From positions 2,792,001-2,856,000 of the forward strand of contig JASTWF010000033.1 of assembly GCA_030390025.1 (NCBI GenBank): 64,000 nt of DNA, written 5' to 3'. Below the pieces are notes generated by a model. It was given only the letters and a program-made list of their open reading frames with translations, ran no database searches and was not told where the DNA came from. Position 1 is the first letter of the stretch. Every line of letters begins with the position of its first letter. This stretch comes from Squalus acanthias. Taxonomy: Eukaryota. The position numbers were made by a program, and so were the translations under genes. Shown piece after piece: positions 1 to 64,000 of the stretch.

Positions 1-2880
1 AAATCATCGATGTAGAATGTGAATTGCTGAGGCCCAAGCACTGATCCTTGCGGTACCCCAGCATTTACAACCCGTTAATTACCCGTTTATTCCTACTTTC
101 TGTTATCTGTCCGTTAACCAATCCTCAATCCATGCTATTATATTACCCCCAATTCTATGAGCCCTAATTTTGTTTAATAACCTCTTGTGTAGCACCTTAT
201 CGAATGCCTTCTGAAAATCCAAATACACCACATCCATACGTTCCCATTGGTTCCCCTTATCTATTAACAAACTCAAAGAACTCTTAACAGATTTGTCAAA
301 CATGATTTCCATTTCATAAATCAGTGTTGACTCTGCCCAATCGTTTTATTATTTTCTAAGTGCCCTGTTACCACGTCCTTAATAATATATTCTAGCATTT
401 TAGCTACTACTGATGTCAGGCTAACTGGTATTCAGTTCCCTGTTTACTCTCTCCCTCCTATCTTAACAACCAATGCATCAACTATTTATATAGTCAATTC
501 TTTCAAAACCCTAGGATGTAGGCTAACAGTTACAGGGGATTTATCGGCTTTCAGTCACGTTATTTTTTCCAGTACTACTTTTTTACTGATACTAATATCT
601 TTTAGTTCCTCATTCTCGCTAGTCCCATGGTTGTCCATCATTTCTGGGAAGTTTTTTGCGTCTTCTTCCGTGAAGACAGACACAAAGTACTTTTTTAATT
701 TCTCTGTTATTTCCTTAATCCCCATTATAATTTCTCCTGTCTCAGACTGTAAGGGACACACATCAACTTTCGCTAATCTTTTCCTTTTTACATACCTATA
801 GAAGTTTTTACAATCTGTTTTTATGTCTCTCGCTGGATTACTCTCATATTCTTTTTTCAATTTCTGTATCAATCTCTTGGTCCTCCTTTTCTGAATTCTA
901 AAATCGGCCCAATCCTCAAGCTTACACTCTTCGTGGCAACATTATAAGCCTCTTCCTTTGATCTAATACTATGTTTAACTTCTCTTGTTATCCACGTTGG
1001 ACCACTTTTCCTTTTGTTTTTTTTGCCTTAAAGGTATGTATATTTCTTGTAAATTATGTGTTAATTATTTTAATGCTAGCCATTGCTTGATCACTGTCAT
1101 ACCTTTTAATGTAGTTTCCCAAACTACATTAGCCAACTCGCCTCTCATATCTAAGTAGTTTGCTTTGTTTAGATTTAAGACCCTAGTTTCGGATTTAAAT
1201 AAGTCACTTTCAAACTCAATATAAAATTATATCTTATTGTGGTCACTCTCCCCTAAAGGCCCCTTTACTACAAGGTTATTAATTAACCTTTTCTCGTTGC
1301 ACAATAGTAGATCTGAAATAGCCTGTCCCGTAGTTAATTCCTCAACATACTGATCTAGAAAACTATCTTGAATGCATTGCATGAATTCGTCCTCCACACT
1401 ATTACGGGAAATTTGGCTTGCCCAGTCTATTAGATTACTATATTACCCTTGCTCCATGCGCCTCTAATTGCCTGATGTATACTTTGCCCTACATTACAAC
1501 TACTGTTTGGGGGCTTATAAACAACTCCCACCAATATTTTGCCCCTTGCTCTTTCTTAGCTCCAACCGAAGTGATTCTACTTCTTGATTTTCATGCTAAG
1601 ATCCTTTCTCTCTCCTGTCTTTATCCCACCTTTATTATCAGGGCGACCCCTCCTCCTTTTCCATTTTGCCTATCCCTTCTGAAAGTTATGTATCTTAGAA
1701 TATTTAGTTGCCAACTTTGGCCACTTTGCAATTACGTCTCGGTAATGGCTCGTAGATCAAAACTGTTCATTTCTATATTGCGTTATTATTTCATTCAATT
1801 TTATTGAGAACGCTTCGCGCATTCAGATATAGTGCCGTTAGCTTTCACTTATTTCTCTTTTTCCCTGATGTCACCCTAGTCACTGATGCCTTATTACCTT
1901 TGTTACTCTCTCTGTCCCGTACTGATCCGCTCTTCTGATTTTTACCCAAAACTCTACTCTGCTCTCGAGCCTTGACATTTCTATCATTGCTTTTAAATTT
2001 ACTCTTTCCTGAATCGTCCCGCACCTTTCATTAGTTTAAAACCCTGGCTACTGCCTTAGTTATTCAGTTCACCAGGACACTGGTCCCAGCCCGGTTTAAG
2101 TGGAGCCCGTCCCAAAGGAACAGCTCCCTCTTTCCCCAGTACTGGTGCCAGTGCTCCATGAACCGAAACCCCTTCCTCCCACACCACACTTTGAGCGACG
2201 CATTTAAACCTCTAATATTTTTGTCCCTATGCCAATTTGCGCATGGCTCAGGTATCAATCCAGAGATTATTACCATTGTGGTTCTGCTTTTCAATTTTGA
2301 TCCTAGCTCCTCAGTCTCCCTCAAAAGAACCTCATTCCGAGTTCTGCCGATGTCCTCGGTTCCTAGGTGGACCAAGACAACATAATCCTCTCCCTTCCAC
2401 TTCAAGTTCTTCTCCAGCCGCAAGGAGATGTATTTAACCCTGGCACCCGGGCAGGTAACACAACCTTTTGAACTCTCGTCGGCTGCAGAGAACAGTATCT
2501 ATCAGCCTGACTATACTGTCCACTACCAGAACTACATTCCATACCCTCCCCCCACTTAAATGTCCTCCTGCACCTGGTGCCATGGTCAGCCTGCTCAACC
2601 ATCCTACAGGCTTTTCCCTCATCCACACAGGCAGCAACAACTTCATACCTGTTGGGCAATGGCAAAGGTTTAGGCTGCTCCAGCACTGCACCTGTGGTCC
2701 CCTTACCTGCCTGAGTTGCAGTCACACCCTCCTGTCCCTGTGCACTAACCAGACCTGCACCACTACGTAACCTAAGAGGTGTGACTGCCTCTTTGATCAA
2801 AGTGCCCAGGTAACTCTCAGTAACCCTGATGCCCTGCAATGTCTGCATCTCAGACTCCAGCTCAAAAACTCTGAACTGAA
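1..2880 (-). mobile_element. Degraded CR1-type LINE (ORF1 SGNH-esterase remnant + ORF2 fragments), running off the left edge of the window
   Basis: ORF 103-312 has RT motif YLDFQKAFDKV; ORF 555-872 has CR1 ORF2 linker (FYRYVKRKR...YFVSVFT); ORF 2064-2423 has VHLGTEDI...DGLHLN, SGNH-like as in CR1 ORF1; many stops and frameshifts. Confidence 0.88.
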
Positions 2881-2904
2881 GTTCCTCAGTGAAGATTCTC
2901 AGCC

Positions 2905-3288
2905 TTTAAAGAGACAGGCCCAGTCACACAGGCGTTTTAAAGAGACAGGGCCAAACGCACAGGCTTTTCAAAGGGACAGGACCAGTCACACAGGCATCTT
3001 ACAGAGAAAGGACCAGACACACCGCCTTTTTAAAGAGACAGAACCAGACACACAGGCTTATTAATGAGACAGAATCAGGCACACATGCATTTTAAAGTGA
3101 CAGTACGAGTCACACAGGTTTTTTAAAGAAACAGGAACAGTCGCACAGGCTTTTTAAAGAGGCAGGCCCAGTCTGACAGGTTTTTTAAAGAGACAAGCCC
3201 AGTCACACATGCTTTTTAAAGACAGGCCCTGTCACCCAGTCTTTTTAATGAGACAGGCCCTGTCACCCAGGCTTTTTAATGAGACAGG
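2905..3288. repeat. ~32-bp minisatellite (tttaaagagacaggcccagtcacacaggc-like), ~12 degenerate copies
   Basis: Repeated tttaaagagacagg..cagtcacacagg units visible. Confidence 0.9.
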
Positions 3289-3605
3289 AGTGCTGCACTG
3301 TCGGAGGGGTAGTACTAATGGAGCACTGCACTGTCGGAGGGGCAGTATTGAGGCAGCGCCGCACTGTCAGAGGGGCAGTACTGAGGGAGCGCTGCACTGT
3401 TTGAGGGGCAGTGCTGAGGGAGCGCCACACTGTCGGAGGGGCAGTACTAAGGGAGCGCTACACTATCTGAGGGGTAGTACTGTGGGAGCATCGCACTGTC
3501 GGAGGGGCAGTACTGAGGGATCTCCCCACTATCTGAGGGGTAGTGCTGAGGGAGCGCTGCTCTATCTGAGGGGTAGTACTGTGGTAGCGCTGTATTGTCG
3601 GAGGA
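3289..3605. repeat. 30-bp minisatellite (gcactgtcggaggggcagtactgagggagc), ~10 copies, derived from the adjacent SINE
   Basis: Direct tandem units running into the DeuSINE body. Confidence 0.9.
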
Positions 3606-3906
3606 GCCGTCTTACTGATGCAACGTTAAACCGAGGCCCCATCTGCTGTCTCTCAGGTGGACGGCAACGATCAGTGGATTTATCCCCAGTGTTCGGGCCG
3701 ATATCTATCTCAATCAACATCACTAAAACAGATGATTTGGTCATTATCACATTGCTGTTTGTGGGAAATGCTGTGCCCAAACTGGCTGCCGTGTTTCCTA
3801 CAGTACAACACTGACTGCACTTCAAAAGTGCACTATAGGCAGTAAAGTGCTTTGGGTGATCCCAAGGTCGTAAACGGCGCTCTATAAATGCAAGTCTTGC
3901 TTTCTT
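3590..3906 (+). mobile_element. SacSINE1-like DeuSINE (5' part missing)
   Basis: Deu-domain-like gtcggagg..ccgtctt..gatg..acgttaaaccgaggcccc; 3' end ggcgctctataaatgcaagtc. Confidence 0.7.
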
Positions 3907-4079
3907 AATAGTTACTTTCAAAAGGTAATTGAATATATGCTTGAAAAGGAGGAATTTTCAGGGCTATGGGGAAACAGCTTAATTGTTCAGTACCATTCAC
4001 GACTGGATAGGACAGCTTTGAAATAATCTGATATGTTCGTTGTGCGATCGCTTGAATCTGTTTAAATGCATCCCACTGA

Positions 4080-4670
4080 GCACGATGGAGGTGGCACATG
4101 ATACGATGGATGGTGTCCTCAGTGTGAAGGTGAGAGTTATTCTCCACAAATATTATGCAGTGATCAGTCCTACCAATAGCGTCATGGGCAGATGTACATG
4201 TGATAGGTAGATTGGTGAGGACGAGGACAAGCAGGCTTTTCTCTCATGTTGGTTCTCCCACCACCTGCCGCAATCCCAGTCTGGCAGTTGTGTTCTTCAG
4301 GGCTCGGTTAATGATGGTGATTCCGGGTCAGTCTTGGTGATAGATATTGAAGTCTCCCCCTCCCAAATCAGAGATTATTTTGTGCCCTTTCAGCTCTCGG
4401 TGCTCGCATCAAATGGTGTTCTTCATGAAGCTGAGGGACGGCGGCATCATCAGGAAGTTACCTTGCCCATGTTTGATTGGAAACCATGAGACTTCTTTAT
4501 GTCCTTAGTCAATGTTGAGGACTCGCAGGATCTCTCCCACCCAACTATATACCCCTGTGCCCACACCTCTGGTGTGTCTGTCCTTCGGTGGCACAGGACA
4601 TACCCTGGGATGGTGATGGAGCACTCGGGAATGTTGACTGATAGTATGGTTCTGTGACTATGACTGTGCG
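4080..4670 (-). mobile_element. Degraded LINE endonuclease-region fragment
   Basis: ORF 4450-4698 contains ITIPGYVLCHRR, typical of APE-type LINE endonucleases; otherwise broken. Confidence 0.5.
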
Positions 4671-4894
4671 AGAAATCAAAGGTTCCAGAACGTTTCATGG
4701 AGTATTGAGATGGTTACAGAGCATTTATCTCATTAGCTAATATTTTAAACGTTTTCCTTTGATTCCTTTCTGTCAAACCTATGATGGTTTTATTTATTCT
4801 ATCCCTTTGTAAAGCACCATTACAAGTTTGATTGGGTGAGGTCAATGTTTAGAGACATCTTGTTGTTCTTGCTCTAGTATCAGTCCCTGGGTAT

Positions 4895-5735
4895 GACATT
4901 CCTGGACTGAGCCAGGAGCAATGTAATATAGGCGGACGAGGGAATTACATTTCAGGACTAAGGCGGGAGCAGTGTAATCTAGACGGCCCAGCGAATGAAA
5001 TTCCTCGACTGAGGTGGGAGCAATGTAATCCAGGCGGCCCTGGGAATAAAATTCCTGGATTCACGCTGGCGCAGTGTAATAACGGCGGCCCTGGGAATGA
5101 AATTCCTCGACTGAGGCGGGAGCAGTGCAATCTAGGCGGCCCTGGGAATGAAATTCCTATCTGAGGGGCATCAGTGTAAACTAGGCGGCCCTGGTAATGG
5201 AACTCCTGTACTGAGGGGGAGCAGTGTAATCCATGCGGCCCTGGGAATGAAATTCCTGGACTGAGGCGGGAGCAGTGTAATACAGGGAGGCTACCTGGAC
5301 TGAGGCGGGAGCAGTGTAATACAGGCGGCCCTGGGAATGAAATTCCTGGACTGAGGCGGGAGCAGTGTAATACAGGCGGCCCTGGGAATTAAATTTCTGG
5401 ACTCATGGGGAGCAGTGTAATCCAGGCGGCCCTGGGAATGAAATTCCTGGACTCATGGGGAGCAGTGTAATCAAGGCGGCCCTGGTAATGAAATTCACAG
5501 GATTGAGGCTGGAGCATTGTCAACTTGGTGGCCTTGAGAATGAAATTCCTGAACTGAGGTAGGAGCAGTGCCATCCAATCGGCCCTAGGATTTAACTTCC
5601 TGGACTGATGCTGTAGCAATGCTATCCAGGCGGCCCTGGCAATTCAATTCCTGGACTGAGGCGGGAACAGTGTAATCGAGGTGGCTCTGGGAATGAAATT
5701 CCTGGATTGTGTAGGGAGCAGTGTCATTTAGGCGA
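4895..5735. repeat. 51-bp minisatellite (ggaatgaaattcctggactgaggcgggagcagtgtaatacaggcggccctg), ~16 copies
   Basis: Period 51 measured between 5321 and 5372; copies decay toward both ends. Confidence 0.92.
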
Positions 5736-6301
5736 GTCCCATTGTTCCATCACTGGGATTCGGTCTAAGATCCTGCCATTTAGGAACATTTACTTATTGT
5801 GAATGTTTTTACCATGATGGCCTGGGGAAAAAATAAGGCAAGGAACACGATTGGAGCAATCCATCTTTATCATCTTCATTCCTTCCTTTTTTCTGTCACT
5901 TTCTGGTCTTTTGTTCTCAGTTTGAGTTCAGTACAGCGAGGGAAACTCCATTGTCTCTGCTCTGTCATCGGGATTTTATGGGCGGGTGTAATATTGCTCA
6001 TTCGCTCACTTTTAATTTAAAGCTGTTGACAATAAGGTGTACTAGATTGTGTTGCAGTAAAGTGTTGCGGTGACAATGGTTTAATGAGTCTGTTTCTTCA
6101 ATTACTGTAATTAATGAGGCCCAATGATGTCACTCGCGGATTTCTCTCTGCTCTAAATAAGGAGCTCCCTTCACTGTACCACCTAACACAATCAGCACGT
6201 TACCTCCAGCACAATAACAATAGCCACTCACAGAAGGGAAGTCGTGGCATCCGTCACAATTTTATAAACTGAAGGGAGGCGGATAACAGTAATATGTTGG
6301 A

Positions 6302-6350
6302 ATGTACAAAAGATTTACTATCCCCCTCCTCGCTGCTCTAGATGTTCCTA
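6302..6350 (+). CDS. Probable exon 1 of GPR139-like GPCR (MYKRFTIPLLAALDVP, phase-1 donor)
   Basis: ATG 6302, donor GTAAGT at 6351; joins in frame to acceptor at 8321/8322, giving 951 nt = 316 aa + stop. Confidence 0.5.
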
Positions 6351-6894
6351 GTAAGTATCTATGTCCAGTTATTAATTTTGTAAACCATATGGCACTCTAA
6401 TATTATTATTGCTATTTACCGTGGGATACTCAGTTATTAATGGTATTCTGCGCTTCAAATTGTTGCATCTTTGTTAACGCATGGGTTGTTGTTTAAAAAT
6501 AGTGGAACTTCCTCGCATTGGTTGTTCCTGGTAAGTCTCACTAAACAGCTATTAATTGTGGAAATAATGTTTATCTGTATTATTGTTCTTGTCATTTAAG
6601 CCACCACAACCCTCGCTGCTGTTGGTTTTCCTGGTAAGGCTCTGCAGCCAGATATTAATTCTGTAAATATTGCTTAATTGTATTTCTCTCCTTGTCATTC
6701 CCCATTCCATCCGCACTGCTGTCGGCTATTGATTCTGAAGGTGATACGGGGTGATCAAGATTCAAATGTTCTATATTCAACTCAGGCAATGATATTGGAG
6801 GAGACTCTTTATTTAACGAATTTCGGACTGCTATCTACACTGAACATTTGCAATCAATCAGTAGAATTTTGTCTTGGTTTAGGGGACTTTTCAC

Positions 6895-7030
6895 CTAATG
6901 GTGAAAGTTCATCGAACTGAAACATTAGCTCCGTTTTCTCTCTCCACAGATGCACCCTTGCCCGCTGAGTATTTCCTGCATTTACAGTTTTTATTTCAGA
7001 TTTCCAGCATCCGCAGTATTCTGCTGTTAT
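6895..7030 (+). mobile_element. Penelope-like terminal-repeat remnant (family 1), ribozyme core degenerate
   Basis: tctctccacagatgc...gctgagtatttcc..ca motif shared with copies near 11930, 17300, 28950, 49430 and 58400. Confidence 0.6.
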
Positions 7031-8321
7031 TTGCACCTAATGCTCGATATGGTTGATTACACAGAGTCACAGGAACAAATCCTGGCAGATCAGATCCTCA
7101 TCTTTAAATATCTGAAATATCCGCTAATCATTCAGTTCAAGTCAGTTTCTCCTTTCCCACCATCTCCAGTTCTGTATTAGTGGCACTGCTTCTGATGGTG
7201 AAATTAAATAATTTATATTCTCACCAAATGTTCATTCAGCCAGAATGCAATGCATTTATTTCTACTGTTTGTTTTGAATTTACATTTGGATCCCATGCCC
7301 GTCTGTCACAGTTCAGTGGATCTCTCAGGGAGACCCAGAGTGATTCTCTATTGTCTCCTGCTGTACTTCAGGGTAAACAATCCCAGCTGATTGTAACTGA
7401 AGTAGTGAGGATAAAAAAATCCTTTCATATTTTCGCGTCTGCTACTCTCTGCACAACTGGAAAACAACAGGTGAAAAAGTACAAGGACAACTCTCTTCCA
7501 TTTGTGTTCAGAAACTTCACAAAAGCGTTCGGTTGCACTTTGCCTTCGGCAATATACGTCTGACTTCGATGCTAATAAATGCATTTAGTGGGACATTACC
7601 TGATCAATGATACTATTTATTGTAATTCAGAGTCCATTCTCATTAATATTATTCGTAAAGTTATTTGAAAAATCTTCCTTTCAATGAGCTACAGTTCGTG
7701 TACTTCATCAGAACTGTCGAAAACTCATTCTTTAACACACAAATTAAGCCCAGTTATCTTTATAACTGCAGTGCACTTGTATTTATTACTTTAGCCTTGT
7801 CATATTACATCCGTGCATTTTACATACAATTGCCTGTAGATTTGCGTATTTTTCTGTTGCATTCATTCTCAATTCTAAGTATAATGGATATTCTAACCAG
7901 GACTAGGAATACAAGCGGGATTTCCCCCTCTCCAACACAGTGGCACAGAAACGAATTGCACCGCTCCAAATGCTGACTGATCCCGGGACATGAAGGTTTC
8001 CTGAGAGGTTCTGGTCCGTTGTGTCCCGGGTACCTCTTGCGGTGCTTTTGTCTGCTGGGCGAAAGCTGGATCTATCATTTAATCATTCATCAAACATTTG
8101 TTATTTTATGTTGTATTTATCCACATTTCATTTATTGATTCCACAATGTATTCCCGGTTATTCTTACAATAAACCCTATATTCAGCTCCACAGTTAAGAG
8201 AATTAGATTATATCATGGAATGTCGCTAATGAGTTGCAGATTTCACCCCGAATTCCATCAAACTGCTGCTCTTGCTCCCAGACTGATGTATAATTTGCCT
8301 GTTTATTTTCCTTCCTCACAG

Positions 8322-9223
8322 TTAACTTAGTGGCGATTGTGATCTTGTCTCGGGGAAAGTGCGGTCTCTCCAAATGTGTCACTCGCTACCTGGTGGCCAT
8401 GGCAGCGGCGGATCTACTGGTCGTTATCCTTGACTTGATATTGAGGCAGATTCCGATTCTTTATTGGGAACAGTTTCATTTCCTGTGGGCCTTCCCCGTG
8501 TGTAATATCCACGCCGTCCTGCTTTATGCAGCCACAGACTGTTCTGTCTGGTTCACCGTCACTTTCACCTTTGATCGATTTGTGGCTATTTGTTGCCAGA
8601 AGCTGAAAACGAAATATTGCAGCAAGAAAACGGCGTCTGTGGTTCTGGGAACAGTGACTGTGCTGAGCTGTTTAAAGAATATCACCTGGTATTTTATGTT
8701 CACAGGTCGGTATGCGCTTGGAAACATCCCCTGGTTTTGTGATGTAACAATGGACGTTCGGTCTTCACGGATCTGGGTAGCAATCGAGCTCCTTCATCAT
8801 ATTCTCACCCCGATTTTTCCATTTGTTCTGATTATGCTGCTCAATGCTGTCACCGTCAGACACATTTTAGTGGCCAGCAGAGCCCGCAGGAGACTCCGGG
8901 GTCCCAGCAATGGGGAGAGTCCCAGAGACCCAGAGATGGAGAGCCGCAGGAAATCCATCATTTTATTGCTTGTTATCTCGGGCAATTTCATCCTGTTATG
9001 GGCAGTGTTTATGGTGAATTCTATATGGAGCCGGACGTGGTATTTGGGTTCTCGGTCTGTATCTCTACCTCGTTATCTTCTGGAAATGGGATTCGGGCTG
9101 CAGCTCCTGAGTTGCTGCACAAACACTGGGATTTATGCCGTGATACAGACTAAGTTCAGAGAGCAGTTGATGAATGTGTGGAAATATCCCTTTACTCGGT
9201 TTGTAAAATTCATTAAAGGATGA
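8322..9223 (+). CDS. Main exon of class A GPCR, GPR139/GPR142-like
   Basis: Polypyrimidine tract + CAG acceptor ending 8321; uninterrupted ORF with hydrophobic TM segments, TM2 MAAADLLV, TM3 FDRFVAIC, TM7 NTGIYA; stop at 9221-9223. Confidence 0.9.
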
Positions 9224-9884
9224 GAAGAAGCGGAGACTTTGCAGCTTGAGAACTCCCTGGCCTGATATTGTGAACGAGCCGCTCTCCCCGGGCCGGGGCG
9301 ACTGCCAGCGGGGCCAGTGATCGGGGACATTCACACACTCACTCAAACACTTTCTGCGCTGAGCTCCCTGGGCCTGATATTTTGAGGGAGCTGCTCCCTC
9401 CCGGGTCGGGCCGACCGCGGTGCCAGTGATCGGGGACATTCACACGGTCACTCACACACTGTCTACACTGGACTCCCTGTGAGGGGCGCGGCCATCCTTC
9501 AGGAACCTCTGGAATGGCAGCAGTGTCCTAGACAATGATGGCGGCGCCGCTCAATGAGTAAAGCAGCGGGACAAGCCACGCCCATCACAAAGATAGCGGC
9601 TCTGGTGCCCCGCAAAAACATGGCGCTTCTGGTGACCCGCACAATGATGTCGGCTCTCACTCGGGGCCATACCTCGCGGGCGGGTTTGCAGACATTGAGC
9701 TTTCCCCTTTCCCAAAATGGAAGCCGGGGTGTGGCGGCAGGAGGCGAGCGTCCGGAGGGCAGCAGCAGAGGGATGCCCGGTTTCATGGGAGCGGGCGGCG
9801 AGCGGGTGAAGCCCGGCCCGGCCTGTCCCGCAGGAGCCCGAGCTGCCCAAACCGGGGAGGGTGCGGCCCGGCACCAGATTAACG

Positions 9885-10422
9885 CGGGAGACAGATCGGG
9901 GGACAGAGAGAGAGAGACAAACGGGGGAGAAACCCGGCATAGACAGACGGTGGTAGATGAACCGGGGGAGACAGGGTGGGGAAGACAGATCAGTGGTGAA
10001 AGACTGGGGGCGACAGACTGGTGTTGCCAGACCTGGGGAGACAGACCGGGGGATACAGAGCGGGGCAGACAGACCGGGGGAGACAGAGAGATAAAGATGG
10101 GGGATACAGACTAGGGGAGACAAATTGGGGTTGAGTGTCCTGGGGAGACAGACGGGTGGAGACAGACTTCGGAGAGACAGACTGGGGGGGGACAGAGACA
10201 AACAGATGGGGGGGGGGGGTGGTGGTGGTGACAGACCGAGGCAGACAGACAGTGGGTACAGACCATGGGAGACACACTGGGGAGACAGACTGAGGGACAA
10301 AGAGAGAGCTAGACTGTGGGAGACAGACCAGGGGAAACAGACCAGTGGTGACAGACAGAGACAGATGGGGAGACAGACAGGGGGAGCCAGAGAGAGATAG
10401 TTGGGGTTGAAGACAGACTGGC
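9885..10422. repeat. Purine-rich low-complexity repeat (ggggagacagac variants)
   Basis: Dense GAGACAGAC/GGGG units. Confidence 0.85.
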
Positions 10423-10427
10423 ACGGA

Positions 10428-10651
10428 GCGAATAGTTAGTAACTGGAATGCACTGCCTCAAATGGTGGTGGAAACAAATTCAATCGTGGCTTTCAAAAGG
10501 CAATTGGATACGTACCTGAAGGAAATAAAATGCAGGGCTATAGGGCAAGGGTGGGGGAGCGGGACTAGCTGAAGTGCTCTTGCAGAGAGCCGGCACAGGC
10601 TGGACGGGCCGAATGGCCTCCTTCTATGCTTTAAACGTTCTATGATTCTAT
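10428..10651 (+). mobile_element. CR1/HER1 LINE 3' end
   Basis: tggaatgcactgcct...gggccgaatggcctccttct...ttctatgattctat tail. Confidence 0.75.
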
Positions 10652-11075
10652 GGTCCACTTGGCACTGAAGTGTCTGAAACTCATAATCGGAACTCCACGA
10701 ATACAAAATAATGACAAATGTCAAACTGTTTTTTGACAAATAAATCTAGATTTAACTTTTAAAAGATAAATAGTTTATCAGGGGTTTACACTGACTCACC
10801 TAACTGGCCGACTCAAGCACCGCGATTGTTTGCAGAACACGCTGCTCCCTTGGCCCACCGGCCTCCAACTCTCTTCCTGTTGGTTCCCAGGGCAATCATT
10901 CAGCACTCGCCAACATTACATTGCCAGATGAGGTTCAGCGGGTCATAGGAAGAAAGAAAAGAGGCCTTGATTCTGAGTTGGGAAATACAATTAGAGAAAG
11001 ATGATCCAATTTATAAACTAAACTATTTCAAATCAATTCAAATGGATTGTTGCAATTAATATCTGCCTTGTATGC

Positions 11076-11395
11076 CAAGTGGGAAACAAGTGATATCTAG
11101 ACTGTGTAGGAGTGTTTGCGCCCAGTTACACAGCGTGTCCCTGGCTCTCTGCTACAAGTGGGAAACAAGTGATATCTGGACTGTGCAGGAGTGTTTGCGA
11201 TGGTTACACAGCGTGTCCCTGGCTCTCTGCTCCAAGTGGGAAACAAGTGATATCTGGACTGTGCAGGAGTGTTTGCGATGGTTACACAGCGTGTCCCTGG
11301 CTCTCTGCTCCACGTGGGAAACAAGTGTTGTCTGGGCTCTGCCAGGAGTGTTTGCGCCCGGTTATGAGGCGTGTCCCTGGCTCTCTGCTCCAAAT
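11076..11395. repeat. 78-bp tandem repeat, ~4 copies
   Basis: aagtgggaaacaagtgatatctggactgtgcaggagtgtttgcg repeated at a 78-bp period (11156, 11234). Confidence 0.9.
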
Positions 11396-11494
11396 GTGCT
11401 TCTTTCAGCTCACGGTCTCATTCACACATCCAACTGACTGGTTTAACCTCGCCCTTCTAAACCCCTTCACAGAAATAACAGTATTTGGTGCTGA

Positions 11495-11790
11495 GGTGTG
11501 CTCAACCTTTATAAAGCACTGGTTAAGCCTTAGCTGGAGAATTGTTTCCAATTCTGGGCGCCACACTTTAGGAACGTTATCAAGTCCTTGGAGAGGGTGC
11601 AGAGGAGATTTACTAGAACGGTACCAGGGATGAGGGACTTTGGTTGTGTGGAGAGACTGGAGAAGCTGGGGTTGTACTGCTTAGAGCAGAGAAGGTTAAG
11701 AGGAGATTTAATAGATGATAAATAAGGAGAAACTGTTTCCACTGGCAGAAGGGTCTGTAACCAGAGGACACAGATTTAAGGAGATTTTCA
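11495..11790 (+). mobile_element. CR1 LINE RT C-terminal fragment
   Basis: Degraded CVQFW.PH / LERVQRRFTR / LEQRRLRGDLI coding signature. Confidence 0.7.
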
Positions 11791-13052
11791 AAAGAACCTG
11801 ACGTGACGTTAAATTCGGCAGGGGCTGTGGGAAACCGTTCACCCGGGTTTCCTGCCCGCTTCCGGCCGCCCCCACCCCACCATCCCGCCGCCCCCAACCT
11901 AGGAAAGTATTAAACTCCAGTTCGTTAACTCTGATTCTCTCCCCACAGATATTGCATGATCTGCTGAGTATTTCCAGCAGTTTCTCTTTTTATTTCAGAT
12001 TTCCAGCATCTGCAGTATTTGGTTTAGTTTTATTGCTGGCGTTGCTCACAACACCGAGTCTGGTATCACAGGTGGACCAAGTAAGAGCCGGTTTGCATCA
12101 GAGTGGCAGAAGTAGGTCCCTGGCCTCCTGTGTAGGTCATTTTGTTAAATCTGTTTGAGCTGGAGTGGAGTTGGAGGAAAAGCTGCCGGGTTTAACCCCG
12201 GGTAGTCTTGAAGCCAGTAGGGCCCAACAATGTCCGATGTGGTATTGGTAAAGGAGATAGATTCTCGGGGAGATTAGGTTGCTAAACAGATACTGTCCGT
12301 ACAATGTAAAAGGGTTTTGTTTTAGGAACAAGTATTTCTGTAGAGGATTTTCATCCATTTTACATGTACAGGTGTTTTTAATTATTTCTTGGCAAGGCCA
12401 GCATTTATTGCCCATCCCAAAATGCCCTTGAAAAGGTAGTGGTGAGCCGCCTGCTTGAACCGCGGCATTCCATGTAGTGAAGGTGCTCCCACAGTGCTGT
12501 TAGGGAGGGAGTTCCAGGATTTTCACCAAGCGACGATGACGGGACAGCGAACGTTTCCAAATCAGTATAGCGTGTGACTTGGAGGGCAACTTGTACCTAC
12601 TTTCATTGTCCTTCTAGGTGGTGGAGGTCCCAGATTTGTGAGGTGCTGTCAAAGTTCTGGTCCAGTTGCAGATGTACAAAGTCGCTCTCCTTCACCTCCT
12701 CCCACCTCCCCCATTCTCACCTCCCATAGGGGCCAGATTCTTGTGTAGGCCCTGACCGGGTGACGGGTTCCCTTCCCTGGAGGACATGAGAGAAGCAGTG
12801 GGTTTTTTATGACAATCGGCACCTTTTTCAAGCGTCGCCCCCCAAATTCCCAGGTTAATATAGCGCAATTTCACAACTTGCCTTTGAGTTTTTGTGAGTT
12901 CTCTCTCACGCTCCCCTTTTCCTATTTTAAATTCATTTTACAGGGTATTAGAGTTGCAGGATTTGGAGACAGAAAGCTCAACCTAAACATTAGGTCACGA
13001 GCTGACAGAGTCACTCGATTCATCGGGACCTGAATATCACCAGCCTTTGAAC

Positions 13053-13500
13053 ATGGAAGCAAAAAGCACCGTTCACACTGGGGTGACACCGTACAGGTGT
13101 TCTGTGTGTGGACGAGGCTTCAGCCGATCCTCTGGCCTATCGAGACACAAGCGCAGACACAGCGGGGGCGATCGTTCACCTGATCCGCGTGTGGGAAGGA
13201 ATTATCTCCGTCATCCATCCTGCTGACACACCAGCGGGTTTACACTGGGGAGAGACCTTTTAAATGCCCGGACTGCGGAGGTGCTGTGAAAAGATCGAGT
13301 ACACTGACATTCCTTCAACGTGTTCACACTGACGAGAGACCGTTCAGGAGTTCTCACTGCAGGACTGGTTTCAGGCAGTCATTTAACCTCAGTGAACACT
13401 TGCGAGTTCAAACGGGAGAGTCCGTTCACCGACTCCGTGAGTAGTAAGGGATTCATTTATTAATTCACCCTGGTGACACACCAGCGAGTTTTCAATTGAC
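13053..13500 (+). pseudogene. C2H2 zinc-finger pseudogene (~5 degraded fingers)
   Basis: [38 protein letters not shown], then frameshifted or stop-containing fingers with TGERPFKCPDCG and HTDERPF linkers. Confidence 0.85.
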
Positions 13501-13509
13501 TGTAGGTTT

Positions 13510-14220
13510 TGATACTGCTGTTAATGCTGCTGTAAATTAGATCCAGGACTGAACCATGTTCACTCTGACAGTCAGAGTTTGTTACTGCTGTTATTGCTGC
13601 TGAAAATCAGATCCAGGACTGAACCATGTTCACTCTGACAGTGGGGGTTTGATTCTGCTCTCATTGATGCAGTAAATCAGATCCTGGACTGAACCATGTT
13701 CACTCTGACAGTGGGGGTTTGATTCTGCTGTCATTGATGCAGTAAATCAGAGCCAGGACTGAACCATGTTCACTCTGACAGTGGGCGTTTGATTCTGCTG
13801 TTATTGCTGCTGTAAGTCAGATCCTGGACTGAACCATGTTCACTCTGACAGTCAGTTTGTTTCTGCTGTTATTGCTGCTGTAAGTCAGATCCTGGACTGA
13901 ACCATGTTCACTCTGACAGTGGGGGTTTGATTCTGCTGTTATTGCTGCTGTAAGTCAGATCCTGGACTGAACCATGTTCACTCTGACAGTGGGGGTTTGA
14001 TTCTGCTGTTATTGCTGCTGTAAGTCAGATCCTGGACTGAACCATGTTCACTCTGACAGTGGGGGTTTGATTCTGCTGTTATTGCTGCTGTAAGTCAGAT
14101 CCTGGACTGAACCATGTTCACTCTGACAGTGGGGGTTTGATTCTGCTGTTATTGCTGCTGTAAGTCAGATCCTGGACTGAACCATGTTCACTCTGACAGT
14201 CAGAGTTTGTTTCTGCTGAT
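13510..14220. repeat. 70-bp tandem repeat, ~10 copies, directly 3' of the ZNF pseudogene
   Basis: gatcctggactgaaccatgttcactctgacagtgggggtttgattctgctgttattgctgctgtaagtca; period 70 (13681/13751/13821), distal copies near-identical. Confidence 0.95.
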
Positions 14221-15809
14221 GTCAGTAACTCCTGTAACTGGGCGGGAGTTTAATATTCTGGATAAATTTCAAATAAATCAGCTTTGTTTTAATCAGCTTG
14301 GAGATTTTCGACTTTCCCACCTGGGTGTTTAGCATCACCTGGCTGGAGCTCAGAAAGGACAATCTTGGAGGAGGTTCGTTCGGCGGGAACAGAACTACAG
14401 CCTGGACCCAGTCCTTCAGGGCCACACTGAGAGGGTCAAACGGCACTTTGGTCTTTCTCGTCTCTCTTCACTGACAGCAAAGTCCCCGTGCGGGTTAATC
14501 TTGAGGCCTGTAAGGAATGTTTCCCAGCCGCTCTCTTCCATGGTTCAGAGCTCCCAGGCACGGAACAGAAGGCTCCTTTACAGCTGTGTTTAGAGTCAGG
14601 AAGGACAGCGGTGAATGCTGGAAACGTGCTGTGAAATCAAAGATTGGTGTAAAACTGCGATCTGTTCCTGACTGAAAGTGAAACAGCAGATTTCAGTATC
14701 CAATCTAAAAATGACTGGTAATTATTCCGTGAAGATGTAATCCCTGGGTCAGTGTGGGAGCTGCCTGGATTTGTGTTGGAGCTTTTGATTCAGTGTCGTT
14801 GCTGTCTTGGTCTGTGAAATCAGCTGTCTGTGTCCCCGAAAGGAACTGTCTGGGTCCATCTAGGAGCAGTATGTTCTTTTCTCGGAAATATCTGCACCCA
14901 TGTAGGAACTGTCTCTGTCCGTGCTGGCGCTCTTAGTCTGTGGGTCACGGTAGGAGCTGTCTTGGTCTATATAGGACCGAAAGGATCTGTGTTTGAGCTC
15001 TTGGGTCTGTGTAGGTGCTCCCTGGTTCAGTGTAGGAGCTGTCTGAGGCTGTGAAGGAAAGTCTCTGCCTGTGTTGGTGCTCCTTGTGTCAGGGTAGGCG
15101 CTGCATGGTTCTGTATAGGAGCAGTCTGAGATGCGTAGAAGTGCCTGGTTCTGAATAGGAGCTGCATTGGTCTACGCATGAACTCTTTCGTTCTTTATAG
15201 ACATACAAATCTCGCTTATTGGCCTGAGATTTGGTCAGAGGTCAGAGTCTGCCCCGCCTCCGTCCGCTCCTGCCCTTTGCGAGGGAGTGTTTCCGGTTTC
15301 AATTTACAGACTGGGTGAGTTGGTGATCGAGCCTCAGCGATCCCGGGTGAGAAAGGACTGATTGTGCCCGGGCCCGGTCCGTAATGTGCAGATGTGCCTG
15401 AAAACATGACGGGGGAAGGTAGGTGGAACTTTGATCTGATAGTAAACCACCTGCCCAAAAAAAATGGCCAATGTCACAGAATCGAATGGTCACTTCCGAG
15501 TCAGTTTTTGTGTCACTTGATGCCTCCATGTCCTCTCACTGCCTTTGCTGATACATTGTCCACACCTGAGGCCTCAGGTCAAACTAATGCAGAAACTCTG
15601 CTGCTGCGCTCGGGATTGGCACCTGCTGCCTCGACACATTATCGTCCTAACAGCTGATTAACTGTCTGAGTGGAGCAGTGCGGCGCTTCAGAAAACAATT
15701 AGAGAAAGCAAAGTCAGAGCTGTCTCGGTCTCACGTGCTTTGGTTACCAAGAATGTCCAAATCATCGTTTGATTATGGCTCCTCTTGAGTATAACTGCTT
15801 CCACCAGTG

Positions 15810-15898
15810 GGCTCGTTGGTCTAGGGGTATAATTCTCGCTTTGGGTTTTATTGGCTGAAATATTCGAGACGTCCTGGGTTCGAATCTTTGACAAGCTC
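15810..15898 (+). tRNA. tRNA-Pro(TGG)-derived, degenerate, with 17-nt insert after position 37
   Basis: GGCTCGTTGGTCTAGGGGTATaATTCTCGCTTTGGG [ttttattggctgaaata] TtCGAGAcGTCCtGGGTTCGAATC...AAGCTC; 3' stems mismatched. Confidence 0.8.
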
Positions 15899-15934
15899 GA
15901 CTTTTCACCTTCAGCTTATATAAAAACTTTACAA

Positions 15935-16140
15935 ATAAGAGCAGGAGTTGGCCTTGTGGCCCCTCGAGCCTGCTCCGCCAGTCAATCAGATCATGGCTGA
16001 TCATCGACCTCAACTCCACTTTTCAGCCTGATTTCCCTATTCCTTGATGAGCCGAGTGTCCAAAAATCTATCTCTGTCAGTCTTGAATATATTCAAAGAT
16101 TCAGCATTCACAGCCCTCTGCGGCAGAGAATTCCTAAGGG
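15935..16140 (-). mobile_element. CR1 LINE 3' end
   Basis: Reverse complement of the ...gatcagccatgatct...ggcggagcaggctcgagggg 3' UTR shared with other CR1 copies here. Confidence 0.7.
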
Positions 16141-16492
16141 TGGCGCTGAAACTTTTGTAATGATAAAAGAGAAGTTTCCAAATCAATCCGCGAGAATCTC
16201 AAGCTCTTTCGGAAGAGGATGAGTGCAAATATTCCAGATTATAGGCACGTCAACGACCTACAATCACCGTGAACGAGTTTTGCTGCAATTTGAATTCGAT
16301 ATTCAACCCGCTCTGGACTTTCATCTCATCGACGCAGATAAAAGAAAGACTTGCATTTATAGAGCGCCGTTCACCACCACCGGATGTACCAAAGTGCTTT
16401 TCCGACGTAAAGTGCGTTTGTACATTGAGTAGGAAACGCGGCAGTAAACTTGCGCACAGCAAGCTCCCACAAACATCAAGTTAATAATAACC

Positions 16493-16778
16493 AGCAACAC
16501 GGTGGCATAGTGGTTAGCACTGTTGCCTCACAGCGCCAGGGACGCTGGTTCGAATCCGGCCGTGGGTGACTGTCTGTGTGGAGTTTGTACATTCTCCCCG
16601 TGTCTGCGTGGGTTTCCTCCGGGTGCGCCAGGTTTTGTCCCACAGTCCAAAGATGTGCGGGTTAGGTTGATTTGGCTATGATAAATTGACCCTGAGTGTT
16701 GTGGGGATAGGGTGGGATATGTGTCGGTGCAGGCTCGATGGGACGCAATGGCCTCTATCTGCACTGTGGGGATTCTGT
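16493..16778 (+). mobile_element. HE1-like V-SINE, inserted in a minus-strand SacSINE1-like remnant (16340-16492, resuming ~16780)
   Basis: tRNA-like head ggtggcatagtggttagcactg..gttcgaatcc; V-domain gtgtggagtttg.acattctccccgtgtctgcgtgggtttcctccggg. Confidence 0.85.
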
Positions 16779-17269
16779 GATTTGTTGCTTGAGGGTTAAA
16801 TATTGCCCACGATGATTGACGTCCCAGATTTATTCAGTTTTCAGACAGTCATTAAGGTGGAGACTGCGGGACACATTTTTCACACCTACTCGCACAGATC
16901 ACAAGATCCTTACCCGTGAGGAAGGCCATTCAGCCCAATCTAATTCAATCCTCCAGAACAAACTTAGTCTTCACCTATTTGCTTAATCCAGTTGCTTCCT
17001 GTATCATTCCAGAGCTTCCACCAACACCTTTTTTCTCTCTCGACACATGGCAGCTGTCTTTCATTCTGCCATTTACACCTCTCTAGACTAAACTTTTGTT
17101 TCTTAACTTGTCCCATTACCATCTCCTTTTGCCTTGCAACATCTCCTAATGTATCTTAATCTCTCATGCCTTCCATCCTATCACAGAACTTCCCTTTTCT
17201 TCTTTCCTCCACTCCCCACTTTCCCTGCCCCCTACACTTGCTTAAAAACCTGTTCGATCTCCAGCTATT

Positions 17270-17349
17270 TCCAGTTCTGACAAAGGGTCATCGACCTGAA
17301 ACGTTAACTCGGTTTCTCTCTTCACAGATTCTGCCTGACATGCTGAGAT
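17270..17349 (+). mobile_element. Penelope-like terminal repeat (family 1) with mutated hammerhead core
   Basis: cagttctgacaaagggtcatcgacctgaaacgttaactc. Confidence 0.65.
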
Positions 17350-17350
17350 C

Positions 17351-17800
17351 ACCGCCGCCTCTTTTACAGCCGCCGCCTCGCCGCTGTCACTCCACCCAGG
17401 TCCGCCGCCTCTGTGGGCCTACCTGGTTGCTGCCGCCTCTTTTACAGCCGCCGCCTCGCCGCTGTCACTCCACCCAGGTCCGCCGCCTCTGTGGGCCTAC
17501 CTGGTTGCTGCCGCCTTTTACAGCCGCCGCCTCGCCGCAGACGCTCCACCCAGGTCCGCCGCCTCTGTGGGCCTACCTGGTCGCCGCCGTCTCTTTTACA
17601 GCCGCCGCCTCGCCGCTGCCGCTCCACCCAGGTCCGCCGCCTCTGTGGGCCTACCTGGTCGCTGCCGCCTTTTACTGCCACCGCATCGCCGCTGCCGCTC
17701 CACCCAGGTCCGCCGCCTCTGTGGGCCTACCTGGTCGCCGCCGCCTCTTTTATGGCCGCCGCCTCGCCAGTGCCGCTCCACCCAGGTCCGCCGCCTCTGC
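17351..17800. repeat. GC-rich ~78-bp tandem repeat, ~6 copies
   Basis: ccacccaggtccgccgcctctgtgggcctacctgg repeated. Confidence 0.92.
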
Positions 17801-18043
17801 AGCATCTGACACATTAGACCCCTTGTGACCCCAGATTTCTGGACTGTAGTGGAATCAAGGGATATGTGGATAGGCAGGAAAGTGGAGTTGAGGTCGAAGA
17901 TCAGCCATTATCTCATTGAATGGCGGAGCAGGCTCGGGGGGCCATATGGCAGTTAGAAAGATTAACTGCAGTCGTCTGGCATTGTTCTCTGCACAGGCAT
18001 TATTCTCTGTCTATATATGCTCAGCCCATTTGTATTTCTTCAC

Positions 18044-18131
18044 ATCACCTGACGAAGGAGTAGCCGCTCCGAAAGCTTGTGATTTCAAATAAAGCTGTTG
18101 GATTATAACCTGATGTTGTGCGACTTCTCAG
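18044..18131 (+). mobile_element. Penelope-like terminal repeat (family 2) with minimal hammerhead ribozyme
   Basis: atcac-CTGACGA-aggagtagccgctcc-GAAA-gctt-gtgat; stem I ATCAC/GTGAT. Confidence 0.75.
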
Positions 18132-18219
18132 TTGCGTCACAGAGATAGGGGCCTTTCCATGGCGCTCTGCATTCTGGGAGCTGGAGCCCGCCATGGCGGT
18201 CCGGCGACAAATATTTCGC

Positions 18220-18271
18220 GAACGTTCGACTGAAAATCTAAAGGTCCCTGGTTCAGTCCCGGGTTTCGCCA
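18220..18271 (+). pseudogene. tRNA-Phe(GAA) 3' fragment
   Basis: gactgaaaatctaaaggtccctggttcagtcccgggtttcgcca followed by a T-run; 5' end missing. Confidence 0.8.
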
Positions 18272-18379
18272 ATTTTTTTAAATTTGTGTCTCCTTCACTA
18301 TAAGGGGAGAGACTCAGGAGAGATTTTGCGCTCTTGAACCCACGCCTCTCAGACCAATAGCAGTGAACTTGGTCCCCTC

Positions 18380-21300
18380 ATCTATGATTTGGGTGAGGGG
18401 ACCAAATGTAATATATCCAAGTTTGCTGACGATACAAAGCTGGGTGGGATTGTAAGTTGTGAGGAGGATGCAAAGAGGCTTCAAGGGGATATAGACGGGC
18501 TAAGTGAGTGGGCAACAACATGGCAAATGGAATATAATGTAGAGAAATGTGAAGTTATCCACTTTGGTAGGAGAAACAGAAAAGCAGTGTATTTTTGAAA
18601 TAGTGAGAGATTGGGAAATGTTGGTGTTCAGAGGGACCTGGGTGTCTTTGTACACGAATCATTGAAAGTTAACATGCAGGTACAGCAAGCAATTAGGAAA
18701 GCAAATGGTATGTTGGCCTTTATTACAAGAGGATTTGAGTATAAGAGTAAAGACGTCTTACTGCAATTATATCGGGCCCAGGTGAGACCACACCTGGCGA
18801 ATTGTGCACATTTTTGGTCTCCTTATCTAAGGAAGGATATACTTGCCATAGATGGAGTGCAACGAAGGTTCACCAGACTGGTTCCTGGGCTGGGTTGATT
18901 GTCCCATGAGGAGAGATTGAGTAGACTAGGACTATATTCTCTAGAATTTATAAGAATGAGAGGTGATCTCATTGAAACATACAACATTCTTACAGGGCTT
19001 GACAGGTTGGATGCAGGGACGATGTTTCCCCTGGCTGTGGAGTCTAGAACCAGGGGTAACAGTGTCAGAATAAGGGGTTGGCCATTTAGTACTGAGATGA
19101 GAAGAAATTTATTCACTCAAAGGGTGGTGAATCTTTGGAATTCTCTACTCCGGAGGCCTGTGGAAGCTCAGTCCTTGAGTATATTCAAGGCAGAGATCGA
19201 CAGTGTTTGATTTGTATGTGGGAGAGCACTCTGGAGATAGTGACCACAATTCGGTAACTTTCACTATTTCAATGGAGAGGGATTGGGCCATACGGCAGGG
19301 CAGGGTTTATAATTGGGGGAGGGGTGATTATGATGCGATTAGGCAAGAATTAGGGAGTATAAGATGGGAACAGAAACTATCAGGGAAAGGCACAAACGAA
19401 AAGTGGAGCTTTTTCATGGAGCAATTACTGCGTGTCCTTGATAGGTATGTCCCTGTCAGGCAGGGAGGAAATGGCCGAGTGAGAGAACCATGGTTCACAA
19501 AAGAGGTTGAATGTCTAGTCAAGAGGAAAAAGGAAGCGTATGTAAGGATGAGAAAACAAGGTTCAGTTGGGTCGATTGAGGGGTACAAGGTAGCAAGGAA
19601 TGAGCTGAAAAAAGAGCTTAGGAGAGCTAGGAGGGGGCATGGGATGTCCTTGGCGGGTCGGATCAAGAAAAACCCCAAGGCTTTTTACTCTTATGTGAGA
19701 AATAAAAGAATGACCAGGGTGAGGGTAGGGCCGGTCAAGGACAGTAGTGGGAAATTGTGCATGGAGTCAGAAGAGATAGGAGAGGTGATGAATGAATACC
19801 TTTCGTCAGTGTTCACCGAGGAGAGGGGCCATGTTCTTGAGGATGAGAGTGTGATAAAGGTGGATAGGCTGGAGGTGGTAGATGTTCTGAGGGAAGATGT
19901 TTTAGCAATTTTGAAGAACCTGAGGGTCGATAAGTCCCCTGGGCCAGATGGGATATATGCTAGGATTCTTTGGGAGGCAAGGGAGGAGATTGCAGAGCCT
20001 CTGGCTTTGATCTTTGAGTCCTCACTGTCCACGCGGATGGTGCCAGAGGACTGGAGAGTGGCGAATGTTGTTCCTCTCTTCAAGAAAGGAAATAGGAATG
20101 ACCCTGGTAATTATAGGCTGGTTAGTCTTACTTCGGTGGTTGGTAAGATAATGGAAAATGTCCTGAGGGATAGGTTTTATGACCATTTGGAAAGGGGCAA
20201 CTTAATCAGGGATAGTCAACACGGATTCGTGAAGGGTAAGTCTTGCCTAACAAATTTGATTGAATTCTTTGAGAAGGTAACTAAGTGTGTAGATGAAGGT
20301 AGAGCAGTTGATGTCGTATACATGGATTTTAGTAAGGCGTTTGATAAGGTTCCCCATGGTCGGCTCATGAAGAAAGTAAGGAGTTGTGGGATAGAGGGAA
20401 ATTTGGCCGATTGGATAAGTAACTGGCTATCTCATAGAAGGCAGAGGGTGGTGGTGGATGGAACATTTTCGGACTGGAGACCAGTTACCAGTGGTGTGCC
20501 ACAGGGGTCGGTGCTGGGTCCTCTGCTGTTTGTGATTTTTATCAATGACTTGGAGGAGGGGACTGAAGGGTGGATCAGTAAATTTGCTGATGACACCAAG
20601 ATTGGTGGAGTAGTGGATGAGGTGGAGGGCAGTTGTAGGCTGCAAAGAGACATTGATAGGATGCAGAGCTGGGCCGAAAAATGGCAGATGGAATTTAACC
20701 CTGATAAGTGCGAGGTGATTCATTTTGGTAGGGCAAATTTGAATAAGGATTACAGGGTCAACGGCAGGGTTCTGAGGAACGTGGAGGAGCAGAGGGATCT
20801 GAGGGTTCATATCCACAGATCTCTGAAGGTTGCCACTCAAGTGGATAGAGCAGTAAAGAAGGCCTATGGTGTGTTGGCGTTTATTAACAGAGGGTTTGAG
20901 TTTAAGAACCGTGAGTTATGCTGCAACTGTACAGGACCTTGGTGAGACCACATTTGGAATATTGTGCGCAGTTCTGGTCACCTCACTATAGGAAGGACGT
21001 GGAAGCATTGGAAAGAGTGCAAAGGAGATTTACCAGGATGCTGCCTGGTTTGGGGGGGAGGTCTTATGAGGAAAGATTGAGGGAGTTGGGGCTTTTCTCT
21101 TTAGAGCGGAGGAGGATGAGAGGCGACTTAATAGAGGTTTATAAGATGATGAGGGGGATAGATAGAGTGGATGTTCAGAGACTATTTCCTCGGGTAGAGG
21201 CAGCTGTTACAAGGGGGCATAACTATAAGGTGCATGGGGGGAGATATAGAAGGGATGTCCGAGGTAGATTCTTTACTCAGAGAGTGGTTGGGGTGTGGAA

Positions 21301-21650
21301 TGGACTGCCTGCTGTGATAGTGGAGTCGGACACTTTAGGAACTTTCAAGCGGTTATTGGGTAAGCACATGGAGCACACCAGAGTGACAGGGAGTGTGATA
21401 GCTTGATCTTGGTCTCGGACAATGCTCGGCACAACATCGAGGGCCGAAGGGACTGTACCGTGCTGTACTGTTCTATGTTCTATGTTCTATGACAGATTTT
21501 CCAATATTAAATGAATCAATTATGTTCTTATGATCTGGGGATAGTGCAGGAAAGTGGAGATGAGGTAGAAGATCAGCCATGATTGTATTGAATGGAGGAG
21601 CAGGTTTGGAGGCCTAATGGACTACTCCTGCTTCTTTTCTTATGTTCTAT
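18380..21650 (+). mobile_element. Outer 5'-truncated CR1 LINE (18380-19203, resuming 21491-21650)
   Basis: KFADDTKL motif in ORF 18389; RT C-terminus with stops; 3' UTR continues after the inner element. Confidence 0.85.
19204..21490 (+). mobile_element. Young 5'-truncated CR1/HER1-type LINE nested in the outer CR1
   Basis: 580-aa ORF with RT motifs ([23 protein letters not shown]) and one frameshift near 20920; (ttctatg)n tail; gacag duplicated at 19199-19203 and 21491-21495. Confidence 0.93.
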
Positions 21651-22006
21651 TGTGTAAACCATATCTGACCCTCTGAATCCAGCTCCAGCCGCCTGCTGCC
21701 GGTTCGAGTCCGGTTGTGGTGACAGCGGCTCAGGGTCGCACCAACTGGTTTTATATCGGGACAGTGTTTGAGGGAGGGGCTGTTCAGCGGTGTTGTGATA
21801 ATAATTTTTAGAATGAGGTTTGTTAGATTAAAGAGCTCTTTTTCTGTTACTTCCGCTTTACGTTCTGCCCAGTTGTATATAGGAACAGTTGACAATGTTT
21901 AAGCGATGTGGTGTGTTCAATGTTTGTGCAGTAACTCTGTCACCCAGTGTGAGCCTGAAAGACAATCCCCCAGCCTGGGGCCGAACCTATCCAACGGCTG
22001 CTATGT

Positions 22007-22080
22007 GGCCGATTACCTCAGTTGGTGAAAGCGTGGTGCGAATAACGCCAAGGTCACGGGTTTGATCCAAGCACGGGCCA
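22007..22080 (+). tRNA. tRNA-Ile(AAT), full length but degenerate (probable pseudogene)
   Basis: ggccgattacctcagttggt..gcgtggtgcgaataacgccaaggtcacgggtttgatcc..acgggcca; B box mutated. Confidence 0.8.
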
Positions 22081-22704
22081 TCCGAATAATTATATAATTT
22101 TAAGGTTTTCGTAACATTTAAAATACAAACTTTATTAGGAAACAATTCCACACCGAATCTCACGGGGGAATTATTTGGATTAACATCCATTGCACCTTTG
22201 ACACCGGGGCGGAGAGACACATAGACCATAGAATCATAGAGTGATACGGCACAGAAGAAGGCCATTCGGGTCATCAAGTCAGCGCTGGCACTTTGAAAGA
22301 GTTCTCCAATTAGTCCCACTCCCCTGCTCTTTCCCCACAGCCCTGCAAATTTCTCCTATTCAATTATTTATCCAATTCTCTTTGGAAACTTACTATTGAA
22401 TCTGCTTCCACTGCCCTTTCAGGCAGCGCATTCCCAATCAGAATAACTCGCAGCGTAAAACATGTTTCCTCATCTCCCCTCTCGTTCTTTTGCCGGTTAT
22501 CTTCAATCGGTGTCCTTTGGTTACCGACCCTCCTGCCACTGGAAAACGTTTCTGCTTATTTACTCTATCAAAACCCCTTGTAATTTTGAAAACCTCTATT
22601 AAATTTCCTCTTAACCTTCTGAAGTAAACAATCCCAGCTTCTGCAGTATCTCCACATAACTGAAGTCCCTCATCCCTGCGACCACTCTGTAATACATCAA
22701 ACTG

Positions 22705-22846
22705 AGGCTCTCGCTCTGTGTGTCTGTCTCTCTTTCTGTGTCGCTATCTGTCTCTCTCTTTGTCTCTGTCTCTCTCTTTGTCTCTATCTCTCTCTTTGTC
22801 TCTGTCTCTCTCTATGTCCTTCTCTACTCTCTCTTTCTCACTCTGT
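22705..22846. repeat. CT/CTGT microsatellite
   Basis: Pyrimidine-rich (tc)n/(tctg)n run. Confidence 0.85.
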
Positions 22847-22889
22847 TCACAGCTCGACTGTTCCTCTAACAGATTCTACATTTGTTAGT

Positions 22890-22955
22890 TCCTCGTTAGT
22901 ATAGTACCCCCGCCTGGTCACGCGGGTGACCGGGGTTCAATTCCCCGACGGGGAC
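22890..22955 (+). pseudogene. tRNA-Asp(GTC) pseudogene with D-arm deletion
   Basis: tcctcgttagtatagt-acccccgcctggtcacgcgggtgaccggggttcaattccccgacgggga. Confidence 0.85.
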
Positions 22956-23419
22956 GACGCTTTTTAACATCCCCAATTTTAAACCTTTGGGCAGCTCCTT
23001 AAAATGCTTCTTGGAAAAGGTGAACAGAAGAAAAGTAACTAAAAGAATGTTAAAAGATGTACTGGCATATGAAGATATGTAAAACAACTTCCTGCACCAA
23101 TTCCTCGTTACTATAGTGCCCCCTCTCTGTTTCCCTCTCCCTTTTGTTTGGGGCACGGAGGAGGGAGAGAGTGACAGAGAAAATGAGATTAACAGGGTTA
23201 CGCACAAAATGCTGGGGTTTGGGACTAAGCACGACTGCTCTTTCAAAGAGAGAGCACAGGTATGACGGGCCGAATGGCCTCCCACTGTGCTGCATGAATC
23301 CATGAAACTCAGATGGATATCTGAGACATACACACACAAAGAGAGCACACACACATGTCTGTCTCTTTGTGTGTTTGAGCATTTGTCTCAAGCACTGCAT
23401 AACTACTTCCTGAACCAGG

Positions 23420-23459
23420 TCCTTGATAGTATAGTGGTGAGTATTAAATTCCCCGACGG
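23420..23459 (+). pseudogene. tRNA-Asp remnant with internal deletion (a further 5' stub at 23102-23118)
   Basis: tccttgatagtatagtggtgagtat...ttccccgacgg. Confidence 0.6.
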
Positions 23460-24129
23460 CTACTCTCTGTCTGTCTCTCTCTGTCTCTGAGAAAAGCAAA
23501 GAAGGAAACAGATTTCAAGTGGATGCCGACCCGCACTTGTTGCTGTGGTTTCGCAAACTTGTCTTTTGTGTTCTCACCTAAAAAATGTCATTTTGTACGA
23601 AAAGTTTGCCTGGCGTGAAAATTATCTTAATTTCACAAATGCTCATCCTTGCCTTCTGTAAAATTCCTGCTGGTTCAAAGTTAGCAGGAAATGACTCAAC
23701 CTTTCTGTCAACATTTGGAACGAGACACTTTAGATGTTGCCCACATTTAACTGTAGCTCACAGTGTCAGAACAGTCACAGTTATCAATAGTCTTTCATGT
23801 ATCTTCTTGCCCACTGCATCTCCCTAAAAAACTTAGCTTATCACAGCACGGCTATCAATCAATTCTTTGCCAGTGTGAAAAATGCAACATTTGAAACTTA
23901 GCAACGTGTACAAGACTGGAATCAGAGAGTCCGTGGGCAGTGATAACTTATCCTGAGCATTAAGATATTCATTAGGATTGAGCCCTTTCTGTATTGCTCA
24001 GTAGCCCAATAAGTGAGGAACTAAGAGACCACAGGCCGCGGGTGGAGGCTGGCCATTTTCATTTCTGTGTTGGGCTCAGCACCATAACTGCTGCTGAAGA
24101 ATGAACTTAACATAATTTCAGCTTGGCTG

Positions 24130-25475
24130 GAGATCATAGAGTCATAACGGCACAGAAGGAGCCGTGCCGGCTCTCTGCAGAGCAATCCAGTCAGTCCCAT
24201 TCCCACGCTCTATCCCCGTAGCCCTGCAAAATTATTTCCCTCAAATGCCTATCCAGTCTCTCCTTGAGAACATTGAGTGTCTCCGCTTCCACCAATTCTG
24301 TCGGTAGCGACTTCCAGTTCCTCACCACTCGCTGCGTAAAATAGTTTTTTCTCACATACCCCCTGTATCTCTTGCCCAAATCCTTAAATGTGTGTTCCCT
24401 AGTCCTTGTACCAAAACTAGTGGGAAAAGCCTTTCCCCGTCTAGCCTGTCCAAACCCGCCATAATCTTGTACACATCTATCAAATCACCCCTCAACCTCC
24501 TTTCCTCTAATGAAAACAAATCCAGCTTCTCCAACCTGTCCTTTTAGCTAAGAACCCCGGAACCATTCTGTTAATCTTCTCTACACCCTCTCAAGGGCCT
24601 TCACATCCTTCCTAAAGTGTGGTGACCAGAGCTGGACGCAATACACCAGTTGTGGCCTAACCAGCACTTTTTAAAGGTACAGCATAACTTCTCTAATTTT
24701 GTACTCAATACCTCTATTTATGAAGCCCAAGGTCCCATATGCTTTGTTAACCACTCTCTCAATATGTCCTGACACCTTCAGGGACCTATGCACATTAACT
24801 CCTAGGTCCCTCTGTCCCTGCACACTCTTTAAAACTGTGCCATTAAGTGTGTATTGCCTCTCCTTGTTCCTTCTGCCAAAATGCATCACCTCACACTTCT
24901 CTGCATTAAATTCCATCTGCCCATTCTGCTAGCTTTTCTATGTCCTGTTGCAGTCGATTGGTATCATCCTCACTGTTTGCCACACCCCCAGGTTTGGTGT
25001 CATTGGCAAATTTAGAAATTCTTCTCTGTATTCCTCAAACCTTGAATCTGTGTCCCCTATTCCTTGTACCATCAACAATTACAAATGTAGAAAAGTTATG
25101 CTGAACCTTCATAACGTGCTTGTTAGGCCACAAATGGAGTATTGCGTCCAGTTCTGCTCATCACACTTTAGGAAGGATGTGAAGGCCCAGACACAGATTT
25201 AAGGTTTTGGGCAAAGGGTCCAGGGGGGAACGAGTGGAAAAACTTGTTTACGCAGCGAGTGGTGATGACCTGGAACTCGCTGCCAACAGAAGTTTGGAAG
25301 CGGAGACACTCAATGTTTTCAAGGGGAGACTGGATAGGCACTTGAGGGAAATAAACTTGCAGGGCTACGGGGATTGAGCGGGGGAATGGGACTGACTGGA
25401 TTGCTCTACAGAGAGCCGGCAAGGACAAGAAAGGGCTGAATGGCCTCTGTCTGTGCCGTTATGACTCTTTGACCT
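24130..25475. mobile_element. Two CR1 fragments in opposite orientations (minus ~24130-25030, plus ~25080-25475)
   Basis: RT C-terminal ORFs 24352-24916 on the minus strand; plus-strand EYCVQF and 3' UTR. Confidence 0.8.
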
Positions 25476-25532
25476 GCATTTGTAGACCGCGGTTCTCTTC
25501 TGTGATGTTCTTACTACAGCTCACGGAGCAGA

Positions 25533-38389: not shown

Positions 38390-39305
38390 AGGACCCTCGT
38401 GATTTTGAACACCTTTATCAGATCTCCGCGCAAACTTCTCTGCTCTAAGGAGAACAACGACAGCTTCTCCAGTCTATCCACGTAAATGAAGTCCCTCATA
38501 CCCCGAAACATGCTTGTGAAACTTTTCTGCCTTCACATCCTTCCTAAAATGTTGTGCCCAGAATCCTCCACCTGAGGCCGAACCAATGATGTATAAATGT
38601 TTAGCATTACTTCCTTGCTTTTGTACTCTATGACTCTATTAATAAAGATGATGTGGAGATGCCGGTGTTGGACTGGGGTGGAGAAATGTGAGAAGTCGCA
38701 CACCACCAGGTTATAGTCCAACAGCTTTATTTGAAATCACAAGCTTTCGGAGCGGCTGCTCCTTCGTCGGGTGAAGAAGGTCACCTGATGAATGAGCAGC
38801 GCTCCGAAAGCTTGTGATTTCAAATTAAGCTGTTGGACTATAACCTGGTGTTGAGCGACTTCTCCCATCTATTAATAAAGCCAAGGATCCCGTATGCTTT
38901 TCAACAGCCTTCTCAACTTGTCCCGCCACCTTCAAAGATAGATCAATCTTTGGTAAATCCAGGTCTCTCTGTTCCTGCACACGATTTAAAATTATACCAT
39001 TTAGTTTATATCGCCTCAGTTCAATCTTCCGCCCAAAATGGATCACTTCACACTTCTCTGTTAAATTCCTTCTGCTATTTCTCTGCCCATTTCACCACTC
39101 TGTAAATGTCCTCATGAAGTCTGTTACGTTCTGTCTCATTATTTAGTACATTTCTGAGTTTCCTGTCATCTGCAAACTTTGAAATGATGCCCAGTATTCC
39201 CAAGTCCAGGTCATTAATATATATCAAAAAGAGCAGTGATCCTAAAACCGACCCCTGGGGAACACCACTGTATACTTCCTTCCTGTCTGAAAACTAACCG
39301 TTCAC
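38390..39305 (-). mobile_element. CR1 fragment hosting a Penelope-like hairpin (paralog ~48360-49315)
   Basis: LEKLSLFSLEQR.LRGDL ORF 38323-38511; colinear with 48670-49310. Confidence 0.75.
38648..38867. mobile_element. Penelope-like hairpin insertion with hammerhead motif
   Basis: Imperfect palindrome ~38690-38864; TSD tctattaataaag (38635-38647, 38868-38880); empty site near 48920; tcac-CTGATGA...GAAA-gctt-gtga at 38781-38817. Confidence 0.85.
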
Positions 39306-39994
39306 CCCTGTTTACAATTAATACACGTGCACAGCATCACACTCATTCTATAAACACCCATTTTATATATAAACACCACACCCATATACGCAACAACAAA
39401 AACAACTTGCATTTATATAGCGCCTTTAAAGTAGTAAATCGTCCCAAGGTGCTTCACAGGAACGATTATCAGACAGAATTTGACACCGAGCCACATAAGG
39501 AGATATTAGGACAGATGACCGAAAGCTTGATCAACTTGAACGATTTTAAGGAGCGTCTTAAAGGAGGAAAGAGAGGCGGAGAGCTTTAGGGAGGAAATTC
39601 CAGAGCTTAAGTCCTTGGCTCATACACCCACAGTTTATATTTGTACACGGCCTTGTTAGCAGTTCTGAATATTGTCCACACGCCGCAAGTTTAATTGTTT
39701 TTCAAAAGCTGCTCGACCTGTTGTGTATTTTGAGCAGTTTCCCAGTTTATTTCCCTGTGATGTGATGATTGTGGGGGCTCGGTGCGTGTAATTTGATTTT
39801 CTGCAGTTCCCCGGCAGGAGGTGGTGAAAGCGGGCGTGAGACGGTGACTGACAGGTGAGCGCTGCTTCTGATGCTGTCTGACACCCGCTGGGAGTGGGCG
39901 GGGATTTTAAAGCCCTTTCATTCGTCCAAGGCAGTAGAAATGAAACAGTGTTTGAGGAACGTGTATATTTACAAACATCCCCGCTTTTAATGTT

Positions 39995-40066
39995 GAACTC
40001 GTGGCGCAACGGTAGCGCGTCTGACTTCTGATTAGAAGACTGCGTGTTCAAATCACGTCGGGGTCA
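39995..40066 (+). tRNA. tRNA-Trp-type body with anticodon changed to TCT
   Basis: gaactcgtggcgcaacggtagcgcgtctgacTTCTgattagaagactgcgtgttcaaatcacgtcggggtca; A and B boxes intact. Confidence 0.8.
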
Positions 40067-40757
40067 CTGTTATATTGGATAATCCCGGAGTTAATATTTT
40101 CTTTGCAGTTTCACAATAATCAGATCCTTGCTCGAAAGTCTGTCTCGCTGTTTCCCCAATGTCAGGGAGAGAAGCGCCTGATGCCCTCATGTATTTAATT
40201 TTACTATTCACAAATACAGTTATTCATTCAAAATCAACCTGCAGGTGGCCACACATAGAATAAACAGAGCCAGAGAGACAGACAGAATCGGGAAACACCG
40301 GGAAATAGGCAAGAGATATTGAATAGCAGATGTTTCCGAGACCAGAACCTGTCATTATTGATGAAGAACTGGAGCCTGTCCCAAATACTATTAACACAGA
40401 GCTGGATATACTGTGGTTTATAAAGATTGCTGATATTGCAGCCCACCTGTCCTCTCTCGGCACTTGGTTCTACCCATAGCCCTGAATAAAGCAGGTAATG
40501 ACCTGGGGAGTGGATTACCTGAAGAAACTGAAGATGAGAACTCTGCTTCTCAGATTGCTGGAAAGATGCTGTAGTTTTGTGTCTAAAAGCGCTTTGCGAT
40601 CAGAACATTGTCTGAAGCCCTGTGGTTAATGAAAGGGCTTTTGATGCTTGATTTTCTTGCACAGCTTTGAATTCAGGAAAACCTGGTTCGTGGTTTGCAG
40701 AACAAGTTAAACCCCTGGAGCGGAGCCACTAGGCGCCTGGCTGCAACCAGTGATGAG

Positions 40758-40831
40758 GCCCGGCGAGCTCAGTCGGTCAGAGTGTGAGACTCTTAATTTC
40801 AGGTTCGTTGGTTCGAGCCCCACGTTGGATG
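40758..40831 (+). tRNA. tRNA-Lys(CTT), degenerate
   Basis: gcccggcgagctcagtcggt..gagactcttaat..ggttcgagccccacgttgg. Confidence 0.82.
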
Positions 40832-41306
40832 ATAGCATTTTGTTAAAATTTTGTGTTGCTTTCACGGGAAAGCTTCATTAATTAACGGATAATCTTCTTT
40901 TGCACAATGAAAGAAATGCTTACTGAGGGAGAGTCGGTAGTTCAATAATTTGTTTTGCACTTTGCATGTTAACTGTTGCCCATATCTCATTTTACACACT
41001 GGACTTCAGGAGTCTGGCTTAAAAATGTGCATTGTTGATGACACCAGGAATCTGGGGCAACTATTGTCAAATTTATCAGGACCGGTTATTTCTACCGTGT
41101 ACAGAAAATAGAATCAATAGTGAACATAAAACCTCATTGTGCTGAATTTCAGATTCAACGCAGTCACCTTTGAAATAAAGGGAAATTATTTTACAGTGAA
41201 AAGATTGGGAAGTAAGTGTTACTCGTATTTGTGCCTTTAATTAAAGGTTGTGGCGTCTGACTCCCGTTCATATTTCTTCTTCCTCTGTTGAATAACAAAG
41301 TGGGAA

Positions 41307-41359
41307 TGACGTTGACCAGACTGCACTCGCCCTGATGTGTGTGAGCTCATCCTTATATT
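41307..41359 (+). promoter_or_regulatory. Candidate upstream elements of vault RNA (CRE-like TGACGT 41307-41312; TATA-like ttatatt 41353-41359)
   Basis: Positions about -76 and -28 from the RNA start; TGACGT is also present upstream of the 30864 copy. Confidence 0.45.
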
Positions 41360-41382
41360 GAGCGGTTTCTCAACATTTGACC

Positions 41383-41472
41383 GACGTCAGCTTTAGCTCA
41401 GCGGTTACTTCGTAGTACCAACTTAATTCTAAGTTCGAACCCTCTCTCACCGCGGGCGCTGCTTGGCGTTTT
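41383..41472 (+). ncRNA. Vault RNA (vtRNA), apparently intact
   Basis: GCTTTAGCTCAGCGGTTACTTCG (vault box A region), GTTCGAACC box B, CCGCGGGCGCT, terminal stem ACGTCAGC/GCTTGGCGT, TTTT terminator. Confidence 0.88.
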
Positions 41473-42606
41473 ATTGTCATTTACAACCCCCTGCTTTTAC
41501 ACCGAAACAAATTGTAACGGTGATTTCAATTTAGCTGTGTGAGATTTTTAGAGGGCAACTTTAAACGATTCATTGCCGATTCCTGTCAGCATTACGACCC
41601 GTGTTCGAATCCCGATTATAGAATTAACTTTGATATCAACGTTTTTAATTAATTAATGCGAAGTAATTTTATTAAATTACAAACATGCATCTAATGTGAA
41701 AAATAAGAATTGTTTTAATGACCATTATTGAACCAATAACTTTCTGTTGCAGAATGAAATACATTATAATATGGTTACTGAGGGACAGTCAAAACTTCAG
41801 TCATTTAATTTGCTCTTTGCCTGTGCTGAACTGTTAACCTATATCTCATTTTACACATTGTACTTTAGGAGAATGTTTTAAAATGTTCATTGGTTGTGAG
41901 AGCAGGGCTCTGGGGTAACTTTTGTCATTTTAACAGGACCGGCTATTTCACATAAAAAAAATTCTCTGACATAATGTTTTCAGACCATACACTGATCGAT
42001 TTTCTTAGGCCCCAAGTGGATGATCTGACACTTGCCCACGTTCAACTCCATTAATTGCTGTTCAGGGGAGATTTAATAGAACTGTTCAAAATTATGGGGG
42101 AAACTGTTTCCACTGGCAGGAGGGTCAGTAGGGCTGTGGGGGAAGAGCAGCGGAGTGGGACTAATTGGATAGCTCTTTCAATGATGCTGCATCAATTGTT
42201 CATTTTAATCTGTGATTGATAGATTTTTGTTAACCAAAGGTATTAAGGGATAATTCAAGTCTGTGAGACACTTTATAATTGATTCAATCATCATTAATCA
42301 ACACACAACATTGTGTTGCACACTGCATGAATTGTTAACAAGTTTACTGGGTGACAGCCAAAATTGAATAACCTATTATAGAATCATAGAATCATACACC
42401 ACTGAAGGAGGCCATTTTGCCAATAGTGCCTGTGCCGGCTCTTTGAAAGAGCAATTCAATAATTCCCACTCCCCAGCTCTTTTTCCAAAGACCTGCAAGT
42501 GTTTCTTTTTCAATGTATTTCCCTTTTGAAAGTTAATATTGAATCTGCTTCCACCACCCTGTCAGGCAGAATATATATGTACATCAATGTTATCCAAGTC
42601 CCATTT

Positions 42607-44143
42607 AACATAGAAACATAGAAAATAGGTACAGGAGTAGACCATTCGGTCCTTCGAGCCTGCACCGCCATTCAATGCGTTCATGGCTGAACATGCTACC
42701 TCAGTACCCCATTCCTGCTTTCTCGCCATACCCCTTGATCCCCTTAGTTGTGAGTGTTATATCTAACTCCCTTTTGAATATATTTAGCGAACTGGCCTCA
42801 ACAACCTTCTGTGGAAGAGAATTCCATAGATTCACCACTCTCTGGGTGAAGAAGTTCCTCCTCAGCTCAGTCCTAAATGGCTTCCCCTTAATCCTTAGAC
42901 TGTGACCCCTGGTTCTAGTTTTCTCTACCATTGGGAACATTCTGCCTGCATCTAATTTGTCTAAACCAGTCAGGATTTTAAATGTCTCTATAAGATCCCC
43001 CCTCATTCTTCTGAACTCCAGAGGATACAAGTTCAGTTGACCCAATCTTTCTTGATATGTCAGTCCGGCCATCCCAGGAATCAATCTAGTGAACCTTCGC
43101 TGCACTCCCTCAATAGCAAGAATATCCTTCCTTAAGTTAGGAGACCAAAACTGCGCACAATACTCCAGGTGTGGCCTCACCAAGGCCCTGTACAACTGTA
43201 GCATCACCTCCCTACTCCTGTACTCAAATCCCCTTGCTATGAAGGCCATCATTCCGTTTGCTTTCTTGACTGCCTGCTGCACTTGCATTTCCACCTTCAG
43301 TGACTGATGTACCATGACGCCCAGGTCTCGTTGCACGTCCCCTTTCCCTAATCTGCCACCATTCAGGTAATAGTCCGCCTCTCTATTTTTACCACCAAAG
43401 TCGATAACCTCACATTTATCCACATTGTACTTCATCTGCCATACATTTGCCCATTCACCCAACCTGTCCAAGTCACTCTGTAGCCTCCTAGCATCCTCCT
43501 CATTGTTCACACTGCCTCCCAATTTAGTGTCATCCGCAAATTTGGAGATATTACATTTAATCCCTTCGTCCAAATCATTAATATATAATGTAAACAGCTG
43601 GGGTCCCAGCACCGAACCCTGCGGTACCCCGCTGGTCACTGCCTGCCATTCTGAAAAGTACCCATTTACTTCTACTCTTTGTTTCCTGTGTGCCAACCAG
43701 TTCTCAATCCACGTCAACACATTACCCCCAATCCCATGTGCTTTAACTTTTTCACCAATCTCTTGTGTGGGACCTTGTCGAAGGCCTTCTGGAAGTCCAA
43801 ATACACCACATCTACTGGTTCCCCCCTGTCCAGCCTATTGGAAACATCCTCAAAAAATTCCAGAAGATTTGTCAAGCATGATTTCCCTTTCACAAATCCA
43901 TGCTGACTTGGACCTATCATGTCGCCACTTTCCAAATGGTCTGTTATGACATCTTTAATAATTGCTTCCATCATTTTACCCACGACCGATGTCAGGCTGA
44001 CCGGTCTATAATTCCCTGCTTTCTCCCTCCCTCCTTTTTTAAAAAGAGGGGTTACATTGGCCACCCTCCACTCCATCGGAACTGATCCAGAGTCTAAGGA
44101 ATGTTGGAAAATGATCGTCAATGCATCCACTATTTCCAAGGCC
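42607..44143 (-). mobile_element. Young 5'-truncated CR1 LINE inserted in cassette copy B
   Basis: ORFs 43714-44139 and 42701-43720 (one frameshift) with RT motifs; absent from the paralog near 32320 (cccatttcacacag). Confidence 0.92.
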
Positions 44144-44723
44144 TTTCACACAGTAATTTTCCTGCTCTGCATGTCATGAACTTTCATCCCTTCTCATTTT
44201 GCACACTCTATTTTAGGAGTTTGCTTAAAAATGCTCGGTGCCTGTGATATCCGCCATGATTAGATTTAAAAAGATTGTAGCCGCTTTCCTTGCAAATCTC
44301 TACCCCAAAGTGCTGATGATGCTCATTCGTTGAGGAAATTCAAGGCTGAGATCAACAGATTTTTGGACTGTAGGGGAATCAAGGGATATGGGGATAGGCA
44401 GGAAAGTCGAAGATCAGCCATTATCTGATTGAATGGCGGTGCAGGCTCGGGGGGCCATATGGCCGACTCCTGCTCCTAATTCTTTCGTTCTTATGTTCTT
44501 TCACAGGAGAGCAAACTCGCCCCTGGACATGTATAAGGAGGAAGTTCCAACAAAATGTTTCCGCAAACGTGAAAGCTCCTACACTGCGGAAACGTCTCCA
44601 CTTTCAGTACCAGGTCAAATGGAAATATTAAGCGAGCAGGTAAACCATTGAATCCCACTTTTGAGTGATGTCCCAAAGCACATCACAAGAAAAGAGTTGC
44701 ACTTAATAATTAAACATACGCAA

Positions 44724-44806
44724 TGTCAGAAGTGGGATTCGAGCGCACGCCTCCAGAGAAAACTGCGACTTGAACACAGCACCTTAGACCACTCGGCCAT
44801 CCTGAC
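44724..44806 (-). tRNA. tRNA-Leu (CAG-type body, anticodon reads CAA), degenerate
   Basis: Reverse complement gtcaggatggccgagtggtctaaggtgctgtgttCAAgtcgcag...gctcgaatcccacttctgaca; B box mutated. Confidence 0.82.
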
Positions 44807-45452
44807 TGCTGGAAAACTTAATTGTAACTTATCACTTCCGCATTTAGAAATTTTCAATCCGGGTGCTTGTTCAATGCTGCTCGGAGGCTCAGTGACCGGG
44901 ACATCATCTCCCCCGGGGTTTTACTGAGCCTGTGCTCGGTGTATGAGGAGGTTTAGCCCGGGTCCGTGGTATCTTGCAGCCCAGGGATGGACAATAACCC
45001 TCTGAGCTCTGGAGCTGGGGAAGAGCGAGTAAATAATGGTTTTTTTTTCCGCGTCTGAAATGCGGCTCAGTTCTGTTGGTATTAACCGAGGCCGGGGCTG
45101 CGAGATGTTGCTTTTTGTTCACGTTTATTCAGAGGAATATCCGCAGTCAGGAGCTGAAAAGGGCCGAGAGCTGAAAAAACACAAGAAACTGAGAAGAAAT
45201 GTAAGGAATTGTGATAAACTCTTTAAAGTGTTTTCTGGTAGTTTAGTGGTTTAATTGTTTTAATCACCATTCATTAACCGATAGCGTTGTTTTTACAGAA
45301 TGAAGGAAATGCTCACACTGAGGGACAGTCGCAACTTCAACAACTTAACTTTAATAATTTGCGCAACTTTATTCATTGATGCATTTTTTTCCCCTATCTG
45401 AATTTACACACTGCGTATTAATTTATTTCACAGAAAAAATGCTCTCGAAAAT

Positions 45453-46231
45453 TGGGCCTGCTATTCTGATCCCTTCGAGTGACTTCGGGCTGTGTACACA
45501 TCCGTAGGAACATCAAAAAATGTCGGGGTCAGGATGCGAAGCGCATGCTCTGAAAACCGGCATTTCCGTTCTGTCAAGAATGCGCTCGACAGTTCGGACG
45601 CCTGCCATGGAGAAGGGCCTCTGCTGGCGGATAGTTCCGCTTTCTGGACCAGATCTGCCCGAAGAAAACGCTAAAAAAATCTTAAGCCTGGTAAAAGCGT
45701 AAGGCCTGCTTTTACCAGCATAAGATTTGAAAAGAAGTTTACATTTTTTTTCACTCATTTATCATTTAAAAATACTTTAAAAAAAGGTAAGGTTATTTTT
45801 AGCTGCGTAATAAACTTTAATTATTTTCTTTCAATAAATTAAATTTTTGTTTAAAATATTTAATGTATTGTAATTTCAAATAATTTTAAAAATGTGATTT
45901 AAAAAAAAAATATTTAACTTGATTTAAAAAAAATATTTAACGTTTTACAGTGTTTTGTGCTGATCTCCATACATATATTTGACAGGTCTAACTGTCAAGT
46001 GTATGAAGGGAGATTCCCTTTGTTGATTGGTTCCCCATGGTCCACGTGATCCCAGGAAGGCTTGCAAGTCGCTTGCAGCTCTGGGATACGTGGGTCCTGC
46101 AAATTTCCTGTTAGCAGCGGCCCAGAAGCGGAAGTGTCCGGACCTCGGAAGTCCTCAGGTAAGTCTGTAGCTTTTTTTCCAGATCGGAGTTCTCCGCACA
46201 CAGGAACTCTTCGATCGGAAAATATGGCCCA
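45453..46231. mobile_element. Non-autonomous DNA transposon / MITE, family unresolved
   Basis: Imperfect TIRs tgggcctgctattctgatc / gatcggaaaatatggccca; AT-rich core; absent from the paralog near 33635. Confidence 0.7.
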
Positions 46232-46232
46232 A

Positions 46233-46305
46233 TATTTCCGCCCGGCATTGAACCGTGGACTTTTTGCGTGTAAGGTGAACGTGATAACCGGTACATTACA
46301 TAAAC
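46233..46305 (-). pseudogene. tRNA-Val(TAC) pseudogene
   Basis: tatttccgcccgg...gcgtgtaaggtgaacgtgataacc..tacattacataaac. Confidence 0.78.
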
Positions 46306-46759
46306 CTCTGATTAACATAGCATCCAGAAAGATCTGTTCAGCCAGAAGGTGAAATGCTGAGTCGCAGATTCTGGATTAATTTCCTATCACTGACATTTGT
46401 CTGACCGAAACTGCCAAGACAAGAATGTTATTTTCAAATTCATTAAACTCCCGAATTTCCTTCTCCCGAATCTTCTGAATCAGATGCCTCCAGTTTTGAC
46501 CACGCAATCTATGTCCCTTTGCAATTTTCTGCTCCCATCCACACTACTTACTGTGCCGATAACTTAATGTGGATAAACTTGGTAATATACACATATAGAA
46601 GACTTTTGGATTACCTTTTATGTTAGCAGCCATTCTATTCTCATACCCTCTCTTTCCCCTCTTATTTTCCTTTTCACTTCTCCTCTGAACTTTCTATATT
46701 CAGCCTGATTCTCAGATATATTAGGATAGTTGAAGTTTCCCTTTATCACTGCTCTATAT

Positions 46760-47362
46760 TTCATAGTCATAGAGTCATAACGGCACATAAGAAGGCCATT
46801 CGGCCCATCGAGTCCGTGCCGGCTCTCTGTAGAGCAATCCAGTCAGTCCCATTACCCCCGCTCTGTCCCCGTAGCCCTGCAGGCTTATTTCCCTCAAGTG
46901 CCTATCCAATCTCCACTTGAAAACATTGAGTGTATCCATTTCCAACACTTCCGTCGGCAGCGAATTCCAGGTCCTCACCACTCGCTGCGTAAAAAAGTTT
47001 CCCCTGTATCTCTTGCCCAAAACCTTAAATCTGTGTCCCCTAGTCCTTGTACCATCAACTAGTGGCAGCAGCCTTTCCCTGTCTAACCTATCCGAACCCG
47101 TCATAATCTTGTACACCTCTATCAAATCACCCCTCAACCTCTTTTTCTTAAAATACTCCGATGCAGCGCCTTGGGATGTTTTATTACTTTAAAGGCGCTA
47201 TATAAATACAAGTTGTTGTTGTTGTAATGAAAACAAATGTAGATTCTCCAACCTGTCCTTGGAGCTAAGATCCCCCATCCCTGGAAAGGTTCTGGTAAAT
47301 CTCCACTGCACCCTCTCCAGGGCCTTCACATCCTTCCTAAAGTGTGGTGACCAGAACTGGAA
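46760..47362 (-). mobile_element. CR1 LINE 3' part (paralog of 34170-34780)
   Basis: ORF 46775-47137 RGDLIEVYKIM...FFTQRVV. Confidence 0.8.
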
Positions 47363-47539
47363 GCAGGGGGTGAAAGCGGCCGTGAGACGGTGACTGACAG
47401 GTGAGCGCTGCTTCTGATGCTGTCTGACACCCGCTGGGAGTGGGCGGGGATTTTTAATCCTTTTAAGTATTCCAAGTCATACAACTGAAACAGTTTTTGA
47501 GGAACATGCATATCTACAATCATCTCAGTTTTCACTGTG

Positions 47540-47611
47540 GACATCGTGGCGCAACGGTAGCGCGTCTAACTCCACATCAGAAGGCTGCGTGGTCAAATCA
47601 CATCGGGGTCA
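47540..47611 (+). tRNA. tRNA-Trp(CCA), degenerate
   Basis: gacatcgtggcgcaacggtagcgcgtctaactccacatcagaaggctgcgtggtcaaatcacatcggggtca; B box mutated. Confidence 0.82.
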
Positions 47612-48060
47612 CTGTTGTTTACGATAATCCCGGAATTAATATTTTATTTGCTGTTTCACCAGAACCTTGCTCCAAAGACTGTCTTACTGTTTCCCCAGTG
47701 TCAGGGAAAGAATCGCCAGAATTCCTCATTTATTTAATATGACAAGACACAAGCACAGGTATACGTTCAAAATCAACCTGCAGGTGGCCACACACAGAAT
47801 AAAGAGAGCCAGAGAGACAGACAAAATCGGGAAACACCGGGAAACAGACAAGAGATATTGAGAAGGAATGAAAGCGCTTTGAGATCAGAAAATTGCCTGA
47901 AACCCTGTGGTTAATGAAAGGGCTTTTGATGCTTGATTTCCTTACACACCTTGGAATTCAGGAGAACCTGGCTCGTGGTTTGCAGAACAAGTTAAACCCC
48001 TGGGGCGGAGCCACTAGGCGCCTGGCTGCAATCAGAGACAAGGACGTACGAGCTTGTCAG

Positions 48061-48135
48061 GCCCGGCCAGCTCAGTCGGGAGAGCCTGAGACTCTTAATC
48101 TCAGGGTCGTGGGTTCGAGCCCCAATAATTGGGCG
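48061..48135 (+). tRNA. tRNA-Lys(CTT), degenerate
   Basis: gcccggccagctcagtcgggagagcctgagactcttaatctcagggtcgtgggttcgagcccc..ttgggcg. Confidence 0.85.
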
Positions 48136-48354
48136 AATGCTGTTTGTTAAACATGTATGCTGCTTCCACGGGAAAGCGTCATTAATTAACCGATAACCTT
48201 CTTTTGCTCAATGAAAGAAATGCTCACTGAGGGAGGGTCGATATACAATAATTTAATTTGTGCTTTGCATGTTACTCATATCTCATTTTGTCAAATTGAA
48301 CAGGACCGGATATTTCTACCGAACACAGAAAATAGAATCAGCAGTGAACATCAA

Positions 48355-49315
48355 AAGCACAGAAGGAGGCCATCCGGCCCATCGAGCACATGCCTGCTCG
48401 CTGCAAAACACTTCAGCTAGTCCCACTCCCCCGCCCTAAGCCCTGCAACATTTTTTTTCCTTCGGGTACTTAACCAATTCCCTTCTGAAAGCCACGATTG
48501 AATCGGTCTCTACCATGCTTTCAGGCAGTGCATTCCAGATCCTTATCACTCGCTCCGTAACGTTTTTTTCCCTCATGTCGTCTTTGGTTCTTCTGCCAAT
48601 CACCTTAAATCTTGATCCTCTGGTTTTCGACCCTTCCGCCAATGGGAACAGTTTCTCTCTATCGACCCTGTCCAGAACCCTCGTGATTTTGAACACATCC
48701 ATCAAATCATCTCGCAATCTTCTCTGCTCTAAGGAGAACAACGACAGCTTCTCCAGTCTATTCACGTAACTGAAGTCACTCATCCGTCGAAACATGCTTG
48801 TGAATCTTTTCTGCCTTCACATCCTTCCTAAAATGTTGTGCCCAGAATCCTCCACCTGAGGCCTAACTAATAATGTATAAAGGCTGAGCATTACTTCCTT
48901 GCTTTTGTAATCTATGACTCTATTAATAAAGCCAAGTATCCCGTATGCTTTTCAACAGCCTTTTCAACTTGTCCCGCCACCTTCAAAGATAGATAAATAC
49001 ACCCCCAGGTCTCTTTGTTCCTGCACCTGATTTAAAATTGTAACATTTAGTTTGTGTTGCATCTCCTCAATCTTCCAACCAAAATGGATCACTTCACACT
49101 TCTCTGTGTTAAATTCCATCTGCTGTGTCTCTGCCCATTCCACCACTCTGTAGATGTCCTCATGAAGTCTGTTACTTTCCGTATCATTGTTTACTACATT
49201 TCTGAGTCTCCTGTCATCTGCAAACTTGGAAATTCTGCCCAGTATACCGAAGTCCAGGTCATTAATATATATGAAAAAGAGCAGTGGTCCTAATACAGAT
49301 CCCTGGGGAACACTA
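48355..49315 (-). mobile_element. CR1 LINE 3' part
   Basis: ORFs 48436-48795 and 48964-49146. Confidence 0.8.
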
Positions 49316-49385
49316 CTTTATCCTCCTCTCCCCTCTTCCCTTGCCTCTGTACTTGCTTAAAACTTGTTACATCTCTAACTTTTTT

Positions 49386-49424
49386 CAGTTCTGACGAGAG
49401 GTCAGCGACCTGAAACGTTAACTG
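49386..49424 (+). ncRNA. Minimal type I hammerhead ribozyme motif in a Penelope-like repeat (family 1; repeat ~49325-49485)
   Basis: cagtt-CTGACGA-g-aggtc agc gacct-GAAA-c-GTT-aactg; stem I CAGTT/AACTG, stem II AGGTC/GACCT. Confidence 0.75.
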
Positions 49425-49899
49425 TGTTTCTCTCTCCACAGATGCTGCCTGACCTGCTGAGTATTTCCAGCATTTCCTCTTTTTAATTAAGACACAAACA
49501 CATTCATTCAAAATCAAAATCAACCTGCAGGTGGCTACACACAGATTAAACAAAGACAGAGAGACAAACAGAATCAGGAACCATCGGGAAATAGACAAGA
49601 GATATTGACAAGGACTGAAAACGCTTTGCTTTCAGAAAATTGCCTGAACGCCTGTAGTCAATTTGATGGTTGATTTCCTTACACACCTTGGAATTCAGGA
49701 GGACCTGGTTCCAGGGGATAGATGGCCTCCTCCTGTTGCTATGTTCCCAAGTGTAAAGTCTGGATCAATTTTTGCCAATCTCACAGTCTTCCTAAATATA
49801 GCACCGCAATCCTATTCTTAGAAAACAAGCCCCTGAAGTATTCGCCAGCTGTGCAGGTTCATACTCTAGTTATGTTCGAAATCTAACGAGCAGCTCAGC

Positions 49900-49970
49900 G
49901 TTTCCTTGGTGTGGTGGTGATCACGTTCACCTAATGCGAAAAATTCCCGGATTGAAACTGAGCGGAAGCA
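49900..49970 (+). pseudogene. tRNA-Val pseudogene
   Basis: gtttccttggtgtggtggtgatcacgttcacctaa..gcgaaa...gcggaagca + T-run. Confidence 0.75.
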
Positions 49971-50089
49971 TTTTTAAAAACATGTTAAACAAAATATTCG
50001 ATAGAATATTAGAATAATTCACATTTGTGGTTCAAGATTAACAACTATTACATTTGCTGTTCCTCTGTACAGTTCTGTTCACACTCACA

Positions 50090-50720
50090 GGGGCAAAGAG
50101 ATGGTATGGAAATGGAATGGCAGCCAGCATAAAAGGTAATCCAAAAGCCTTCTACAGGCATTTAAATAGAAAAATGGTATTAAGAGGAGGGGTGAAGCTG
50201 AATGGGACCAAAATGGAGACCTGCGCATGGAGGCAGAGGGCATGGCTGAGCTATTAAATGAGTACTTTGCATCTGCCTGCACCAAGGAAGAGGATGCTGC
50301 AACAGACATAGTGAAGGAGGAGGAGGTGGAGACACTTGATAGTATAATAATTGATAAAGAAGAGGAATTAGTGAGGCTGGCTGTGCTTAAAGTAGATAAA
50401 TCACCAGGAGCGGATGGGATGCATCCTAGGAAACTGAGGGAAGTAAATGTGGAAATCGCGGAACAACTGGCCATAATATTCCAATCCTCCATAAATACGG
50501 GGATGGTGCCAGAGGACAGGAGAATTGCAAATGTTACACCATTGTTCAAAAAAGGGTATAAAGATAAACTCAGCAACTACAGGCCAGTTAGGTTAACCTC
50601 GGTATATGGAAGCTTTTAAAACAGCAATCAAGGTCAAAATTTACAGTCACTTGGATAGGTGCAGATTAATTAAAGAAAGCCAGCACGGTTTTGTGAAAGG
50701 CTAATCGTGCTTAACCATCG
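50090..50720 (+). mobile_element. CR1 ORF2 fragment
   Basis: ORF 50227-50619 KSPGADGMHPR...NYRPVRLTS. Confidence 0.8.
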
Positions 50721-50789
50721 TATTTTTCGCTGCCGAACGGCCTACACCTGCTCCTGTTTCTTATGTAGTGATGTTAAGATTGGGTCCCA

Positions 50790-52348
50790 CTTGAGAAATC
50801 TTAAAAGAAGTGGCTTGTGAGATAGTTGATGCGTTAGTTTTAATTTTCCAAAATTCCCTAGATTCGGGGAAGGTTCCATTAGATTGGAAAATAGCGAACG
50901 TAACTCCTTTATTCAAAAAGGGAGGGAGACAGAAAGCAGGAAACTACAGGCCAGTTAGCTTAACATCTGTCATAGGGAAGATGTTAGAAGCTATTATTAA
51001 AGAAGTTATAGCAGGGCACTTAGAAAAGTTCAAAGTAATCAGGCAGACTCAACATGGTTTTGTGCAAGGGAAATCATGTTTTACCAATTTATTGGAGTTC
51101 TTTGAGGAAGTAACGTATGCTGTGCATAAATGGGAATCGGTGGATGTACTGTTGTTAGATTTCCAGAAGGCATTTGATAAGTTGCCACATCAAAGGTTAT
51201 TGCGGAAAATAAAAGTTCATGGTGTAGGGGGTAACATATTGGCATGGATAGAAGATTGGCTAGCTAACAGGAAACAGAGAGTAGGCATAAATGGGTCATT
51301 TCCTGATTGGCAAAACGTAACAAGTGGTGTACCACAGAGATCAGTGCTGGGGCCTCAACTTTTTACAATTTATATGAATGACTTGGATGAAGGGACCGAA
51401 GGTTGGGTTGCTAAATTTGCTGATGACACAAAGATAGGTAGGAAAGTAAATTGTGAAGAGGACATAAGGAGGCTACAAAGGGATATAGATAGGTTAAGTG
51501 AGTGGGGAATGAACTGGCAAATGGAGTATAATAAGGGAAAATGTGAAGTTGTCCATTTTGCCAGGAAGAATAAAAAAGAAGCATATTATCTAAATGCTGA
51601 GAGATTGCAGAGCTCTGAGATGCAGAAGGATCTGGGTGTCCGAGTGCATGAATCGTAAAAGGTTACTATGCAGGTACAGCAAGTAATTAGGAAATCTAAT
51701 AAAATGTTCTCGTTTATTGAGAGGGGAATTGAATACAGAAGTAGGGAGGTTATGTTTCATTTATACAGTGCATTGGTGAAACCACATTTGGAGTACTGTG
51801 TACAGTATTGGTCTCCTTATTTAAGGAAGGATGTAAATGCGTTGGAAGCAGTTCAGAGAAGGTTTACTAGAATAATACCTGGAATGGGCGGGTTGTCTTA
51901 TGAGGAAACGTTGGACAGGCTAGGCTTGTATCCGCTGGAGTTTAGAAGAGAAAGAGGCGACTTGATTGAAACATATAAGATCCTCAGGGGTCTGGACAGG
52001 GTGGATGTGGAGAGGATGATTCCACTTGTGGGAGAATCTAGAACTAGGGGTCACTGTTTAAAAATAATTGGTCGCCCATTTAAGACAGAGATGAGGAGAA
52101 TTTTTATCTCACAGAGGGTCGTGAGTCTTTGGAACTCTCTTCCTCAGAGGGCGGTGGAAACAGAGTCTTTGAATATTTTTAAGGCAGAGGTAGATAGATT
52201 CTTGATAAGCAAGGGGGTGAAAAGTTATCGGGGGTAGGCGGGAATGTGGAGTAATCGGATCAGCCATGATCTTATTGAATGGCGGAGCAGGCTCGAAGGG
52301 CCGAGTGGCCTACTCCTGCTCCGAATTCGTATGTTCGTATGTTCGTAA
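50790..52348 (+). mobile_element. 5'-truncated CR1 LINE
   Basis: RT ORFs 50810-51658 and 51668-52237 (one stop); (ttcgtatg)n tail. Confidence 0.92.
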
Positions 52349-52504
52349 TAACCATACTTAGCACAATAACAACAAGTGGGTCAGGTTATCCATATCAGTC
52401 AGATGGAACACCTGTGAGGTAAAAAGTTGTGCTTGCTTCTTACATTATATTTGCTTCAATTATTTCCTTTTTAATCTAGTTTTAAACCGGAACAACCACA
52501 GATT

Positions 52505-54030
52505 CATAGAATCATAGAGATATACAGCACAGAAAGAGGCCCTTCGGCTCATCGTGTCTGCGACGGCCATCAAGCCCTGTCTATTCTAATCCCATTTTCC
52601 AGCACTTGGTCCGTAACCTTGTAGGCTATGATGTTTCATGTGCTCATTTAAATCCTTCTTGAATGTTTTGAGGGTTCAGGCCTCGACCATCCTTTCAGGC
52701 AGTGAGTTCTAGATTCCAACCACCCTCTGGATGAAAAATGTTTTCCTTAAATCCCCTCTAAACCTCTTGCCCCTTACCTTGAATCTATGCCCCCTGGTTA
52801 TTGACCCCTCTAATAAGGGGAAATGTTCCTCACTATCTACCCTATCCATGCCCCTCATAATTTTGTATACCTCAATTAGGACCCACTCAGCCTTCGTGCT
52901 CCAAGGAAAACCACCCCAGCATGTCCAGTCTCCATTCATAGCTGAAACGCTCCAGCCCAGGTAACATCCTGGTGAATCTTTTCTGCACCCTCTCCAATGC
53001 AATCACATCCTTCCTATAGTGTGGCGACCAGAACTGCACACAGTATTCCAGCTGTGGCCTAACTAGCATTTTGTACAGCTCCATCATAACCTTCCTGTTC
53101 TTATATTCTATGCCTTGGCTAATGAAGCCAAGTATCCCATATGCCTTCTTAATCACCTTATCTACCTCTTCTGCTGCCTTCAGGGATCTATGTACATGCA
53201 CACCAAGGTCGCTCTGATCCCCTGTCCTTCCTAGGGTCCTGCCATTCATTGTGTATTCCCTTGCCTTGTTAGTCCGCCCAAAATGCACTCACACTTTTCA
53301 ATGTTAAATTCCATTTGCCACTGTTCTGCCCATCTGACCAACCCGTCTATATCGTCCTGTAGACTGAGGCTTCCCTCCTCGCTATTAACCATCTACCAAT
53401 TTTAGTGTCGTCTGCGAAGTTACTGATCATACCTCCTACATTCATCTCTAAATCATTAATGCACACTACAAACAGCAACGGACACAGCACCAATCCCTGC
53501 GGTACGCCACTGGACACAGGCTTCCAGTCACAAAAACAACCTTTGACCATCACCTTCTGCCTCCTGCCACTAAGCCAATTTTGGATCCAATGTGCGAAAT
53601 TGCCCTGGATCCCATGGACTCTTACCTGCTTGACCAGTCTCCCATGCGGGACTTAGTCAAAAGCCTTACTGAAGTCCATGTAGACTACATCAACTGCACT
53701 ACCCTCATCCACACACCTAGTCAACCCCTCGAAAATTTCAATCAAATTGGTTAGACATGATCTCCCCCTGACAAAGCCATGCTGACTATTCTTGATTAAT
53801 CCTTTCCTCTCCAAGTGGAGACTAATTCGGTCCCTCAGATTTTTTTCCAATAATTTCCCTGCCGCTGACGTTGGGCTCACTGTCCTGTAATTCCCTGGTT
53901 TATCCCTACTACCCTTCTTGAATAATGGTACTACATTAGCTGTCCGCCAGTCCTCTGGCAACTCCCCTGTGGCCAGAGAGGTTCTGAAAATGTGTGTCAG
54001 AGCCCCTGCAATCTTCTCCCTTGCCCGAAT
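52505..54030 (-). mobile_element. 5'-truncated CR1/HER1 LINE
   Basis: ORFs 52709-54132 with YMDFSKAFD, GVPQG, FADD; catagaat tail. Confidence 0.9.
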
Positions 54031-54644
54031 AACGTCATCTCCTACACAAAACCTTGGGAAAATTACAAATTGATTTGGTAACTTTTCTTGCATTGCATAG
54101 AAGTACATAGGATTACATAGGATATACAGCACATAAACAGGCCATTCGGCCCAATCAGTCCATGCCGGCGTTTATGCTCCACTAGAGCCTCCTCCCGTCT
54201 TTCCACATCTAACACTATCAGCATAACCCACTATTCCCTTCTCCTTCATATGACTATCAACCAGCTCTCCCGCAACCGGTGCGGTCTCCCTTCGAGCCTT
54301 TCCGTGCCTTGTCTGTGAGGAAGTTTTCTGATTGTCCCGAAGCCGGTATTAGGTTTATATTCCTGATCTGCAGTAACGAGAATCTTTCACTTGACTCCGA
54401 TCAGTTAACTTCACCGGTAACATCAGAGTAAATGTCTCATTGTCTTAAACCAGGGAAAGGTGCCTGGACCGCCTCTCGTCAGTCGGGCAGCTCAGCTCTT
54501 CATTCTCCGCTCATTCCGTTTCCAAAAGCGTTTCTAAAGATTCACAAAACTGTTCACTGTATTTTCTTGTTTTGTTCTTTTCGATTTTTCCCGCTCCCAA
54601 CTGGCAATATTTTACAAATGTCGTCGCAATCCTCCGCCTTACAT

Positions 54645-55110
54645 CATGTCCAGGGATGAGGGACTTCAGTGATGTGGAGAGGATGGAGAATCTGGGATTG
54701 TTCTACTTATGGCAGAGAAGGTTAACGGGAGATTTAATAGAGGTGTTCACCATTATGGGGCGGGTGGGGGCGTTGATGGAGCAGACAGGGAGAAACTGAT
54801 TCCACTGGTAGGAGGATCGGTTACCAGAGGACACAGATTTAAGATAATCGATACAACAAAAAGCCAGGGGGGAGGCGAGGCGATTTTTTTTTACGCAGCG
54901 AGTTGTTATGATCTGGAATGCACTCCTTGAAAGGTCGGTGGAAGCTGATTCAATAGTATCTTTCAAAAGGGAAGATAAAAAGTAAAACATTGCAGGTCTA
55001 AGGTGGAAGAGCAGGAGAGTGGGACTAATTGGAAAGCTCTTTCAAAGACCCGGCACAGGCACGATGGGCCGAATGGCCTCCTTTAGTGCTGTATGATTCT
55101 ATGATTCTAT
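54645..55110 (+). mobile_element. CR1 LINE 3' end
   Basis: RRLTGDLIEVF; ttctatgattctatg tail. Confidence 0.78.
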
Positions 55111-55317
55111 GTCCCATCCTTGACAGCAGTCCCTACCCGCGGGAAGCGTTTCCCCACCTCTCCCGTGTGTGAGCTGTAAAATGTAGTGGAGGAGAAGGAT
55201 TGTGAGCATTTAGTGTGGGACAAAAGTGATGTTGTTTAAGGTGAACCAACACATTCCCGATCAGCACAGAGGGAGTTCACTGGTCAGTTCCGCTCTGATG
55301 TAGCTGTACCGCCAGCG

Positions 55318-55390
55318 GTTTCTGTGGTGTGGTGGTTATCACATTCGCTTTACACGTGAAAGGTCTCCGGTTCGATCCGGGGCGGGTTCA
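55318..55390 (+). tRNA. tRNA-Val(TAC), degenerate
   Basis: gtttctgtggtgtggtggttatcacattcgctttacacgtgaaaggtctccggttcgatccggggcgggttca + tttt. Confidence 0.8.
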
Positions 55391-55878
55391 TTTTCTTTTA
55401 ACTTGTTGTGGATGAACATCTCGAGGCGAGTTTATTCTCCTGTCAAAAGGGCTACAGTGGCGGCTCCCTTGTTATTTTATTGCTCTTTATTTCACTTCAC
55501 TATATAGATAACTTTGAGTGAGAGAATACTGATCAACAGAGACGCCCATTTCATCTTTTGATCGCTTTGGGAATCTCCGAATCCGTCCCCGGTAAAGTTC
55601 AGAAATGTAATTCATTAATCTGCACGGTGGCCGTCAGTAAGAAGCCTTTTCTGTCAGAATGCGGGAGCGGAGCTGGTTTCAGGCTGAAGATTGCCGCTAC
55701 TGTCGATAGATTTTTGTTGGTTAAGGGTATTATGGGTTACGGAACCTAAGCAGTTAGATAGAGTTCAGATACAGATCAGCCCGTGATCTAATTGAATGGC
55801 GGAACAGGCTCGAGGGGCTGAATGGTCTCCTCCTCTTCCTATTGAGTCGTTGCAATGCAATGCACCCGAGTGCTGAGG

Positions 55879-55951
55879 GTTTCCGGTGTGTTGTGGTTAT
55901 CGCAGTCCGCTAACACACGACAACTCAACGGTTCGAAAGTGGGTAGAGGCA
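55879..55951 (+). pseudogene. tRNA-Val(AAC) pseudogene
   Basis: gtttccggtgtgttgtggttatc....ctaacac...cggttcgaaa. Confidence 0.6.
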
Positions 55952-56335
55952 ACCTGATGGCTTTTCTCCATTCAAGTTCAGTAAATATGAAAACTGGAAT
56001 CAATTACATGTTTGGTTAAGTATGAATAAAATACGCTTTGACAGGCGAATTATGCCACTCAAATGGCATAGTTACAGTGAGCGAAGTAATTCTCAATGAT
56101 GTTTCCCATATAGGACACAGTTTTGGTTGCATACTATAAGGTATTTTGGGGAAAGTTGGCGCTGATTTAGGGAATCTCATCCTCGTGTGTCGTTACTGAA
56201 GATGTCGACTTATTTTATTTAAAAATTGAGGCTCGGAACCTTGTCATTGAGAATGTTGGAGCAGAACAACACAGATTAATAGGATAACACAGGGTCAGCG
56301 ATAGGATTCAAATTGCAGTTTCAATCGGTCTGTAT

Positions 56336-56436
56336 GGCTATCTTTTTAATAAGTTGGTCTCGGGTTGTGATTGTCGCTTCGGGGTTGTTAGTTAAATTTT
56401 GCCAGAAGTTCCCGGATTCAAATCCCGGACGAGCCC
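56336..56436 (+). tRNA. tRNA-Pro(CGG)-derived, degenerate, with 16-nt insert after position 37 and an insertion in the acceptor stem
   Basis: GGCT[atctttttaataa]GTTGGTCT..GATTgTCGCTTCGGG [gttgttagttaaattt] TGCcAGAaGTtCCcGGATTCAAATCCCGGACGAGCCC. Confidence 0.78.
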
Positions 56437-56715
56437 GCGTTTGGAAATTGCAGTTGAAACTTTTGCAAGAAAGACTTGTCTTTCTACAGCGCCTTTCACC
56501 CGCTCAGGACGTCACAGCTGTTTCTCGTCGAAATTGATCCCAACGAGAGTGATGTGATTCGGCGAGTGAAATCACGGAGCTTTTCAGGAGGTTACTCACT
56601 TTGGAATGAAATATGTTCCCATATATTCGATTGGGGAAATGTTAGTGGAAGAGAGTCAGTGGAGAGAGAGAGAGAGAGAATCAACAATTCAATCTCGCCT
56701 TTGACACGTTCTTTC

Positions 56716-56787
56716 CTGTTTGTGGTGTAATGGTGAGCATTCTGGACTCTGAAGCCAGCGCTCTGAGTTCAACTGTCTGTGGAACTT
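56716..56787 (+). pseudogene. tRNA-Gln(CTG), degenerate
   Basis: tggtgtaatggtgagcattctggactctgaagccagcg.tctgagttcaa. Confidence 0.8.
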
Positions 56788-57093
56788 GTTTTGTGTCAAT
56801 CTCTATGATTCCCATGGAAATGGCGACACTTTTTAAAATCTGCAGACAGATCGATTCTAGTAAATAACATTCCACAAGCCTGCAATCCTGAGCTGCTGCT
56901 GCAATCCATGTTACTGGAGCTCTGAGTCCAGCTCCTGCCACAATGACAGAATGCTGTTCTTGGCGGAGATTGTTGAAACGATGCGTCTCTTTGTGTCAGA
57001 CCACAAGTCTCACTGAACAGGAGTTAAGAAAGATTCCAGTGACTGTGATTGGGAGGAGAGCTGGAGAAAACAGAGTTGGCTCAGAGGAGCGCA

Positions 57094-57165
57094 CGTGGAA
57101 TGGTGTGATGGTGAGCACTCTGGACTTTGAATCCAGTGATCTTACTTTAAATCTCGGTGGATCCT
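57094..57165 (+). pseudogene. tRNA-Gln(TTG), degenerate
   Basis: atggtgtgatggtgagcactctggactttgaatccagtgatc....aaatctcggtggatcct. Confidence 0.8.
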
Positions 57166-57504
57166 GAATTCTTGTCCCGGCTGTTGGAAAATTTGGAGTA
57201 AACAAGGAAAAGTCTCATGGAAACCAATCGCTGCTCTGTGCCGTTTGCTGCCTTCATCAATGAGGATTGATCTCCTTGTCTAGATGTCAAATCACAAGCT
57301 CAGCCTGTCTTTCCCTGTTCCAAATCAGTGGAAGTGAAAGTTGTTTGTTGTCCAATGCAGCGTCTGTCTGCACAACATCATGGTGTTTGCTGAACTTCTC
57401 TTTGTAATCTGCATTCAGAAGTCAGACTTGTAGAGTTTCAAAGCATTGCTTCTTGAAATGCAGACATTGCATGTAGTATGTTCTCGCACTAGTGCAAATC
57501 CCTC

Positions 57505-57868
57505 AAATGCCTCGCCCCTTTCTATCTCTGTAATCTCCTCCAGCCCTACAACTCCCCCCGATATCTGCGCTCCTCCAATTCAGGGCTCTTAACAGCCCTG
57601 ACTTTAATCGCTCCACCATGGGTGGCCGTGCCTTCAGCTGCCGAGGACCTAAACTCTGGAATTCCCTCCCTGAACCTCTCCGCCTCTCTATCTCTCTTTC
57701 CTCTTTTAACCCGCTCCTTAAAACCTACCTCTGTGACCAACTTTCGATCATCTGTGCTAATAATTCCTTTTGCGGCTAGGTGTCAAAATTTGATTCAGAA
57801 CGCTCCTGTGAAGCGCCTTGGGACGGTAGACGCCGGTAAAGGCGCGATATAGATGCAAGTTGTTGTTT
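57505..57868 (+). mobile_element. LINE (L2-like) 3' end sharing the ggcgc.atata.atgcaagttgttgtt tail; reverse copy at ~39390-39615
   Basis: gccgtgccttcagctg...ctctggaattccctccct...aaaacctacctct. Confidence 0.55.
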
Positions 57869-57924
57869 ATGACAAAAGAGGCAAGTTTCTTTCAAATATT
57901 TGCTCTCAATAAGATGTCAGTGTC

Positions 57925-57996
57925 GGTTCCATGGTGTAATGGTGAACACTGTGGACTTTGAATCCAGCGATCTGACGTCAAATCTCAGTAGGACCT
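57925..57996 (+). pseudogene. tRNA-Gln(TTG), degenerate
   Basis: ggttccatggtgtaatggtgaacactgtggactttgaatccagcgatctgacgtcaaatctcagtaggacct. Confidence 0.82.
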
Positions 57997-58517
57997 GATT
58001 TGTGTCAATCTCTGTGTTTTACATGTAAATGCAGACACTTGTTAAAATCTGCGACAGATCGATTCTAGACTACAACATTCCACAAACCCCCAGTCGCCTG
58101 AACTGCTGCTTCAATCCATGTTACTGGAGCTCTCAGTCCAGCTCCTGGCACAATGACAGATTTTGCTCTTGACTGAGATAGTTCACTTTTCAGTTGAAAC
58201 GATTGATCTCTTTGCGTCAGACAACAAGTGCCACTGAGCTGGAGTTAGAAAAGATAACAAATGCAAAATACTGCGGACGCTGGAAATCTAAAAACACTCC
58301 AGAAAATACAGGAAAATCTCAGCAGGTCAGGCAGCATCTGTGGAGAGAGAAACCGAGTTAACGTTTCAGGTGAATGACCCTTTGTCACAACTTTGTTGGA
58401 CTCTCCACAGATGCTGCCTGACCTGTTGAGTATTTCCAGCACTGGCAGAAACGATTCCACTGGCTGTGAATGGTAGCAGAGATTGAGAAAACAGAGTTGG
58501 CTCAAGCAGCGGGTGTG

Positions 58518-58589
58518 TGTTCCATGGTGTAATGGTGATCACTCTGGACTTTGAATCCAGTGATCTGATTTTAAATCTCGGTGGAACCT
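58518..58589 (+). pseudogene. tRNA-Gln(TTG), degenerate B box
   Basis: gttccatggtgtaatggtgatcactctggactttgaatccagtgatctgattttaaatctcggtggaacct. Confidence 0.82.
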
Positions 58590-59404
58590 GATTTCTTCTT
58601 GTCCCAGCTGTTGGAAAATTTAGAACAAAGAAGTAAAAGGCACCTGAGCCAATCGCTGCTCTGGGCAGTTTGCTGCATGAATCAATGAGGATTGAGCGCC
58701 TTATCTAGATGTCAAATCATAATTTTCCTGTTCCAAATCAGCGGAAGAGAAAGTTTGTTGTTCAATGCAGCTTTTAACTGCTCAACAGAATGCTGTTTGA
58801 TGAAATGTTCATTTCCATCTGCAGTCAGCTGGTAGACATGAAGAACTTCGAAGCAGTGCTTCCTGAAATGCAAGCAATGCATGTATTGTGTTCTCGCCCT
58901 CGAGCAAATTTTACATTGTCTTTTGCAGCTTTGTGCATCAGTTCCTTGCAATGCTGAAACACTTTCTATCTGGTAAGACTGTAATATAAGCTGTGTTGTG
59001 CAGTGTGAATGTTCAGCATCGACACTTAGCGGAGTGTTAAGTCTTGTATCTGTAGCTATGGATGAGAAAAGGCCGAGTCAAAGTGGAATAGTGGAGATAA
59101 CCTTGTCTACGATTTGCAATTTTGCTGGGCGGAAAGATTTGGAAGTAGCCTTGAGGGGGCAGCGATGTATCGTCATTGAGTGCTGGTCCCCGCCACAAAC
59201 TCCGTTCCCTGGCCACCGACTCCATCCCTATCTCTGGTCACTGTCTGAGGCTGAACCAGTCTGTTCGCGACCTTGGTGTCGTATTTCACCCACCTGGCAC
59301 AGTGGGATTTAAACTCACGGCCTCGGATCATTAGTCCAGGTCTCTGGATTACTGGTCGAGTAACAGAACCACTGTGACGCCATACCACGTCATTAATCGT
59401 TAAA

Positions 59405-60783
59405 CAAAGAAAACATAGTAAAATAGGAGCAGGAGTGGGCCATTCGGCCCTTCGAGCCTGCTCCACCATTCAATATGATCATGGCTGATCCTCTAACTCA
59501 ATACCATATTAGCTCTCTCTCCCCATTCCCCGTGATACCTTTTGTGTCTAGAAATGTATGTCATTCTTAAATATATTCTTGTGAACCTTCGCTGCACTCC
59601 ATCTATGGCAAGTATGCCCTTTCTTAGGTAAGGAGACCAAAACTGCACACTGTACTCCAGGTGTGGTCTCACCAAGGCCCTTTATAACTGTAGTAAGGCA
59701 TCCTTGCTCCTGTATTCAAATGATTTTGCAATGAAGGCCAAAATAACATTTTCCTTCCTAACTGCTTGCTGCATGTTTGCTTTCAGTGACTGGTGAACAA
59801 GGACACCCAAGTCCCTTTGTGCATCAGCATTTCCCAATCTATCGCAATTTATATAAAACTCTGCCTTTCTGTTTGTCCTACCGATTTGGATAACTTCACA
59901 GTTATCCACGTTATACTGCATCTGCCATGTATTTGCCCACTCACTCAACTTGTCTAAATCGCCTTGAAGCCTCGTTGCATCCTCCTCACAACTCACAATC
60001 CCACCTAGTTTCGTGTCGTCAGCAAATTGGAAATATTACATTTGGTTCTCTCATCCAAATCATTGATATATATTGTGAATAGCTGGGGCCCAAGCACTGA
60101 TCCCTGCGGTACCCCACTAGTCACCGCCTGCCACCTCGAAAAGGACCAATTTATTCCTATTCTCTGTTTCCTGTCTGTTAACCAATTTTCAATCCATGCC
60201 AGTATATTACCCCAATCCCATATGCTTTAATTTTGCACACTAACCACTTACGTGGGACTTTATCTGAAAATCCAAATACACATATCCACTGGTTCTCCCT
60301 TATCTATTCTACCAGTTATATCCTCAAAAAACTCCAGTCGGTTTGTCGAAAACTATTTCCCTTTCATAAATCCGTGTTGACTTTGTCTAATCCCGTTGAT
60401 ATTTTCTAAGTGTCCTGCTATCACATCCTTTATAATAGACTCTAGCATGTTCCCTACTGCTGATCTTAGGTTATCCGGTCTGTAGTTCCCTGTTTTCTCT
60501 CTCCTTCCTTTTTTAAATAGTGGGTTTACATTTGCTACCATCCAATCTTCAGGATCTTTTCCATAATCTATAGAATTTTGGAAGATGACAACCAAGGCAT
60601 CCACTAGTCCCATGGCTACCTCTTTTAGTACTCTGGGATGCAGTGTATCAGGCCCTGGGGATTAATCGGCTTTCAGTCCCATTCAATTCTCCAGCACTAT
60701 TGTTTTACTAATTCTGATTTCCTTTAATTCCTCCTTCTCACTAGACCCTTGGTTCCCTAGCATTTCTGAAAAGTTATTTGTGT
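59405..60783 (-). mobile_element. CR1 LINE interrupted by the ERV insertion
   Basis: ORFs 59493-60613 with CR1 RT segments; sequence stops abruptly at the LTR edge. Confidence 0.85.
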
Positions 60784-61263
60784 TGTTGGTTAAAAATGAA
60801 TTCACTCGAGTCTGTGTCAAAGGAGAAGATCACAGTTTATTCAACAGTGTACTCTGGGAGAAGAGTCATAGACCCCGCGGTCTAGTTAATTCACTTCTTG
60901 AACTTGCAGTGATACCGGAAATTCTTTTATACATTATAGGGCCGGTTAAGCAGTTCATTACATACAAATGTCTTCACCCAATCACGTTCCCTCAGCAACA
61001 GACTTCTAATTATAAACTGGACTTTAAGCTAAAAAATGTTACTTCCCTATCGAAACTTTCAACATCGAAATGTCGTGTCAGCTTTGTCTAGTCGGACTGG
61101 CAGGTCATGCGGTGATTGGTTCTCAAGTGTAACCGTTGTACCTTGCACGTGCGCATGTTGACCATAGACATTACTCATCGCACTGTGTCAGCGAAACAAT
61201 TCTGTATTTACGAATTTACTTTTTATATTACAATCTTTATACCCTATAATTTTTACTCCAACA
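60784..61263 (-). mobile_element. 3' LTR of endogenous retrovirus (480 bp)
   Basis: TGTTGG...CCAACA termini; polypurine tract (minus acaggagggac, 61264-61274) adjacent; minus-strand TATAAAA (60925-60931) and AATAAA (60836-60841). Confidence 0.85.
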
Positions 61264-61406
61264 GTCCCTCCTGTTGGTCCCTGATCAAAACTCCTTTTGT
61301 GACAGGGAACCAGCATCATACGGATTTTTGGTAATGTAAGTAGATTTGTTTACATTCCAGGGGCTCACATTCCGTTAGTCAGACTGTGGCATCCTTGTAT
61401 AGGGAC

Positions 61407-62713
61407 TCATATCCACACATCTCTCTCTCCGGGTGCCATTTGATTAACCATCATGACACTTACAGCAGGCCGTGACATTTGAGCGCAACAACATTTTAAC
61501 AATAGTGCCAGACCATACATCACTAATATTATAACAAAGAACAAAATCAATCCTTGTACTACTGATGTCCCGAGTGAACTCAACCATCCAGTTGCCCAGC
61601 CCCAAAGGGTGGATGCCGGAGATTGTTTTAATTTTTTTACTTCTTCATGTATGTGTTCTGCCAAGTTAGCTATTGCTTCCGAGTTACCCGGTATATAGGT
61701 ACAACATTCTGTACCTATTAGGGCGCAGGTTCCCCCTTTCTCTGCCAACACATAGTCACGGGCCATCCGATTTTGTAGAGCTACTGTGCGGAGAGCTACC
61801 ATCTCTGCATTAACCTTTACTAGGGCTTCAGCTGTATCGTTGGCCACCTGCTCCAAGACGGAGACAAGGTTAATGGATTCCCTTGCCAATTTAGCTGCTC
61901 CATACCAGGGGAACGCAATTGCCCAGAATCTTTCAGTCTCCGTGATGGCTCATCTGGTTCTCCCGCGGAGGTCCTTCAGTGAACCCATGTGATGTATGTA
62001 GGGTATGACATAAGCCAGATAAAATGAACCCGTCCATTCTCGGGGCAATAAGGGATAGGCCCTATGACCGCACACGAAATGAGTCCCGTTGTAGGGGGTA
62101 TACTTATTTACCTCTGGGGGGTCCCATTGTACTGAGAAGTCACCGCTTCTGTTTAGTGATGGGAGTTTCAACTACCCGTCTCACCAGGCAAGGCAATGTT
62201 ATATGTGCAGTTACTGTAGCCCACAATAGGATCTGTCGGTCGTCCCCTCTTTACGAGATATAGTCCCCCCCCTTGTCCGTTCTTACTCTTTGTTCTCAGG
62301 AACGGTGGTAGATAGGAATCGTTATATGTTGACCGTGTCCACCCACTACCATATTCTGGGTTGTACCCATGACCTTGCAGCTTTGCTATAGCTCTGCCGT
62401 CTGTCTTTGCTTCATAACAGCTCACAGTTGTGCATCCTGCTCTAACTCCAAACATCCAACTGACCGTCTCATCATCACTAAGTGGGAATAGTTGTAGGGG
62501 GACTCCTTCCTCCAAGTGCGTGGGGACATGGGCGCAGACCCAACAGCTGGCAACATCAACTCTCTTGGCATATGTGTATGACATATATAAAAAGGTGCTC
62601 ACCCGTAACCCTAGTTTGGCCCTTTGGGGTACTCTGGCCTGAGTCCTCCCGAGGCTACATATTATGTTTATACAAATTAGGAAACTACACCTGATATTGC
62701 GTAACACGTTCAT
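61407..62713 (-). pseudogene. env: ERV envelope gene, gamma-type (one frameshift near 62170, stop in the furin site)
   Basis: Signal peptide, SU CWVC motif, RTR* furin remnant at 61950, ISD LQNRMARDYVLAEKGG, CX6CC (CALIGTECC), TM anchor. Confidence 0.92.
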
Positions 62714-62817
62714 CTTATCACTTTATGTTAACAATGTCCCAAAGGCTATATCGCCAACCGAACCACTTTGTTGCTTGAAGATTGTATTTTCCTGTGGGGG
62801 TGAAAAGAATACTGTCA

Positions 62818-63045
62818 TTATGCTGGTTCCTCGATAATAATCATTTGGATTCCCTCCTCCTGCTCGACCGGTTGGAGTCGCTGGGATCGTTCCCATACAT
62901 GCTTCACGATGCATCCCATAGTGTATCCCATTATGACAATGCATATTGTCCATACCATCGACCGTACTAGCGCCCATTCCCATTCTTTGAATTTTCTAAC
63001 GTATTCTTCACTTCCCACAAAAGGTACATGCTCTCTTGTAGCCAT
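62818..63045 (-). CDS. Putative ERV accessory ORF, 75 aa, one hydrophobic segment
   Basis: ATG 2 nt after the pol stop in strong Kozak context (AAAATGG); preceded by ccttcgccAG; intact while neighbours are broken. Confidence 0.5.
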   Translation of the reverse strand: MATREHVPFVGSEEYVRKFKEWEWALVRSMVWTICIVIMGYTMGCIVKHVWERSQRLQPVEQEEGIQMIIIEEPA

Positions 63046-63047
63046 TT

Positions 63048-64000
63048 TTAAGCTGGCGAAGGGTCATAGACTTTTAGCTGTGTCCAGTGATTCCATCGTC
63101 CCATGCCCTTCATATCAATGCAAGCACACGTATCTCCACTAATTAGAATCTGATATGGTCCTGACCATTTTGGGGTAAACCCGGGTTTTCCTGGTAAACC
63201 TTTAACCTTTACCTTATTCCCGGCTGGAGGGATATATGGGAAAGCGATCGATTCTAAATCCTTATCCTTTTCTTCCTGTCTGTCCCGCGTTTGCTGCCTC
63301 ATTTCCTTTAATTGACTGCTTAATTCGAGGACATACCTTCGGAGCTTATCCTTTACAGGACCCACATCCTCTCCTCCTGTTATTATGCAATGGGGGAGTT
63401 GCATTGCCCTCCCCGTCATTAGCTCATATGGTGATAAGCCCGTTGTTCGGTTTGGGGTGGCTCTTAGTTTCATTAAGACTTGTAGTAACACATCAACCCA
63501 CTGTTGATGTTTGTCCCCTGAAGCCTTGGCTCAGGCTGTTTTCAAGGTTCGGTTCATTCGTTCCACCATTCCAGAACTTTGGGGATGGTACGGAATGTGG
63601 AATTTCTGTTTTATGCCCATCCACTTGCATACATTCTTCACTACTGCTCCCGTAAAGTGAGTTCCCTGATCTGAGTCAATTTGGATCGGTATTCCCCACC
63701 TGGGAATTATTTTCTCCGCCATTATTCGTGCCACGGTGGTGGCAGTACAGTACAGGGAATGCCTCAACCGACCTAGTAAACTGATCTATTATTACCAGGC
63801 AATACCTCTTACCCCTTGACCTGGGGAGGGGTCCGGTGAAGTCTATTTGTATATTTTCCCATGGGCCGCTCGGCCGTGGTTGGTGGGCCATCCGTATCTT
63901 AACGAGTCATCCTGGGTTGTGCTGGGCACACGCGATACACCGCTGGCAATGTTTTTCCACCTCTCTTCCTAACCCAGGCCACCGCCATTCTTTACTTATT
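63048..64000 (-). pseudogene. pol: ERV pol, integrase domain (frameshifted), continuing beyond the window
   Basis: WENIQIDF, IDQFTRSVEAFP, IDSDQGTHF, YHPQSSGMVERMNRTLK, KWSGPY motifs. Confidence 0.95.

Follow-up and report, generated by a model that had tools for sequence, protein, structure and literature searches.

A vault RNA (vtRNA) gene of a 90-nt subfamily was confirmed at 41384..41472 (forward strand) of the window, a 64,000-nucleotide stretch of Squalus acanthias DNA. In the reading that we prefer, with a probability of roughly 70%, this gene is one of approximately 250 motif matches in the genome, and the family has likely expanded through duplication of DNA that also carried neighbouring tRNA genes, has undergone birth-and-death evolution and includes some copies that are transcribed by Pol III. 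The function of vault RNA has been in question for a long time, and the vtRNA genes of vertebrates are described as few and tied to the protocadherin locus, where synteny with ZMAT2 and the protocadherins has been reported (PMC7058938). Vault Rfam hits number 9 in human and 2 in chicken, with a bird median of 0 (PMC4378963), 12 vault hits are given for killifish (PMC5584509), and a deuterostome-wide survey (Stadler 2009, as cited in PMC7058938) arrived at 'more than 100' vtRNAs in total. Up to about a dozen copies in the other vertebrates surveyed contrast with the approximately 250 motif matches in tRNA arrays found here.

Analysis of the window gene with the Rfam Vault model (RF00006), the check that the first-pass annotation had proposed, gave a score of 58.5 bits (E 1.4e-10; gathering score 34). 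The gene adopts the vault panhandle fold with a z score of -2.39, and 4 of 200 shuffled sequences folded equally well. Inspection of the sequence identified box A (TAGCTCAGCGG, 41394-41404), box B (GTTCGAACC, 41433-41441), a closing stem and a T4 terminator (TTTT, 41469-41472), all on the forward strand. Upstream on the same strand are a CRE-like palindrome (TGAGCTCA, 41342..41349, -42 to -35), a TATA-like box (TTATATT, 41353..41359, -31 to -25) that has one T deleted relative to sibling copies, and a distal motif (TGACGTTG, 41307..41314, about -77) that is the same in the majority sequences of all three subfamilies; these three are putative promoter elements. The motifs listed by the first-pass annotation, among them box B, the closing stem, the TTTT and the CRE-like and TATA-like motifs, were all found, with two corrections of detail: the gene is real but starts at 41384 instead of 41383, and the conserved 3' motif is present (41449-41460) but reads ACCGCGGGCGCT and not CCCGCGGGCGCT. 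The same box A and box B, conserved ends, panhandle, T-run and CRE-like and TATA-like upstream elements characterize vertebrate vtRNA genes (RF00006; locus and promoter background in PMC7058938 and PMC7904556), and a CRE-like element near this position has been described for vtRNA promoters (PMC7058938, PMC7279448). In a comparison of 12 genes of this genome, drawn from the array, inside-cluster and canonical sets, stem pairing was retained in 93.8% of cells compared with 31-53% in slid controls, and two stem pairs were altered on both sides in a compensatory manner, a result for which the relatedness of the genes limits the shuffle control. A 5'/3' panhandle with covariation, as expected of a vault RNA, is thus present.

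A second, decayed copy had been proposed in a paralogous cassette, and this proposal was borne out at 30865..30954 (forward strand), where the Rfam score is 40.8 bits and likewise exceeds the threshold of 34. Damage in this copy affects the closing stem, box B, the TATA-like box and the terminator, and its fold (z 0.04) shows no vault panhandle. The older cassette that carries it (30288..32331, forward strand) shares 82-91% identity with 40800-42613, so that the two vault-bearing cassettes of the window, separated by 10.3-12.6 kb, are paralogous. A third, truncated cassette (47540..48289, forward strand) contains a Trp-like (47540-47612) and a Lys-like (48061-48124) sequence with no vault gene after them. 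Within the cassette of the intact gene, a forward-strand tRNA-Trp(CCA)-derived gene whose anticodon is now TCT lies at 39995..40066; ARAGORN labels it Arg, an assignment that we reject because the sequence matches intact tRNA-Trp at 67 of 72 positions. It is followed by a decayed tRNA-Lys(CTT) (40758..40830, forward strand; 65/73 identity to an intact copy; Rfam tRNA 35.5 bits). Downstream in the cassette is a decayed tRNA-Leu (44724..44806, reverse strand), and a LINE (reverse transcriptase) fragment (42607..44140, reverse strand) has been inserted between it and the vtRNA gene. Trp(CCA)-derived genes whose anticodon has shifted (to TCT, CCC or CCT) are found repeatedly in the 90-nt cassettes, where they are mis-called Arg or Gly, and one Lys-derived gene reads CGT. 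Several smaller features were also observed: a tRNA 3'-half remnant with a box B (GTTCGAATCC) approximately 100-140 bp 3' of the vault gene (about 41570-41615); a spacer element of approximately 230 bp, 74-77% alike between copies, that flanks the vault gene on both sides (40876-41092 and 41723-41949) and is also found in the paralogous cassette; near-perfect inverted repeats of approximately 190 bp inserted into cassettes (31455-31653 and 38686-38868); and two decayed tRNA genes with a TTG anticodon (57925-57996 and 58518-58589) that form a separate local duplication.

Searches of the 3.71-Gb genome demonstrated that the family extends far beyond the window. An exact 21-mer from the 5' end returned 140 genomic matches and a 26-mer with up to 3 mismatches returned 251, with none for either reversed control; these counts may be inflated by redundant scaffolds and deflated by collapsed arrays. 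A 201-bp query of gene plus promoter returned 387 candidates, and the best 40 of the 387, which were scored, are each at least 91% identical to it. Four large contigs (C7, C21, C26 and C29) together hold 45 of the 140 exact matches, C1 holds two and C3 holds one; the other 92 lie outside these six contigs and, among the matches listed, on contigs shorter than 7 Mb. The suggestion of a multi-copy vtRNA family inside shark tRNA arrays is thereby upheld for the one genome examined, with approximately 250 near matches and more copies than had been guessed. Other, more divergent vtRNAs may exist, since only 49 candidates were scored in the genome-wide Rfam search and the canonical genes described below were not among its hits. 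On C29, two vault copies of the 89-nt type have an 18S rRNA-like fragment (L069:1-843) a few kb away.

The array family consists of three subfamilies with genes of 88, 89 and 90 nt, two of which reside in a tRNA-Trp/tRNA-Lys/vtRNA cassette. A tree was built from 85 of 95 copies (69 distinct sequences), leaving out two fragments and eight copies without the shared promoter. The array copies form a single clade (100/100) beside copies located inside the protocadherin cluster. Support is 99/98 for the 89-nt subfamily, 99/97 for the 88-nt subfamily and, for the 90-nt subfamily, 97/62 with the decayed window copy and 98/88 without it; the intact window gene is placed in the 90-nt clade. The 88- and 90-nt types have 1.8 kb of cassette in common (-802..+975, 83% identity), while the 89-nt type shares only about -270..+188 with the other array types. 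Sequence resembling tRNA occurs within -820..+980 of 32 of 36 copies of the 88-nt type, 25 of 41 of the 90-nt type and 8 of 20 of the 89-nt type. In the 88-nt cassette the order is Lys(-)/Trp/Lys/vtRNA/Val(-), the tRNAs are intact (65-69 bits), and the vault genes reach the highest Rfam vault scores of all copies (63.6-66.4 bits). The 90-nt type includes tandem units of approximately 6.26 kb with 99.0-99.6% mutual identity; in the locus of such units that was scanned, the vault gene reaches 62.5 bits, compared with 33.1 for the sole Rfam tRNA match. Copies on C21 and C26 are 99% identical across 9.4 kb. Since promoter and flanks travel with the copies, we infer that they spread as DNA. The cassettes, the kb-scale common flanks and the 6.26-kb tandem units support the earlier proposal that vtRNA was co-amplified with tRNA genes.

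The window copy itself lies away from the ZMAT2-protocadherin locus, and this genome also possesses vtRNA genes at that locus. The protocadherin cluster occupies C3:196.65-198.68 Mb, and 60 kb past its 5' end lies an exon of ZMAT2 that agrees with a PDB ZMAT2 chain at 24 of 24 residues. As at the vertebrate VTRNA1 locus, three genes were found in the interval between ZMAT2 and the cluster (C3:198.718-198.724 Mb): L114:8013-8107, L115:811-915 and, on the reverse strand, L115:3700-3804. These canonical genes are of a distinct sequence type, measure 95, 105 and 105 nt and score 60.4, 52.5 and 51.5 bits, respectively. The first is single-copy and has the best fold of the copies (z -3.27). Box B in the canonical genes is non-consensus (GTTCGGGTC, GTTCGTGGT), and the second gene has no T4. 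Within the 2.1-Mb cluster region, of which approximately 250 kb was scanned, eight decayed vtRNA copies of the 89-90-nt type were identified (L071:2771-8447, L091:8982-9855 and L092:658-747; C3:197.477-197.495 Mb), none of which keeps all tested elements. A protocadherin exon adjacent to these copies is most similar over its full length to sequences from sharks and elephant shark (about 58-68% identity), the other vertebrates listed reaching 34-51%, in keeping with a cartilaginous-fish genome. Inside-cluster and array copies have the upstream promoter region in common, with homology extending up to about -237..+127. Together with the tree, this suggests that the array family descends from the ZMAT2-protocadherin locus by way of sister inside-cluster copies; the direction of movement, from cluster to tRNA array, is assumed from known synteny, the tree offering no rooted test. 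Because the three canonical and approximately 250 array sequences are distinct systems within one genome, small-RNA reads should be assignable by their loop, and reads assigned in this way could tell which of the vtRNA classes are expressed, in what places, and which are incorporated into vaults.

To describe decay, 97 array copies among the first 100 exact matches listed were used, a sample picked only on an intact 5' end. All tested elements (CRE-like, TATA-like, box B, 3' motif and T4) are kept in 41 of the 97, distributed as 19/36 copies of the 88-nt type, 18/41 of the 90-nt type and 4/20 of the 89-nt type. Intact vtRNA is thus not confined to the protocadherin locus, the distribution that the first-pass annotation had set against its own proposal. 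The remaining 56 lack at least one element despite having been sampled on an intact 5' end. Derived alleles per site within subfamilies amount to 0.43-1.0 in box B and the 3' motif and to 0.41-0.63 in spacers; since the gene motifs decay at least as much as the spacers, most copies are not individually selected. Comparison of the three subfamily majorities gave a different picture. Varying sites number 0/25 in the 3' part, 1/9 in box B and 0/23 in the promoter motifs, versus 64/229 (28%) in the flanks and 6/18 in the loop. For the non-ascertained motif sites together (1/57 versus 64/229 in flanks) the combined p is 1.4e-6, a value inflated because the promoter motifs were chosen after the alignments had been viewed; the 3' stem alone (0/25) differs from the flanks with p=4.6e-4. 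The conserved 3' motif is fixed across subfamilies although it holds several CpGs. Because promoter motifs, box B and stems were fixed while flanks and loop drifted, the source genes were probably under purifying selection.

The vtRNA gene had also been described as better preserved than the surrounding tRNAs, and this holds for part of the family. Comparison of the 88-nt with the 90-nt majority gave differences at 7 of 73 sites in tRNA-Lys, 83 of 816 in the spacer and 0 of 41 in the vault 3' half (p=0.04 versus tRNA-Lys, 0.014 versus spacer), in favour of the description for the 90-nt lineage. It does not apply to the 88-nt subfamily, in which the tRNAs are also intact, nor to the window copy alone, whose gene departs from its subfamily majority (4 of 89 sites) much as its spacer does (14 of 440). 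Selection acting on the window copy itself was rejected on these figures. The four gene changes leave both boxes untouched and the stems kept; the window copy could be active and yet is an ageing and probably dispensable member of the family. The genome shows a non-tRNA Pol III gene that has persisted in tRNA arrays after the adjoining tRNAs decayed.

Two copies on C1, L072:4764-4957 and L073:4727-4902, are promoterless chimeras that begin at vtRNA +1. L072 consists of vtRNA nt 1-45, which agree with five 88-nt copies at 45 of 45 positions, followed by a dispersed repeat of approximately 150 bp, an inverted twin of which lies just upstream. In L073, nt 2-41 match fourteen 90-nt copies; the vtRNA part has an internal deletion and extends to the T-run terminator, where it is fused to the 3' end of a LINE. 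We take this LINE to be of the CR1 type; its ORF encodes a reverse transcriptase domain. The vtRNA-LINE pair sits inside another repeat, and its insertion site is empty in approximately 20 other listed copies of that repeat. U6-L1 chimeras, which arise by template switching during LINE reverse transcription, similarly join the 5' end of a Pol III RNA to a LINE 3' end, differing from the present ones in that here a vtRNA and a presumed CR1-type LINE are involved and only two cases were found. By this analogy, L073 is the outcome that would be expected of a LINE switching template onto vtRNA. The chimeras therefore point, indirectly, to past or present transcription of both subfamilies in the germ line, although they are two cases only and DNA capture is possible. 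Contigs from four of five runs, the RNA nature of which is only guessed (shares 0.11-0.22), aligned to one 88-nt copy with its flanks and covered the flanks and promoter, some with 0-2 differences and under two organism labels from two studies. One of them enters the last 34 bases of the gene and none spans it, so these alignments have no bearing on expression either way. Some array copies are likely transcribed by Pol III.

Such retro-type chimeras raise the question of whether the whole family is a SINE or a set of processed pseudogenes spread by retroposition. This is extremely improbable: the upstream promoter and 0.4-1.8 kb of common flanks are retained in almost every copy, the copies are clustered in arrays and have no common tail, and the chimera type accounts for two of the 100 listed exact matches. 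A SINE origin was rejected for the bulk of the copies on account of their common upstream flanks. It is more plausible, though still unlikely, that the vtRNA was passively caught in a self-amplifying tRNA-array unit, with array copies silent or irrelevant and the ZMAT2-linked canonical genes doing the work. The seemingly neutral decay of subfamily members, the window copy included, would fit, as would the damage in 56 of the 97 sampled copies; the intact canonical L114 gene could meet all vtRNA need, and the intact tRNAs of the 88-nt cassettes could be what amplification was selected for. Such a passenger would not be expected to keep stems and promoter motifs fixed over three subfamilies while 28% of flank sites differ, to outscore the remaining tRNA match in the 6.26-kb units, or to yield chimeras that begin at vtRNA +1.

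At the opposite extreme, and very unlikely in our estimation, the array copies would have become the principal vtRNA source, supplying a high dose under joint regulation with the tRNA arrays, as might happen in oocytes, and perhaps acting outside vault particles. That the top Rfam scores belong to 88-nt array copies, that all eight inside-cluster relatives are damaged, and that the canonical genes combine a non-consensus box B with one missing T4 speak for this takeover, whereas the per-copy decay argues against strong selection for copy number and the best fold belongs to canonical L114. Also unlikely is the idea that the main vtRNA output shifted from the protocadherin locus to the tRNA arrays; if true, vtRNA would be made at high dose, as tRNA is, by a multigene family with hundreds of members and a promoter type of its own, active in the germ line and perhaps working without the vault shell.

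The preferred reading, duplication with tRNA genes followed by birth and death, can be laid out as a sequence of steps. From the ancestral ZMAT2-protocadherin locus, which holds the three canonical genes and the eight decayed inside-cluster copies, a segment of approximately 350-450 bp with an inside-cluster-type gene and its promoter would have been copied beside a tRNA-Trp/tRNA-Lys pair, as the tree and flank homology suggest and with the direction assumed from synteny. Tandem and segmental duplication of the resulting cassette may then have produced the arrangement of three subfamilies observed today, between which promoter motifs, box B and stems are statistically fixed whereas flanks and loop have drifted, as have the tRNAs of the 90-nt lineage. 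Pol III would read intact copies from box A, box B and the upstream elements to produce a panhandle RNA of 85-90 nt, which would bind TEP1 and vaults like other vtRNAs.

Known systems resemble this family in part. Rodent 4.5SH RNA genes are also Pol III type-2 genes with a CRE near -50 and a TATA-like box, and they too are repeated hundreds of times, in tandem units of 4-5 kb (PMC7279448); their sequence is unrelated, and the dogfish units differ in also holding tRNA genes, in lying in arrays on several chromosome-scale contigs and in forming three subfamilies. The tRNA tandem repeat at human 1q23.3 (PMC4041453) is likewise a kb-scale tRNA-gene unit of variable copy number; the start of its abstract mentions no vault gene, whereas in some of the units described here the vault gene has survived longer than the tRNAs. 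Full-text literature searching found no paper on vtRNA amplification in sharks, and an array vtRNA family of this tRNA-linked, birth-and-death type appears unreported in the literature searched; Stadler 2009, supplements or database annotations may list some of the copies.

Vault partners were also sought in the genome. The MVP Pfam domains PF11978, PF17794 and PF01505 gave no match genome-wide in a search with no working positive control, a result that an assembly gap or a limit of the search may explain. TROVE-domain exons other than those of Ro60 are present on C114 and C3333 and, by elimination, probably belong to TEP1. These TEP1-like exons (L173-L177 at C114:38-78 kb and L180 on C3333) occur as partial duplicates, nearly identical to one another, that are surrounded by very long arrays of minisatellites.
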